Counted from the first letter of the stretch, positions 1 through 64,000 are shown. The stretch: DNA of 64,000 nt from Nitrosopumilus sp. (GCA_965238275.1 OZ250186.1:1760001-1824000), one strand, 5' to 3'. A program made the numbers and translations. Notes: generated from the letters alone by a model not told the origin.

Positions 1-333
1 GTGGATTCTGCACGGGACTATCTGCATGACGTGAAGAACCACAAGAGGGCAGTCGCGTTTGGAAGATTCAAGAACCAGGTGGGCCACAGGTCGGATCCGG
101 GGATGATGTCCGGACGGTATCCTGAAAAGGCGGCAGGCGAGATCCTTCTGCTGCTTGACAATTTGGAGGCAAACGCCGAGTACAGGGGGATGGACCTTGA
201 CAGGCTCAAGATAATAAACGCAACTGCCCACAAGGGCGTAACCGTAAAGAGGTTCATACAAAGGGCCATGGGACGGGCAACGCCAAAAAACAACGTAATG
301 ACCCACGTGGAACTGGTGGCGCAGGAGGTATAG
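1..333 (+). CDS. rpl22: 50S ribosomal protein L22 (5' truncated by window)
   Basis: GRYPEKAA and RAMGRATPK motifs; first gene of the r-protein operon here. Confidence 0.95.
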
Positions 334-337
334 GGGG

Positions 338-1087
338 ATGTCGGCAATCAAGAATGTGATACGGGACAACTACAACATGATGCTGCTCCGGGGGTATCTC
401 AGGGATGCAATCAAGGATGCAGGATTCTCGCATGCGGAGATATCAAAGACCCCCATGGGAACCCGCGTCACGCTGCATGTGACAAGGCCTGGAATAGTCA
501 TAGGCAGAAAGGGATCCGGAATCAGGGATCTTACAGAGAAGCTTGGAAAGGACTTTGGGCTGAAGAATCCGCAGATATCGGTAATCGAGATTGAAAAGCC
601 GGAACTCTCCCCTAGCGTGATGTGCAACAGGATGGCCTCGCACCTTGAGCGCGGGACCGCATTCAGGAGGGCCACCATGTGGACACTCAAGCAGATAATG
701 GAGAGCGGCGCGATGGGCGTGCAGATAACCATATCCGGAAAGCTCCGCGGGGACCGCTCCGCATTTGAAAAGCACACTGCAGGCGTCCTGCCAAGGGCCG
801 GCCACCACGCAGAGGTCATAGTCGACGAGGACATAGCACATGTGGGCACGGCAATGGGGCTTATCGGCATCAGGATAAGGATAGCCCGAAAGGAGAAGCT
901 GATACCGGAGTTTGAGATGAGACCGGACAGGGACGCAAAGCAGGTCATGGACAAGGACACCGGAAAGATGCGTGATGAGACGGCGGCAGAAAAGAAGGCA
1001 AGGACCGAATCAGAGCAGATTGCGCTGGAGGCAGAAAAGAAGAAGGAGACCGAGACGCACGAGGAAGAGGAGGCAAAGCTAAAGTGA
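338..1087 (+). CDS. rps3: 30S ribosomal protein S3
   Basis: KH motif [20 protein letters not shown]; operon order. Confidence 0.97.
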
Positions 1088-1284
1088 CCAGAATCAGCAT
1101 GAAGACCGTACGACAGCTAAACGAAAAGGATCTCAATTCCAAGATTCAGGAGGCCCGGGGGGAGCTTGCAAAGCTCAGGACAGAGTCTGCAAAGGGCACA
1201 TTGAGAAAGAAGAGCGGAAAGATAAAGCCCATGAGGAGGGACATTGCAAGGATGCTGACACAAAAGAACGGGATGAAGCAATGA
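1084..1284 (+). CDS. rpl29: 50S ribosomal protein L29
   Basis: RRDIARMLT motif; follows rps3. Confidence 0.92.
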
Positions 1285-1547
1285 TCACGCCGGATAACGT
1301 AATGTCACACGAACTGATCGGCCTTGATGTGACGGTAACAGGGTCTGCAAACAGGCAACTCATAGGATTAAATGGAAGGGTAGTCTACGAAACAAAGTCA
1401 ATGCTTGAGATAATGACCGGCGACCGGACCAAATCAATACCAAAGGGGCTGTGCACCCTCGGGTTTGCCCTGGGCGGCCGGCGCGTTAGTGTTGACGGTG
1501 CGCGAATCTCCAAGAGGCCGTACGATAGGATAGGGGCCAAATTATGA
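1281..1547 (+). CDS. rnp1: Ribonuclease P protein subunit p29 (Rpp29/Pop4)
   Basis: HELIGL...GRVVYETKSML motif; conserved position between rpl29 and rps17. Confidence 0.9.
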   Translation: MITPDNVMSHELIGLDVTVTGSANRQLIGLNGRVVYETKSMLEIMTGDRTKSIPKGLCTLGFALGGRRVSVDGARISKRPYDRIGAKL

Positions 1548-1867
1548 CGCGCAGCATAGGGATTAGCGTGGATGCACCAAAGAGGGAGTGCAGCGATGTC
1601 CACTGTCCGTTCCATGGAAGCCTGGCAGTACGCGGCAAGCTGTTTGATGGCAAGGTGACAGGCGACAAGGCCAGGCAGACCATCACGCTGCAAAAGGACG
1701 CCCCGATATACTTTAGCAAGTTCAAGAGGTATGCACGCGGCAAGAGCACCATTCATGCGCACGTGCCCGGATGCATCGATGTGGAGTCAGGCGACAGAGT
1801 CCTTACCGCAGAGTGCAGGCCGATATCAAAGTCAGTATCATACGTGGTAGTGGAGGTAAGGAAGTAA
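1544..1867 (+). CDS. rps17: 30S ribosomal protein S17
   Basis: CPFHGSLAVRG, ECRPISKS motifs. Confidence 0.95.
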   Translation: MTRSIGISVDAPKRECSDVHCPFHGSLAVRGKLFDGKVTGDKARQTITLQKDAPIYFSKFKRYARGKSTIHAHVPGCIDVESGDRVLTAECRPISKSVSYVVVEVRK

Positions 1868-2289
1868 TGGCAAAACAGGCAGGCAAGGGCGTAGAGGAGT
1901 TCAGGCCGTACGTTACCAGGTCCATACCAATAGGCGCACGAATAGTGTGTGCAGACAACTCGGGGGCCAAGATTCTGGAGGTTATCAACGTTCCAAGGCA
2001 CAAGACAAGGGTGTCCAGGCTTCCGGCTGCAGCAGTCGGCGACTTTTGCAACGTGGTGGTAAAGAAGGGTCCTGCCGAGCTCAGAAAACAGGTGTACGGG
2101 GCGGTGATAGTCAGGCAAAAGTACGCCGTAAGAAGGCTTAACGGCGTAAGGGTATGTTTTGAGGATAATGCAGCAGTACTGATTACCCCCGAGGGAGAGA
2201 CCAAGGGGACTGACATCAAGGGACCGGTGGCCGCAGAGGCCTCGGAGAAATGGCCAAGGGTGGCAAACTTGGCATCGATGGTGGTATGA
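1867..2289 (+). CDS. rpl14: 50S ribosomal protein L14
   Basis: ADNSGAK and FEDNAAV motifs; ATG at 1867 overlaps the rps17 stop (ORF-track start at 1771 is spurious). Confidence 0.96.
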
Positions 2290-2290
2290 G

Positions 2291-3109
2291 ATGAAGCCGA
2301 CAAAGATGCGCAACAGACTCATTTACAAAGCATCACACGTGGTGCAGAGCAGCCAGCTTGGCTCCACACTGTCTGACGATCTTCGCAAGAGGTACGGCAA
2401 GAGGAGCGTCAGGGTGACCAAGGGGGACCACGTCTCCATACAGAGGGGCGAGTACAAGGGCGTTGACGGCAAGGTGACAGTGGTGCTTCCGGACAAGCAG
2501 TACGTTGCCATCGAGGGCATAAAGAAGGAAAAGACAAAGGGGGACAAGTTTGATGTTCATATTCACACCTCGAATCTCATGGTGACATCGCTAAACACGG
2601 ACGACAAGTGGAGGATGAAGGTGTTGCACAGGGGTCAGGACGAGTCATCGGTCAAGAAGGATGAGGGTACTGTACCCGAATCCGACAATGTGACAGATGT
2701 TCCGACAAAGGCTGCAAAACCAGAGGTTGCAAAGCCAGCAAAGCCAGCAAAGCCAGAAGAGGCCGTAACGGTACCACCACCTGCAGAGGCTGCAAAACCA
2801 AAGGTTGCAAAGCCAGCAAAGCCAGCAAAGCCAGAAGAGGCCGTAACGGTACCACCACCTGCAGAGGCTGCAAAACCAAAGGTTGCAAAGCCAGCAAAGC
2901 CAGCAAAGCCAGAAGAGGCCGTAACGGTACCACCACCTGCAGAGGCTGCAAAGCCAGAAGAGGCCGTAACGGTACCACCACCTGCAGAGGCTGCAAAACC
3001 AAAGGTTGCAAAGCCAGCAAAGCCAGAAGAGGCCGTAACGGTACCACCTACAGAGGAGTCAGGCAAGGATGCAGAGGCACCCAAGGAAAAGGAGGATGTT
3101 AAGGAGTAA
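2291..3109 (+). CDS. rpl24: 50S ribosomal protein L24 with long Pro/Ala/Lys/Glu repeat C-terminal extension
   Basis: KOW motif [20 protein letters not shown]; followed by ~150 aa low-complexity tail. Confidence 0.93.
2710..3050 (+). repeat. Coding tandem repeat (78-bp units with nested 9-bp GCAAAGCCA units) in rpl24 tail
   Basis: Five near-identical copies of GAAGAGGCCGTAACGGTACCACC (EEAVTVPP). Confidence 0.95.
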
Positions 3110-3825
3110 TGGTAAGCATATCAGGCAGCAAGAAGCTCAAGCGCCAGATGGCTCCGCAGTTCTGGGGCATTGAAAGAAAGAACAAGAGGTTTGTAATTAC
3201 TGTCAGGCCCGGCTCGCACGGCAAGAATCACTCCGTTCCCACCGCAGTGTTTCTCAGGGATGTCCTGAAGATCGTAACAAACCTGAGGGAGGCAAAGGCT
3301 GCAATATACTCAGGCAAGGTCAAAGTCGACGGCGTGGTAAGAAAGTCACTCCATCATTCCATCGGCCTGATGGACGTGGTGGAACTGGAGAACGTCCCAC
3401 AGATATACCGCATGGTTCCAACCGAAGGAAAGCTGCTAAGGCCAGTGGAGATAAGCGATTCAGAAAAGACAAAGAAACTCGTACATGTGACCAGCAAGAC
3501 CACCATTAACGGCGGAAGAACACAGATCGGATTCCATGACGGACGTAGCGTGATATCCGATGTCAAGATGAACGTCGGGGATACGTGCCTGATGCGGGTA
3601 CCGGATCAGAAGATTCTCAAGGTTATACACCTGAAGGCAGGCTGCCAGGTGCTGGTGACGCGCGGGATAAACTCCGGACAGACAGGCAGGGTGGAGAGTG
3701 TCGAGGCAGGAACGTTCATCCTTCCAAAGAGGGTTACGCTTGCACTCCAGGACAGAAAGATAGAGATTCCTGCAGAGATTATAATGCCAGTCGGAACAAA
3801 GGAGCCCGTAATTCAGATAAAGTGA
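3109..3825 (+). CDS. rps4e: 30S ribosomal protein S4e
   Basis: LKRQMAPQFW, VKVDGVVRK, GFHDGRS motifs. Confidence 0.96.
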   Translation: MVSISGSKKLKRQMAPQFWGIERKNKRFVITVRPGSHGKNHSVPTAVFLRDVLKIVTNLREAKAAIYSGKVKVDGVVRKSLHHSIGLMDVVELENVPQIYRMVPTEGKLLRPVEISDSEKTKKLVHVTSKTTINGGRTQIGFHDGRSVISDVKMNVGDTCLMRVPDQKILKVIHLKAGCQVLVTRGINSGQTGRVESVEAGTFILPKRVTLALQDRKIEIPAEIIMPVGTKEPVIQIK

Positions 3826-3829
3826 TCAC

Positions 3830-4351
3830 ATGTCCCAGCAAACAGAGTCCGTAATGAAAAAGATATACCTTGAAAAGGTGGTGCTCAACATGGGCGTTGG
3901 GCGCTCCGGGGATGCCATTACCGCTGCCCAGAAGGCACTTGACCAGATATCAGGCAAAAAGTCATGCGTGCGCAACGCAAAGGAGGCCCAGAGGGACTGG
4001 GGGGTAAGAAAGGGCGAGCCCATAGGCGCATCAGTCACCGTCCGCGGGGATGATGCGCGTGCCCTTGTGGTCAGGCTCATGGAGGCAAAGGGAAATGTCG
4101 TTAACGGCCGTTCCTTTGATGACTTTGGCAACTACTCGTTTGGAATACACGAACACATCGACATTCCAGGGGTAAAGTACGAGCCGCAGATAGGCATACT
4201 GGGACTTGGGGTGTCTGTTGCGCTGGCAAGGCCAGGATACAGCATCAGGAAGAGGAGCAAGCACAAGGCAAGCGTTGGCAAGACGCACGCAATATCTGCC
4301 CAAGAGGCAAAAGATTATCTAGTCAGAGAGTTTGGAGTGACAGTGGAATAA
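3830..4351 (+). CDS. rpl5: 50S ribosomal protein L5
   Basis: EKVVLNMGVG, SFGIHEHIDIPG. Confidence 0.96.
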   Translation: MSQQTESVMKKIYLEKVVLNMGVGRSGDAITAAQKALDQISGKKSCVRNAKEAQRDWGVRKGEPIGASVTVRGDDARALVVRLMEAKGNVVNGRSFDDFGNYSFGIHEHIDIPGVKYEPQIGILGLGVSVALARPGYSIRKRSKHKASVGKTHAISAQEAKDYLVREFGVTVE

Positions 4352-4530
4352 TGGCAAAAGACAGATCATACGAATTTACGGGAAGAAAAAAGCACGAGTT
4401 TGGAAGGGGTTCGCGATGGTGCAAGAGATGCGGCGACTATACTGCCGTTATTCAAAAGTATGATCTGATGCTGTGCAGACGGTGCTTTAGGGAGGTTGCT
4501 GTGTCCCTGGGATTCAGGAAGAACAGGTGA
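4351..4530 (+). CDS. rps14: 30S ribosomal protein S14 (zinc-binding, 59 aa; missing from ORF track)
   Basis: Manual translation MAKDRSYEFTGRKKHEFGRGSRWCKRCG...LCRRCFREVA. Confidence 0.95.
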   Translation: MAKDRSYEFTGRKKHEFGRGSRWCKRCGDYTAVIQKYDLMLCRRCFREVAVSLGFRKNR

Positions 4531-4536
4531 GTATGG

Positions 4537-4929
4537 ATGCCGGCAAAGAATATCTTGGCAAACCTGTTTGTCACGCTGTACAACAACGAGACCCGAAGAA
4601 AGAGGGAGTGCACCATACTGCCCACCTCGAAACTCGGCGTCGAGGTGCTAAGGACGCTCCAAAAGGACGGATACATCGGTGAGTTTAAACACGTTGAGGA
4701 CATGAGGGGCGGAAAGTTCAAGATAAAGCTGCTGGCAAAGATTACAAAATGCGGCTCCATATCGCCACGCTTCAAGGTCAAAAACGACGAGTTTAACGGC
4801 TGGGAGCAGCAGTACCTGCCGGCATACAACAGGGGGATGCTGCTGGTTACGACCAACCAGGGAGTGATGTCGCACCACGAGGCCGTGCAGAAGGGAATAG
4901 GAGGGTTTCTGATAGGATATGTCTACTAG
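4537..4929 (+). CDS. rps8: 30S ribosomal protein S8
   Basis: GYIGEF, TTNQGVMSH...GIGG. Confidence 0.96.
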   Translation: MPAKNILANLFVTLYNNETRRKRECTILPTSKLGVEVLRTLQKDGYIGEFKHVEDMRGGKFKIKLLAKITKCGSISPRFKVKNDEFNGWEQQYLPAYNRGMLLVTTNQGVMSHHEAVQKGIGGFLIGYVY

Positions 4930-5473
4930 GCAGGCCGAAAAGTTCCAAGACGAGGTGGCCATACCCGAAGGGGTTCGCGTCACGCTAAACAGGCACATGC
5001 TGGGATTTGAAGGACCCCTTGGAAAGACATTCAAGAGCTTTCGCAGCATTCCAGTCGCCATCGAGGTTACGCCCGAAAAGATCCTTCTCAAGGCCACCGG
5101 GTTCAGAAAGAGGGACTATGCCATACTGCACACGGCAAGATCAATAATCAAAAACATATGCGAGGGGCTTGTCACGGGGTATACTGTCCGGATGAAGGTT
5201 GTCTTTGCGCACTTTCCGGTAACCGTGAAGGTGAACGGCAGGCAGGTAATTATTGAGAATTTTCAGGGAGAGAGGGCGCCAAGGGTCACGCGCATAGTCG
5301 GGGACACAAAGGTCGTTCCCAAGGGGGACGATGTGGTGCTGACAGGGCATGTCTGGACAGACGTGACGCAGACTGCTGCAAACATCGAACTGAAGACCAG
5401 GGTCAAGAACAAGGATCACAGGGTCTTTCTTGACGGCATATACGTGTACGAAAAGAAAAAGGGCCTAGACTGA
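4919..5473 (+). CDS. rpl6: 50S ribosomal protein L6
   Basis: AHFPV, KDHRVFLDGIY. Confidence 0.96.
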   Translation: MSTRQAEKFQDEVAIPEGVRVTLNRHMLGFEGPLGKTFKSFRSIPVAIEVTPEKILLKATGFRKRDYAILHTARSIIKNICEGLVTGYTVRMKVVFAHFPVTVKVNGRQVIIENFQGERAPRVTRIVGDTKVVPKGDDVVLTGHVWTDVTQTAANIELKTRVKNKDHRVFLDGIYVYEKKKGLD

Positions 5474-5480
5474 CTGACAG

Positions 5481-5768
5481 ATGGCACTTGATGCAGAATT
5501 TGCAAAACAGACCACCGAACTTATCCGCCAGACTCTGGAGCTGTACAAGAGTGCAGGCGCATCCCCGAGGGTCGGCGACATCTGGAAGTGTCAGAACGTG
5601 GGCGATTTTCTGTGCGGCTTTTTTGTAGGCGAGATGGTGGGTTCTGCGCTCAGCGCGTTTCAGATAGTCCACAAGAGGGAGCCCACTGCAGGCGAGCACA
5701 TGGAGATAGTGGGGCTGGTAGAGCAGCATGCAGGGGACATCCAGGCGTTCTTTGCCAGGTTCAACTAG
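5481..5768 (+). CDS. Conserved hypothetical protein
   Basis: Clean 95-aa ORF coupled to rpl6 with similar codon style. Confidence 0.8.
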   Translation: MALDAEFAKQTTELIRQTLELYKSAGASPRVGDIWKCQNVGDFLCGFFVGEMVGSALSAFQIVHKREPTAGEHMEIVGLVEQHAGDIQAFFARFN

Positions 5769-5822
5769 GTACGCACTCAAGTCGTAAGGATTAAATCACT
5801 TCTCAGATTCTGGAATGCTGTT

Positions 5823-5899
5823 GCCGCCCTAGCTCAGCGTGGTAGAGCATCCGACTGTTAATCGGACGGTCGTCAGTTCAAGTCTGATGGGCGGCGCCA
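5823..5899 (+). tRNA. tRNA-Asn(GTT), CCA encoded
   Basis: Acceptor GCCGCCC/GGGCGGC, anticodon arm CCGA-CTGTTAA-TCGG, GTTCAAGTC T-loop. Confidence 0.97.
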
Positions 5900-6047
5900 T
5901 TTTTGGTATGTGTGAGAACGGATTATTCCATGCGGGCATAAAAAAAGAGGTTTAGGTATTGAGGGCATGACGCGGGGACAGAAGGGGTATGGGAGAGGAC
6001 GGGGCATGCATAATAGATTTATTTAATATTAATTGGTAGACTTTCTG

Positions 6048-7371
6048 TTGAACCGCACCGTTTTGATTGCCATCGGGGTCGCCCTGATTATTGCAGGAGG
6101 ACTGACGGCCCTGCCCCCAGGACGACCAGACTGCAGACGTTACCACGGAGGAACCCCAAAATACCGACGGTGCCGTTGACTTTGAGGGTTCGGTATCGTT
6201 TAGCCTGCTTGAATCCAGTTACGATGAGAGGACCCTGTACGACAACCACACCAAGAGGTCATTCAATCTTGCCATAGAGGACTTTAACGCATATTTGTCC
6301 GAGAAGGATGTTACGTGGGACGCAGTCTCCAAGGTAGTACAGTTTGGCGAGAATCCGACAGAGGCGCTGGATGCGATATATGCCGAAGGCAATGTGCTTT
6401 TGGATGAGCCGGCAGCTGATTCGGGCGACGAGTCACAGCGTTATCCATTCCAGGCCTTTGTGGTGGGCCCCACCACCAGCAACCAGGTTGCAGACATCAT
6501 GGAATACGTCCAAGACCATGACATGCTGGTGATATCGCATTCAAGCACCGCCCCGTCGCTGGCAATACCGGACAGGATATTCAGGCTTGTCCCGGATGAC
6601 ACCGGGCAGGCCCGTGCCACGGCAGCGGTCATGAGCGATATGGGGGTACGGGTGGCGGTTCCAATATACATCGACAACATATGGGGCACGGAGCTGTACG
6701 GTGCAGTGTCGGACTCGTTTGGCGCAATCGGGGGCATGGTGGACGAGGGGGTCTCATACAGTCCGGACACGGATGACTTTTCAGAGCAGACAGGAATGCT
6801 GTCAGAGAAGATAGACGCGTATCTGGATTCAGGGTATGCCAGCGACCAGCTGGCGGTTCTTGCCATATCATACGGCGAGATAGTCCCGTTGCTGGAGGAT
6901 GCCGGTGCGCATGGGAACCTGGCATCAGTGGTGTGGTTCGGGTCAGACTCGTCTGCAAACACCAGCCCCATTACTGACAGCCCGGCGGCGCTGGAGTTTG
7001 CGCAGCAGGTAGGCCTCATCTCACCTTCGTATAGGATTCCGAACAATGAAAAGAGCATGCACGTGTACGATGTCCTGGTTGAGGAGACAGGGATCGCGCC
7101 CAACGGCCACGTGTATGCAGTGTATGATGCCGTCTGGATATACGGGCTTACCATAGAACGGGGCGGTACCCTGCAGGTGGACGTCCTCAAGGACATACTG
7201 CCCGAGGTGGCATCAGGGTACAGCGGCGCGCTGGGCTCGACTGAGCTGAATGATGCAGGAGACTTGGCAAGCGCCGATTACGAGCTGTTCTGGATTCATG
7301 ACGGGGAGTGGCAGACATATGGAGTATATGATGCCTCGGCAGACGAATTCACAAAAGATTCCAGTGGTTGA
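6048..7371 (+). CDS. Branched-chain amino acid ABC substrate-binding protein (LivK-like), with a frameshift after the N-terminal hydrophobic leader
   Basis: VVGPTTS, SSTAPSL, IFRLVPDD motifs; TTG at 6048 gives MNRTVLIAIGVALIIAGGL; removing one C from the C5 run at 6114-6118 joins it to the 6295-7371 frame. Confidence 0.8.
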
Positions 7372-7600
7372 TGCCTGCCGGTTTCATCCTTGTGGAGATT
7401 TGGCGTCAAGAACTGTCTGGTGCTGATGCCAAGGAATTATTCTGAAAACCCAAACACCTGTCAGTGTCTGCATATCCAAGTTCCACTCATGTACGAGTAT
7501 GGATGGTTTTGCAGACAGCCGTATCCGGTGCATCATGTTGCCATGCATGTACAGAATGGATTCCCTTTGATCATAGGTAACGGGCATGTCTGACAGTCAG

Positions 7601-9265
7601 TCAGTTGCGGTGGCTCGCCCTTTTGCAGACTGCACGGATTGCCAGGTATGGCCCTGTCACGTAGATGCCGGCAATGGCTCCTATTGAGAGCATGCCAAAG
7701 ACCAGTACCGAGACTTCAGAGCCCGGATCCGCAAGTGTCATGATGTTCATGGTGTACAGGCCAGGCGTGATTAATGCCAGTACGGCATCCCTGAATACGG
7801 GGTTCTCTCTTTCAAGGTCTGCAATTGCAGGCGAGAAGGAGTAGTAGACATGGTTGAATCCGGTCATGAATGATGCTCCGGATGCAGTGGGGAGCAGTGT
7901 GCTGTCCCTGATTTCACGGAGGAGCTGGACCTGTGGTGCAAGCTCGCTACCGTATGTGGCAGTAGCAATCAGGCATCCGCCTGTCTCATCAGATATAGGC
8001 GTAGCAGTATCATCATCCTTCATGGCATCATCATCATCCTTCATGGCATCATCATCATCCTTCATGGCATCCAAGGTTATTGAATCGGTGGCCGAAAAGT
8101 ACACGCCCCTCAGAACCCACTGATCATCCACTATGTGCCATATGTCATAGTCGGTCTGGGCAAGATCTCCTGCAGCGTTGAGTTTCGTGGAGCCGAGCGC
8201 TCCGATGTGCTCTTCTGCAATAAGTGGAATTTGGGCAGTAAGTGCATCAGCGTCCATGCCCTGCGTCTTCTCTATTGCAAGTCCGACCAGCCACACTGCG
8301 TCATAGGTGGAACTGGCATAACTGCTTGGCTCACGGCCAAGTACGTCCTTTACACCCTCGTTTACACGGTCGCTGAATTCATTCTTGCCTGATGCTACCT
8401 GAACTGTAGAGAATTCCGTACTGGTAACAAACTGTAACGCTATTGGGACCTCTAGGAGTTCAGGATCCCTGGAATGTGGATCCGCGCCAAACCACTGTAC
8501 ATGTGGGAGTATCTCATATTCTGCTGCAGACTGCATAAAAATTGCTATCTCACCAAATCCCATGAACAGTACGCCGACCTTGTCAGTGTCTGAGCGGTCT
8601 ACTGCTGACTGAACCTGATCTGCAACAAGGGACGCGGATACTGAGAATTTGTCAGTCTCTGGGTCGTATCCAAGACCGTCAGCCATTTCACCGCCAATAT
8701 CGGTAAATGCCGTCCTGGCCGACTTTGCAAGTTCAGAGCCCCATGCGTCTTCCCTCCATACCGGGACTGCAATCTCGATTCCCGCGTCTGCCATGAGTCG
8801 TGCAAGTGCAACCCCCTGGTTGGTGTCATCAGGGGATGTCCTGAATATGCGGTCGCCCTCGATTGCAAGGAGTGGTGACGTGGAACAGCAGCTGACTGCA
8901 ACCATGTCGCTGTTGTCAACATACCCTTTGATGTTTTGGAGGATGCCGGCAACCATCACATTGATGCCCTTTGCATGCAGCGCCCGGACCTTTTCCAGTG
9001 CCACTGCCGGCTGTGTCTGGGAATCCTCAATGATCATAACAAGGGACCAGTCTGCTCCCTTGTCTGCCAGATACCGGTTAAAGTCGGTTATTGCGAGTTT
9101 GGCTGCCTCGCGGTTCTCCTCTCCGTGGTTTGAGACACCGCCGCTGATTGGCTGAAGCAGGCCTATGCTGACTTCGCCGGACAGTTCAGCAGATGCAGAT
9201 TGAGAGAATGCGCCGATCCCCAGCACGCTGATCGCGACAACTGCGATAATCGTGTATGAATCCAT
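7601..9265 (-). CDS. LivK-like ABC substrate-binding protein with C-terminal CFI-box-CTERM-type anchor
   Basis: Signal peptide; CCSTSPLL/IFRTSPDD; DDDAMK repeat linker; GGCLIATATYGSELAPQVQLLREIRD then TM helix and basic tail. Confidence 0.88.
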   Translation of the reverse strand: MDSYTIIAVVAISVLGIGAFSQSASAELSGEVSIGLLQPISGGVSNHGEENREAAKLAITDFNRYLADKGADWSLVMIIEDSQTQPAVALEKVRALHAKGINVMVAGILQNIKGYVDNSDMVAVSCCSTSPLLAIEGDRIFRTSPDDTNQGVALARLMADAGIEIAVPVWREDAWGSELAKSARTAFTDIGGEMADGLGYDPETDKFSVSASLVADQVQSAVDRSDTDKVGVLFMGFGEIAIFMQSAAEYEILPHVQWFGADPHSRDPELLEVPIALQFVTSTEFSTVQVASGKNEFSDRVNEGVKDVLGREPSSYASSTYDAVWLVGLAIEKTQGMDADALTAQIPLIAEEHIGALGSTKLNAAGDLAQTDYDIWHIVDDQWVLRGVYFSATDSITLDAMKDDDDAMKDDDDAMKDDDTATPISDETGGCLIATATYGSELAPQVQLLREIRDSTLLPTASGASFMTGFNHVYYSFSPAIADLERENPVFRDAVLALITPGLYTMNIMTLADPGSEVSVLVFGMLSIGAIAGIYVTGPYLAIRAVCKRASHRN

Positions 9266-9324
9266 GATAAAGTTTCAAATATGCAGGCTAATAAGAATTT
9301 CATGGCATTCTGGGGGTATATTCT

Positions 9325-9570
9325 GTGTATGATGCGGTCTGGGTATACGGGCTTACCATAGAACGTGGCAATACCCTGCAGGTGGATGCCCTCAATGACA
9401 TACTGCCCGAGACGGCATCAGGGTACAGCGGTGCGCTGGGCCCGACTGATCTGAATGATGCAGGGATCTTGCAAGTGCCGATTACGAGCTGTTCTGGATT
9501 CAGGACGGGGAGTGGAAGACATACGGGGTTTATGATGCCTCGGCAGATGAATTCACAAAAGACTCCTGGA
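9325..9570 (+). pseudogene. Duplicated, frameshifted 3' fragment of the 6048-7371 binding-protein gene
   Basis: High DNA similarity to ~7121-7370 (VYDAVW.YGLTIERG...). Confidence 0.85.
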
Positions 9571-9620
9571 CATGATGCGGGTGTGCTTATCTGCTAACTT
9601 GCGAATGGACAGATTATCCA

Positions 9621-9920
9621 TCAGTGCTCCATCCATCCGAGCAGATCATCTTTTGTTCTGTTGAGTATCAACCCATATTTTTTTGAATTTTCAATTCTTT
9701 TCTTATGTGCTGTAGGATCAAGATAATGATAGGGAATTTTTTTTATTTTTTCGGAGATACTTCCTGAGATACTTTCTTCAATATCAAGAATTGAGAGCAG
9801 ATAGCCTAGCCGTTTCAAAACCGCATTCACTCCTATCTTCTCTGCCATTTCAATTACTGTTTGCCAGTTGACTTCCTTTCGCGCATTCCACATTGCCTTG
9901 GTTACCTCCGCCATCCCCCC
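9621..9920 (-). pseudogene. C-terminal fragment of a type IV TA AbiEi-like antitoxin
   Basis: GGMAEVTKA...AVLKRLGYLL...LDP...LILN pattern; AT-rich; no N-terminus. Confidence 0.6.
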
Positions 9921-9924
9921 ACTG

Positions 9925-10587
9925 GATTCCGATAGGGCCCGTGGACCTGCCAAGGCAGTTCAGCCATGCCATCATCGAGGGTATGGGGTCCGGCACGTCG
10001 TGGAACAGCCTGCGCAAGTCAGCAGAATTGAGCAGGTGGGCGACAACACAAGAGTACGCGCTGGCGCTAAAGGATCTGTCAGTTGCCGTCATGGTGTACA
10101 GGTATGACTACAAAAGAAAACGGCCCTGGATGGTAAAGGAGAAGAAGATATACTTTCACGATCCGTTTTATGTCCACATGTTTAGAAGCTGGGATGGCAT
10201 GACGGATCCGTTTGATTCTGCCGAAGACTATCTTTCAGGCAGCATACGGTGCAGCAGTATGGCAGAGGGGGCGGTTGCAAGTCATCTGGGCAGGCTGGCC
10301 TGGGACATTACAAAAAACAAGCACGAATTCAACAGCGCCAACAGCGTCTTTTTCTGGAAGGACGGGAAAACAGGGAGGTGGACTTTGTCATGTGTCCTGA
10401 GCGTGCCGTGGAGATTCCCATCGAGGTCAAGTATAGGGAAAGCATAGACCACAGGGAACTTGGAGGACTGGCAGGCTTTCTGTCAGAGACTGGTACCAAG
10501 AGCGGCATCGTGCTGTCCAAAACCCAGATGGAGGAGAGGCGCGACTATCTGGTCATGCCGGTTTCGGTATTTTTGATGCTGGCATGA
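9925..10587 (+). pseudogene. C-terminal fragment of AAA+ ATPase (DUF4143-type with PD-(D/E)xK tail), frameshifted
   Basis: KKIYFHDP, FFWKD, EVDFV...PIEVKYR split over two frames near 10367. Confidence 0.7.
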
Positions 10588-10851
10588 TGGTACTGGACCT
10601 GCCTGATACAGGATATACAGGGGGATGTGACCGGATACTGGCAGGGCATCCGGGGTGTTCCACATACGGGGAGGGGCGGCGGCGTTGCCAAATCGCAGAT
10701 TCGGATATAAATTGCGGCAGTTTGGCAACAAATCTTCCCAGCTGCGCGCATCCTGCACGATTCGGATCGAATGCCGTGGGACGGCACCAGTCTGGCCATT
10801 CGGCGTGGCGGCCATTGTCCCGGTATGAACCAGGCGGGCCTGGCTTTTGTG

Positions 10852-11958
10852 TCAGGCATGCTCGGCGGGTGTTGCCGTCTGACTGTCTTTTCTGCATGTG
10901 AATCCGCATTCGCCTAAGCGGCTGCGGATGTCCTGCGGAATCACTGCGATTTTCTCCTTCTTGAAGACAGGCAGCTTGCCTACAGGGTACCACGCACGTA
11001 CGTTCTTGCGCATCCCGACGAACAAAAGGCCCCTGCACCGCAGGGAGCCGATTGTGGACAGCGGTCCGCCACTCTTGAACCGCCGTTTTATGGTATCGTC
11101 TGTGCCAAATTTCTTTTGCAGGCCGGCATGCCCTGCAACCCATCCGTTCCTGACCACGAACCGCAGGCAGTCCCTCTCAGATTCAGAAAGGCCGCCCACC
11201 ACTTTTTGCAGCCTCTCAGATCGGAGTACAGATGAGATTACCCTTGCCTTCTCCCTTTTGGTGCTGCACTGCTCCTCAATTTCCAGGTTCTCCCATACGA
11301 GGTTCAGTATTGCCGCCGGAAGCTTGTTGAGTTCGGCAAGGATATTGGCGTCAGGCGAGATTGGTAATGTCGTGATGCGCCTTTTGGGTTTCATCTTGGG
11401 TCCGCCTGGCATTTTGCCGTACCCTGCGTACCCCCGGAGAAGATCGTCCATCCCAAGTATGCGGTGGGTGGAATCAGTCACCGCAGCTCCATGAAGGAGG
11501 CAGGAACCCTCACCAAAACGGTACAGCATTCCCACAAAGGATCTTGCAACCCTGAGCCTCTCTGCCGTGGTTTGGTCGGGGCGGATGCGGTAAATGGCGC
11601 CGTCGCTGCGCGATCTTGCCGTGATCTCCTGGCCGTTCCACTCCATCAGATCAAACTCGTCAAGGATTGCATTCTTCATCATGAGTATCATGGCTGCCAG
11701 GAAGCTGTCGTGCACGTAGCGTTCGACAAAGTCGTCAATCGGGGATTTTCCGCTGGCAGGATCTGCGGTAATGCTGAACCACAAGACGATCATCGCATCG
11801 TTGAACCTGTCTAGGTCCACGTCTGTCCTGTACGGGTACCGGCTACGGGCCGCCTCCAAGTCGTCGAGGCGTTCATTTAGCAGATACTCCTGAAAGACAC
11901 CCGGGAAATTCTCTTCTGTTACGTCGCAGTCTATGCAGTGGGGTGGGCGCATGTGCAT
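10852..11958 (-). CDS. Hypothetical protein, paralog A of a three-member family
   Basis: Aligns by eye with 14547-15488 and 15514-16659 over full length. Confidence 0.8.
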   Translation of the reverse strand: MHMRPPHCIDCDVTEENFPGVFQEYLLNERLDDLEAARSRYPYRTDVDLDRFNDAMIVLWFSITADPASGKSPIDDFVERYVHDSFLAAMILMMKNAILDEFDLMEWNGQEITARSRSDGAIYRIRPDQTTAERLRVARSFVGMLYRFGEGSCLLHGAAVTDSTHRILGMDDLLRGYAGYGKMPGGPKMKPKRRITTLPISPDANILAELNKLPAAILNLVWENLEIEEQCSTKREKARVISSVLRSERLQKVVGGLSESERDCLRFVVRNGWVAGHAGLQKKFGTDDTIKRRFKSGGPLSTIGSLRCRGLLFVGMRKNVRAWYPVGKLPVFKKEKIAVIPQDIRSRLGECGFTCRKDSQTATPAEHA

Positions 11959-12094
11959 AATATGCTTTGAGCCGTTCAGACGACGTGCATTTCAGGTTCC
12001 GTATTGGCCTACGAAAACTGCCAGCCACCCCGCAAACAATCATGGCCAGACCCGAAGCCGACGCGGATGTGCGTTCGGGTGTGTGTGGCCGCGC

Positions 12095-13717
12095 TCAGAC
12101 CGAGTCCAGCTCTGCCAGCAGGGCAGGACGCCTCGGGAACTCTTTGCGTATCGAATCGATAAACTTTTGAAACTCAAAGACGTGCCCCGGGACGGACTTC
12201 ATCAGGCGCAGGTGATCGCCAAATCGTCTGTAGTCCTTGCCGTCCCTGCCCGGGTCGGCACCCTCAAGCAGCTTCCTGTACGCTGCATAGTACCTGTCCG
12301 GGTACTGCATGCACAGGGGATCATGGTACGTCCCCAGCAGATCCAGGCTCCCTGCAGATACCACCTCCGAGACTGCCCGGTCATTGTGGCCTTCCCGGAG
12401 GAGCACACCCACCAGGGTTTTGAGATTCCCCATGCGTCGGAGTCTGTCAAGGACTGACTCGACGGCATCCTGCCTGTTGTCAGATGACTTTGTCAGGGAG
12501 TTGTAGTAACTCCACATGTCCGTGCTGCAAAAAAGCGTCTCCAACAGGATCACGCGCCTGGGCTCCCCGTCATGGTACAGTTGGAGGGCCGCATCCAGCA
12601 TGGCCCTGCAGGGGAACATGCCGATTCCCTCATCTGCCACGCTTTTGGCCCTGTCCAGATCCGACCCCTTTAGGTGCTCTATGTACTGCAGGCACACGTG
12701 TATGTTGGAGCGGTAGTTTTTCAGGTAGGCCTCCCCGCAGGACGGATCGCCGAGTTTGTCCAGGATGTGTATCTGCATGCTTGTCAGTGTCTCGTTGCTG
12801 ATGTCGCGTTTCCGGCGCATCCGGTCAGCCAGTATCGGCTCCAGCAAACCCTTCCAGTACAGCAGATCCTGCCTGTCAGTGCAGACGTTCTTGAGGGCGT
12901 CTGCACAGTATTCGATGAAATACGGTGCATCGGACTTTGCCAGATCAAACAGGTGCGATATGTGCTGGCGCTTCTGCCCATGTTCAAGTTTCTGCCCGTT
13001 TATGCAGTCGGCCATTCCCTCAGCGGCCTTGGCAAAATAGTTATCGTAACGCGCCTCGGCATCGTCAACTTGCTCCATGTTGGCCTCCACTGCATCTGCC
13101 ATGGCCGCGTATATGCTGAGTGCCTCTGCGTAGCCGGCCCCGTTTGCCATCGCCTTGGCCGTCTTGAAGAAGGGGCCTAGGTTCACCCGGGCATAGTAAC
13201 CGTCGCTCCTGTATCCCCTGGCATACACCCGGTCTATCTCCTCGCGGTAGTTTCTATTGCCCTTTACCCCGTGGTATGCCATAAACTGGCTCCGCAGGTC
13301 CTTGTCGCGCTTCATGGCAAGTTCAAGGAATTCCCTGAGGGACTCGGCGGATGCGTTCTTGAGGATGCTCTTGACGCCGGGGCCCCTCTTGGCGCGGCCT
13401 GTTCGGATGCTGTCAGGGTTTTGGGATACGTAAAGCAGGACTGCTGCGATATGCTCGCAGGCGTTCTTCTTGCACGTGCAGTCGCGCTTTGCGCCGCCGG
13501 AAAGCAGGGATGCCGTGACGCGGTACCTTTCTGTGTCTGCCACATACGCAATCACGGCCCCGCCGCTGACCTTTACTGAGGTTACAGCGCCGCGCTCAAG
13601 CAGCCTTTTGCCCCTCTCAAGGGATTCTGCGGTGCCTGCGTCCCATGTCCTGGGTTCTGCGGATCCGTCGGAGGGGTAACTGCCAGACTCGGGCCATCCC
13701 GGCACAGGGGTTCTCAT
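12095..13717 (-). CDS. SWIM zinc-finger domain protein
   Basis: RGKRLLERGAV...CTCKKNACEHIAAVLL (CxC-xn-CxH); helical C-terminus ending RRPALLAEL. Confidence 0.85.
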   Translation of the reverse strand: MRTPVPGWPESGSYPSDGSAEPRTWDAGTAESLERGKRLLERGAVTSVKVSGGAVIAYVADTERYRVTASLLSGGAKRDCTCKKNACEHIAAVLLYVSQNPDSIRTGRAKRGPGVKSILKNASAESLREFLELAMKRDKDLRSQFMAYHGVKGNRNYREEIDRVYARGYRSDGYYARVNLGPFFKTAKAMANGAGYAEALSIYAAMADAVEANMEQVDDAEARYDNYFAKAAEGMADCINGQKLEHGQKRQHISHLFDLAKSDAPYFIEYCADALKNVCTDRQDLLYWKGLLEPILADRMRRKRDISNETLTSMQIHILDKLGDPSCGEAYLKNYRSNIHVCLQYIEHLKGSDLDRAKSVADEGIGMFPCRAMLDAALQLYHDGEPRRVILLETLFCSTDMWSYYNSLTKSSDNRQDAVESVLDRLRRMGNLKTLVGVLLREGHNDRAVSEVVSAGSLDLLGTYHDPLCMQYPDRYYAAYRKLLEGADPGRDGKDYRRFGDHLRLMKSVPGHVFEFQKFIDSIRKEFPRRPALLAELDSV

Positions 13718-13872
13718 GCAGGATGCATGTGTGACGGGGTATTTTATGGATTCTGTGTGTGGCCGGAGGGAGACGTCTGCAGTTTAGTCGGGCAGGGGCA
13801 TGGCTCGTGAGGGCACATGTGAACTGTCGTCTCTTTTTGTTGAACGGCAGCATGCCCGTCTCATGCGCCGCG

Positions 13873-13976
13873 GCAATCTGCGCAGATTCCGTGTGGGAAC
13901 CCAGCCCTGCTCTCGGCTTTGGGCTTGATCTTTTTAGAAAAGCTGCAATCTGCGCAGATTCCGTGTGGGAATCCAG
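13873..13976. repeat. 32-bp direct repeat pair with 40-bp unique spacer
   Basis: GCAATCTGCGCAGATTCCGTGTGGGAA(C/T)CCAG at 13873 and 13945; contains perfect palindrome AATCTGCGCAGATT. Confidence 0.85.
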
Positions 13977-14213
13977 ATCGGCATACGACTTGTGATTTCG
14001 CGTATTGACGATAACCTGCCTGTCTGTATTTCTTTTCATGCCCGGCTCTGCCTGCTTGCGCGGTGTCTTGCCACCCGGGACAGTATTCTGCTTGCCGATC
14101 CTTGGATCCTGGTTGCAAGTACCATTTGATTTTCCGGTCGGTTTTTTCACACATGGCTGATTCAGGCCACCACAGTTGTCATTGCAGGTGCTTTGCACGG
14201 ATGAGGTTTGGTG

Positions 14214-14316
14214 TTTTCCAGTCGGGATCGTCCATGATGGGCGATTCTGCCAGTCGTTGTGGGGAGCCGGAGGGCATGGTTTATTTTCCAGTCGGGATCG
14301 TCCATGATGGGCGATT
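14214..14316. repeat. 33-bp direct repeat pair with 37-bp unique spacer
   Basis: TTTTCCAGTCGGGATCGTCCATGATGGGCGATT at 14214 and 14284; internal hairpin ATCGTCCA-TGA-TGGGCGAT. Confidence 0.85.
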
Positions 14317-14546
14317 TCGTTGCGATGCGTGGCAGCATTCCCGGAGTGTCATGCGCAACGGGGAAAAGCCGCAACCGATGCGTCCATTCCGTGCAGGACT
14401 GCCGGTTATGAGCCAGGCGTCTGAGGCAGAATGCCCGGCGGCCGTCCCGAGTGGCATTGCCCGGTGGCAGAAGCCCTTTCAGACACGGGCGTGCAGACTG
14501 GTTTTAGACGGGGCAGATCCTTCTACCTGCCTGCCTGCCCCGGATG

Positions 14547-15488
14547 TCAGGGCTGCCACCGTTTCAGCCCGAGGCACCCAAGCCGGTACATGGCTGCAAG
14601 CAGGTCCGGGGCCATGTACGCCGCGTTGAACACTGTAGACTGCTGACGGAATGCTATCCGCGCGACAAGGCAGGCGTACTCTAGTTCGTCAAGCATGTCC
14701 TCGAATCCGCGCCCGAACCGCTCCTGCAGGTCTGAATACTCTGCAAGTCCGCCGCCACGGGCAATGTATGCCAGACAGTCCCGGGCTGCGGGGGTAAGCA
14801 TTTCCAGTATCCTGCGCACCCTGTCCGTGGTGAGCGTCTTTGATATCTCCTGCGCCATCCGGGCATGCCCCATGCCGGACGGATCAATCCCAAGATTGTC
14901 GCAGGTGCCTTCCAGATCTAAAAGAGAATAGTTTTGCAGGAGCTGCAAAAGGCTGACGCCTGATGGAAGGTTCCCGGATCCGAGTCTGGCCATGGCCGAT
15001 TCGGAGTTTGAATTAAAGGCAATTTGCGTAACGTGTACTGCCCCCACTATCCTGTGTGTCTTGCCGCCGTTCCACGGGTGCACCAGTCCTGCAAACTCCA
15101 GACCGGGCACCAGATCCCTTGCGACGTGTTCTTCTGTCTCCAGACAGATGATACCCTTGCCTGTCCGGGATGCGGCCGTTATCAGCACGCCCCTGCATTC
15201 GAGCACAGAAAACAGGTCATGTTCCATCTCCTTTAGCAGGAGGATCCTTGACTTGAGCCTGCTCCCGCGCACGAACCTGTCTGTGAATTCGTCTAGAATG
15301 GTGGTTCCGGTTGCAGTGTTGACCATCTTGCAGGCGGCCCACAGCGATGCCTGGCTGAAGTGATCGTCCCGGTCCGGAGGGGTTTTGTAAGGGTATTTCT
15401 TTCCCATCACGTCGATGATATCGCCATAGTTCCACGTCACAAAATTCATGAAGCGATCCATAAAGTTCCCCTCATCGACTTCCAGCAT
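14547..15488 (-). CDS. Hypothetical protein, paralog B
   Basis: YPY, TGTTILDEF, GLVHPW, DCLAYIARGGG, LQERFG shared with paralogs. Confidence 0.8.
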   Translation of the reverse strand: MLEVDEGNFMDRFMNFVTWNYGDIIDVMGKKYPYKTPPDRDDHFSQASLWAACKMVNTATGTTILDEFTDRFVRGSRLKSRILLLKEMEHDLFSVLECRGVLITAASRTGKGIICLETEEHVARDLVPGLEFAGLVHPWNGGKTHRIVGAVHVTQIAFNSNSESAMARLGSGNLPSGVSLLQLLQNYSLLDLEGTCDNLGIDPSGMGHARMAQEISKTLTTDRVRRILEMLTPAARDCLAYIARGGGLAEYSDLQERFGRGFEDMLDELEYACLVARIAFRQQSTVFNAAYMAPDLLAAMYRLGCLGLKRWQP

Positions 15489-15513
15489 TACATGCGCGGT
15501 TTATGCGGGAGGA

Positions 15514-16659
15514 TTATATTTCTTCAGCATGCAGGGATTCGTCCCGGAGGGGCATTCGTGTTATGTCCTGGGGCCAGTCAGGCCAGAGACTGTGCATGCA
15601 GGCAAGTACGTCTTCTGGGACTACGACATGCCGGTATTTGCTGCCGCGCTCCAGCACCCCCACGACGAGGAGGCCCCTCTTCCGGAGGTGTCCTATCGTG
15701 GATGTGGGCATCCAGGACTTCCACAGTTCTGCCGCGTCGTCTTTGCCAAAGTGCTTCTGGAGGGCGGCATACCGGATGATGCCCCCCGCGTCAGTCACAT
15801 GAACCAGGCAGTCCATCTCTTTTTTGGAGAGGCCATATATCACGCCGCGGAGTCTTTCTGATGTGAGGAACGAGGATATCGCATCAATCTTTTCTGCCTT
15901 GATCATCTTTGCCGTGCTGATTTTCAGGGTAGTGGAGATTCCGTCTACCCACTTGAGCGTAAGGTTTGTGAGGATGGAGGCCAGAGTCTGCCCCCTGCCG
16001 ACAGGTATGGACTCGGCACTCTTTTTGGCTCGCGCATCCATCTTTTGGCCCATCCTAAGCAGGCGGCCTACCGTGTCAGGATCCAGTGCGGGCATGACGT
16101 TTTGGCCCTCTCCAAATCGGGGAACAGTCGGCGCCATATGCGGGGGCAGAGCCATGATCAGTATGCCGCATGTCTTGTGCGTCCCGTCCTCAAGCCACGG
16201 GTGTATTATTCCGAAAAACTTCGCCCCCGCGTCATAACTCACAAAGGTTTTACGCGTGACCATGATTCGATAGTTTCTGCCTGCGCTGTTTCTGGCAGTG
16301 ATGATTCCGTTGTTTGCGCCCCTCTGTCTCTTGCCCGTGGTCGTGACATCTGCAGTTACCTTTGAGATTATCGTAAACTCGTCATAAAACGCGCCCCTTG
16401 CCCGGAGCAACATCCCGGCAAGCCGGGCATCCTTTACAAATCTCCGGGTAAACTCTTCTAGTATGGTCATTCCAGTCCGGGGGTTGGTTCGTAGGAAGAT
16501 GAACCATACGAAGAACTGCTTGATGGCGTGTTCCTCGTTGTAATCGTTCAGATTATACGGACACTGGGAGCGGCTTGGTTCAACGTCATCGCCGTATACT
16601 GCAACGGCGTAATCGTAAAGGTGCTGCTCAAAGTTGTCTGTTGTGGTTACCGGAATCAT
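15514..16659 (-). CDS. Hypothetical protein, paralog C
   Basis: CPY, WFIF, TGMTILEEF, GIIHPW, DCLVHVTDAGG, LQKHFG, STIGHLRKRGLL. Confidence 0.8.
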   Translation of the reverse strand: MIPVTTTDNFEQHLYDYAVAVYGDDVEPSRSQCPYNLNDYNEEHAIKQFFVWFIFLRTNPRTGMTILEEFTRRFVKDARLAGMLLRARGAFYDEFTIISKVTADVTTTGKRQRGANNGIITARNSAGRNYRIMVTRKTFVSYDAGAKFFGIIHPWLEDGTHKTCGILIMALPPHMAPTVPRFGEGQNVMPALDPDTVGRLLRMGQKMDARAKKSAESIPVGRGQTLASILTNLTLKWVDGISTTLKISTAKMIKAEKIDAISSFLTSERLRGVIYGLSKKEMDCLVHVTDAGGIIRYAALQKHFGKDDAAELWKSWMPTSTIGHLRKRGLLVVGVLERGSKYRHVVVPEDVLACMHSLWPDWPQDITRMPLRDESLHAEEI

Positions 16660-16843
16660 GCAGGATGCATGCCGTGTACTAGAAATATTTCTTTCCGTGC
16701 AGGCGTGTCCGGGCAGATGCCCGAAGGCCAGTGCTTGAACCGGTATGTCCCCGTGGAATACAGTTTGGGTGTGGGCCGGACCCCGCTAGAATGAGACCGA
16801 TCAAATCCGAATGCCTTTTGGAGCAGGGGGTCGAGGGAAGGAC

Positions 16844-17122
16844 ATGAGCAAGAGACGTAGTCCCCAGGACAAGGCCAGGATAGTGATGGAGTTTTTTACC
16901 ACCAATGTGCCAGCTGCCGAATTGTGCCGAAAGCACAACGTGTCGCCTGCAACCTTCCAAGACTGGAAGGACAAGTTCCTGCAGGGAGGCAAGCAGGCTC
17001 TCATAAACAGGGGGGATGCAGCCAAAAACCATTTGGCAGAGGTGGAAAACCTCAAGCGCATAATAGGCGAGATCACCGTAGCCAACGACATTTTAAAAAA
17101 AACTTTGGAGGGAACAAAGTGA
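16844..17122 (+). CDS. IS3 OrfA (HTH)
   Basis: ELCRKHNVSPATFQDWK; A8 slippery run at 17095-17102 allows -1 shift into OrfB. Confidence 0.85.
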   Translation: MSKRRSPQDKARIVMEFFTTNVPAAELCRKHNVSPATFQDWKDKFLQGGKQALINRGDAAKNHLAEVENLKRIIGEITVANDILKKTLEGTK

Positions 17123-17952
17123 TGAGGATGCAGGCCGTAAGTGACGTAAGCAAGTGCATGAGCCTGAACAGGGCCCTGCAATACTGCGGCATGTCCAAAC
17201 ACTCCTGGTACTACACCAAGAAGCCAAGAGACATGGCCATGGACCCAGACGTGGTTGACGTGGTTAGGAAGATAGCCTCCAAGCGCCCCACGTACGGAAC
17301 CAGACGCATGGCCGCGCAGGTCGCCAGGGAGACAAACGTTCCAACAAATCGCAAGAAAATACAGCGGATATATCACAAAATAGGCTGGATCGAGCCCAAA
17401 AAAACTAAAAACGACATCATTCGTGCCTCAAGGCGCAGGAGGTTCAAGCCCACCGCACCCAACCAGCTGTGGGAGACTGACATAGCGTACATCCACTGCG
17501 GGGTCGACGGATGGTGCTACTGTTTCAATGTCCTTGACGTATTTACCAGAAAGTGGATGGCGCACATGTTTGACACCACGGCTCCTGCCCACACGGCAGT
17601 GCAATCGGTGCTAAAGGCGGTGTCGTCTGCAGGAGAGATCTCAAACCTGAGGCTCAGGACCGACAACGGTTCCCAGTACAGCAGCCGCGAATTCAAAAAG
17701 GCCATGCAGGCGCTGGGGATAAAGCACGAGTTCATCTGGAAGCAGACACCGGAACAGAACGGACACGTGGAGTCATTCCACGGGACGCTCAAAAGGGAGT
17801 ACATCTGGCCGCATGAGTTTGCGCGCTTTCAAGATGCAGAGGTCGTACTTGCAAAGGCCTTTGAGGACTACAACAAGGACAGGATCCACTCGGCTCTGGG
17901 GTATCTCACACCCGACGAGTTTATCGGCAAGATGGAGGTTGAGAATAAATGA
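17122..17952 (+). CDS. IS3 OrfB DDE transposase
   Basis: WETDI, TDNGSQY, NGHVESFHGTLKRE, RIHSALGYLTP. Confidence 0.92.
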   Translation: MRMQAVSDVSKCMSLNRALQYCGMSKHSWYYTKKPRDMAMDPDVVDVVRKIASKRPTYGTRRMAAQVARETNVPTNRKKIQRIYHKIGWIEPKKTKNDIIRASRRRRFKPTAPNQLWETDIAYIHCGVDGWCYCFNVLDVFTRKWMAHMFDTTAPAHTAVQSVLKAVSSAGEISNLRLRTDNGSQYSSREFKKAMQALGIKHEFIWKQTPEQNGHVESFHGTLKREYIWPHEFARFQDAEVVLAKAFEDYNKDRIHSALGYLTPDEFIGKMEVENK

Positions 17953-18351
17953 GAGACATGATTATTCGGAAAAAGATGCAAAAAGTGGTACCAAAAACAA
18001 GGATCCAGATCAACATACTATAGCCTGGATGTAAAGATATGTGCCAGATATATTGTGCGCTTGAAAAAGACGGACCCCGACAGGGTATCAGAGATCAAAA
18101 GTGAGGGGGCAAAAATCTTCCCTCACACGGATTATTACTTTGAACAAAGCAGTATCGCAAATGGTGAGCCCTGGCGGGAAAAGTTCTGTTGACTGTCAGG
18201 AACGCATTCTGACTGCAGAACCAAATCCCACACGCCCTCAGGCGCATTTGATCGTCACCGTCAGTACATGGTATTTCCAAATTCGAATTTAGAATGCCCG
18301 CATTGCCTCACAAACAGCCACATCCGTCCTGCCTAGGCACCAGCATGCAGT

Positions 18352-18379
18352 ATGTTTCTAAATTCGAATTTAGAAACAT
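18352..18379. repeat. Perfect 28-bp palindrome, copy 1
   Basis: ATGTTTCTAAATTCGAATTTAGAAACAT; degenerate copy at ~18274-18294. Confidence 0.9.
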
Positions 18380-18431
18380 TCAAGATCCATGCCTCCAACC
18401 ATACAAATAGAACCGGCGGCAACCCACCCCC

Positions 18432-18866
18432 ATGAGCGCGTCCCGGATGAGAGACAATGTGGAGAGATGGCTGGTTCACCATGATCTCTCCTTCAAATCC
18501 GTCAAGAATACTGAAAACACGTTTCACATACTGGTACGGCATACAAACCATCCAATCGAGATATTCGAGCCAAAGGCCCAGCCCGGAACAATAGTGGTCG
18601 GGGCCAAGGCAGTCATGAGAAACAACCAGATCAGAAGGTACCAGGAGTTCAACGAGGACGAGAAGAAGAGATGGGAGGAAAGGGTCAGGGACTTTTGCAC
18701 ATCCATTCATGCCATAAACCGCAACATGACAGAGGACGGCAAACAGAAGATTGGAGTGTACATTGTATTAGACAAGGACATCAACCAGCAGGTGCTGCTA
18801 GATGCGATAGACCAGATAGCAGTCATGCATGAAAAGACATCAAGGTTCCTGATGAAGACGTTCTAG
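18432..18866 (+). CDS. Conserved thaumarchaeal protein (DUF2299-like)
   Basis: MRDNVERWLVH...FLMKTF; family assignment from memory. Confidence 0.65.
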   Translation: MSASRMRDNVERWLVHHDLSFKSVKNTENTFHILVRHTNHPIEIFEPKAQPGTIVVGAKAVMRNNQIRRYQEFNEDEKKRWEERVRDFCTSIHAINRNMTEDGKQKIGVYIVLDKDINQQVLLDAIDQIAVMHEKTSRFLMKTF

Positions 18867-19450
18867 TTCGTGCCTGAACCGCATCACTCCTTACCCACAT
18901 CGAGTCCAAAACCCCCTACCCTTTGGAGTGAAACATGCCATTACACACAGGCACAGGGCAGGCACGCAGGGCCACAACATGCCAATCCGTGCCTAGGTGC
19001 TAAACCCCCCTGCACAGCCACCACACCTAGGCACGATCCCATATTTCCAAAAACGGCCGATTTGAGGGGGGGTTTAGCGTTCGTGCCTAGGGGTGCGATG
19101 CAACCCCCAAACCACCCCGATAGCTCACCAGAACATGCCCAATCTTTTATTTCCGTGCCTGAAAGCTAAACCCCCCAATAATGGGAGTATCCATGAGGCT
19201 ACAGGTGGTTCCAGGCACGCATCAGAATACCAGAATCAGTACAAGACAAGGCAGAGATGCCAATCAGACACGATGCGATATTCCATGTCCAGATTTCATC
19301 TTAGGAACCTTCAACTTTGAAGGCAGTAGGAAAACATTACATAGTGTCCGCGCATCAGAATGGCAAATGCAAACAGGGTACTGCTGTCAGCCTTGGTGAT
19401 TGGAGGCGTTGCAGTATTGTTATTTTTTGTGATCAATAATGAAGAAAATA

Positions 19451-19670
19451 CCATGCCAGAGCCACAGCCAGATGTGTCAAACCAGACCGCTGCCAGTATG
19501 CCTGGAGATGACGCAGACCCCATGCCAGAGCCACAGCCAGATGTGTCAAACCAGACCGCTGCCAGTATGCCGGGAAGTGTCACATACCCCATGCCAGAGC
19601 CACAGCCAGATGTGTCAAACCAGACCGCTGCCAGTATGCCGGGAAGTGTCACAGACCCCATGCCAGAGTC
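19451..19670 (+). repeat. Three 69-bp coding tandem repeats (MPEPQPDVSNQTAASMPG...)
   Basis: Near-identical units starting at ~19451, 19520, 19589. Confidence 0.95.
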
Positions 19671-19809
19671 ATCACGTGAGCATGGCATTCCAATAAATAA
19701 AATCACATGTCCCGATTCAAAAATACCTGTCTACTCCCCGGGCAACAGACCCGTCTGTGTATCTCCCCAGACGGTTCCAATGTTTGGATCTGCGGGTTGG
19801 GAATTACTA

Positions 19810-21323
19810 TAGTGAAAAGCGAAAGTTCGTGCAATTTTTTGAGATCCTTTTTAAGAAAATAAATCCCAACTACAGGTATGATTGTCAGTAAAATCATCAA
19901 GATAACACAATCTCGGGAACTGTCACGCAAGATCGTGAAATGCTCCCGGGAAACAGACATCATTTACGACATGACAATCATGATGAAACTTGCACACTCA
20001 CGGATCACACAGTTTGATGTCAACAACCTGATAACAGGATGGCGCAGGGAATTCAACCTGACCAACAGCGTCCGCATGCATGAGGCCGCCTCAAAACAGG
20101 CTTTCCAGGCGGCAGTCAAATTCCGCAAGGCAAACCGGCTCAAGCACAACAAGCGCATCTGGCGCAAGAAGCAGATCAAGCTGGGGAAAAAGAAGACGTA
20201 CAAGCACAATCGGTGGACCGAGCCGTCCAGCCTGATGAGGCGCGGCAGGAAAACAACCAGGCTGCGCTCGCTGAATTCACGCGGAAAGCCAAAACTGCGA
20301 GACAGTGGAGCCGTGTTTCTGCCCGGACTCGGGGAAGCAAGGCCACGCACGAAGGCTCCGGAAGGCAGGCTCGTGTCATTCCAGATGATTGACACCACGG
20401 GCAAGGTCACGCGTAAGACCAAGGATGGTGATCGCGAATTCAAACTGCATTTGCAGATAGAAGTCCCAGACCCCGAACCCGCGACAGGCGGTGGTGGTGG
20501 CGGCGGATGCAAGGCAGGGCTAGATCTTGGAGTCAGGCACCTTGCGGCAGTCGCAGACGAGCATGGGAACGAAAAACTGCACAATGTCCCCGGAGGCTGC
20601 AAGAGGCATGACGGCGACAGGATTGATCAGCTGAAATCACTTAGATCAAGATGCCAGGCAGGCTCCAGAAGATGGAAAGAGATCGGCCGCAAGGTAACGC
20701 ATGAATTGAAAAAGATATCAAACAGGCAAAAACACAACGAGGCCGACATTGCCAGGCGGATAACAAAAGGACTGTCCGTATTGTTCTTGGAAGATCTGGA
20801 TTTGACCAAGATGAGGCGATCCTGCGGGGCGGCTTCAAAGACGGGGTTGAACCGCGAGATGGCCTATTCCAGAATGGGCGAGTTCAGGATCCAGCTTGAA
20901 TGGCAGATGAAAAAGAAAGGCGGAATTTCAAGACGCGTGGAACCCGCACATACAAGCCAGAGATGCGCTGCCTGCGGGGTAGTGGACAAGAAATCCAGGA
21001 ACGGCGAATCATTTGTCTGCACCTCATGCGGATGGTGCCACCATGCCGACAAGAACGCGGCAAAAAACATTTTGGATAATGACTGTCTCCATACGGAGGA
21101 GACTGGCGGCCAAGCCCACGGGAATCGTGGAGGCACCATTGCAGGTGTCGAGGTCGTCACAAGGCGCGAGGATCACGGATCGGATGGTTCTGGAATGAAC
21201 AATTCGACAGGTCGGCTTGGATCCGACAACGACGACAATATTGGAAGGTCTGACAGAGCGCCGGAAAGAGCATCAGGACATGCTACAGAGAGATCTGTTT
21301 GCACGAACTTTCGCTCGCCGCTA
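19810..21323 (+). mobile_element. TnpB-only element with terminal inverted repeats and TA target duplication, copy 1
   Basis: Left end TAGTGAAAAGCGAAAGTTCGTGCAA; right end reverse complement TAGCGGCGAGCGAAAGTTCGTGCAA; TA at 19808-9 and 21324-5; boundaries confirmed by second copy. Confidence 0.9.
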
Positions 21324-21389
21324 TACCAAATGTATCCCCCGGGCAGGATTATTTACCGCCCCCAATGCACTGTGATAAAATATGGGTGA
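19878..21389 (+). CDS. tnpB: RNA-guided endonuclease TnpB (reads through the element end)
   Basis: RuvC-I GLDLG, RuvC-II LFLEDL, TSQRCAACG/FVCTSCG zinc ribbon, RuvC-III HADKNAAKNI. Confidence 0.93.
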   Translation: MIVSKIIKITQSRELSRKIVKCSRETDIIYDMTIMMKLAHSRITQFDVNNLITGWRREFNLTNSVRMHEAASKQAFQAAVKFRKANRLKHNKRIWRKKQIKLGKKKTYKHNRWTEPSSLMRRGRKTTRLRSLNSRGKPKLRDSGAVFLPGLGEARPRTKAPEGRLVSFQMIDTTGKVTRKTKDGDREFKLHLQIEVPDPEPATGGGGGGGCKAGLDLGVRHLAAVADEHGNEKLHNVPGGCKRHDGDRIDQLKSLRSRCQAGSRRWKEIGRKVTHELKKISNRQKHNEADIARRITKGLSVLFLEDLDLTKMRRSCGAASKTGLNREMAYSRMGEFRIQLEWQMKKKGGISRRVEPAHTSQRCAACGVVDKKSRNGESFVCTSCGWCHHADKNAAKNILDNDCLHTEETGGQAHGNRGGTIAGVEVVTRREDHGSDGSGMNNSTGRLGSDNDDNIGRSDRAPERASGHATERSVCTNFRSPLYQMYPPGRIIYRPQCTVIKYG

Positions 21390-22189
21390 TGTCTCCAATC
21401 GGAGATCTGGGATGCGTGGAATGGTATACTGGTGTGGAGTTGGTATCTCAGAAATGGCTGGCCTTGGATCGTCATCCTGATGCTGAAAAGTATGGGCCCG
21501 AGATAGTTCGATATTTCACGCCCCATGCCGAAACCCAGCCAATTCTTAATCATACCGTGACGCTGTCTCTGTCAGAACTGCCAATAGTTGGACAGAATGT
21601 GACTGTCACTGCTACCGTGGAATCTGATGAGGCTGCCTCTGAAAGGAACTCGAGGGTAGAGTTTCTGTTTATGGGCGCATTGAACGTCACATCATCACAT
21701 CCCGATGTTAATCCCGGTTCCCATGATGAATATTATCCAGGTACCTACTTTTCTACGCCATCAATTGCCCTGACACCTGGCGGAACACACCAATTCAACA
21801 TGAATGTGGTGCCAACTGCAGAGGCTCTTGCCCTCATATCTGTTCGACTTCCATCATGGGGTTTTGCCGTAAACGATGATCGTATCTACCTCTCAATTGG
21901 AAGTCAAAAATCAGGCTACCAGTTGGACAAGGATTCACATGCACGGGACCCTGATGTCAACTATGTCTGGACTGAAAGGACAATCCCGCAGTGTGTCTAT
22001 TATCCTTGGGATGAAACCGGTCAGACAATACAGCAATATTATGCGGATTTGGGGATCGTCGTTCTGGAAACAAAGTATCCGTCTTATCCATTTGTCGTCT
22101 GTATGGCATGTGGTTGCTATGGTAACTCAGTTTTATTTTTAATACCTGAGTCAGATTATGATCAGGTGCCCAGTCTGGACGAATGGGTG

Positions 22190-22320
22190 AATCCCCAGTC
22201 CGATCATCAGTAATCCTGACTGCCAGAATTCTTTTTGTATTCGTGTCCACCAGAACGCGCATCTTTACAAATCTGCGTCTTGCCTGTCACTTTTGCCTTA
22301 TCCGCCCCCCCCCCTGAATG
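22190..22320 (-). pseudogene. IS5-family transposase remnant
   Basis: RRFVKMRVLVDTNTKRILAVRITDDRTGDSP with upstream stop. Confidence 0.6.
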
Positions 22321-22359
22321 TTCCGCTTAAACTATATACTAAAATATGTACAGCCAGTC

Positions 22360-22860
22360 ATGATACGAATCGGCATAATACTCGTGGTGGGTGCAATGAT
22401 GGCATCCATGGCTGCAGCCATGTACGCATACGTAGAGTACCAGACAAACTACATCGAGGTAAATGCCGGCGACACCATCACCATCGGTCCGGTGGAATAC
22501 GTAGTATTGTTTGACGGAACCCACGAGGGAAGCAAGGCTGTCAGGGCCAACAACACGTTTGTCCAGATCATGATCACTGCAAAAAACACAGGCGATGAGA
22601 GAACGCTCCTTTCAGGGGGGCAGATGTACATCCTAGATGCGGACGGAGAGAGGCACGAGGCGGTCCACGGCGCATTCTCGGCCAAGGATCTGCTCGTGGA
22701 ATGGCTGGAACCGGACAGGGCAGTTGAAAGAACCACGCAGTTTGACATACCGTTCAATGAGGAGGGTAGGTATGATGTCCTCATAAGGCCGCAAAAGGAG
22801 CAGGCGTCATCGGACATTGCAGTGATCTGCATTGCCAACTGCCAGCAGGAAAGACCATAA
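22360..22860 (+). CDS. Membrane-anchored DUF4352-like Ig-fold protein
   Basis: N-terminal TM; ITAKNTG, ILDADGERH, LEP, FDIP pattern. Confidence 0.7.
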   Translation: MIRIGIILVVGAMMASMAAAMYAYVEYQTNYIEVNAGDTITIGPVEYVVLFDGTHEGSKAVRANNTFVQIMITAKNTGDERTLLSGGQMYILDADGERHEAVHGAFSAKDLLVEWLEPDRAVERTTQFDIPFNEEGRYDVLIRPQKEQASSDIAVICIANCQQERP

Positions 22861-23180
22861 AACCAGGATTTACCGCACGGTTGGAAAGTCTGCATCACCT
22901 GTTTCTGACAGGATACTGCAGTATCATTTTACGGCACACGTGATCATCACTACGGCACCCATCCTGACAAACCAGTTTTTGGGTATGGTCCTGTTGCCGG
23001 CCGGATTTTTGCAGAACCGGCGGGCACTTTCATCACATCTTGCACAGGAACTCGTGCCTTGCAGGACACTCCTCTCAGCGGCATCACCAAAAGGCATGCG
23101 GCAAAAACAGGCATTCGGACAGGCAGTACAGGACCACACACTTGACGCCGTCGTCCCTAACTCGAGGCTGTAAATATATG

Positions 23181-23208
23181 ATGTTTCTAAATTCGAATTT
23201 AGAAACAT
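23181..23208. repeat. Perfect 28-bp palindrome, copy 2
   Basis: Identical to 18352-18379; abuts the stop codon of the PPOX gene. Confidence 0.9.
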
Positions 23209-23622
23209 TCAGGATTTAACATCGTTGATCTTTGGCCGCGGCATGACAAATACGCTGGCAGGCCTGATCCTCAGGATGATCCTCTTTTCACCGTCACGCC
23301 TGAACGGGTAACGATCACGGCCCATGTACTTTTGTGCAAGCCTGTCTGCATGCTCATAGTCATAGTCGGGGATAATCCCCACGACAGTGCCACGGACAGT
23401 TGCCATGTCAAGCGGACTGTCCCGGGATACGACAGAGACTGCAACACGGGGATCACGCAGGATGTTTTTGTGCTTTGTTCTTCCCTCCGCCGTATTGACC
23501 AGGATGTGGCTGTCCTCATAGTCGGCCCATACCGGGGAGACCTGCGGGGAACCGTCCTTCATGACAGTTGCAATAAAGACAAGATTTGCCTCCGAGAACA
23601 ACCTTGCCGCCTGCTCATCCAT
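23209..23622 (-). CDS. PPOX-class (F420-dependent) oxidoreductase
   Basis: IATVMKDGSPQVSPVW, KHKNILRDPRVAV; start chosen at MDEQ. Confidence 0.85.
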   Translation of the reverse strand: MDEQAARLFSEANLVFIATVMKDGSPQVSPVWADYEDSHILVNTAEGRTKHKNILRDPRVAVSVVSRDSPLDMATVRGTVVGIIPDYDYEHADRLAQKYMGRDRYPFRRDGEKRIILRIRPASVFVMPRPKINDVKS

Positions 23623-24341
23623 GGAACATGTCACAGCGTCCTGTAAGAAAAATCTTCTGCAGACGGCAGGATTCAAAAGGGCACCATCCGGCCAGGATTC
23701 ACAGCCTGCCGGTACGGGTGATGTCCGGTTTTCATGCACGGTTGTGCCTGCATCGGACTACTGTCAGAATCGTGTCCTGATACTACAAAAGCCGCAGAAC
23801 GTGGCACCCCCAACCATGACGGACATCACGTGCGGGGGCTCTCACCGATGTCGTCTCCACGGCATCAACATGGTATTGGTATGATGTTTGTTGTACGGAC
23901 ATACGTGATACCAGTATGATACAAATGATATTGGTATGATGCTTATAATACTGATATGACATTCAGGGTATAAAGAGGATATTTATCCCACATATGGGAT
24001 AAAAATCATATCTGCATGATTAAGGCAGTATCAATGGCATGGTTATGGCATGAGAGGAATCCGGATGATGCCAGCAGAATGACGGTGATGCCATGACACA
24101 TACCCCCGTACCACGTCATCCAGCGGATGCCATGGCAGCGGTGTGATTCTTTTGAGACAGTGGCAAAAAAATCTCGCCCCGGCAGCCCATGTGCCGAAAG
24201 GCATCAAAAACAGGGGTCAGCGTGCCGTGTGCCGTAAAACAAAATTCGAGTCAGCATGCCTCTGCATGAACAGAACAGGCAGAATTCTGCATGCCCGCCA
24301 GCCTTCAATCAGGAACGTGTAAGGATCATCACAAGGATGGG

Positions 24342-25169
24342 TCAGGGCAGGTGCAGGCCTGTCAGTCTTTCATATGCTGCAGTGTAACGCCGTGTCATCT
24401 TTGCAACAATTTCAGAGGGAATCTCGGGTGCGACAGGCTCTGCTCCTGCGGCACGGGCATCATCAAACTGCTTTTGATAGCCGTTTGCAGTCAGCCAGTC
24501 GCGCAGCAGCTGCTTGTCATATGCCTCCTGTATCCGGCCCACCTCAAACGAGTCCTTTGGCCACAGCCGGTACTCGTCGGGGCCTATCGAGTCCCCAAGG
24601 GTGATGCGGCCGTCAAGAATCCCAAACTCCAGTTTCAGATCAGCCAGTATGAATCCTGCACCATCTGCAATTCGGGCCATCTTCTGATAAATCCCGATTG
24701 AGGTATGCTCAAGGATATCATACTGTTCGGGGCTTACCAGGTTCCTTTGGATTGCGCCCTCCCTGTCAACAGGGACATCATGCTCCGACTTTGTGGTAGG
24801 GTCAAAGACAGGTACCGGCAGTCTTGCTGCAAGTCTGGTGTCTGCACCGTCAGGAAGCCTTGCAGTGCCGCTCTTCCACCTGTTGACCAGGCTGCCATAA
24901 AAGTATCCGCGCACCACGCATTCAATGGGAAGCATGTCCATTTTTTTTACGACAATCTCGGTATCTGACTGGCGTCTTACAAAATGGTTCGGGGTCTCAA
25001 GCCTGTCAAACCAAAACTCTGCAAACCTGCACAGCACCTCCCCCTTCCTTGGAATATCCTGTCGAAACTTTACATCATACGCAGAGACCCTGTCTGAAAA
25101 CCTGAAGAGGAGCGTCCCAGGATCCACCTCATAAATATCCTTTACCTTTCCGCTTGCAAGAAACCTCAA
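24342..25169 (-). CDS. purC: SAICAR synthase
   Basis: [37 protein letters not shown]. Confidence 0.96.
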
Positions 25170-25324
25170 ACACCCATGTTCAGTCAGGGCAGAATTTAAC
25201 TGCTAGTGTCAAAAGTAAACGGGGTGCTGTGCAAATCTTGGATTCAAGATATTTAGTCTGTTGCCAGACTGCCCTAAAGAACGTGCTGAGTACTTTCTCC
25301 ACGTCGCGTACCGGATGTGTTGAT

Positions 25325-25567
25325 TCACCAGCGATTTTTCAGGCTCCGGCGATAGGTGTGTGTGGTATTGCTGCCCCTCACCACGAGGAGCCTGCATACT
25401 TTGCAGTTGGAGCACTCCTCGTAAATCTTGTAGTCGTCGCCACTCAGGGCAAACCAGCCCGGATTGGACTTTTTGCCCACCCTGCACCGCGTCCACGCGT
25501 GATCCTTCTTGGCACAGTCGGGGCAGTCCGGCGTCCATCTGTCCGGCGGCGCATCAGTCATTGGCAT
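25325..25567 (-). CDS. Small Cys-rich hypothetical protein
   Basis: CPDC and CSNC pairs suggest a zinc ribbon. Confidence 0.35.
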   Translation of the reverse strand: MPMTDAPPDRWTPDCPDCAKKDHAWTRCRVGKKSNPGWFALSGDDYKIYEECSNCKVCRLLVVRGSNTTHTYRRSLKNRW

Positions 25568-25688
25568 TTCCCTCCGCAGAACTGGTTTGGACTGAATTTA
25601 GGCTTTTCGGCAGTCGGGCCGTCGCGCCGTGATCACATTTGGGTCATGAGTGTGAATCGTTAAATATTATAGATATCTATATGCATCT

Positions 25689-25925
25689 ATGGAACAGTCA
25701 AGTATTGCAGTTTCTAAAAAATCCAAAGAAGAATGGGAGCAATTTAAAAACCACCCAGGCGAATCCATGGAAACCATGATTAATAGGATTTTAAAATCCA
25801 AAGCTGAGGAAGATGCAGACCTGCTTACAGAAAAAGACATTCTAGAAATCAAGGCATCGATTTTGGAAATTGAAAAAGGCGACTACCAAACTCAATCCCA
25901 AATGAAAAAAAAGTATGGGTTATAA
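25689..25925 (+). CDS. Antitoxin (RHH-like)
   Basis: Small ORF, SIAVSK...GESMETMINRIL, directly upstream of RelE-like toxin. Confidence 0.75.
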   Translation: MEQSSIAVSKKSKEEWEQFKNHPGESMETMINRILKSKAEEDADLLTEKDILEIKASILEIEKGDYQTQSQMKKKYGL

Positions 25926-25927
25926 GT

Positions 25928-26188
25928 TTGGCACGTGGTTGGAGGGTGGTTTATTCCACCCAGGCTCAAAAAGATCTTGATGGCCTCGGAGAAGATCTTG
26001 CCAAAAAAATCATTTTATTGATGGATGAGATTGCTTTAGATCCTTACAGATTACTTGAAAAAATGACAAACTCGCCGTTTTACAAATTTAGAGTGGGAGC
26101 CTATCGGGGAATCGTGAATATCGTCAATGACAAACTGGTTTTACAGGTAGTCAAGACAAGGCATCGCTCACAGGCTTATAAAAAATAA
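25928..26188 (+). CDS. RelE/ParE family toxin
   Basis: WRVVYS..AQKDL, YKFRVGAYR, HRSQAYK. Confidence 0.88.
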   Translation: MARGWRVVYSTQAQKDLDGLGEDLAKKIILLMDEIALDPYRLLEKMTNSPFYKFRVGAYRGIVNIVNDKLVLQVVKTRHRSQAYKK

Positions 26189-26363
26189 TTCTGAATGCCA
26201 GATAACCCAAACGTGATCACGGCGCGGCAGGATGGAATTGTTCATCATATCGCGTCTCAGGCGATTTTTTTGGTGGTACATAAAGGCCGTCTGGGGCGTA
26301 CCTTATTGATCTGTTTGGATTGAAAATTTGCCTGAACGTGTCACATTTGCCTTTGCCGAACTT

Positions 26364-27526
26364 TTACCGCAGCGCCAGCGGCGTGACTGCCGTAAACACC
26401 GGAGACGACGGGTCCGATACGTCAAATATGTGGACTATGTTCTCGTCGTCCATCATGACAAGCGCAAGCGTCGCAGAGTCAGTATGCACTACCCCCACAT
26501 TGCGCACCCCGTAGATGGTCGTGCCTTCCAGTCCGGCGCTAATCAGCCCTCCATCGTCGGGGATGCAGGATCACCAAAATCCACCACATGCACCTTGTCA
26601 GATTCCAGCACCAACGCATGGCTTCCAATCACGGCAACGTCAATTATGCCCGAGGAACTGTAATGCATCTCCATTGCGGCGCCGCAGTTCACTATCATGC
26701 AGAAGTTCGACTGTTCCATGCCTTCAAGCCCGTGCCGCTCATCCATCAGCGCCACCTGTACCGGAAACGACTGATCCGTAATGTCCACCACTGCGACTGT
26801 CCCATGGCCGGCAACAAGCGCAAATACTCCCCGTTCGGACGCCACAGTCTCGATATCGGAAATGTCATTTATTCCTTCAAAACCGTACTGGCCATCTCGG
26901 ATTACCGACACCGGATTCGGGTTGGGAAGATCAGTCACGTCCAACACCTGAATCGCATCAACGCTTGCTATCATCACGTACGTCCGACCGTCGGATACAA
27001 ACTGCTCTACCTCAGAGGCCTCCTCCAGTGCATAAAAGCCATAGGAGGCATCCCGGACATGGTTTACCAGCAGCGGCTCTTCAGGATTTGTCACGTCCAC
27101 TATCTGAATCGTATCCCCCACGGCAAGTAGCGCGTACGTCCCGTCGCGCGCGTGTATCACCTCCAAGTCAGTCACCACAGAGTCGCCTGGATCTCCGGCC
27201 CACCCACTAACGACTGAGACGGCGGTAGGCGCGTACGGCTCAGTCACGTCCACAACGTGCAGGGCGTTGTCTGCCGAATCAACTACAAACAGGTAGTTGT
27301 GCCCATCGACTAACGCAACCTCCAGGTCTGCAGCCTCGCCGGTCTCAAACCCTGGCACGTGCACCAGATCCAGCGGCAGGTGGAGCGACGTGATATCCAT
27401 GATTCGCATCGGCCCGTCTCCCACAACGTTATAGGTGGCATCACCGTCCACAAATATCGTCTCGGCGTATGCCGTAACGGGTGCCATGGCTGCAAACAAC
27501 ATTATGAAAAATACTAAAATATTCAT
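26364..27526 (-). CDS. Secreted LVIVD-like beta-propeller repeat protein, frameshifted near the 3' end
   Basis: Signal peptide; repeated VVDVT.P..P; one extra G in GAGGG at ~26548 continues the frame to TAA at 26364 with another repeat (HIFDVSDPSSP). Confidence 0.75.
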
Positions 27527-28038
27527 TTAACCAATTGCATGATATAGTGTATTTAAATATTTAAGTAAGAATCAAGATAAACAGTCAGTTCGGTACACGA
27601 TAATTGAACAACTTGTACCTAAACGCAGCATCTTACTGTCCAATTATTGTCTGAGTCCCGGCATTAAATGCCAAAGAACGCCGCAGGCACATTGCAGGAT
27701 GCGACAGCTGATCCTGCAATCTTGGACGGGCAGGAACCAAGACCCTGCAGGCGGCAGCAGGGCAGGCACGTTTCAAATGACACTGCAAGCTACTACATGC
27801 AGTGCGCACACCGTTTCACTGTGAGGCTTAAATTGGACAACTCTCAGAATTTGACGGGATCGTAGTCTAGATTGGTAGGATTCTGCGTTCGGGACGCAGA
27901 GATCGTGCGTTCAAATCGCACCGATCCCATCTAAATCATCGTTATGCAGAAACGCGTGCAGGTACAAGTATGAAAAATCATGCAGCAGTATGAAAAACCT
28001 TGACCCATCATGTAAAATAAAACCTCGGGCAACACCAC

Positions 28039-28239
28039 GTGATGCAAGTACGGACAAGAAGCAGCTGGTGGTACCTGCTGCCCATATTTCTTGGAGTGGT
28101 AGGTGGAATCATCGGATACTTTGTCATCCGCCATGACGATCCAAAAAAGGCAAAAAACTGCGTGTACCTGGGAGCCGCCCTGACCGCAGTCCACATAGTG
28201 CTAAACATCGCATCTGCGGCAGCAGGTTTTGTCTTCTGA
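28039..28239 (+). CDS. Small two-TM membrane protein
   Basis: WWYLLPIFLGVVGGIIGYF...DDPKKAKNC. Confidence 0.75.
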   Translation: MMQVRTRSSWWYLLPIFLGVVGGIIGYFVIRHDDPKKAKNCVYLGAALTAVHIVLNIASAAAGFVF

Positions 28240-28417
28240 TTCTCGACCAATCTATGCATGACGCCCCGACCGTTGCATTTTGTGCAAGCCGTTCTTAATG
28301 CAGAACCTGGCTTCTTTGTCTACAGGATACCGCCTGTAGAGTCAGATGATGATGATGATGATGATGCTCGGCCACACAAGGCCCGGCGTGTTCCCCGCAA
28401 CAATTTGGGTGCGGTAC

Positions 28418-28918
28418 CTAGTGTTTGGGATTCTCAAGCACGTTTGTCACGGCCCGGTTCATAATCTCCACCATCAGATACTGGGAGTACTCCTCAGGCT
28501 TCTTTCCCTTTGGCGCATCCGACGATATGTCCAATCCCTGGAGGATCTTTTCAAGCTTTGCAGATGTCTTGCTTATGATTTTGGAGTACTTTGTTTCAAA
28601 GTCGTCTGGCGGCTGAAAGCCCATCAGTCGGACTGATGTGCCATAATACTTTGTGACTGCGCCCCTCTGTTCATCAATCCTTGTAATCTCAATCATTCCT
28701 GACACCTTTAGAACCTCCAGATGATGGCGAATCGTAGTCAGCGCCTTGTTAAAGCCGACTTTTTTGAGCCTTTGGGTAATCTGGTCTGCAGAAAGGCTCT
28801 GCTTGTACAGCATCTCTACGACCTTTGCCCGAATGGGATCCTCGATTGCGCGCGCGTGGGCTGTGCTTGTAGTGACTATGCGGTTTATCTTGATCGGTCT
28901 TTCCAGCAGCGTCGACAT
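28418..28918 (-). CDS. ArsR-like winged-helix transcriptional regulator
   Basis: DPIRAKVVEML, TIRHHLEVLKVSGMI, KYY. Confidence 0.85.
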   Translation of the reverse strand: MSTLLERPIKINRIVTTSTAHARAIEDPIRAKVVEMLYKQSLSADQITQRLKKVGFNKALTTIRHHLEVLKVSGMIEITRIDEQRGAVTKYYGTSVRLMGFQPPDDFETKYSKIISKTSAKLEKILQGLDISSDAPKGKKPEEYSQYLMVEIMNRAVTNVLENPKH

Positions 28919-29068
28919 GCTTGGATTCCTGGTCTGATCTAAAAGATGCCGGTATCATATTTTTTTGTCCAGCAGCATTGTTTTTTTTCCGCTACGGGAT
29001 CCGTCTCATCAGGTACGCCTGCACATGCCTGTTCTGGGAGGCTTTTGCAGGATCATGTCTGGTGGGAA

Positions 29069-29455
29069 TCAGGAGCCCATCATGCCGACCATCTTGGGCA
29101 GTTCACGGTAGGCCTTGCTGACAAAGACATCGTTATCGGCACTTATCATGACAAACTCCATGGAGTTCTCAGGCGGAGGCGAGACTATGACCTTCTGTCC
29201 GGCCCTCAGGGTGCCCAGATCCAGCGTGTCCCCGTCTCCAAAATTGACGCGAATGTTGGTAAGGGGTTCAGAGCCGGTGTTCTGTATCGTTACCCGGCCC
29301 ATCACAAACAGGCTCTGCTTGTCCAGTATCGGATCGACAAATATGTCATGTTTCTGCGTGGCCACAGACAGTTTGAGCACGTCGGCGCCAAACACCACTG
29401 CCATCAGCACAATCACCCCAATCCCCAACCCTACAAGCATGGTGTACTGCTTCAC
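29069..29455 (-). CDS. Conserved membrane-anchored hypothetical protein
   Basis: N-terminal TM, Ig-like VTIQNTGSEPLTNI. Confidence 0.75.
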   Translation of the reverse strand: MKQYTMLVGLGIGVIVLMAVVFGADVLKLSVATQKHDIFVDPILDKQSLFVMGRVTIQNTGSEPLTNIRVNFGDGDTLDLGTLRAGQKVIVSPPPENSMEFVMISADNDVFVSKAYRELPKMVGMMGS

Positions 29456-29769
29456 AGCAATGTTTGTTGCATCTAATAATTAAGGATCACATGACAGCAG
29501 TCATGCAGGGAACAAATTTTGCCATGACGGGTTCGGGCATTTCAAACCTGGTGCGATACCAGACGGCAGTCATCTGGCAGGGCAGAATTGTCGGATAGTT
29601 CTCATGCACCATCCAGAAGCGTTGCTACATACTGCCCTGAAATTCCTTGAAATTTTGTAATTGTTTCGCTTTTTGAAGTGGCCTGCCTAACAGTGGAGCG
29701 GGTGCAGCCTTTCCCTTACCGTGAAATCTTTTTTCCCGTGATGCACCACGCGTGCCGTCGGATGGCGCC

Positions 29770-31317
29770 TCAACTGTCTCCAGAAGACGAGCGGACCAGA
29801 TGATCAAAGAAACTGTTTCCGCTGATCCTGTCAGTTGCCAGCAGCGTGAACAGGATCGAGTTGGCATCCATGCCCTTCTGGGAGCGGTTTCCGCCCCCGT
29901 CGCTCCTTATGGCCACGAACCTCCGGTTGACCCTCTCCACTGCGTTGTTGTCAGGCTCGATGCCGTCCACGTGCAGGCAGGTGGTCATAAAGTATCCCTC
30001 CCGGGGGTTCCTCTTCTTGTGTCTGGCGATGGTGCCGTGCCCATCGTCTGCAAACGGTTCGTTCATCAGCCCGCGCAGCTCCGCGTCTATGCAGTGGGCC
30101 GCGACGATCCTCGTGTGCCCGTCTTTGATCCTGGATGCGCGATAAATCTTATCATGGATTGCCGACAGCCTGTCCAGAAACTTTGGAACGTCACCTTTGG
30201 GGTTGGTCAGGACGTCCTTTTGCACCAGGCGTTCCTGGTGCCACACGCACATCTGGCGGCACGATCCCACGTGGAGCCATCCTGAATACGAGTCCTGCGT
30301 TATGGTTCCCTTGTAGTCCGGGAGTGTGTGGCAAAGCGTCTTGATGTCCCGAGAGCCGGTCACCTCCACGAGGCAGGCGTCTTTTGCCAAGGCCACTATC
30401 CCGTAGCCGCGTTTGCCGCCCAACGGCCAGTGGAATTCGTCTGCGTTCAGGTGTGGCGCCTCTAACACGCGCTTTCTTACAGAATCACGCTCCGGTGCCA
30501 TGCGCTCTGCCTGCCTGATCTTGCCGCGGTATGCAGACGGGCGCGAGATTTTGTGCCCCCACGCGTCGCTGCCAAATTCTGCGGCCCTGGCATGCGACAA
30601 ACCGTTCATGTTCAGGGACGTCATGGCCGCATCAAAGTTTGATGAACGGCGCGCGTGTTTTGCCGCGCCGGGAACCCTTCCAGAGACCTGTTTTTTGCAC
30701 CCGCGGCACCAGCGCCGCTTGATGACGTACCTGACGTTTTCCAGTATGACGCGCATGACAGTCACGATGCGATCGTACCTGTCAGTCACGTCCGAAAGAT
30801 TGTCGTTGCCACAGTCGGGACATTCCTTGCAGTCGATCTCCTCGACGCGGTCGACGCGTTTTGGCCTGCAGTTGATGGTGGGTTTTTGCCCCTTGGGCCT
30901 GCCGGCCTTCCTTGGGCCTGCCTTTTTCTTGGTCACGGTGGGGATGTTGATCCTGTTGGCCTTGGCGTTAAGCTCCCTGTTGGCCTTGGCGTACCTCTTG
31001 TTGTCCTCGGTGAGGGATGAGACGAGTGCCTGTAGTCCCTCGATCTCCTTGCAGTCTGCGCCTGGCCTGCCTGCAACTTCGGCGGCAGCCTCCGGAATCT
31101 TGCCTGCCAAACCGATCGTGTCACCAAGCACCCTTGTCCAGAACCGGCAGCACCTGCATCCTGATTTCATGCACGCCCCGGCATCCTGTGGGATTTGCGG
31201 CAGGACAGATGAGGATTCCATGGCCTTAAATTCCACTGCTTCCAACCACGATTGGCGTGCTGGTTCCTTCATTTGGTACTTCGAAGGAACTGGCACCCAC
31301 TGGTATTTGGATCGCAA
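29770..31317 (-). CDS. IS66 transposase (true start probably downstream)
   Basis: CPDCG/CRGC zinc ribbon, ADE, QMCVWH, PDNNAVER. Confidence 0.88.
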   Translation of the reverse strand: MRSKYQWVPVPSKYQMKEPARQSWLEAVEFKAMESSSVLPQIPQDAGACMKSGCRCCRFWTRVLGDTIGLAGKIPEAAAEVAGRPGADCKEIEGLQALVSSLTEDNKRYAKANRELNAKANRINIPTVTKKKAGPRKAGRPKGQKPTINCRPKRVDRVEEIDCKECPDCGNDNLSDVTDRYDRIVTVMRVILENVRYVIKRRWCRGCKKQVSGRVPGAAKHARRSSNFDAAMTSLNMNGLSHARAAEFGSDAWGHKISRPSAYRGKIRQAERMAPERDSVRKRVLEAPHLNADEFHWPLGGKRGYGIVALAKDACLVEVTGSRDIKTLCHTLPDYKGTITQDSYSGWLHVGSCRQMCVWHQERLVQKDVLTNPKGDVPKFLDRLSAIHDKIYRASRIKDGHTRIVAAHCIDAELRGLMNEPFADDGHGTIARHKKRNPREGYFMTTCLHVDGIEPDNNAVERVNRRFVAIRSDGGGNRSQKGMDANSILFTLLATDRISGNSFFDHLVRSSSGDS

Positions 31318-31417
31318 TGATCAATTTTTGTCGTCATTGGCACAAAATTATTGGATTCAGTTCAGGTGCCCTAGCTGCCCGCCGAGTCGTCCGGGCACTT
31401 CAAAAAGCGAAACAATT

Positions 31418-33155
31418 GTAAGTGATTCGCTTTTTGAAGTACCCTGACTCCTCTGCCGGTAGTCACCGTGTCGGGACGGAACCAGAAGATTTTTCACGCC
31501 TTGTCAAAAATAATTGTCTGTAGAGATCCAAGTACTAGCGGGTGCCAGTCCCTTCAGATCATCACAAATGAAGGAACCGACACACCAAACATGCTTGGAA
31601 GCGGAGGGATTTAAGGCAATCCCGGGACGTTCCGCGCCGGACTGCGGCACCTGCATGGAGTCCGGATGCGGGTGCTGCCAGTACTGGTCAGGCGTGGTGC
31701 GCGATGTCGTGGATGCCGCCGGCGGGATCCTGAAAATGGCGCGCAAGATTGCCGGTACGGCAGACGGCAAGGAGACAGAGAACCTGCGGGCCAGGGTGGA
31801 GTCACTTGAAGGAGACAACAAGAGGCACGTTGACGCAAACCGCAGGCTCAGCGCCCGGGCAAACGGGATAAGCATGCCTTCCTCCAAAAAGAAGGCCAAT
31901 CCCGGCAAGGCAGGCAGGCCCAAGGGGCAAAAGGCCACGATCAACAAGAGGCCCGATAAGGCAGACTGCACGGAGATCGTAGACTTTGACAGGTGCCCCG
32001 GGTGCGGCGGGAAGAACATTTCAGAGAACCCCACGGACAAATACGACCGGATCGTCAAGAGGCTGGACCTGATTGTAAAGACCATAAAGTACGTGACAGT
32101 CAGGCGCTGGTGCAGGGACTGCAAGAAACAGGTCTCTGCCAAGCCGCCCGAAACCTCGCCGCACGCCCGCTACGGCGCCAACATCGGCGCCGTGCTCAAC
32201 TTTTTGAACATGTCCGGGCTGTCCCACGCAAGATCCGCCGAATTCGCAGGCGACGCGCTTGGCACGCCCGTGTCCTGCTCGTCTGCATACAGGAACAAGA
32301 TAAGCAGGGCCAGACAGATGGCCCCGGAACGCGACGCCGTGAGGGAAGAGATTCTAAAGGAGCCGCACCTGGGGGCCGACGAGTTCCACTGGCCACTGGA
32401 AGGTGGCAGGCGTGGTTACGGCGTGGTCGCACTCGGCAAGAGATCGTGCCTGGTGGAGATCGTGGACTCCCGCAAGATAAAGTTCAAGGGCGTGCTGCCC
32501 GGCTACGGGGGAACCCTCACGCAGGACTCGTACCCGGCGTGGCTCCATGTCGGGTCGGCCCGCCAGATGTGCGTGGTCCACCAGGAGCGCCTGGTGCAGA
32601 AGGATCTGGAGTGGAACCCAGGCGGGGACTGGCCGAATTCCTAGCCGGGCTGTCTGCCGTGCACAAAAAGATCTACCGCGCCTGGCGCGTCAAGGACCCG
32701 CATTCCAGGGAAGTGGCAGCTGACTGCATAGACTCGGAACTAGCGGGGCTGTTTGCCGCCCCGTACAAAGACGACAAGTACGGCACCATCGCCAAATACC
32801 GCAAGCGGCGCTACCGCGAGGGGTACTACATGACAACCTGCCTGCGGATCCCGGGCATCAGTCCGGACAACAACGCGGTGGAGAGGGCCAACCGAAGGTT
32901 TGTCTCGGTGAGGAATGACGGCGGGGGCAACCGGTCCCGGAAGGGCATGGACGCAAATTCCGTGCTGTTCACCTTGCTGGCCACTGACCGCGTCCGGGGG
33001 GAAAAGTTCTTCGACCACCTGGTGCGTTCCGCGTCCGGCGACGGCTGACAACGGAGCCTGCGTCACCATTTATCCGGCACGATCCGCGCTCTCGGATGGG
33101 GAGACTGCGCGAGTATAGGCGCGCAAAGAGCGGAACTTCAAAAAGCGAAACTTAC
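31418..33155 (+). mobile_element. IS66-family element 2
   Basis: GTAAG...CTTAC inverted ends; 8-bp TSD AAACAATT at 31410-17 and 33156-63. Confidence 0.9.
31514..33048 (+). pseudogene. IS66 transposase, frameshifted near 32625
   Basis: Homologous to 29770-31317; C-terminal PDNNAVER part lies in a different frame. Confidence 0.85.
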
Positions 33156-33404
33156 AAACAATTACGAAATTTTGTACATCATTCCGACAGGTCTCCGGAT
33201 TTGCAGCAGAGTGCTGTACGGTTTTAATTTTTAAGGGCATGCAGGTACTGCAGGATCCCCGGATGGGCCAGAAATGAGATGTGTGCTGCAGAATCAGCGC
33301 CAATGCAGCATTCCACAGTAGAGTCTCCAGCAAAATAGTCCCTTGGCCTGTAAAATCTCGCGCGGCATCAAAAGACAGTTATAGAAACCTGCATAGCCGT
33401 ATTC

Positions 33405-33695
33405 ATGCCACTTACAAACAGCGTCATTGCAAAACTCAACGAGATAACGTCCCTGGTTGAGGACAAGTCACGCCTTTCAGATACGGAGGTAGACGAGATA
33501 AAGACCATCTTCAGGGAACTGGTGAAGAACGGGGAGATGTACAACATTGACGAGATTGAGTTTTGGTTTGAAAACGAGGGCAGCTGGACTTCAAGGGCAT
33601 CCAGGGTGCGAATAACAAACATATCCAGTTATGTTCAGGACAAGTTTCAGCAGACGGCACACCTGAGAATGATTGACGACGGGTGCGGGTGCTAG
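33405..33695 (+). CDS. Conserved hypothetical protein
   Basis: Clean 96-aa ORF ending GCGC. Confidence 0.75.
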   Translation: MPLTNSVIAKLNEITSLVEDKSRLSDTEVDEIKTIFRELVKNGEMYNIDEIEFWFENEGSWTSRASRVRITNISSYVQDKFQQTAHLRMIDDGCGC

Positions 33696-33916
33696 TCCTC
33701 AAGCCGCTCCAAGAGGCGCCGGATTATTTCCGCATTCTCCCTGCGCTCGTCGGATATTGAATCCATTCTGGCCCGGTTACTGCCTCCGCTTGAAACAATC
33801 TCGAGGTATTCCCTGTCAAGATCACTGTTTGCCTGCAGTCTTTGGACTATCTCAAAGAGGATCCCGATTACCTGCTTTTGCGCCTCGATTAACTCGTCCT
33901 TGTCTCCTTCTGACAT
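33692..33916 (-). CDS. Small coiled-coil hypothetical protein
   Basis: Overlaps the HD gene; helical composition. Confidence 0.7.
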   Translation of the reverse strand: MSEGDKDELIEAQKQVIGILFEIVQRLQANSDLDREYLEIVSSGGSNRARMDSISDERRENAEIIRRLLERLED

Positions 33917-34443
33917 GACTCCTCAATACCGGCAAGCAGTTCTCTTAGCATGGGATTAGTAATTCCTGATCTTGCAGACTCGAGGAACGGCTCCAGCTCC
34001 CTCTTGGAGTATCCGTCGCCATGATACACCATTGCCTGAAGGGCCATCTCCAGCTTGTCAATCTGGTGCACGATTCGCGCCTCTGCCGAAGCGTTTTTCA
34101 GATACTCCTGCCAGATCTCCCTGTACTCGGATTCCATCTCACCAGGCAGGTCCCGGATAATTTTCTCAAACTCTGCATTCTCCAGCACCTTCTTTTCATC
34201 CCTGCCGACACTGCCTGGCGTGACGTCTCCAATCCCGGACTCGGCCAGATCATGCAGCAGGGTCATTTTAAGAACACGCTCAGAATCAAGACCCTCCAGT
34301 TTGGATACCACCATGCCCATCATGGCCATCGAGTATGAATGATCTGCGACGGACTCTGCATACGGCATGAACAGTCTCTCAACCCAGCCCTGCCGCCGAA
34401 CCCTTTTGAGGTGGGCAGCTGTCTTGAAAAAATCCAAAATCAT
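33889..34443 (-). CDS. HD-domain phosphohydrolase (YfbR/HDDC2-like)
   Basis: LKRVRRQGW, ESVADHS, LLHDLAE, DKLEM. Confidence 0.9.
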   Translation of the reverse strand: MILDFFKTAAHLKRVRRQGWVERLFMPYAESVADHSYSMAMMGMVVSKLEGLDSERVLKMTLLHDLAESGIGDVTPGSVGRDEKKVLENAEFEKIIRDLPGEMESEYREIWQEYLKNASAEARIVHQIDKLEMALQAMVYHGDGYSKRELEPFLESARSGITNPMLRELLAGIEESCQKETRTS

Positions 34444-34571
34444 ACATCATGAATCCCACGCGTCTCCTAATGAATTTTTTCTTTGCCTAAGAGTCGTCAA
34501 ACGTCCTTCTTGCCCATCAGCAGATTTTGCAGAGGAGCCAACCAGAAAACGGCATCCGATGATGCCGGGCG

Positions 34572-35645
34572 TCATCTGAAGAAGAAGTTTGTAATCTTTT
34601 TCAGGGGGTTTCTAGTATCCGTATCGTCAAACCTTGTCGGTATCGTATACGTCGGTTTTTCGACGAGTATCCCCTGCGGCCGGTACAGCAGTATCACAAT
34701 CAGGATCATGCCAAGCAGCAGGAAGTCAAGCCATATGACATCAAACGGAAGGAATCCCTCAAATGAGCCCTTGAAGAATATGATGGTCTTTCTCAGGGTC
34801 ACGAATATCAGCGTGCCTAACAGGACGCCCTTGTTGTTGGCAAGTCCGCCAATCAGTATCATGAGGAACGGCCAGAATGTCCAGCTTGCCCTGTCGTATG
34901 CAAAGGCAATCGTTCCGCCCACATAAAACGCGTACAGCGCACCGCCGATTGCAGCAAGTGCGGCAGATATCATGATGATCTTCATCCGCACGTGCGTGGT
35001 ATTCTTGCCAAGCGACTCGGCGGCATTTTCGTTGTCACGTACGGCCCGAAGCAGCCGTCCAAGAGGGGAACGGATCATCTTTTCGCTGTAAATATACACC
35101 ACGATTGCAATCGCTACAAGCCCCAGCGTGGCCGCTGTAAACCGGAGATCATCAGGCAGGAACGACAGCGGATCCGGAATCTGGACTCCAAGGGTTCCCC
35201 CCACCAGCGGAGTGTAGTTGTTTCCAACCAATCGTATGGCCTCACCAAATGCAAGCAGGGTGATGGCAAGATAGTCACCCCGCAGTTTCACTGCAGGGTA
35301 TGACGTAAGTATTCCCATTATCCCTCCGACGACGGCTGCAATTCCCAGCGTCAAAAAGAATACTGCAAAGCCGATCCCCACATTGTCCACCAGCCATGCA
35401 TTGATCTGCGGGACCATCATCAGATTATTGGTGATAAAGTCACCCTCTACTCCTGCCAGGTCTGCAAGTATCCGCCCTGGAATTGAGGCGGCGACAAATG
35501 CCCCTGCAGCCACCGCCAGCACCTTTCCAAAGTTTGGCACGCCTGCATACCCAAACTCCATGTTCAGGCTGAGGTTGATGATTGCATAGACTGCAAACAA
35601 TGCAAGCAGATCGATTATAAATACAAACTCAGATCCGAACACCAA
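34572..35645 (-). CDS. livM: Branched-chain amino acid ABC permease LivM
   Basis: LRGDYLAITLLAFGE, GRLLRAVRDNE. Confidence 0.9.
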   Translation of the reverse strand: MVFGSEFVFIIDLLALFAVYAIINLSLNMEFGYAGVPNFGKVLAVAAGAFVAASIPGRILADLAGVEGDFITNNLMMVPQINAWLVDNVGIGFAVFFLTLGIAAVVGGIMGILTSYPAVKLRGDYLAITLLAFGEAIRLVGNNYTPLVGGTLGVQIPDPLSFLPDDLRFTAATLGLVAIAIVVYIYSEKMIRSPLGRLLRAVRDNENAAESLGKNTTHVRMKIIMISAALAAIGGALYAFYVGGTIAFAYDRASWTFWPFLMILIGGLANNKGVLLGTLIFVTLRKTIIFFKGSFEGFLPFDVIWLDFLLLGMILIVILLYRPQGILVEKPTYTIPTRFDDTDTRNPLKKITNFFFR

Positions 35646-36558
35646 TTCTCCTCAACAACCTCGACCAGTTTACGCCTGCAAGCCCATTGGGCGCAACGAA
35701 GAGCGTAACTACAATAAACACAAGGGGTACAAGCGGACGGTACGCAATAAGCCACGGCCCAAACTCGCCTGCAAGAATCCGGGTTCCAAGCACCTCTGTG
35801 ATTCCTATAAGGAATCCCCCTGCAATCGCCCCATAGATGCTCATGAATCCGCCCACTATGCTTGCAGCAAATATGCTTGGCAGTATCAGTGGTCCGAAGT
35901 TCGGATCACCCTGAAACCACATGGCCATGAACACTCCTGCAATCCCTGCAAAACCGCCACCCATCAACCAGGATATCGTGTATATGGTCTTGACGTTGAT
36001 CCCCACCGTGCCTGCAAGATTGGGATTCTCGGTTGCAGCACGCATGGCAATACCAAACTTTGTCATGCGCATCATGATATGCAGTCCTATCCCAAGGGCT
36101 GCAATGCCGACGGGGGCAGCGACGACTATCAGTGGCAGCCCGCCAATATCTATATCATAACTGCGCAGCGTAAACTCCCTGGAGGAGACATGGTACGTCC
36201 GGACAATAAAGTCTGCCACTATGTTGATTGCGGCTATGAGCACCAGATCAAATGCAAGGGTTGCTATCATCAGGATGGTGGATGTCGCCCGCTTCCGAAT
36301 CAGCGGTTTGAGAATGAGAAGGTACAGTCCCACGGCTATGGTTCCCGAGGCTACAAACGCAACAGGGATCACCACGTATGGGCTTACGCCCCAGATGTGG
36401 TTTCCCACCAGTGCCACGTATATGCCGACGGTTGCAAACGACGCATGCGCAAAATTTGGAATTCTGGTTGTAATGTAGGTAAGCGTAAGACCGATACTCA
36501 GGAATGCAAGCAGTGACGCAAGAATTACCGCATCCGAGTATATTGGATCCAATGCCAT
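35629..36558 (-). CDS. livH: Branched-chain amino acid ABC permease LivH
   Basis: GLTLTY...NFAH, TKFGIAMRA. Confidence 0.9.
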   Translation of the reverse strand: MALDPIYSDAVILASLLAFLSIGLTLTYITTRIPNFAHASFATVGIYVALVGNHIWGVSPYVVIPVAFVASGTIAVGLYLLILKPLIRKRATSTILMIATLAFDLVLIAAINIVADFIVRTYHVSSREFTLRSYDIDIGGLPLIVVAAPVGIAALGIGLHIMMRMTKFGIAMRAATENPNLAGTVGINVKTIYTISWLMGGGFAGIAGVFMAMWFQGDPNFGPLILPSIFAASIVGGFMSIYGAIAGGFLIGITEVLGTRILAGEFGPWLIAYRPLVPLVFIVVTLFVAPNGLAGVNWSRLLRRIGVRI

Positions 36559-37121
36559 TATGAATTACTCTCCGATCTGAAATCCGGCATTTGCGTATCA
36601 ACCCGCATTGTTAATTTCATTCTAGTGTCAGGCAGATGACCAATCAAGGATTCTGTCTGGATCAGCGTTCGTAGGATCCCAAGGATGGCATACGTTCTAC
36701 TGAACATCATACCTGTTACAGAGATACATGCCAATAATACTTTCCCACGCAGAAGGTGCCTTACGAATTAATTTCTGCACAGTTGTCTCCTGATTATTCC
36801 AGTCATGTGTTATGTGTATGACTACCGTTGTGCCGTTCCGTTAACCAGCCGGGAGGGCGGATTCCGCCGGTTACTTTTATCTACGTTGCATATTTTGTAC
36901 TGCAGTTTTTCAGACGCGTCTGTTTCTTCTTGTATTCTTGGCAACTGTCTTTTTTTTCCATTGGAATCATTAATCTTGAGCAGGGCCTGCGCTACGGCCC
37001 CTTTCTGATGCATGATGCCTCTGATCCATCCCGTTGACGGTTTTTTGACGGGAATTTGGACAACGTCAAATGGCCGCCATACGCTTTATGCCATCCGGAT
37101 GGTGTCATGATAAGAGTAGGA

Positions 37122-37195
37122 TGCCGGGGGCGGGATTTGAACGCGCGACAGCCCGGTCTTCAGCCGAGTGCTCTCCCAGGCTGAGCTACCCCGGC
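37122..37195 (-). tRNA. tRNA-Phe(GAA)
   Basis: Reverse complement GCCGGGGTAGCTCAG...CTGAAGA...GTTCAAATCC...CCCGGCA. Confidence 0.95.
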
Positions 37196-37223
37196 ACTTA
37201 GAAAAAGGCACTCAGTTGATGAA

Positions 37224-37775
37224 TTAAATCTTGCTTTTGCGGCCTGTCCACACGATATCCTTTGTGCCTCTTCGCTTGTTGACTAGGCGGCCTGCCACAA
37301 AGAGCAGATCCGAGAGTCGGTTCAGGTATGCAGTACAGTTTGGATTGATTCCCGCCTCCCTGCCCAGCTGGACTGTCAGGGCCTCGGCTCTTCTTGTAAC
37401 GGTTCTTGCATGATGCAGATGGGCAGCTGCAGGTTCCCCCCCAGGTAGAATAAAGTTTGCAAGTGGAGGCAGTTCGGACTCAAAACGGTCAATGCAGGAT
37501 TCCAATCTGCAAACCATGTCCTGAGATACCCTGTTGTTTGTGTCATCAGGATCCGGATTGGAGAGATCCGCACCCACTACGAAGAGATCATTTTGGATCT
37601 CGCGCATGGCGCTTCTTAGATCCCTGTCAATCGGACTTGCCAGGACTACTCCAAGTATGGCATTTGTCTCATCGACTGCCCCATACGCAGCTATTCTCGG
37701 GTGGGATTTGGATACCCTGAGGCCGCCCTGAAGGCCGGTATCCCCACCATCACCGGTACGGGTGTAGATCTTCAT
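37224..37775 (-). CDS. ATP:cob(I)alamin adenosyltransferase (PduO type)
   Basis: KIYTRTGDGGDT, FILPGG, ARTVTRRAE, YLNRLSDLLF. Confidence 0.94.
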   Translation of the reverse strand: MKIYTRTGDGGDTGLQGGLRVSKSHPRIAAYGAVDETNAILGVVLASPIDRDLRSAMREIQNDLFVVGADLSNPDPDDTNNRVSQDMVCRLESCIDRFESELPPLANFILPGGEPAAAHLHHARTVTRRAEALTVQLGREAGINPNCTAYLNRLSDLLFVAGRLVNKRRGTKDIVWTGRKSKI

Positions 37776-37893
37776 TGATATTCAAGATCGTGATTAATTA
37801 TTATGTGATTCGAGGGAGCAGAAAGATTGCAACCAGATACGGCCAGAAGAAGAGAGATCTCACAGACGGCATGCTGCACAAGGAACCAAGATT

Positions 37894-40713
37894 CTAGTTG
37901 CGGCGGCTTATCCCTTTGCGGACCGTGTGGACTGCCAGGATTGGTCCTGCCACGTAGACTCCTCCGATGGCTGCAATCGAGAGCATGCCAAAGACCAGCA
38001 CCGATGCCTCAGAGCCTGGGTCTGCAAGCGTCATGATGTTCATGGTGTACAGTCCCGGTGTTATCAGTGCCCTTACGGCATCCCTGAATATCGGGTTCTC
38101 CCTTTCAAGGTCTGCAATTGCAGGCGAGAAGGAGTAGTAGACCTGGTTGAATCCAGTCATGAATGATGATCCCGAGGATGTGGATAGCAGTGTGCTGTCC
38201 CGGATTTCACGGAGGAACTGTACCTGTGGTGCAAGCTCGCTGCCGTATGCTGCAGTCGCAATCAGGCATCCACCGTTGTCATCTATCACTTCTTCTTCAT
38301 CAGTCATCACTTCTTCATCAGTCATCACTTCTTTATCATCTGCAAGCTCAATTGAGTCACTAGAGGCAAAGTACACGCCGAGCTGCACCCACTGGCCGTC
38401 TGAAATCGTCCATACGTCATAGTTTACCTGGGCCAGGTCACCATTCTCGTTGAGTTTTGTAGAGCCAAGTGCGCCGCTGTGCTCTGCTGCAACCTCTGGG
38501 AATACGACAGTCAGTTTGGCGACATCGGTGCTCTGTATGCGTTCCATGGAAAGGCCCAGAAGCCAGATTGCATCATATGCGGAGCTTGCATAGGTTCGTG
38601 GAGTCCTGCCAATGGCCTCCTCGACTGCCTCCTCTACCTGCTTGCTGATATCGTTCTTGCCTGATGCGACCTGGAGTGTGGTAAATTCGGTGGCGGTGGC
38701 AAATTCTAATGTGATTTGGTCGTCTATGATGACGGTATCCTTGGTGACAGCATCTGCGCCGAACCATCTGACATCGTCGAGTATGTCATGGGATGCTGCG
38801 GACTGGAAGAGAATCTGCGTCTCGCCGAATCCAAAGCTTGCGACGCCCACCTTGTCAGCGCCATGCTCATCTACGTATCCCTGGACTATCTCTGCCAGTA
38901 ATGATGCCTCACTTGAAAAGTCACTGGCCTCCGGACTATACGCTATTCCCTCGTGCACTGTGCCTCCCGCGGCCGAGAATGCCTCGCGTATTGCGCTCTC
39001 AAGGCCCACGCCCCATGCCTCGTCTCTCCATATGGGGACGATCACCTCGATTCCTGCATCCTGGAGAAGACGGACCAGTGCGACTGCCTGATTGGAGTCG
39101 TCAGGGGCAAGTCGGAATATGCTGTCGTCCCCGATTGCAAGAAGTGGTGACGTGGAGGAGGGACTGATTATCATAATGTTGTTAGAGTCTACATACCCCT
39201 TGATGTTCTGTATGTTGCCGCTGGACTGTGGGCCTATGACGTGCTTTATGCCCTTAGCGTTTAGTGCCTGCACCTTTTCAAGCGTCACCGTGGGCTGGGT
39301 CTGGGAATCCTCGGACACTACTGAAAATGACCAGCCTGCATCCTTTTCTGCCAAGTACTGGTTAAAGTGGTCCACTGCAAGCTCGTATCCGATCTTGTTC
39401 TCCTCTCCGGATCTGGCAAGTTTGCCCGTGAGCGGTATGATTGAGCCGATCTCGATCTCGCCGGACAGCTTCTCCTCCATCATTGCATCCATGGCAACAG
39501 GCATGATGGAGTTGCTACCGGCATTATAGGTTCCAAGGAACGTCCACTCCTCATTTTCGATTGCCCATATGTCATAGTTTGCCTGGGCAAGATCTCCCAC
39601 ATCATTCAGGTTGAGGGATCCAAGTGCGCCCGTACGCTCTGCTGCAACCTGTGGGATCGCATCGGTCAGAACGTCAACATCCGTGCTCTGGGTTCCCTCC
39701 ATTGCAAGACCCAGCAGCCATACTGCGTCATATGATGCGCTTGCGTAGGGTGTCGGTATAGTTCCAAGTACTGCCTCCACGGATTTGTCCACATGCGTGC
39801 TTAGATCATTTTGTCCTGAGGCCACCACTACGGAGGTAAAGTTAACGTTGGTCGCGAATTCCAGCGCGAGCGGATCATTGATGATTTTCTGACTCTTTGC
39901 GGTGGCATCCGTGCCAAACCATTCAACTGTGCTTAGTATGTCATGTGCCTGTGCCGACTGGAAGAAGGACACCCCCTCTTCAAATCCAATGTATGCCACA
40001 CCCACGTTCCCTGCGCCATGCTCGTCAACAAGCCCCTGTACGATATCTGCCAGGACGGACGTCTCAGCTGAAAAGTCACTTGATTCAGGAACGTATCCGA
40101 ATCCGGCGTCGACTGTACCTCCAATTGCTGGGAACGATTCGTTAAGCGCGTCCTTCAGCCCAACACCCCACGAGTCTTCCCTCCATACGGGAACCACCGC
40201 GTCGATTCCGTTCATTTTCAGAAGCTCCGCTATTGCGACTGCCTGGTTGGTGTCGTCAGGTGCCAGCCTGAATATGCTGTCGTCCCCGATTGCAAGCAGT
40301 GGCGATGTGGAACAGCAGCTGATGACCAGCATATTGTTGGAATCAACGTACCCCTTTACGTTCTGCAGGGAACCGCTGGTTTCAGGTCCTATTACGTGCA
40401 GAATGCCTTTGGCATAAAGTGACTGTATCTTCTCAAAGGCCACGGTCGGAAGCGTCTGTGAGTCTTCGGATACCAGTGAGAACGACCATCCTGCGTCCTT
40501 TTCTGCAAGGTATGCGTTAAAGTCCTCTATGGCAATCTGCTGTGCAAGGTTGTGCTGAACCCCATAGGTGGCAAGATCGCCACTGATTGGGACGATTGCG
40601 CCTATCTGGATATCGCCTGAGAGTTCTGCAGATGCGGATTGAGAGAATGCGCCTATTCCCAACATGCTGATCGCGAAAGCCATAATAATTGTGTATAATT
40701 GTAACTTCACCAT
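37894..40713 (-). CDS. livK: LivK-like binding protein with two tandem binding domains and CFI-box-CTERM-type anchor
   Basis: Two copies of LSG.I.IG/EDSQT.P/IFRLAPDD; GGCLIATAAYGSELAPQVQ; divergent from livG/livF. Confidence 0.88.
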   Translation of the reverse strand: MVKLQLYTIIMAFAISMLGIGAFSQSASAELSGDIQIGAIVPISGDLATYGVQHNLAQQIAIEDFNAYLAEKDAGWSFSLVSEDSQTLPTVAFEKIQSLYAKGILHVIGPETSGSLQNVKGYVDSNNMLVISCCSTSPLLAIGDDSIFRLAPDDTNQAVAIAELLKMNGIDAVVPVWREDSWGVGLKDALNESFPAIGGTVDAGFGYVPESSDFSAETSVLADIVQGLVDEHGAGNVGVAYIGFEEGVSFFQSAQAHDILSTVEWFGTDATAKSQKIINDPLALEFATNVNFTSVVVASGQNDLSTHVDKSVEAVLGTIPTPYASASYDAVWLLGLAMEGTQSTDVDVLTDAIPQVAAERTGALGSLNLNDVGDLAQANYDIWAIENEEWTFLGTYNAGSNSIMPVAMDAMMEEKLSGEIEIGSIIPLTGKLARSGEENKIGYELAVDHFNQYLAEKDAGWSFSVVSEDSQTQPTVTLEKVQALNAKGIKHVIGPQSSGNIQNIKGYVDSNNIMIISPSSTSPLLAIGDDSIFRLAPDDSNQAVALVRLLQDAGIEVIVPIWRDEAWGVGLESAIREAFSAAGGTVHEGIAYSPEASDFSSEASLLAEIVQGYVDEHGADKVGVASFGFGETQILFQSAASHDILDDVRWFGADAVTKDTVIIDDQITLEFATATEFTTLQVASGKNDISKQVEEAVEEAIGRTPRTYASSAYDAIWLLGLSMERIQSTDVAKLTVVFPEVAAEHSGALGSTKLNENGDLAQVNYDVWTISDGQWVQLGVYFASSDSIELADDKEVMTDEEVMTDEEEVIDDNGGCLIATAAYGSELAPQVQFLREIRDSTLLSTSSGSSFMTGFNQVYYSFSPAIADLERENPIFRDAVRALITPGLYTMNIMTLADPGSEASVLVFGMLSIAAIGGVYVAGPILAVHTVRKGISRRN

Positions 40714-40890
40714 AAATTGTCAAACCATACAGTCTTAATAAAAATTTCTGAAATTAGATTCCCCTGCAAGGCCGGTTGATGGTGTAAATTCAAGATCTTC
40801 TCAAGAAAATTTGCTCGTCCGGCCTGTGCACAATAGAAAGCGGCCGGCCGGCCGGAAAGTCTTTTAAGATAATATCACGCCGTTCAATTA

Positions 40891-41646
40891 ATGTCCATAT
40901 TGTCAATCTCAGGAATCAAGAAGAGTTTTGATGGCAACCAGGTACTTGATGGAGTCGACATGGAGCTTGATGCCGGAAAGGTATACCAGTTAATCGGGCC
41001 CAACGGATGCGGCAAGACTACGCTAATCAACATAATAACAGGGCTTCTCGAACCGGATGAAGGCAAGATTACCTTCGAGGGAAAGGATATCACACACAAG
41101 GGGCTATTTGACACATACAAGGCCGGTCTGATTCGGACATGGCAGACACCCCAGCCATTCAGGGATCTTACCGCCTTGGAGAACTTTATGGTGGCAGGTC
41201 CAGGCAATTCGGGGGAGTCGTTCGTATACGCGCCGGCAAGGCCAAAGTGGAGAAAGGATGAAGAGAGGCTATTAAAGATGACAGAAGAGGTAAGTTCCAA
41301 GATCAAGCTCTTTGACAAGAGCATGACACTGAGTGGCAATCTCAGCGGCGGACAGCAAAAGCTTTTGGAACTTGGAAAGACAATGATGTCAGGTGCCAAG
41401 TTGGTTATGCTTGACGAGCCCATTGCAGGCGTCAATCCCAAGCTGGCAGTAGACATATTTGAGAGGATCGCAGAAACATGCAGGAGCGAGGGAATCACGT
41501 TCCTATTTATAGAACACAGGCTAGACATTGCTCTTAGTTATACAGACAAGGTGTTTGCTTTGAATCAGGGCAAGGTCATCGCACAGGGCACATCAGAGGA
41601 GGTCATGAACCATCCGGAGGTCATTGAATCCTATCTGGGGGTATGA
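40891..41646 (+). CDS. livG: Branched-chain amino acid ABC ATPase LivG
   Basis: GPNGCGKTT, LSGGQQKLLE, LDEP, YLG end. Confidence 0.9.
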   Translation: MSILSISGIKKSFDGNQVLDGVDMELDAGKVYQLIGPNGCGKTTLINIITGLLEPDEGKITFEGKDITHKGLFDTYKAGLIRTWQTPQPFRDLTALENFMVAGPGNSGESFVYAPARPKWRKDEERLLKMTEEVSSKIKLFDKSMTLSGNLSGGQQKLLELGKTMMSGAKLVMLDEPIAGVNPKLAVDIFERIAETCRSEGITFLFIEHRLDIALSYTDKVFALNQGKVIAQGTSEEVMNHPEVIESYLGV

Positions 41647-42437
41647 GGCAGGACATGAGTGATGAGATGATGCGTTCGCCGACAAACCCGTTGTCAGGGA
41701 CAGGCAGTAAACAGAGTACAAACGAGATCATCGTGAACATAAAGGACCTGCACGCAGGATACGTCAACACCCACATCATATTCGGGGTGGATTTTGAGGC
41801 CGTTCACAACAAGATTACAGTGATAGTCGGACCCAACGGATGCGGCAAGAGTACCCTGCTAAAGAGCATATTTGGCATTACCGATGTTTATTCCGGAGAG
41901 ATCACATACAAGGGCAAACTCATTACAGGTCTTGCGCCGCATGTCATCGCAAGAAAAAGGGTGGCATACCTGCCACAATTGGATAACGTCTTTGCGAATC
42001 TATCCATCAAGGAGAATCTGGTAATGGCAAGCTATACGCTTGATTCCAAGACATTCCGGGAGAGGCTTCCGAAGATCTTTAAGATGTTTCCCGTGCTTGA
42101 ATCCCGCAACGACAAAGCAAAGAAGCTCAGCGGAGGACAGCGTCAGATGCTTGCAATGGCCATGGCCCTGATAAGGGAACCAGAAACCCTTCTCTTTGAC
42201 GAGCCCACAGCCAGCCTCTCACCAAAGCTTGCAGCAGAGGTGCTTGAAAAGATAGTCCAGATACGCGACGAGTTTGGCCTCACAGTCATTCTTGTAGAAC
42301 AAAACGTCAAGCAGGCACTAAAGATTGGCGACACGGTATACCTGATGGCAAACGGCAAGAACGTATACAACGGGAGCGCAGCCGAGCTGCTTGAAAACGA
42401 GGATCTTGGCAGCCTGTATCTGGGCGTCAAGAACTGA
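41643..42437 (+). CDS. livF: Branched-chain amino acid ABC ATPase LivF
   Basis: GPNGCGKST, LSGGQRQML, LVEQN. Confidence 0.9.
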   Translation: MRQDMSDEMMRSPTNPLSGTGSKQSTNEIIVNIKDLHAGYVNTHIIFGVDFEAVHNKITVIVGPNGCGKSTLLKSIFGITDVYSGEITYKGKLITGLAPHVIARKRVAYLPQLDNVFANLSIKENLVMASYTLDSKTFRERLPKIFKMFPVLESRNDKAKKLSGGQRQMLAMAMALIREPETLLFDEPTASLSPKLAAEVLEKIVQIRDEFGLTVILVEQNVKQALKIGDTVYLMANGKNVYNGSAAELLENEDLGSLYLGVKN

Positions 42438-42439
42438 CA

Positions 42440-42684
42440 GTGCCGGATTTCCACGGGTGCTATGGCCGCGACTATGCGTTACCATCACATACAGGGGCGG
42501 CATGTTCGTGTTTCCAGGAGACGGCAGAGACTGCCTCAGGGGAGACCCGGAGACGAGGCATGTCCTATACAAGAGCCTGAATCCCGAGGAAGGCGACGTA
42601 ATCATCATCTCGTCATCGGATGACGAGTTTACAGCAGAGATCTCTGCAAAGAACTCCGCCCTGCAGACATTAACTGCAGGCTAA
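42440..42684 (+). pseudogene. C-terminal fragment of a conserved archaeal putative regulator (DUF4443-like)
   Basis: FVFPGD...GDVIIISSSDD..AEISAKNSAL with no plausible start; family from memory. Confidence 0.55.
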
Positions 42685-42803
42685 GGGATGCGCCCAGAAA
42701 TGATGGCAACTGTTTGCACGGCCCATGTAATCACAAAAAATCCAACCACATCCCCGGTACATGAGCAGTTAATTAATATTCAAACAGTCAGAAAACCCCA
42801 CAA

Positions 42804-44084
42804 ATGACAAAGATCAGCATAGAAAAACAGGATTCAGTCAAAATCTACAAGATTAGAAAGATTCTTGACGAGTTGTCACAAAAATCAGGCAGGGGAACCG
42901 AACTCATCACAGTGTACATTCCCAAAAGCAAGCAGCTTCACGAGATCATAAACTCGCTGCAGCAGGAACAGGGTACGGCAGACAACATAAAGTCGGATCT
43001 GACAAGGACGCACGTGGTGGGATCCCTGGGAAAGGTAGTCCAGAAACTCAAGATGTATAAAAAGACCCCCGAGAAGGGGCTGGTGATATTCTGTGGCGCG
43101 CTGCCCCCGGAGGGAGGCTGCCCCCTTGGAGGCGAGGTCCTCCAGACATGGGTGATTGACCCACCCAAGGAACTAAACCAGTATCTGTACAGGTGTGACG
43201 ATCACTTTCATGTGGATATTCTAAAGGACATGCTAAAAGACGACAACCTTATCGGGTTTCTGGCAATTGATGCAAAGGATGCAGGATGGGGACTTCTTCA
43301 CGGCGACAGAATCGAGGTGCTTGCCCAGACAGGCTCGGGGGTTGCAGGAAAGCACAGGCAGGGCGGCCAGTCTGCAAAGAGGTTTCAAAAGCTCAGGGAG
43401 ATGGAGCTGACGTACTACTTTAACAGGGTGGCAGCAACCACAAAGGAGTACTTTATCGACATCTATCCGGTCAAGGGCCTGATTGTGTCAGGCCCCGGAC
43501 CCACCAAGGAGGATTTCATCAACGGCAGCTATCTGGAGTACAGGCTGCAGGACATGATACTGTCTACAATCGACTCGTCATACTCGGGATCAGAGGGCGT
43601 GAGGGAGGCGTTTGTAAAGTCTGCAGACATCCTGTCGGACTTTAGAATGGTCGAGGAGCGCAAGCTGGTAGAGGATCTCTTCAAGGAGATAAACTCGCAC
43701 TCGGGACTTGGCTCGTACGGGCTGGAGGAGGTAGTCAGATACCTGAAGAACAACGTAGTCAGCACGCTGATCATCACGAACAACACCGGCCTGCACAGGA
43801 TCGAGGGCAGGTGCAGAAGATGCCAGCACGTTCAGGAGGAGATCATCGAACGATCCCGGGTGATTCCAAAAAAGACAGAGTACACAGGCAGTCCATGTCC
43901 GGGCTGCGCTGCAATGGAGGTTGTGGCAACAGAGCAGGACATTGTGGACTATCTGGAGCTTCTGGCATCCCAGACCGGCTCCAGGCTGGAGATAATATCT
44001 GGGGCTGCCGAACACGGAAACATGCTTGCAAGCCTGGGAAAGATAGGCGCGATTCTAAGATACAACCCGGGCCACTCTAGATGA
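42804..44084 (+). CDS. prf1: Peptide chain release factor aRF1
   Basis: NIKS, YRCD, GGQS motifs. Confidence 0.97.
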   Translation: MTKISIEKQDSVKIYKIRKILDELSQKSGRGTELITVYIPKSKQLHEIINSLQQEQGTADNIKSDLTRTHVVGSLGKVVQKLKMYKKTPEKGLVIFCGALPPEGGCPLGGEVLQTWVIDPPKELNQYLYRCDDHFHVDILKDMLKDDNLIGFLAIDAKDAGWGLLHGDRIEVLAQTGSGVAGKHRQGGQSAKRFQKLREMELTYYFNRVAATTKEYFIDIYPVKGLIVSGPGPTKEDFINGSYLEYRLQDMILSTIDSSYSGSEGVREAFVKSADILSDFRMVEERKLVEDLFKEINSHSGLGSYGLEEVVRYLKNNVVSTLIITNNTGLHRIEGRCRRCQHVQEEIIERSRVIPKKTEYTGSPCPGCAAMEVVATEQDIVDYLELLASQTGSRLEIISGAAEHGNMLASLGKIGAILRYNPGHSR

Positions 44085-44496
44085 GAATGCTGCGGATCCT
44101 TTGCGCAAGGTCTGATAGCTCTGCATCGTCGGGGATGCTGCGTTTTGTCCAGACCGAGCCCCTGCTGTTGTATCTGGGAATTATATGTATGTGGACATGC
44201 GGGACTATCTGCTTTGCTGCACGGCCGTTGTTCTGGCCCACGCTAAAGGCGTCTGCGCCGGCAGCCTCCAGGACGGCGCCGGCAATCTTGGGAACCAGTG
44301 AAAATATCCTTCCCACGGCCTCAGGGGTCATGTCAGTGATCCTTTCATGGTGGCTGCGCGGTATTATCAGGCTGTGGCCCACATCAATCGGATACTTGTC
44401 CAGCAGTGCGACGTGGTCCTCATCAGAGTACAGCACGTGCCCGTCCATTCTTCCTGCAAGGATGTCACAGAATATGCAGTCCATTGTCCTGTTCAA
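44077..44496 (-). CDS. HIT family hydrolase
   Basis: CIFC, HVHIHIIPR. Confidence 0.93.
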   Translation of the reverse strand: MNRTMDCIFCDILAGRMDGHVLYSDEDHVALLDKYPIDVGHSLIIPRSHHERITDMTPEAVGRIFSLVPKIAGAVLEAAGADAFSVGQNNGRAAKQIVPHVHIHIIPRYNSRGSVWTKRSIPDDAELSDLAQRIRSILI

Positions 44497-44742
44497 AGGG
44501 TAATTTTATTTATTGTTTTAAGATGGATTTGGCGTGGCAGCATTACAGGGGTACACGTGAAAAATCCCGGAGACGCATCTGCCCGGCCGCTGCCATAGTA
44601 TGCACTAAGATCCCGTTTGAGACTAGGCATGGTTTTGCAGGACTGGATACAATTTTGTGCCTGGACAAGTCACCGACCTGAGTGGTATCAATTCAGGTCC
44701 AATATAACCACGTGAGTCAGATTTATCGATACAAGGCACTAC

Positions 44743-44850
44743 TTGACCATGTTCAGATTGCAGCGTGCCAGAAATCTAATCATGATCAGATCCATGGATC
44801 CAGATCCCGTTCAGATTGACCATGTTCAGATTGCAGCGTGCCAGAAATCT
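44743..44850. repeat. 35-bp direct repeat pair with 38-bp spacer inside IS66 element 3
   Basis: TTGACCATGTTCAGATTGCAGCGTGCCAGAAATCT at 44743 and 44816. Confidence 0.9.
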
Positions 44851-44962
44851 TCGCGCAGGCAAGAATCGGCGGCATGCGATTTGTACCGGAAATTGTTCTT
44901 GGCGACCAGACGTGCGGCAACGACCCGTCCGCCAGAATGTTTTGGGCAGCCGCGGCGGCGGA

Positions 44963-46699
44963 TCAGGCCGGGATCGCGGATTCCATCCGGCGTCCGGACA
45001 CGGCTGCTGCCCCCGTCATGATGGGCGGTGGGATGCCAGAGGAGAAGATGTCCCAGCATGGATCCCGGGCCATCGCCAGCACCGCCTCGCGCGGGGATAT
45101 CCCGTTCTTTCTGCACGTCGCTATGAACGTCTGGTGCGTCGAAAAGTTTCGCGCCGCCGCCTTGTTGGGGTGCGGTGCCCTGTGGCGGGAGGGTATGATG
45201 TACCTGCGTATCAGGAGCTCAGTCGAGTTGTTGTGAAGCGGCATTCCAGGGTAGCGCAGCCCGGTGAAGAGGTTGTCTAGTGCGTTTTCCAGCGTGGTGG
45301 TAAGGGAATCGTGCTGAAACGAGTCGATGATCATGCGCACGCGGTCTGTCAGGGACGCTGTGTACTGCTTGACTGTCTCTGCCAGGCCGGGCACCTTGGA
45401 TGCGGCTTCCAGGTTGCTGGCGCACCGGATCGGTCCCCCGGCTGCGACCGTGATCAGGATTGCGGCCTTTTTGGCGTCCTTGTACACGTCCAGCAGCATC
45501 CTGTGCCTTACGTGTTGGTACGAGTCGTGCCCGTGCTTGATGGCCAGGGATTCGGACTTGCGGGTCACGTGCACGAGGCACCTGCCAAGCGGCCCGTTAT
45601 GCCACCCGAATCCGCTGGTCCCGTCGCGCATGGCCGGGCGGTTGGCCATCCAATTGTGCTGCGCGCGGAGATCCGCGGCACCCTTGCTGTCGGCCACCTT
45701 GATGGTGGTGGTGTGGAGTGTGTTGGAGACTAGCACCTGCGCGGCATCCCCGGCCACCCTGCCGCCCGTCTCGTCGGTGGCCGCGTGCGGGTCCATCGAC
45801 GCCCTCTCCAGGATCGCCCCCATGATTGGCCTGGGAGCCGCCGGGTTCCTGCCGCAACCGCCGTCCACTGCCGGCTCGTCCACTGCACGTCCCTCCAGTT
45901 TCCTTGCCATGGCCGTGCGGCAGTGGGATATTGCCCCTGCCGAGAGCTTGACCCCGTGGAGTTCCTCCAGGAACATCCTTATGCTTCCCTGCCCGGCGTC
46001 GCCGTCAAAATACGTCTCGATGATAGCCCTCAGTCTGGGCCCGAACGAGGTACCCTCGATCGCGTCGGTGTGGGGGACGGCCGTGGCGCCGCAGGCTGCA
46101 CACTCGGCAAGCCAGATGTAATACATGAGGCACTCGATCCCCGCGCCGTCTTCGCGCAGGTCGTAGATCCTCTTGCGGATGATCCTTGTCACATGCAGGT
46201 CCGTCCCGCCGCAGTTCTGGCAGGTCTCCGGGATAAACGTGCACGTGCCTGTCGGCATGTCGCCTCGGGAGGATCCCTGCGTCCCGGGCTGCTTGCCAGG
46301 TTTTTTGGCAGGAGGGGGTTCCCGACCTTCGGCTTCTGCCTTGCGCGCCTCCCCTTCCCTGCGGAACTCCCTGCGCGTCTTGAGCGCCGGCCCGTTCTCA
46401 GAGGGCCTGCCGTTCCAGCCGTGGGCGACTTTCATGGCCCTGTTGAGGTACGCGATCTCGTCGTCTCGCACCTTGATCCTAGACTCCAGCCTTTCTGTCT
46501 TCTCCAGCGCCGCGGCAAGTTCGTTCTTGTCCTTCCGGCGCGCCGCGGCAAGCTCTTCTTCCAGCTCGTTTACGATCGCCCACACCCTGCACAATGCCCC
46601 GCGCAGCACCTTCTTCTCGTCATATGCAGGCGGCGCCGGCAGGGACACGATGCCGGATCCCGAACACGCCGGGCATTTTGCGTGACTGCAGGATAACAT
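44963..46699 (-). CDS. IS66 transposase (divergent)
   Basis: Coiled coil, KPGKQPG, CQNCG/CAACG, TDETG, CLVH, HNNSTE. Confidence 0.85.
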   Translation of the reverse strand: MLSCSHAKCPACSGSGIVSLPAPPAYDEKKVLRGALCRVWAIVNELEEELAAARRKDKNELAAALEKTERLESRIKVRDDEIAYLNRAMKVAHGWNGRPSENGPALKTRREFRREGEARKAEAEGREPPPAKKPGKQPGTQGSSRGDMPTGTCTFIPETCQNCGGTDLHVTRIIRKRIYDLREDGAGIECLMYYIWLAECAACGATAVPHTDAIEGTSFGPRLRAIIETYFDGDAGQGSIRMFLEELHGVKLSAGAISHCRTAMARKLEGRAVDEPAVDGGCGRNPAAPRPIMGAILERASMDPHAATDETGGRVAGDAAQVLVSNTLHTTTIKVADSKGAADLRAQHNWMANRPAMRDGTSGFGWHNGPLGRCLVHVTRKSESLAIKHGHDSYQHVRHRMLLDVYKDAKKAAILITVAAGGPIRCASNLEAASKVPGLAETVKQYTASLTDRVRMIIDSFQHDSLTTTLENALDNLFTGLRYPGMPLHNNSTELLIRRYIIPSRHRAPHPNKAAARNFSTHQTFIATCRKNGISPREAVLAMARDPCWDIFSSGIPPPIMTGAAAVSGRRMESAIPA

Positions 46700-47313
46700 G
46701 TCTAGCCGCAGGCCTCCCCGTAATGAAGACGCCAGTCAATCCCCTTAAATTCCCCCTTGTTCAAGCGTGTTTGGCGTGCTGGTTTCTTCATTTGTGATGA
46801 TCTGGAGGAACTGGCACCCGTTCATACTTGGATCTTGGTAGTTTAGATTTGTTGGTAAGATTGTGAAAATATTAAACACGTATCGAGGCGGTACGGCCGG
46901 AAACTTCGGAATGATGCTGTCATGACCATGATCAGAACTGCGTGGTTATATTGGACCTGAATTGATACCAGGTTCCACCGGACAGGTTCCACCGAACAGT
47001 CTGATGCCGGTTTCTGGGAAGGACGCCTTTCCCATTCTGCGGATGCTGCAGTGGACACACGCAGTTAGGACGTTCAGATTGCATACGATACCGTGCAAGA
47101 ACGCCAGCCGAACCATTCAATGCCATGATTACTGGCTGCTATGGATTCTGCAAGCCTTACTTCTGCGTTAACTGGAATAATTCCCTGCCGTGGCGGATTG
47201 CCGCGCAGCATGGTCATAATGGGTTCAATTCCACATTCAGGTATTGCGCCAGGGGATGAGAAAACCGGTGTGGTTTTTTGCCCTGTGTGCTGTTATCCAG
47301 AACAGGCGTACCG

Positions 47314-50300
47314 TCAGGAGTTCTCAAGCACGTACGAGATGGCAGTGACAAACTCGTCCAGGCTAATCTGGTCCTTGGAGAACAGGGTTCCCAGATGCGT
47401 CATCGTCCAGTCAGGAAGGTTTCCATCTGGTTCCAGGCCGAGCGCAGCAAGGAGTTCCCTGTCGGTTGCAGACTCTGGTGCAAACCCGGACCACATGCGG
47501 ATTATCGTTTCAGGCGTGTTTTTGTCTGCTGTGGTGCTGCCAAGCCCAATCACGGGATCCTCAACGGGTTCGGGATCCACGCCAGGCTCGGCTACGGGTT
47601 CAGGATCCACTGCGGACTCTGGTTCCGATACCGCCACCTCAGATACAGGCGTTACCACCTCGAATGCATTCAGGATTCGTACCATTGTAATGGACGCATC
47701 GGTGTTCCACGTCCTGACTACAAGATTGGTCTGTTCCATCTCGTCTTCAAACGTGATACTGAATACGACTATGTGTCTTACCGAATCTGCCTCGCTGGTC
47801 TTGATGGAGACTGTGGCATCTGCGATGAGATCGTGCGGGTCGACTATCCGGATGTTGCCCATGTCATACGTGACGTAGGTGTCGCTGTCCCGGTATTCGG
47901 TGTTCTGTCCGTGCAGGTTCATGTATAGGGTAAAGTGTGCTATTTCTGCGTGGTCATACACGGCAAAGCTGATGGTGTTGGGGACTCCGGTCAGGAGGGT
48001 CTGGGGCTCCAGCGTGTTCAGGCTGCCACCCAGCAGGTAGTGACTGTCGTTTATGGCGATTGCAAAGTTGGACGAGTCACCTGCATTCATGGGGGTTATG
48101 AGCGCATACGGATCATGCGGATTAGTAATGTTGGAGGAATCCACATAGCCCAATGACTGCAGGGAGGCAAGATCCACTGCCGGCGTGGATGTGGAGGAGG
48201 ATGAGCGCTTGCGCGACTGCTTGTTTATTTCCTTGTCAGTAAAGCCTTCCAGAGGATTGCCATCCCCGTCTGCAATATCTCCGGTACCTCTAACATAGCA
48301 GAGTTTCGGGGTGGGGTCATCTGGTATCGTCTCAAGGAATTCCAGCGTGATTGTGGATCCGGATACGTCAACTGTTGACGCTGTAATTAACGTGTCGCAG
48401 ATGGTAAAATCGCCTAGTCCGGTCATGTCTTTCCCGACGGACTCAGAAAGCCTGACGTAGACGGTGCCGGAGTTGTCTATCGTGACAGAGCGCACCGTCG
48501 GGGCCGTGGTGTCAAGGGTGTTTCTCACTGCCTCGTCAAAGCCTGCAAGGGGCTTGCCTTTGAGATCCGTTATGGAGCCGGTGGTGTCGTTGTAGGCTAG
48601 CCGGGGAGAGTCAGAATCAAGCATGCCACCAGACAAGCTCAACGTGATTATATTAGCAAGGGATGTAACGCCACGGATGAGGATGGAAGAGTCGGACACG
48701 ATACCAGATATGGTAAATCCGGTAGTAGTGGTCACGCTCCGCACATTCTCAGACATGTTCACGATTATGGTGTCAGGTTCTCCTGTCTCGATGGAATCTA
48801 CATACGGTGCGACGTATATCTTGACAATCACTTTCAAGATGGCAGTCGCGGTGTTGTCGGAACGGTCAGTACATGTGTAGGTTACAGTATACGTGCTTGG
48901 GGTGGTTGAATTTACCGTGCCAGAAGTGGTGACGGCCCGGACACCGTCAACGTCATCAGTACACGTGACCACAGGATCGGTGTACGCGTCACCCTCGGTT
49001 ATTGTCAGCGGGTTGTCTCCCGGGATGTCGATGACAGGCCGTGTGCTGTCGGGCGTGACAGTAACGCTCTGAGTTGCAGTCACGGTGTTTTTGGAACTGT
49101 CAGTACAGGTATAGGTTACAGTCTGTGGGCCTGGACTGCGTGTATCTACTGCAGAATGCGTGGCAGTCAGGATGCCGTCAACGTCATCAGTACACGTGAC
49201 CGACGAGACGAATGTCGCACCCTGACTTACTGTTACTGCACCAGTGTTGTGAATGACAGGATCGATGTGGTTAGGCGGTGTCAGGCCGATTCGGATATCC
49301 TTGTTGTAGCTAAGCGAACCGATACTTCCTGGTTGGGGTAGCGTTGTTGGGATGGATGTACCATTGCCATACGTCAATGTGTAAGAATTGACATGAAATG
49401 CGTCCGTTCCAGCATACGCAAGGCGAGGAGAATAGTCGTATTTCCCCACACCATACTCAAAGATCAGGGTATCGCTTGCCGATTCCTTGTATACTGCACG
49501 TGCAGGCGGAGTGGTGTCCAGTGCAATGAATGGCAAAAGCGGGTTTATTGGGTAGGCGGGATTTGTAATGTCGATTATCTGGACGCCGTTGTCAAGGTAA
49601 GATGCAACCAGGGCGTAATGTTTGCCTCCAATTTGGGTCGTCGTGACAGAATACGCCGCGTAAAGTTCGTCAAAGCCGCCTGAGCCGTCAGTTATGTTGG
49701 CAGTTGACACGGGGCTTGCAGGGTCGGTTATGTTAATTATCTGGACACCGTCATCGAAATCAGATGCAACTAGGGCGTAATGTTTGCCTCCAATTTGGGT
49801 CGTCGTGACAGAATGCGCCCCGTAAAGTTCGCCAAAGCCGCCTGAGCCGTCAGTTATGTTGGCAGTTGACACGGGGCGGGCAGGGTCGGTTATGTCGATT
49901 ATCTGGACGCCGTCGTCGTTGTAAGCTGCGACCAGGGCGTAATGTTTGCCTCCAATTTGGGTCGTCGTGACAGACCGTGCCCCTTCAAGTTCGCCAAAGC
50001 CGCCTGAGCCTTCAGTTATGTTGGCAGTTGACACGGGGCGGGCAGGGTCGGTTATGTCGATTATCTGGACGCCGCTGTCTCCGTTAGCTGCGACCAGGGC
50101 GTAATGTTTGTCTCCAATTTGGGTCGTCGTGACAGAATACGCCCCGTTAAGTACGCCAAAGCCGCCTGAACCGTCAGTTATGTTGGCAGTTGCCATGGGG
50201 CGGGCAGGGTCGGTTATGTCGATTATCTGGACGCCGCTGTCGGAATCAGATGCAACCAAGGCGTAATGTTTGTCTCCAATTTGGGTCGTCGTGACAGACC

Positions 50301-50844
50301 GTGCCCCTTCAAGTTCGCCAAAGCCGCCTGAACCGTCAGTTATGTTGGCAGTTGCCACGGGGCTGGTAGGGTCGGTTATGTCGATTATCTGGACGCCGCT
50401 GTCTCCGTATGCTGCGACCAGGGCGTAATGTTTGCCTCCAATTTGGGTCATCGTGACAGAATGCGCCCCTTCAAGTTCGCCAAAGCCGCCTGAACCGTCA
50501 GTTATGTTGGCAGTTGCCACGGGGCTGGCAGGGTCGGTTATGTCGATTATCTGGACGCCGTCGTCGCCGTAAGCTGCAACCAAGGCGTAATGTTTGTCTC
50601 CAATTTGGGTCGTCGTGATGGAATATGCCTGAGCAAGCTCGCCAAAACCGTGTCTGCCATCAACGATATTGAATTCTTCAAAGGTTGGGTTTCCTGAAAG
50701 TATCATCCGGACATCAATGGAACCCTCCGTATAGGTGCCATTGGCAGTGTCGGAGGTTACGTTTGCCGACACCTGCGCGTGGGCAGACCCAACCCCCACA
50801 AGGAGCATCCCAAGGCAGAGCATGGCAGGCAGAATGTGGTTCAT
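47314..50844 (-). CDS. Large surface protein: seven 54-aa propeller repeats plus Ig-like domains
   Basis: Signal peptide; 7x YALVA....GVQIIDITDP; CTDDVDG/VTYTCTD Ig-like units; Pro/Glu linker near C-terminus. Confidence 0.88.
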   Translation of the reverse strand: MNHILPAMLCLGMLLVGVGSAHAQVSANVTSDTANGTYTEGSIDVRMILSGNPTFEEFNIVDGRHGFGELAQAYSITTTQIGDKHYALVAAYGDDGVQIIDITDPASPVATANITDGSGGFGELEGAHSVTMTQIGGKHYALVAAYGDSGVQIIDITDPTSPVATANITDGSGGFGELEGARSVTTTQIGDKHYALVASDSDSGVQIIDITDPARPMATANITDGSGGFGVLNGAYSVTTTQIGDKHYALVAANGDSGVQIIDITDPARPVSTANITEGSGGFGELEGARSVTTTQIGGKHYALVAAYNDDGVQIIDITDPARPVSTANITDGSGGFGELYGAHSVTTTQIGGKHYALVASDFDDGVQIINITDPASPVSTANITDGSGGFDELYAAYSVTTTQIGGKHYALVASYLDNGVQIIDITNPAYPINPLLPFIALDTTPPARAVYKESASDTLIFEYGVGKYDYSPRLAYAGTDAFHVNSYTLTYGNGTSIPTTLPQPGSIGSLSYNKDIRIGLTPPNHIDPVIHNTGAVTVSQGATFVSSVTCTDDVDGILTATHSAVDTRSPGPQTVTYTCTDSSKNTVTATQSVTVTPDSTRPVIDIPGDNPLTITEGDAYTDPVVTCTDDVDGVRAVTTSGTVNSTTPSTYTVTYTCTDRSDNTATAILKVIVKIYVAPYVDSIETGEPDTIIVNMSENVRSVTTTTGFTISGIVSDSSILIRGVTSLANIITLSLSGGMLDSDSPRLAYNDTTGSITDLKGKPLAGFDEAVRNTLDTTAPTVRSVTIDNSGTVYVRLSESVGKDMTGLGDFTICDTLITASTVDVSGSTITLEFLETIPDDPTPKLCYVRGTGDIADGDGNPLEGFTDKEINKQSRKRSSSSTSTPAVDLASLQSLGYVDSSNITNPHDPYALITPMNAGDSSNFAIAINDSHYLLGGSLNTLEPQTLLTGVPNTISFAVYDHAEIAHFTLYMNLHGQNTEYRDSDTYVTYDMGNIRIVDPHDLIADATVSIKTSEADSVRHIVVFSITFEDEMEQTNLVVRTWNTDASITMVRILNAFEVVTPVSEVAVSEPESAVDPEPVAEPGVDPEPVEDPVIGLGSTTADKNTPETIIRMWSGFAPESATDRELLAALGLEPDGNLPDWTMTHLGTLFSKDQISLDEFVTAISYVLENS
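49560..50660 (-). repeat. Seven 162-bp coding tandem repeats
   Basis: GCGTAATGTTTG recurs at 162-bp period (e.g. 50099, 50261). Confidence 0.95.
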
Positions 50845-51049
50845 TTATAACATGACACCTCTACGTCACTTAGGTAACTAAACACAAATTTACTTAATAA
50901 ATTCATTTACAGAATCTTCAGGAATATGCTAATCTAATAAATGCATTGTTTAATATATACTTATATATCGTACAAAAATCATTCCGCCTGAAAATACTCA
51001 TGCACGCCATGCAATACTACTGCTTCAAGCTGCATGGAACAAAGGAGAC

Positions 51050-51245
51050 GGCGAGGCCAAAACGGACTGACGACAAGTCCATACGTTGCGTCATTGGGCA
51101 GCTAAAAAAGGACACGGATGCGGATACCGTGGCAATGGAGGTACGCGTGACGCGGCAGCGGCACATCCAGAGACGGGGCAGGGTATCTCAAGACTGGAAC
51201 CATACACCGGCAACGCCCCGCCGGCCAGCCAAGCAGGCGTCATGA
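51050..51245 (+). pseudogene. Possible HTH remnant of a transposase
   Basis: KSIRCVIGQLKKDTDADTVAMEVRVTRQRHIQR resembles transposase N-termini; weak. Confidence 0.3.
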
Positions 51246-51378
51246 CCGGTTTGCCAATATGACCAGTGATGGAAAAAGAACAACCGGCCAGAATGCCAGA
51301 TATCTTAATGATGCCCTGCCGGTTATAAAAAACCCGCACCCAACGACGCCGGCACCTGAGTGCGTACCTGCCATACTC

Positions 51379-52591
51379 GGGTGTGTCCTAGAGACATATA
51401 CCCCCGGATGACAAAAGATATGGATCGGCAGATCACGGCATCGCCTAATGACTACAAAGAAACGCGATCAACGACAATACGATTTGGTTCAGCAGTACCT
51501 GTCTGGTCTCATGCTGAATACCGTGCTGGGAATAATCAAGGAGCTTGGGAATCCGTACGCCGTCAGGCCCGGCCTGGGCGGCATGACTGCATATCCGCCT
51601 GGCGCCATGGCAGCTGTCTGCATCATGCTTGAGGCACAGCGCACGACCTACCGTAAGATGGTCGGCATTCTCCGGAATAACGGCACCATGGCAGCCAAGA
51701 TGGGCCTGGACCGGATTCCCTCCAAGAGCACGATAGCGCGCGCCTACGGCCTGATCCCGGAATGGTATCTGGCAGAGGCACACCGGATTGCCATCAGGGA
51801 GGTGGAGGCAGGCTCCCTGGCAGCAGACAGCACCGGATACTCGTACCTGCGGTTTGTCAGGTGGCTTGACGTCAGGACCGACAGTTTTCGCACCAGGAAG
51901 GGATGGGTCAAACTGCACGCAATCGTGGATATCCGCACCAGGGTGATAATCGACTGCATGGTGACAGACAGCGCGGTGGCAGACATAAACGGGTTGTATG
52001 TGATGCTCTGCAGGCTAAGCCGGGGCACCGGCGACTTTTGCCTGGATTCTGCGTATCTGGCAAGGCTCATGTGCAACATGATATCTGCCATGGGAATGGT
52101 GCCCCGCATCAAGCCAAAGTCCAACACCGTACGCAACGCCAAGGGAAGCCAGTCGTGGCGCGAGATGGTGAGCCTGTACATGGATGATCGGGACAAATTT
52201 GATTCGCAGTACCACCAGCGGAGCATCATCGAGGCAGTCTTTGCCGCCCTCAAGAAGATGTACGGGGATGGCACCAGATGCCGAAAACACGAGAACCGGG
52301 CAAATGAGGTTGCGATCCGCATCATGTGCTACAACGTCGAGCTCGTGGCCAGATTGCAGGCAAAAGACGGTAGGCTCACACAGGATCAAATCGCGATACT
52401 TGCAGCGTAACCGGCACGTCTTGACACGCGCCTCCTAGCGGAGCCTCCGCACAGCGTCTTGGATTTGGGGGATTTTATGGGTTGTGGGGGATCGACGGTG
52501 CTGCACTGTTGATGCCGACGGGTTCTGGCACCAATCGTGTCTTTGACATCTTGGCACATGGGATGGCATTTTTTATTACTAGGACACACCC
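51379..52591 (+). mobile_element. IS5-family element
   Basis: TIR GGGTGTGTCCTAG/CTAGGACACACCC; 9-bp TSD GCCATACTC at 51370-78 and 52592-600. Confidence 0.93.
51448..52410 (+). CDS. IS5-family DDE transposase
   Basis: ADSTG, WVKLH, LDSAY, YHQRSIIEAVFAALK. Confidence 0.92.
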   Translation: MTTKKRDQRQYDLVQQYLSGLMLNTVLGIIKELGNPYAVRPGLGGMTAYPPGAMAAVCIMLEAQRTTYRKMVGILRNNGTMAAKMGLDRIPSKSTIARAYGLIPEWYLAEAHRIAIREVEAGSLAADSTGYSYLRFVRWLDVRTDSFRTRKGWVKLHAIVDIRTRVIIDCMVTDSAVADINGLYVMLCRLSRGTGDFCLDSAYLARLMCNMISAMGMVPRIKPKSNTVRNAKGSQSWREMVSLYMDDRDKFDSQYHQRSIIEAVFAALKKMYGDGTRCRKHENRANEVAIRIMCYNVELVARLQAKDGRLTQDQIAILAA

Positions 52592-52640
52592 GCCATACTC
52601 CGAATGGTTAATTAGTGCAGATTTTTGAATTAAACTAGTC

Positions 52641-53234
52641 ATGGGTAGAAAGGAGAGAAGGGCACGCGAAGAGAAGCGCGAGAATTATGCCACAAAGCAC
52701 ACTGCCCAGAAGAGAAAGAACATGCTGATTGCGATCGGCGTCCTAGGAGTAATTACCGCCATCGTAGTCTATGCTGCCTTTATCTTTGTCACATCTACCG
52801 GGGAGACTCCGGGCGGGCCGTCAAACGCAGGGGTAATGGGAAGTGCCCATGATCATGCAGGCATCCTGGTAAAGATATTCAATGACGAGTTCGACTTTTC
52901 AACGACTTCATACCAGATAAAATCCAACTGGATTCACTTCGAGGGAAGGGACGGAACCACTGTCCACAAGCACGCCACGGGAGTAACATTGGGATTTCTC
53001 TTTGAGACACTCAACATTAGACTCGATGACAAGTGCTATGTGTTCCCGGACGGAAGGGAGTTTTGCACCGACGATGAATACGACCTTAGATTCTTCATCA
53101 ATGGCGAGGAGCTTTCAGACATCAGGGACTATGAGATATTCGAGGACGACAGGATTCTAATCTCATATGGCGCCACGCCAGAACAGCTGGAATCCCAGAT
53201 GCTTCAGATAAGCAACCAGGTCATAGTAAAGTAG
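52641..53234 (+). CDS. Conserved membrane-anchored protein
   Basis: Basic N-terminus, TM helix, HDHA and WIHFE..VHKHA motifs. Confidence 0.8.
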   Translation: MGRKERRAREEKRENYATKHTAQKRKNMLIAIGVLGVITAIVVYAAFIFVTSTGETPGGPSNAGVMGSAHDHAGILVKIFNDEFDFSTTSYQIKSNWIHFEGRDGTTVHKHATGVTLGFLFETLNIRLDDKCYVFPDGREFCTDDEYDLRFFINGEELSDIRDYEIFEDDRILISYGATPEQLESQMLQISNQVIVK

Positions 53235-53327
53235 AACTCGGGTGGTAGCAGCATCATGCCACACACGGGGCGGCGGCAGCTGCTTTTGGGACCAAACGGC
53301 ACAAGGCAAATGTAAATATGACATGTC

Positions 53328-55016
53328 ATGGCTGATGCCATCATGGAGATATCCAGCAGGAACGTGGTGGAGGGAACCGCCAGAGCTCCGCACAGGGCCA
53401 TGTACAAGGCCATGGGGCTTGACGACGATGATCTGGCCAAAAAATTTATCGGCGTATGCCATACCGGAAACGAGGCCACGCCATGCAACATCCACCTTCC
53501 AGAACTGGCCCTCAGGGCAAAGGACGGCGTCAGGGATTCGGGGTGCACGCCAAGGGAGTTTTCAACCATAGCGGTAAGCGACGGGATTGCAATGGGCCAC
53601 GAGGGAATGAAGTCATCACTGGTCTCCCGCGAGGTCATTGCAGACTCGATTGAGCTGATGGTCAGGGCGCACCAGTATGACGCGCTGGTGGGAATTGCAG
53701 GGTGTGACAAGAGCCTGCCTGGAACAATGATGGCAATGGCCAGGCTGGACATTCCGTCCGTGTTTGTCTATGGAGGCACCATCATGCCGGGAATGCTTGA
53801 CGGGAAGGAGCTTACAATAGTTGATGTGTACGAGGCGGTAGGGGCATACGATGCAGGCGACCTTACGCTGGAGGGCCTCAAGAGCATAGAGGACGCTGCA
53901 TGCCCAAACGCAGGATCCTGCGGGGGCATGTTCACTGCAAACACAATGGCCTCCATATCAGAGGCCATAGGTCTTGCGCTGCCAGGAAGTGCCAGCCCCC
54001 CTGCAGAGGACAGCCGACGGGGGAAGATGGTGTATGACACAGGGGCCGCATGCGCCAAACTCCTGGATATGAACATAAGGCCCAGTGACATCCTGACATT
54101 TGAGGCCTTTGAGAATGCAATTACAATGCTAAACTCGGTAGGCGGATCGACAAACGGCATCCTTCACCTACTTGCGCTTGCCGGCGAGGTCGGAATAGAC
54201 CTGACGTATGATGACTTTGAGAGGATTCGAAGGAGAACCCCACACCTGGCAGACATGAAGCCGGGGGGAAGCTATGTGATGAACTCGCTGGACAAGATAG
54301 GGGGAATTCCGCTTGTCCTAAAAAAGCTGCTTGAAAAGGGGCTCATCCACGGCCAGTGCATGACTGTAACCGGGAGAACCATCAGGGACAACATCATGCA
54401 GGCAGACATTGCAGAGCCAGAGCAGCGCATTGTAAGACCGGTGACAGATCCCATCCACGCAGAGGGGACTGCACTCATACTAAGAGGGAGTCTGGCACCG
54501 GATGGGGCAGTAATCAAGACGGCAGGCGTGGAAATGTCAGAGTTTACTGGAAGGGCCCGCGTCTTTGACAGGGAAGAGGTAGCATTTGATGCAGTCTCAA
54601 AAGGCATGATAGGCGAGGGGGACGTTGTGGTGATTAGGTACGAGGGGCCAAAGGGAGGTCCCGGAATGAGGGAGATGCTTGCAACCACTGCGGCGCTTGT
54701 AGGGCAGGGACTTGGCAGGAAGGTTGCCATGGTGACTGACGGAAGGTTTTCAGGAGGCACGCGCGGGTTCATGGTGGGCCATGTGGCCCCCGAGGCGTAC
54801 GTGGGAGGAGCAATAGCACTTGTCAGAGACGATGACAGGATTACAATCAACATCAACACCAACACCATCGATCTCCACGTATCCCCTGACGAGATTCAGA
54901 AGAGGAGACGCATGTGGAGTCCCCCAAAACCCAACTACACGACAGGCGCGCTTGCAAAATACGCCACGCTGGTAGGCTCCGCGGCCCAGGGCGCCACAAC
55001 CAGGCCGAACCTGTAA
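53328..55016 (+). CDS. ilvD: Dihydroxy-acid dehydratase
   Basis: PCNIHL, SDGIAMGH, GCDKS, YEGPKGGPGMREML, TDGRFSG. Confidence 0.97.
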   Translation: MADAIMEISSRNVVEGTARAPHRAMYKAMGLDDDDLAKKFIGVCHTGNEATPCNIHLPELALRAKDGVRDSGCTPREFSTIAVSDGIAMGHEGMKSSLVSREVIADSIELMVRAHQYDALVGIAGCDKSLPGTMMAMARLDIPSVFVYGGTIMPGMLDGKELTIVDVYEAVGAYDAGDLTLEGLKSIEDAACPNAGSCGGMFTANTMASISEAIGLALPGSASPPAEDSRRGKMVYDTGAACAKLLDMNIRPSDILTFEAFENAITMLNSVGGSTNGILHLLALAGEVGIDLTYDDFERIRRRTPHLADMKPGGSYVMNSLDKIGGIPLVLKKLLEKGLIHGQCMTVTGRTIRDNIMQADIAEPEQRIVRPVTDPIHAEGTALILRGSLAPDGAVIKTAGVEMSEFTGRARVFDREEVAFDAVSKGMIGEGDVVVIRYEGPKGGPGMREMLATTAALVGQGLGRKVAMVTDGRFSGGTRGFMVGHVAPEAYVGGAIALVRDDDRITININTNTIDLHVSPDEIQKRRRMWSPPKPNYTTGALAKYATLVGSAAQGATTRPNL

Positions 55017-55084
55017 CGAAACGGATCGCCTGCAGTCCAGAACACGGATTGGCGCAGAGGCATGACCGTGTTCGTTTTTCAGCA

Positions 55085-55290
55085 CACAAGGCACGCGGGG
55101 AGTAGCTCCCCATTATTCTTGTGCCGGCACGCTACACAAGCTCGCTCTGTGCGGAATGCGGGGGGAAGGTACGCCTCAGACGCAGACGCAGGATACACTG
55201 CAGGACGTGTGGCACACTCGCAGACAGGGATGAAAACGCGAGTAAGAACACACTCTTTCGTGGCCCCGGGACCCGGGCCAGACTGGGCGC
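55085..55290 (+). pseudogene. tnpB: tnpB 3' remnant
   Basis: HKARGE*LPIILVPARYTSSLCAECG...CRTCG...DRDENASKN (zinc ribbon plus RuvC-III). Confidence 0.75.
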
Positions 55291-55376
55291 ATGTGAGACG
55301 ATGGTGAAGGAATTCCCTGGCGGGGCAGTACGACTAGTCGATGTTTGCTCAATGCAGAAAGGTGCGTATCTGCGCA

Positions 55377-57080
55377 TCAATTACGCATAAGGCCCATTCC
55401 CAAAACGTCGCGGTATGCAGCAGGGATCATCTTATGCGCACGAAACAGGATGGTGTTTACGGCCTTGTCAAGTACGTAGGTCCTCGCCCAGTCATCCTCG
55501 CTCCGAATCGAGCGCCCAAATCCCTGCAACAGCTTGATGAGTGTCTGGGACTGGTACCAGAGGGGAAATCTCTTCATCTTTGCCTGGACCCGATTCTCGG
55601 CGAAGCTTGGATAGGGGATCTTTGCAATGATTTGAAACCGGGACAGATCATCCTTCAGATCCACACCCTCCCACAGGGAGGACGAAAGCAGCACTCCGGT
55701 GGGATCTGTGGCATGCTCGGAGAGTACCTCACTTTGGGTCTTGCCGTTCCTGTTTTTGCTGTGACAGATTCGAACCCTCCGGGCATTCCTAGGAGAGAGG
55801 TTCATTAGAATCTTGTAGCACCTTGGAATCGACGAGGTCAGGATCAGTCCCCGCTGGTCTGAATGGTTCTCAAGAATCTCATCGATGGTCCTGATGACTG
55901 CAAGCTCGTCATCCTCGGTGGAGCGGTAATTGAGCTGCCTGACATTGAGCATCTCTATGCTCCGGTGTTCCATTGGAAACGGGGATCTTGGGGTGTCGAT
56001 AAACGCAACATCCTTGGGATCCATCCCCATGTTCTCACAAAAGCTTGACTTGTCAACTGTTGCAGACATGAACAGCTGGTACTCGGTATCAAAGAACTCG
56101 TTTGTGAATTTTGAGATGTCGATGGGCTTTACGGACAGGGAGTCAAAGCTTCCGTCCTGATGGCGTGCAGGCCTGCCTGCCACAAAGTTGTCCTTGTCCC
56201 TTAGTATGTCAATTCTGGCCTGTGCTGCCCGGTCATACTGCCTTTCAAGCCTGGTCACCAGTTCATAGTCGGGATTGTTCCGGAATGACGGGCTCTCCTT
56301 GACATTCCTGATCTTTTTAGAGTATGACTGGGCAATATCGTCAAGCATTCCCGTTACCGAGTCCAGATCATCCAAGGCATACCGGTCAGGGTTGATTCTG
56401 CATTCCTCAGTCTGCCAGTGGGAGATCTCAACGCCCACAAACTGGATTATCTGGTCCTCTATCTTGTGCGCCTCGTCAAAGATGGACACCTTTCGGTCCA
56501 GGTATGGCTCGAAGAGCTTCTTGTTGTACTTCATTATCTGAAAGAATGAATGATAGTTCCACAGGGAGTGCGGGGATGCCAGCGCATGATACTTTTGCAG
56601 GTAGTAGTGGCACGACCCCGAATCATGCATTCCGGCCACGACATCGGCGATGGCCGGCTTGAACTTGCACACCTCGACGAACTCCTTGCCTTCCTTTACC
56701 CTGCGCTCGACACACTGCCCCTTCTGGCACGTCAGCCCCGCCTGCATGGCCATTTTTGAATCCTCGACCTTCTTTACAGACATGAGTTTGAGGCACGGAA
56801 AGTTCTGCTTTCCCTTTACGGGTTTTAGGAACGGAAGATCCTGGGCATACTGATCCTGAAGGCTCTTTGTAGCCGTTACAATAAACGACCTTCCAAAGTG
56901 TTCAGATACGGTAACGCCGACAAGCGACTTGCCTATTCCCGTGGGCGCGCACAGAAGAATCTTCTTGTATCCAGAACCAATGCTCTGGTCAATCCTAGAG
57001 AGGATCTCCTTTTGAATCTCCCTGGGCACAAACTGCCTTGGAAATTTTGTAATCAGTGACAGGATTTTTGATGTTTGCAT
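55377..57080 (-). CDS. XPD/DinG-like SF2 helicase
   Basis: APTGIGKS, DEAH, SAT, WEGVD, QGFGRSIRSEDD. Confidence 0.9.
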   Translation of the reverse strand: MQTSKILSLITKFPRQFVPREIQKEILSRIDQSIGSGYKKILLCAPTGIGKSLVGVTVSEHFGRSFIVTATKSLQDQYAQDLPFLKPVKGKQNFPCLKLMSVKKVEDSKMAMQAGLTCQKGQCVERRVKEGKEFVEVCKFKPAIADVVAGMHDSGSCHYYLQKYHALASPHSLWNYHSFFQIMKYNKKLFEPYLDRKVSIFDEAHKIEDQIIQFVGVEISHWQTEECRINPDRYALDDLDSVTGMLDDIAQSYSKKIRNVKESPSFRNNPDYELVTRLERQYDRAAQARIDILRDKDNFVAGRPARHQDGSFDSLSVKPIDISKFTNEFFDTEYQLFMSATVDKSSFCENMGMDPKDVAFIDTPRSPFPMEHRSIEMLNVRQLNYRSTEDDELAVIRTIDEILENHSDQRGLILTSSIPRCYKILMNLSPRNARRVRICHSKNRNGKTQSEVLSEHATDPTGVLLSSSLWEGVDLKDDLSRFQIIAKIPYPSFAENRVQAKMKRFPLWYQSQTLIKLLQGFGRSIRSEDDWARTYVLDKAVNTILFRAHKMIPAAYRDVLGMGLMRN

Positions 57081-57119
57081 TCGATATTAAAAGTATGAAG
57101 ATTTGGGGCGTCATGCCGG

Positions 57120-57481
57120 AGGGGTTGCTGGAAAGAAGCTTTGCCGAGCAGAGATTCAATGCAGGCAGGGGATACGACTCGGACAGCAACTGCGAGGCCG
57201 TCTTTGCGCTGGGCATGCTGCCCAACATCAAGCAGAGAATGTATGCAAAGAGCAGGGACAAAAGATTCAGAACAAGGGCCGCAGAGATCTTTGAACCCAG
57301 TACTCACAAGAGACGCGGGATGATAGGGGGGGGATCATTGGGCAGGGGAGACCGAACACCACCAGTTGTACCGTGGGTTCCGGAAGAAAGCAAACCAGAG
57401 GAAATTCGGACTGTTCAATGCAATCGGCTGGAACCCGGAGGTTCTCAACAGGATGGAGTGTACCAAGGAATTGCGACATAG
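57120..57481 (+). pseudogene. IS5-family transposase 3' remnant
   Basis: RGYDSDSN...PNIKQR...HKRRGMI with frameshifts. Confidence 0.6.
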
Positions 57482-57506
57482 CATAATATATGCATAAGTC
57501 GATTTA

Positions 57507-58795
57507 CAGTCTTCCCAGAAGTGACTCAGGGTAGTACCGGCGGTGGGGGCTCGGGCGGCTCTTTGTAGCCAAATACGATCAGCAACAGCATCATATCCCG
57601 AAGATCCTGCTGGGTGATCAGGGGATCCGTGGGATAAATCCCGATACGGTGCATCAGTGTCGCGTTTGCCATTACCCATGCGTTAAAGACGGTTACAGAG
57701 TACACAAAGCACAGTAGTCGCGCCGCCGGATTCTTGCTGTGCGTCTTGGCCCTTGTGTTTTCTATCATCCGGTATCCAGTCTCTATGCCCCACCTGTTCC
57801 CGTACGAGTCCGGATCCACGTCGGGTGCGTTGGTGGCAAACCCGATGTATCTCTCGTGTGGTAGCAGCTCGCCGTCGTCCTTTCTTTTCTTCTTCTTCCT
57901 TTCTGTGATGGTCATCGTGTACGGCACCTCCTTGCCGTCGCCCCCGGTGATGACGGATTCAGAGACCCGACTGCGTTTGCCTGCCGCAAACTCTGCGATG
58001 GCATCCACCACCGGATCTGTGTTCTTGCACGGCACCATGTATTTGATGCCCATGTCCCCAAGCGTTCCCATTACGCCTGCCGTAAAGAACTCCCTGTCAA
58101 GCATCGCCATCCCGATGCAGGCTCCCGCATCCTGCGCAATACCGATGATTTTACGCACGAAATCGGCAGTATCCTCGAGTGACGGCATGTCCAGGACGCC
58201 TAGCACGAGGCGACGGTTCTGGTCAATGCACTGTATCGTGATGTACCTCTCAAAGATGTGCGTCCCGTCCTTGGCTTTTGAGCGCACCAGCTCTACCCCG
58301 TATCTCTTGTCGTATCTGGGTATCAGGTGCATGTCGATTGCCACGTCAATCTCCTGGCCTTTCTTGAGTAGTCTCATCTCGCGCAGCTGGCCAATCTGCA
58401 GGGACACCGTCCTGGCAAAGCATTTGTAGATGTCGCTGCCACGCGTCTTGGATGCCACGTCGCGCATCCACTCGTCACTTGGGCGTGAGTCCCCGTCTGC
58501 ACTGCCGATTCTTTTGGAGGATCTGGCGCATCCGGCTACCTGCCTGCCGTGTGCGCACGCGCCTGCCATGCTCCTGTGAAAATCCTCGGTGCCGTAGATG
58601 ACGTTGTACCTGCGTGAGACCACGATGCATGGAGACATGCCGATCCCTACCGTGTCTAGGACACCTTGATATATGCGCGGGTTGTTAAGCATGTCACGTC
58701 TCAGTTGGTTCATTGGTTGTTCGATGACCTTCTGGGACTGCCCTAATTGATCTGTTGTGGTTTTGGGTTGTTTTCAGGCACTTCTGGGAAGACTG
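57507..58795 (-). mobile_element. ISH3-like (IS4-superfamily) element
   Basis: 17-bp TIR CAGTCTTCCCAGAAGTG; 5-bp TSD ATTTA at 57502-6 and 58796-800. Confidence 0.9.
57526..58713 (-). CDS. ISH3-like DDE transposase
   Basis: AIDMH, LDREFF, YGNRWGIETGYR. Confidence 0.9.
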   Translation of the reverse strand: MNQLRRDMLNNPRIYQGVLDTVGIGMSPCIVVSRRYNVIYGTEDFHRSMAGACAHGRQVAGCARSSKRIGSADGDSRPSDEWMRDVASKTRGSDIYKCFARTVSLQIGQLREMRLLKKGQEIDVAIDMHLIPRYDKRYGVELVRSKAKDGTHIFERYITIQCIDQNRRLVLGVLDMPSLEDTADFVRKIIGIAQDAGACIGMAMLDREFFTAGVMGTLGDMGIKYMVPCKNTDPVVDAIAEFAAGKRSRVSESVITGGDGKEVPYTMTITERKKKKRKDDGELLPHERYIGFATNAPDVDPDSYGNRWGIETGYRMIENTRAKTHSKNPAARLLCFVYSVTVFNAWVMANATLMHRIGIYPTDPLITQQDLRDMMLLLIVFGYKEPPEPPPPVLP

Positions 58796-58870
58796 ATTTA
58801 CGCAACAATTCTCCTGTTCCAGAGATAAAACAGGATATAAAAAGGAAAACGATTAATTCAAGATACGTGC

Positions 58871-59050
58871 ATGAAAGTCATGCATCAATGCTATTATTGT
58901 GAACAGCTGTTCGAATCAAAGGAAAAGTTGTACGAGCACCTAGAGGTACACTCAGATAACGACAGAGACAGGGAAGCAGAGAACAGAGACAAGGGTGTGG
59001 AGAGTAGAAAGAAGAGTACCAAGACAAAAGGCAAAACCAAGACAAAGTGA
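58871..59050 (+). CDS. Small C2H2 zinc-finger protein (59 aa; missing from ORF track)
   Basis: HQCYYCEQLFESKEKLYEHLEVH then basic tail. Confidence 0.8.
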   Translation: MKVMHQCYYCEQLFESKEKLYEHLEVHSDNDRDREAENRDKGVESRKKSTKTKGKTKTK

Positions 59051-59083
59051 TTTATTCAGAAGGCATGTATGGGATGGTTCCAG

Positions 59084-59623
59084 TCATGGGGTTCTCAGCC
59101 CTGCAAAGACTGCGTCGTACTCTGACTGCCTTTTGGGGTTGTGGCCAAAGTCCGTATCTGCATCATACTTTTGGCGCCTCTGCTCGAGGGTGTTTTTCAG
59201 GGACTCGGCATCGCCTGCAATCATCCGTCCCGAGTCAGACCTGGCAAACTGCTTTCTCTGCTCCTCGTTTTGCCCCCGTGTTGGAAACGCCCTTCCGTCA
59301 AACCTGTGCCGTACCATCCCAATATTCTCTCGGACCACCAATTCTGCCAGATCAAAGTGTCCCTGCTCATGCCGCAACAGGCTGGCATCGGATTGGGATA
59401 TTCTGACCCATGACAGCTGCCTGTGAAACTCTACGGAGATCTGTATGTCCCGTACGATAAACACGACATCGCCTCCAACCTGCTCAGAGTCCACCACCCA
59501 TGTAGGCCTGTACCGGATTATGCTGTGCGAATCCTCATAGACTGAAGGGTTGGACTCTGCCTTGAAGTCAGACCACGAAAGAAACGAGTCCTTGGACCAG
59601 ACAACTATGTCATTCTCACTCAT
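59084..59623 (-). CDS. DUF922-like putative zinc protease
   Basis: LSWSDFK, LLRHEQGHFDLAE, YDADTDFG. Confidence 0.8.
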   Translation of the reverse strand: MSENDIVVWSKDSFLSWSDFKAESNPSVYEDSHSIIRYRPTWVVDSEQVGGDVVFIVRDIQISVEFHRQLSWVRISQSDASLLRHEQGHFDLAELVVRENIGMVRHRFDGRAFPTRGQNEEQRKQFARSDSGRMIAGDAESLKNTLEQRRQKYDADTDFGHNPKRQSEYDAVFAGLRTP

Positions 59624-59992
59624 GACCCAGATTCATTTTGAGCTTGAACCGCTTATATGGCTTTGCCGGCGACTCGAAATCTGTCAGGACATGCAGATTC
59701 GACAAGCAATCATCATGCCCGGTTTGGCCGACAGCCGACGTATGTGCATCCGGCTCATGATCGGCAGCAGACACAAGACAGACCGATCCCCTTAACATGG
59801 CCGTACCTGCCGCAGACCGAATCCCGGCAGCGGGTGATAATTCAGGGCGAACCCTTTTCAGGCTGCAGACAGCACCATCATGTCCTGATTGCAGCGGTGT
59901 CTACAGTCACACTACAGCGAAACGCCAGCCGTGGAGGCTGCCAACCGGTGCCAGACTCCAAACTATTAATCCCGTGCATCCAGACACACATC

Positions 59993-60070
59993 ATGAACAG
60001 CAGGTTTTATTTCTGGATGGGGATCTCGATAGCCGCATTAGCTGCAGGATTCATCATACTGTTTTCATGA
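59993..60070 (+). CDS. Possible 25-aa single-TM microprotein
   Basis: MNSRFYFWMGISIAALAAGFIILFS; AT-rich TATA-like box ~25 bp upstream. Confidence 0.4.
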   Translation: MNSRFYFWMGISIAALAAGFIILFS

Positions 60071-60474
60071 CACTGTTTCAGGATGCCCTGCCGGCAGGCG
60101 CGCCTCTGCATGCATGGACTAACTCCCGAATCATTCGGACACGCCCTGACGAGTACGACGCAGCGCATGGGGGCATTACCCGGGCAGGATTATTGCCATA
60201 GTTTTCAGTTTGATTTTTTGTTCACGGACCCGTCCCATGTCAGGCCCGAACGCGCAGTCAGCACCACGCGTGCCAGGCCAGGGAGTGCACAGTCACATGC
60301 CAGGACCGATACTGCCACAAGCATGTGCTCTGACTTTAGCACGGTTCACATTCATCCGGATGCAGTCATGATTCTGCATACGGCAGCAGAATGGTTCTGA
60401 GAGGACTTCAAAGATGCCTGTGCGGGCCGAATCACAATAAATCAGCTAAAATACTAGAACGAATTGAAAGATGC

Positions 60475-60825
60475 ATGGAAGGCAGGAGGCCGTTTAAAGG
60501 ATACAGGCGAAAGGAGTCGTTCCTTACCATCGAGCAAAAGGTCGAACAGTTTGTGCTGAGAAACTCCAGAAACGGTTTCTTTACCAGAATCTCAACAGTC
60601 CAAAGCAAGTTTGAGGTTTCAGAGGAAAGGACATGGGAGATTGTAGGTGAATTGCTGGCAAACGGCTCACTGGAATCCACGCACGATCCCGGTACAGGAG
60701 AGATGAAGCTCTGCGAGATAGACAAGACGTATTCAATAATGGGCACAAAACGAAGGAAGCAGAAATATGACAAGAGGGGTTCAAAGAAACCCTCCCCAAA
60801 ATCAGGCTCTGGCCTCACGCGATAA
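60475..60825 (+). CDS. Conserved hypothetical protein (winged-helix-like)
   Basis: Start chosen at MEGRR; helical core, basic tail. Confidence 0.65.
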   Translation: MEGRRPFKGYRRKESFLTIEQKVEQFVLRNSRNGFFTRISTVQSKFEVSEERTWEIVGELLANGSLESTHDPGTGEMKLCEIDKTYSIMGTKRRKQKYDKRGSKKPSPKSGSGLTR

Positions 60826-61327
60826 CTCAGGCGGAACCGCCGTCAGGACTACTCGTGACGCATGCCAGGCAGGCTATGGAACCGGACTTTCGCCGTGTTT
60901 GCCGGCGGGGGATGTATCAGCACATGCCAGGCAGGGTGCAAATCCTACACATTCGGGATGATTGATGGCGGGCATGTATCTGTGACACACAATGTATCTT
61001 TATTGAACATTTGATTGGTTAATATAAATATTCTATATGGTTGTTTAGAAATTTATCCAAACAGTTTATCAACTGTCTCATGCAACATATGTTATGAGGG
61101 GAGTAGAGATTATCAGAAACATACGTGAAAAGTGCCAGTCATGCATGCAGGCATCAGTGTATTGTGACTGCATATGTTCCTATTGCGGCAGTAAGGAATA
61201 CTGCGAATGCGACGCGCTGCCGCAGCCGATCCTGCCATAATTTTTTTGCGTGGCGGGCAAAATTTTGAGTCAGCGGCTAGAAAAAATTTACCCCTGCTGT
61301 GTAATATCAACTGGGTAAGCATATCTC

Positions 61328-61540
61328 ATGTCTATAATGGAGGCGTACGATTTCAAGGCACGAAAAAAGGTGCCAATAAAAGACCCACAGCCATACCTCA
61401 TGAACAACGGCATGTGGGCAATCAGGGGCACTAGCTCTGAGACTGGAACAACGGTGTTTAGAATTGTCGGAAAGACAAAACCGTCACTGCAACAGTCAAG
61501 ATTCGGTGCATTCAAGAAGATCTTTACGAGCCAAAGATGA
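61328..61540 (+). CDS. Small basic protein (DUF5679-like)
   Basis: MEAYDFKARKKV...AIRGT...GTTVFRIVGK. Confidence 0.65.
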   Translation: MSIMEAYDFKARKKVPIKDPQPYLMNNGMWAIRGTSSETGTTVFRIVGKTKPSLQQSRFGAFKKIFTSQR

Positions 61541-61560
61541 GAATGCGCAAAATCATGCTA

Positions 61561-63161
61561 TAGTGAAAAGCGAAAGTTCGTGCAATTTTTTGAGATCCTT
61601 TTTAAGAAAATAAATCCCAACTACAGAGACATAATCCGTAATAGGCAGTTTTGGGTCATTTCGTGCCTAGCATCTATTCCCACTTTGTGCCTAACGACTA
61701 ATTACGGATTACGTCTCAGGTATGATTGTCAGTAAAATCATCAAGATAACACAATCTCGGGAACTGTCACGCAAGATCGTGAAATGCTCCCGGGAAACAG
61801 ACATCATTTACGACATGACAATCATGATGAAACTTGCACACTCACGGATCACACAGTTTGATGTCAACAACCTGATAACAGGATGGCGCAGGGAATTCAA
61901 CCTGACCAACAGCGTCCGCATGCATGAGGCCGCCTCAAAACAGGCTTTCCAGGCGGCAGTCAAATTCCGCAAGGCAAACCGGCTCAAGCACAACAAGCGC
62001 ATCTGGCGCAAGAAGCAGATCAAGCTGGGGAAAAAGAAGACGTACAAGCACAATCGGTGGACCGAGCCGTCCAGCCTGATGAGGCGCGGCAGGAAAACAA
62101 CCAGGCTGCGCTCGCTGAATTCACGCGGAAAGCCAAAACTGCGAGACAGTGGGGCGGTATTTCTGCCCGGACTCGGGGAAGCAAGGCCACGCACGAAGGT
62201 TCCAGAAGGCAGGCTCGTGTCGTTCCAGATGATTGACGCCACAGGCAAGGTCACGCGTAAGACCAAGGATGGTGATCGCGAATTCAAACTGCATTTGCAG
62301 ATAGAAGTCCCAGACCCCGAACCCGCGACAGGCGGTGGCCGCGGATGCAAGGCAGGGCTGGATCTTGGAGTCAGGCACCTTGCGGCAGTCGCAGACGAGC
62401 ATGGGAACGAAAAACTGCACAATGTCCCCGGAGGCTGCAAGAGGCATGACGGCGACAGGATTGATCAGCTGAAATCACTTAGATCAAGATGCCAGGCAGG
62501 CTCCAGAAGATGGAAAGAGATCGGCCGCAAGGTAACGCATGAATTGAAAAAGATATCAAACAGGCAAAAACACAACGAGATCGACATTGCCAGGCGGATA
62601 ACAAAAGGACTGTCCGTATTGTTCCTGGAAGACCTGGATTTGACCAAGATGAGGCGATCCTGCGGGGCGGCTTCAAAGACGGGGTTGAACCGCGAGATGG
62701 CCTATTCCAGAATGGGCGAGTTCAGGATCCAGCTTGAATGGCAGATGAAAAAGAAAGGCGGAATTTCAAGACGCGTGGAACACGCACATACAAGCCAGAG
62801 GTGCGCTGCCTGCGGGGTAGTGGACAAGAAATCCAGGAACGGCGAATCATTTGTCTGCGTCTCATGCGGATGGTGCCACCATGCCGACAAGAACGCGGCA
62901 AAAAACATTTTGGATAATGACTGTCTCCATACGGAGGAGACTGGCGGCCAAGCCCACGGGAATCGTGGAGGCACCATTGCAGGTGTCGAGGTCGTCACAA
63001 GGCGCGAGGATCACGGATCGGATGGTTCTGGAATGAACAATTCGACAGGTCGGCTTGGACCCGGCAACGACGACAATATTGGAAGGTCTGACAGAGCGCC
63101 GGAAAGAGCATCAGGACACGCTACAGAGAGATCTGTTTGCACGAACTTTCGCTCGCCGCTA
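61561..63161 (+). mobile_element. TnpB-only TIR element, copy 2
   Basis: Same TIRs as copy 1; TA at 61559-60 and 63162-63; empty site reconstructs to GCTAG. Confidence 0.9.
61627..61716. mobile_element. 90-bp MITE inserted upstream of tnpB
   Basis: Absent from copy 1; inverted ends AGAC(A/G)TAATCCGTAAT; CAG duplicated at 61624-26 and 61717-19. Confidence 0.85.
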
Positions 63162-63164
63162 TAG
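61722..63164 (+). CDS. tnpB: RNA-guided endonuclease TnpB
   Basis: Near-identical to 19878 copy; D/E/D intact; stop TAG formed by the target site. Confidence 0.93.
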   Translation: MIVSKIIKITQSRELSRKIVKCSRETDIIYDMTIMMKLAHSRITQFDVNNLITGWRREFNLTNSVRMHEAASKQAFQAAVKFRKANRLKHNKRIWRKKQIKLGKKKTYKHNRWTEPSSLMRRGRKTTRLRSLNSRGKPKLRDSGAVFLPGLGEARPRTKVPEGRLVSFQMIDATGKVTRKTKDGDREFKLHLQIEVPDPEPATGGGRGCKAGLDLGVRHLAAVADEHGNEKLHNVPGGCKRHDGDRIDQLKSLRSRCQAGSRRWKEIGRKVTHELKKISNRQKHNEIDIARRITKGLSVLFLEDLDLTKMRRSCGAASKTGLNREMAYSRMGEFRIQLEWQMKKKGGISRRVEHAHTSQRCAACGVVDKKSRNGESFVCVSCGWCHHADKNAAKNILDNDCLHTEETGGQAHGNRGGTIAGVEVVTRREDHGSDGSGMNNSTGRLGPGNDDNIGRSDRAPERASGHATERSVCTNFRSPL

Positions 63165-63327
63165 TCCTTATTTTTAACCATCAGTAAGCCACATGCTCGG
63201 CCCCCCCCCCAAAGTCGGACACGGCTATTTGCAGGATTCATGCCTGACAGATGCTGTACATGCAATCACGCGTCGTGATCCGTCCGGAATTCGAAACCGT
63301 TAATTTGGCAGTAATGCAACAGAGCAC

Positions 63328-63798
63328 ATGTCATTTGAGATTGACTGGCGAAGTGATTTTTACGGAATCTCATGGGCGTACGAGAAGAGCAGGTTGGTGG
63401 TATCGACGATATTTGAGGACAAGAAGAATGCAGTGGAAGTTGCGATGGACATAGACAGCTGGAGTGACAAGTTCACGCGGATGACAATAATAGAGAGGGA
63501 CAACGGCGAATTTGCAATCTGTTGCTATCAGGACCCCCAGGTAGCAAAGGGCAAAAACCCCATAGGGCTGTTCAGGACAGGAATGATACAGAGCGGCGGA
63601 TACGAACAGGCAAAGCCCATGATTGAGGAGAGGTCCCCCCTGCTACAGATTGCATACGCAGCAGATGTCAGGGATATGAGTACATACGAGCAGATCTCCA
63701 GGCTGGTGCCCATAAGAAAGTGCAGGATAATCTCTGAAAAGGATTTGAAACGGCAGGAATACTATTACGAAAAGGGCGCGTGTGAAAAATCAGCATAG
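63328..63798 (+). CDS. Hypothetical protein
   Basis: Clean 156-aa ORF. Confidence 0.65.
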   Translation: MSFEIDWRSDFYGISWAYEKSRLVVSTIFEDKKNAVEVAMDIDSWSDKFTRMTIIERDNGEFAICCYQDPQVAKGKNPIGLFRTGMIQSGGYEQAKPMIEERSPLLQIAYAADVRDMSTYEQISRLVPIRKCRIISEKDLKRQEYYYEKGACEKSA

Positions 63799-64000
63799 GC
63801 TGCATGATCACGGCGACGCAGCTGCCTTTCAGGATGCTGCGGCGCGCCACCACGCCTGCACTCCAACGGGAGGCATGCCCGCCTGACTGCATTGGCATGC
63901 CGTGCTTGGGTTGTAAAGCCAGTCATCATCCAAACCCAATACTTTAATTGAACTTGCAGGACAATGCAATAATGAATTATGACAACCTTTTAAAGAGAAT

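What the first reader, a model, noticed from the sequence alone, without database searches (positions are those of the whole stretch)
19810..21323. TnpB-only transposon with IS630/Tc1-mariner-type ends, present twice
Seen: two near-identical elements (19810-21323, 61561-63161) encode only TnpB with intact RuvC D/E/D and a zinc ribbon. They are bounded by 25-bp TIRs (21/25 identical, 17-bp perfect core AGCGAAAGTTCGTGCAA) and flanked by duplicated TA. Empty sites reconstruct to CTAC and CTAG, and the first restores the reading frame of the interrupted gene. Established: IS200/IS605 and IS607 elements, the usual tnpB hosts, have no TIRs and make no target duplication, whereas TA duplication with CTAG preference is the IS630 signature; eukaryotic Fanzors occur in Tc1/mariner elements. 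Inference: an archaeal non-autonomous IS630-type element has captured a canonical TnpB and is mobilised in trans by a DDE transposase, a Fanzor-like architecture in an archaeon.
Basis: partly seen in the sequence, partly recalled or inferred. Interest (0 to 1): 0.9.

Follow-up and report, generated by a model that had tools for sequence, protein, structure and literature searches.

The report
TnpB transposon with IS630-type ends
A 1.5-kb jumping element in an ammonia-oxidising archaeon carries only the RNA-guided nuclease TnpB and its guide RNA, has the ends and TA duplication of an IS630-type transposon, and probably borrows that transposon's enzyme; this kind of association has already been described.

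Summary
Both window copies have 25-bp inverted ends and flanking TA, and they belong to a family of about 22 near-full copies in this 2.2-Mb genome. Two paralogous empty sites, one TG/TG copy and frame restoration of the interrupted ORF show a real 2-bp duplication.

The genome has no Y1 or serine TnpA. It has 35 IS630-type (DDE_3) matches, and one IS630 subgroup of 4 elements has ends up to 21/25 identical to the TnpB element's. A same-genus genome (G017) repeats the pattern with TnpBs only 46-57% identical.

TnpB is under purifying selection (dN/dS 0.15-0.22). The last ~235 nt form a covariation-supported omegaRNA whose final helix uses right-end repeat bases.

The left flank always has C before the TA (39/39). 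The right flank has it in 16/41 ends and IS630 ends in 10/19. This looks like a TAM.

Altae-Tran et al. 2023 described IS630-linked TnpBs with symmetrical ends and solo TnpBs mobilised in trans. This is a clean archaeal example: a new member of a known kind, of moderate interest.

The parts
19808..19809 (.). Left TA of the target-site duplication, copy 1. It is preceded by C at 19807, the candidate TAM base.
19810..19834 (+). Left-end 25-bp terminal inverted repeat (LE), copy 1.
19835..19877 (+). A/T-rich leader between LE and the tnpB ATG. That it holds the promoter is inferred, not tested.
   Evidence: sequence only
19878..21323 (+). tnpB ORF, copy 1. Homology to TnpB ends about aa 400. The frame has no stop in the element and stays open to 21389.
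21086..21316 (+). omegaRNA (reRNA) scaffold overlapping the 3' tail of the ORF, copy 1. Coordinates are transferred from copy 2 with a constant offset of 41838.
21299..21323 (-). Right-end 25-bp terminal inverted repeat (RE), copy 1. Its bases GCTC pair with GAGC about 45 nt upstream in the last omegaRNA helix.
21324..21325 (.). Right TA of the duplication, copy 1.
19360..19809 (+). N-terminal part of the ORF interrupted by copy 1. It is a repeat-rich orphan protein.
21326..22213 (+). C-terminal part of the interrupted ORF. The frame is restored only if 1516 bp are removed.
   Evidence: no homologue in 90 other genus genomes
61559..61560 (.). Left TA, copy 2.
61561..61585 (+). LE inverted repeat, copy 2.
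61627..61716 (.). 90-bp MITE (ends GAGACRTAATCCGTAAT, flanked by CAG/CAG) inserted into the leader of copy 2. It is not part of the TnpB element.
   Evidence: 12 further matches of 95.9-100% identity in the genome, plus one at 78%
61722..63164 (+). tnpB ORF, copy 2 (480 aa). D214 = 62361-62363, E303 = 62628-62630, D389 = 62886-62888. The stop TAG is made of the flanking TA + g.
62924..63154 (+). omegaRNA scaffold, copy 2 (alignment A1 columns 78-314).
63137..63161 (-). RE inverted repeat, copy 2.
63162..63163 (.). Right TA, copy 2.

Best explanation
This is a non-autonomous IS630-type (IS630/Tc1/mariner superfamily) cut-and-paste transposon. Its only cargo is a complete OMEGA module: tnpB plus an omegaRNA.

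Shown:
- 25-bp inverted ends.
- Insertion at TA with a 2-bp duplication.
- About 22 near-full copies, 13 of them with an intact 480-aa frame.
- Purifying selection on TnpB.
- A conserved structured RNA in the last ~235 nt that runs into the right-end repeat.
- Ends belonging to the same sequence family as those of one IS630 transposase subgroup in the same genome.
- No Y1 or serine TnpA in the genome.

Inferred:
- The IS630 transposase of that subgroup binds the shared ends and moves the element in trans.
- Transcription of the omegaRNA runs through the right end into the flank, so each copy gets a guide that matches its own insertion site.
- TnpB reads the invariant C (with T at -5 in this genome, and A or G in the relative) just 5' of the left TA as its TAM. 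It therefore cuts the unoccupied or precisely excised site (..TnC-TA-right flank), and recombination with an occupied copy restores the element. This is the homing or retention role shown for IS605 TnpB.
For: Structure and copies. blastn of copy 1 against the genome gives about 22 near-full copies at 81-100% identity, plus fragments. 13 loci cover residues 1-480 without a stop.

Duplication. TA flanks 20 of 21 left ends and 23 of 24 right ends. The one exception has TG on both sides. The empty paralogues read ttc-AA-cgcac against ttcTA[el]TAcgcac, and cagc-CA-gtacc against cagcTA[el]TAgtacc. The frame of the interrupted ORF is restored only by removing 1516 bp.

Transposase. There are 0 matches to PF01797 and 0 to PF00239, and 35 matches to DDE_3. 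IS630 elements P, A, B and C have TA-flanked ends TA[G/C]TGACG[C/A][G/T]CAAAAGT... The P 3' end matches the TnpB RE at 21/25. P is an intact 337-aa IS630 transposase. Three other IS630 groups in the genome whose ends were read have unrelated ends.

Replication in a second genome. G017, of the same genus, has three TnpB subfamilies (46-57% identical), each bounded by ends of this type plus TA (16 elements with both ends), alongside IS630 elements with matching ends. TnpBs with IS630-type ends form one clade with 100/100 support.

TnpB function. Core dN/dS is 0.15-0.22 in 7 of 8 copy pairs and 0.40 in the least diverged pair. The D/E/D residues and the zinc ribbon are invariant.

omegaRNA. RNAalifold predicts 61 pairs, 22 with compensatory changes. 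96.9% of cells are paired, against 32-49% when partners are slid, and 0 of 500 shuffles reach the observed score. dS in the ORF tail is 0.02-0.34 against 0.12-1.03 in the core.

Candidate TAM. C at -3 occurs in 39/39 left flanks, 16/41 right flanks and 10/19 IS630 ends (Fisher 3e-10 and 9e-6). The C is present in the empty paralogues, so it comes from the target. At -5, T occurs in 17/21 left flanks in G000 but in 1/16 in G017, where it is A in 11 and G in 4.
Against: - No transposition, RNA or cleavage experiment exists for this element.
- The best identity between a TnpB-element end and an IS630 end within one genome is 21/25, not a perfect match. Cross-recognition is therefore plausible but unproven.
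- No contig in the two DNA-type runs joins across the element, so no natural empty allele was seen. Contigs drop rare variants, so this is weak evidence.
- DDE cut-and-paste excision already leaves a double-strand break, so the benefit of a homing nuclease is less obvious than for IS605. The review PMC13565253 makes this argument.
- The flank counts include related copies. Two G017 elements share the same 10-nt left flank, so the tests overstate independence.
- T at -5 is also enriched on the right side (13/24). Part of the flank signal is therefore transposase preference.
Confidence: 0.75

Rival explanations
1. Same element and same trans-mobilisation, but the invariant C at the left flank is a target or orientation preference of the IS630 transposase, which sees two different ends. 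Under this reading it is not a TnpB TAM, and TnpB's role is something else or is dispensable.
For: IS630 is known to prefer CTAG (recalled; the review PMC13565253 states only TA). C is the commonest base at -3 at IS630 ends too (10/19) and at right ends (16/41). The L and R repeats differ at positions 4-9, so asymmetric binding is conceivable.
Against: The autonomous IS630 elements also have two different ends, yet neither shows an invariant C: 5/11 at 5' ends and 5/9 at 3' ends by hand tally; one end is counted under both end types, since one search counts 10 of 19 ends in all. The -5 base differs between TnpB lineages, with T in G000 and A/G in G017, although the IS630 ends are alike. The position, immediately 5' of LE on the omegaRNA-sense strand, is exactly where TnpB TAMs lie (established for ISDra2; recalled).
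Confidence: 0.3
2. TnpB is a decaying passenger. The element spreads only as an IS630 MITE-like parasite, and neither the nuclease nor the RNA is functional.
For: Several copies are broken by stops, MITEs or nested ISs. G322 holds only one pseudogenised copy and two fragments.
Against: dN/dS is 0.15-0.22 between copies that differ by dS 0.3-1.0. The catalytic D/E/D and the zinc ribbon are invariant across 44-58% identical lineages. 22 RNA pairs carry compensatory changes. 13 copies are intact.
Confidence: 0.08
3. The element is moved by some other enzyme: a different DDE family, an IS200/IS605 or IS607 TnpA now lost, or TnpB itself. The similarity to IS630 ends would then be coincidental or convergent.
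For: No direct test of the transposase-end pairing exists. The genome carries many other transposases, including IS5-like, IS66, rve and IS110.
Against: TIRs plus a TA duplication exclude IS605/IS607 chemistry. No Y1 or serine enzyme is present. The ends share TA-TAsTGAC..C.AAAGTT with IS630 elements in two genomes, including lineage-specific outer bases. A 17-25-nt match of this kind is not expected by chance.
Confidence: 0.05

Closest known systems
IS630-linked TnpBs, 'DDE-6' branch (Altae-Tran et al. 2023, PNAS, PMC10691335; passages read)
   Same: TnpB sits inside symmetrical (inverted-repeat) ends of an IS630-family transposon. The TnpB 3' end lies within 250 bp of the transposon end. The paper reports solo TnpBs inside the same ends and proposes mobilisation in trans. 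It also proposes a link to Fanzors.
   Different: DDE-6 elements co-encode the IS630 DDE transposase and a separate HTH protein. Here, no TnpB copy in G000 or G017 was seen with a DDE_3 gene inside its repeat pair, apart from one nested insertion (by comparing coordinates), and the partner IS630 elements carry no TnpB. The host is a Nitrosopumilus-type archaeon. Whether this clade is part of DDE-6 could not be checked because the supplements are closed.
Fanzor1 in IS630/Tc1/mariner-type elements of eukaryotes and giant viruses (Yoon et al. 2023, PMC10711439; Chlamydomonas giant-virus preprint 10.1101/2024.09.03.611062; review PMC13565253)
   Same: The nuclease and its guide RNA sit in a TIR/TA-duplicating DDE transposon. 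The reRNA scaffold includes TIR bases. Nuclease-only non-autonomous copies exist. The 5' duplication lies next to or within the TAM.
   Different: This protein is a canonical-size prokaryotic TnpB. It matches the viral TnpB-like L79 (9b0l, E 1.1e-8) no better than ISDra2 TnpB (9e-9). The host is an archaeon. No tree with Fanzors was built.
IS200/IS605 and IS607 elements, including TnpB-only (IS1341-type) derivatives
   Same: The OMEGA module is the same: TnpB with a RuvC D/E/D site and a zinc ribbon, an omegaRNA overlapping the 3' end of tnpB and reaching the right end, and the guide taken from the flank.
   Different: Those elements have no TIRs and no duplication, and they use Y1 or serine TnpA. 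Here there are 25-bp TIRs and a TA duplication, and neither enzyme is in the genome.
Non-autonomous IS630/Tc1-mariner derivatives (MITE-like elements mobilised in trans)
   Same: They share ends with an autonomous IS630, make a TA duplication, occur in high copy number and encode no transposase.
   Different: This one carries a 1.4-kb functional-looking cargo gene plus RNA under purifying selection.

Membership tests
TnpB / OMEGA RNA-guided nuclease | Split RuvC domain with catalytic D, E, D | tested here: met
   Pfam OrfB_IS605 (E 1e-11). NCBIfam guided_TnpB at 117 bits, cut-off 100. D214, E303 and D389 are invariant in A2. The protein aligns to TnpB structures 8bf8/8h1j.
TnpB / OMEGA RNA-guided nuclease | C4 zinc ribbon between RuvC-II and RuvC-III | tested here: met
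   Pfam Cas12f1-like_TNB at 60-64 bits. C361, C364, C379 and C382 are invariant.
TnpB / OMEGA RNA-guided nuclease | Structured omegaRNA overlapping the 3' end of tnpB and ending at the right transposon end | tested here: met
   61 pairs, 22 of them compensatory. 96.9% of cells are paired, against 32-49% in slid controls. 0 of 500 shuffles reach the observed score. No Rfam family matched.
TnpB / OMEGA RNA-guided nuclease | TAM-dependent RNA-guided DNA cleavage | not testable with these tools
   Only indirect evidence: the left-flank C occurs in 39/39 elements.
IS630 family (IS630/Tc1/mariner) transposon | Terminal inverted repeats | tested here: met
   25 bp, 21/25 identical, present at all paired copies.
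IS630 family (IS630/Tc1/mariner) transposon | Insertion at TA with a 2-bp TA duplication | tested here: met
   TA at 43 of 45 ends in G000, the other two being TG/TG on one copy. Two paralogous empty sites. Frame restoration.
IS630 family (IS630/Tc1/mariner) transposon | Encodes a DDE_3 / IS630-family transposase | tested here: not met
   The only family-matching ORF in the element is tnpB. The element is therefore a non-autonomous derivative, not an IS630 in the strict sense.
IS630 family (IS630/Tc1/mariner) transposon | Ends recognised by an IS630 transposase | tested here: inconclusive
   The ends are up to 21/25 identical to the ends of IS630 elements P, A, B and C in G000, and similarly in G017. 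Binding was not tested.
IS200/IS605 or IS607 | Y1 HUH or serine TnpA; no TIR and no duplication; subterminal hairpins or GG ends | tested here: not met
   0 matches to PF01797 and 0 to PF00239 in a 99.9%-complete genome. TIRs and a duplication are present.
DDE-6 branch of TnpB (Altae-Tran 2023) | TnpB co-encoded with an IS630 DDE and an HTH protein inside symmetrical ends; placement in that tree branch | tested here: inconclusive
   Symmetrical IS630-type ends: met. Co-encoded transposase: not seen in G000 or G017 (coordinates). Tree placement could not be tested because the SI tables and Additional Files 10-11 are closed.
Fanzor1 | Eukaryotic or giant-virus host; divergent, enlarged TnpB-like protein | tested here: not met
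   The host genome is archaeal; a same-genus record is titled Nitrosopumilus. There is no special sequence affinity to the viral TnpB-like L79. The viral-contig scan found none.

The most novel reading that the evidence does not exclude
The invariant (T/R)-N-C just before the left TA is the TAM of these TnpBs. A prokaryotic cut-and-paste DDE transposon would then use an RNA-guided nuclease whose TAM abuts or includes its own target-site duplication, in order to home into empty sites. That is the Fanzor1 logic, already assembled in an archaeon. This TnpB clade would have acquired it by swapping an older set of ends (GGGAATTAYATAC-type, seen in its sister lineages) for IS630 ends in a single event.
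Probability: 0.4. Interest if true: 0.65.

Novelty: new member of a known kind. Interest (0 to 1): 0.45.

Why it matters
The association of TnpB with DDE transposons is described as rare in prokaryotes, and its logic is debated (review PMC13565253). This genome offers a clean natural case for studying it:
- One complete chromosome with about 22 copies and no IS605/IS607 enzyme at all.
- An identifiable candidate partner transposase.
- A covariation-supported omegaRNA embedded in the inverted repeat.
- A flank signature that predicts the TAM.

It gives a directly testable prokaryotic counterpart to Fanzor1 in mariner-type elements. It also supplies compact TnpB/omegaRNA pairs with a short predicted TAM. 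It does not overturn anything already known.

Tried and rejected
1. Orthologous empty site. A DNA search with window 19100-22100 in 60 other genomes of the genus found TnpB relatives only in G017, and otherwise only matches of 83 nt or less at the far left of the query. No orthologous locus was found.

2. Homologue of the interrupted ORF. A protein search with 21326-22213 found nothing in 90 other genus genomes. That the two ORF halves are one gene therefore rests on frame arithmetic alone.

3. Rfam. There is no family for the 3' RNA; only two sub-threshold chance hits appeared.

4. Public reads. Four runs were laid, all held as contigs.
   - No contig joins across the element, so no empty allele was seen.
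   - Contigs of the two DNA-type runs break at 19807 and at 21325/21326 into several different flanks, which fits the repeat boundaries.
   - Contigs from two RNA libraries cover most of the element and run past 21325. Contigs cannot show that this is RNA rather than DNA carry-over, nor where a transcript ends.

5. A composite TnpB + IS630 element at genome 883621-891002 was rejected. The 5.9-kb insert is a nest of IS5-like, IS66, rve and IS630 ORFs that splits the tnpB gene.

6. The viral-contig scan with A2 found no relative.

7. The genome contigs pattern scan found the family only in the G017 record. An HMM search of 400 other genomes of the class added one decayed copy in G322.

8. Earlier findings of this scan held nothing on this genome or this protein.

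9. No Fanzor/TnpB tree was built, because no Fanzor sequences were available from a tool.

Full report
**Observation**

Copy 1 (19810-21323) and copy 2 (61561-63161) begin with TAGTGAAAAGCGAAAGTTCGTGCAA and end with the reverse complement of TAGCGGCGAGCGAAAGTTCGTGCAA. That is 21/25 identical, with a 17-bp perfect core, and each copy has TA outside both ends. The 17-mer occurs 4 times in the window against 0.14 expected.

Each copy holds one long ORF. It matches Pfam OrfB_IS605 and Cas12f1-like_TNB and NCBIfam guided_TnpB above its cut-off. It aligns to solved TnpBs over residues ~172-398.

Copy 2 is 87 bp longer for two reasons. A 90-bp MITE plus its 3-bp CAG duplication sits between the left end and the ATG, and there is a 6-nt deletion elsewhere. 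The tnpB frame has no stop inside the element.

**A family, not a pair**

The window lies in a single 2,216,668-bp contig with 52.7% G+C. A record of the same genus is titled Nitrosopumilus.

blastn of copy 1 finds about 22 near-full copies at 81-100% identity, plus fragments. 18 of these have both ends recognisable. 13 loci cover TnpB residues 1-480 without a stop.

**The duplication is real**

- TA flanks 20 of 21 left ends and 23 of 24 right ends. The one exception (genome 2157231-2158720) has TG on both sides.
- Two copies landed in repeated DNA, and their empty paralogues survive. These read ttc-AA-cgcac against ttcTA[element]TAcgcac, and cagc-CA-gtacc against cagcTA[element]TAgtacc. Two nucleotides in the empty site become 2 + 2 in the filled one.
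- Removing 1516 bp (the element plus one TA) extends the ORF starting at 19360 from 150 to 445 aa. Removing 1514 or 1518 bp does not. No homologue of that ORF was found in 90 other genus genomes, so the one-gene argument rests on arithmetic only.

**Which enzyme moves it**

The genome is 99.9% complete. It has no match to Y1_Tnp (PF01797) or Resolvase (PF00239), although the control genomes do. It has 35 DDE_3 matches.

Three IS630 groups whose ends were read have unrelated ends. One subgroup of 4 elements shares the end pattern TA|TA[G/C]TGACG[C/A][G/T]CAAAAGT. These elements lie at genome 1873253-1874347 (P), 276889-277961 (A), ~1281870-1282965 (B) and ~2123850-2124945 (C).

The P 3' end is 21/25 identical to the TnpB right end. 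P encodes an intact 337-aa protein that matches the IS630 equivalog NF033545 (175 bits, cut-off 100) and carries HTH + DDE_3 domains. C has a 338-aa open frame, B has 242 aa, and A has two stops.

**Independent replication**

Among 60 other genomes of the genus, only G017 holds relatives. An HMM search of 400 other genomes of the class added one decayed copy in G322, and otherwise only more distant TnpBs.

G017 carries three subfamilies, 46-57% identical to the window's protein. Each is bounded by ends of the type TA|TA[C/G][T/C]GAC[A/G]CGC[A/C]AAAGT. 16 elements had both ends read. G017 also has IS630 elements with matching ends.

By comparing coordinates, no TnpB copy in G000 or G017 has a DDE_3 gene inside its repeat pair. 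The one apparent exception is genome 883621-891002, where a 5.9-kb nest of IS5-like, IS66, rve and IS630 ORFs splits the tnpB gene.

In a maximum-likelihood tree of 23 TnpBs from this class, the 7 rows with IS630-type ends form one clade with 100/100 support. Their neighbours carry a different inverted repeat, GGGAATTAYATAC.... One acquisition of IS630 ends is therefore the simplest reading. The polarity is not resolved, because the neighbours form a polytomy.

**The cargo looks functional**

- D214, E303, D389 and the four zinc-ribbon cysteines are invariant across lineages that are 44-58% identical.
- Between diverged copies in this genome, dN/dS of the core is 0.15-0.22 in 7 of 8 pairs and 0.40 in the least diverged pair.
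- Homology to TnpB stops at about residue 398 of 480. In the remaining tail, synonymous divergence collapses to dS 0.02-0.34, against 0.12-1.03 in the core.
- An alignment of the last 300 nt plus 20 nt of flank from 15 elements (9 from G000, 6 from G017) was folded. RNAalifold gives 61 pairs, 22 of them with compensatory double changes.
- With that structure, 96.9% of cells pair, against 32-49% when partners are slid by 1-3 columns. 0 of 500 shuffles reach the observed covariation.
- The well-supported helices span window 62924-63154. The last one pairs GAGC with GCTC inside the right inverted repeat. This may be why the left and right repeats differ at positions 4-9.
- Rfam has no matching family.

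This is the anatomy of an omegaRNA. Yoon et al. 2023 describe a Fanzor1 reRNA that includes TIR bases (PMC10711439; passages read).

**A left-flank signature**

Reading toward the element, the base before the left TA is C in 39 of 39 elements: 22 in G000, 16 in G017 and 1 in G322. The mirror position at the right end is C in 16 of 41. At the ends of the cognate IS630 elements it is C in 10 of 19 (Fisher 3e-10 and 9e-6). The C is present in the empty paralogues, so it belongs to the target and not to the element.

Two positions further out, G000 elements have T in 17/21. G017 elements have A in 11/16 or G in 4/16, and T in 1/16. T is also enriched on the right side in G000 (13/24), so part of that signal may be transposase preference.

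The copies are related, and two G017 elements share the same flank, so the p-values overstate independence.

The position is immediately 5' of the left end, on the strand of the omegaRNA. That is where TnpB TAMs lie in IS605 elements (recalled). The review PMC13565253 states that in Fanzors the 5' duplication is read as part of the TAM. I read the motif as a candidate TAM, with odds of about 50%.

**Mechanism proposed**

Shown: this is a TA-duplicating, TIR-bounded, multi-copy element. It carries a selected TnpB and a structured 3' RNA. Its ends are shared with one IS630 subgroup, and no IS605/IS607 enzyme is present.

Inferred:
- That IS630 transposase moves the element in trans.
- Read-through past the right end gives each copy a guide for its own site.
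- TnpB cuts the unoccupied site (..(T/R)NC-TA-flank), and recombination reinstates the element.

**Public reads**

These added little. All four runs were held as contigs.
- Contigs in two DNA-type runs break at 19807 and at 21325/21326 into several different flanks, which agrees with the boundaries.
- No contig bridges an empty site.
- Contigs from two metatranscriptome libraries cover most of the element and extend past 21325. This cannot prove transcription.

**Comparison with what is known**

Altae-Tran et al. 2023 (PMC10691335; passages read) report the following:
- A 'DDE-6' branch of TnpBs associated with IS630 transposases plus a separate HTH protein.
- Symmetrical ends.
- Inverted repeats around all six DDE-associated groups.
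- A possible link to Fanzors.

The 2026 review PMC13565253 repeats this. A preprint on a Chlamydomonas giant endogenous virus describes Fanzor + IS630/Tc1/mariner elements with nuclease-only derivatives.

The searches gave these counts of papers:
- TnpB + IS630: 16
- Fanzor + IS630: 4
- TnpB + Nitrosopumilus: 0
- TnpB + Thaumarchaeota: 1, irrelevant
- TnpB + TIR + TSD + DDE transposase: 4

No description of this archaeal family turned up. The supplements of the PNAS paper, which list all loci and ends, were closed, so the family may already be tabulated there.

**Verdict**

The kind is already in print, so I file this as a new member of a known kind. It is set apart by being an apparently obligate TnpB-only lineage with a separate TnpB-less IS630 partner in an archaeon, and by the left-flank signature that predicts its TAM. 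Interest is moderate (0.45).

Noticed in passing
window 61627-61716; also genome 615464-615558 and 643112-643206 inside two other TnpB copies: A 90-bp MITE with 17-nt inverted ends GAGACRTAATCCGTAAT, flanked by CAG/CAG. The genome holds 12 further matches of 95.9-100% identity. In copy 2 it separates the presumed promoter region from the tnpB ATG.
   Followed up: partly
genome 827296-828590 (L104), 2148614-2149882, 503013-504375, ~1289005-1289820: An IS110-family element (DEDD_Tnp_IS110 + Transposase_20, split into two ORFs) is inserted at the same position (..AAAG^TT..) of the IS630-type inverted repeat in four places: the left ends of three TnpB elements from two subfamilies, and one IS630-like end. 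This suggests sequence-specific targeting of this repeat, as IS110/IS1111 elements do with other repeats.
   Followed up: partly
genome 1130185-1131612 (1.43 kb); loci L086-L093, L096, L102 from eight other genomes: A second, more widespread thaumarchaeal TnpB group (31-35% identical) is bounded by a different inverted repeat, GGGAATTAYATAC... (13-28 bp). In 3 of about 8 examined elements there are identical 6-bp direct repeats on both sides (AGAATC, AAACGG, TTAAAT). The others, including the G000 copy, have none. The mobilising enzyme is unknown. This genome has no Y1 or serine TnpA for this group either.
   Followed up: partly
genome ~170473-172895, minus strand (L080 3974-6396): A third TnpB (360 aa, with HTH_OrfB_IS605) lies directly upstream of a DDE_Tnp_4 (IS5-like) transposase ORF. 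The unit has paralogues near 576 kb and at the site hit by TnpB copy 883621. It may be another DDE-associated TnpB.
   Followed up: no
genome 883621-891002 (L081): One TnpB copy is split by a 5.9-kb nest of IS5-like, IS66, rve-type and IS630 transposase ORFs. With 35 DDE_3 matches in 2.2 Mb, the genome is unusually rich in insertion sequences.
   Followed up: partly
genome 2157231-2158720: One of the most diverged full copies (79% protein identity) has TG instead of TA on both sides. This is a non-canonical target that was still duplicated.
   Followed up: yes
window 19360-19812: The interrupted ORF encodes three tandem copies of a ~23-aa unit (PMPEPQPDVSNQTAASMPG..) after a hydrophobic N-terminus. 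No homologue was found in 90 other genomes of the genus.
   Followed up: partly
genome 35140-35491 and 193617-194028: Two fragments keep only the last 352-412 nt (omegaRNA region plus right end) of the element. No left end was seen beside them. Whether they act as stand-alone guide RNA loci was not examined.
   Followed up: no
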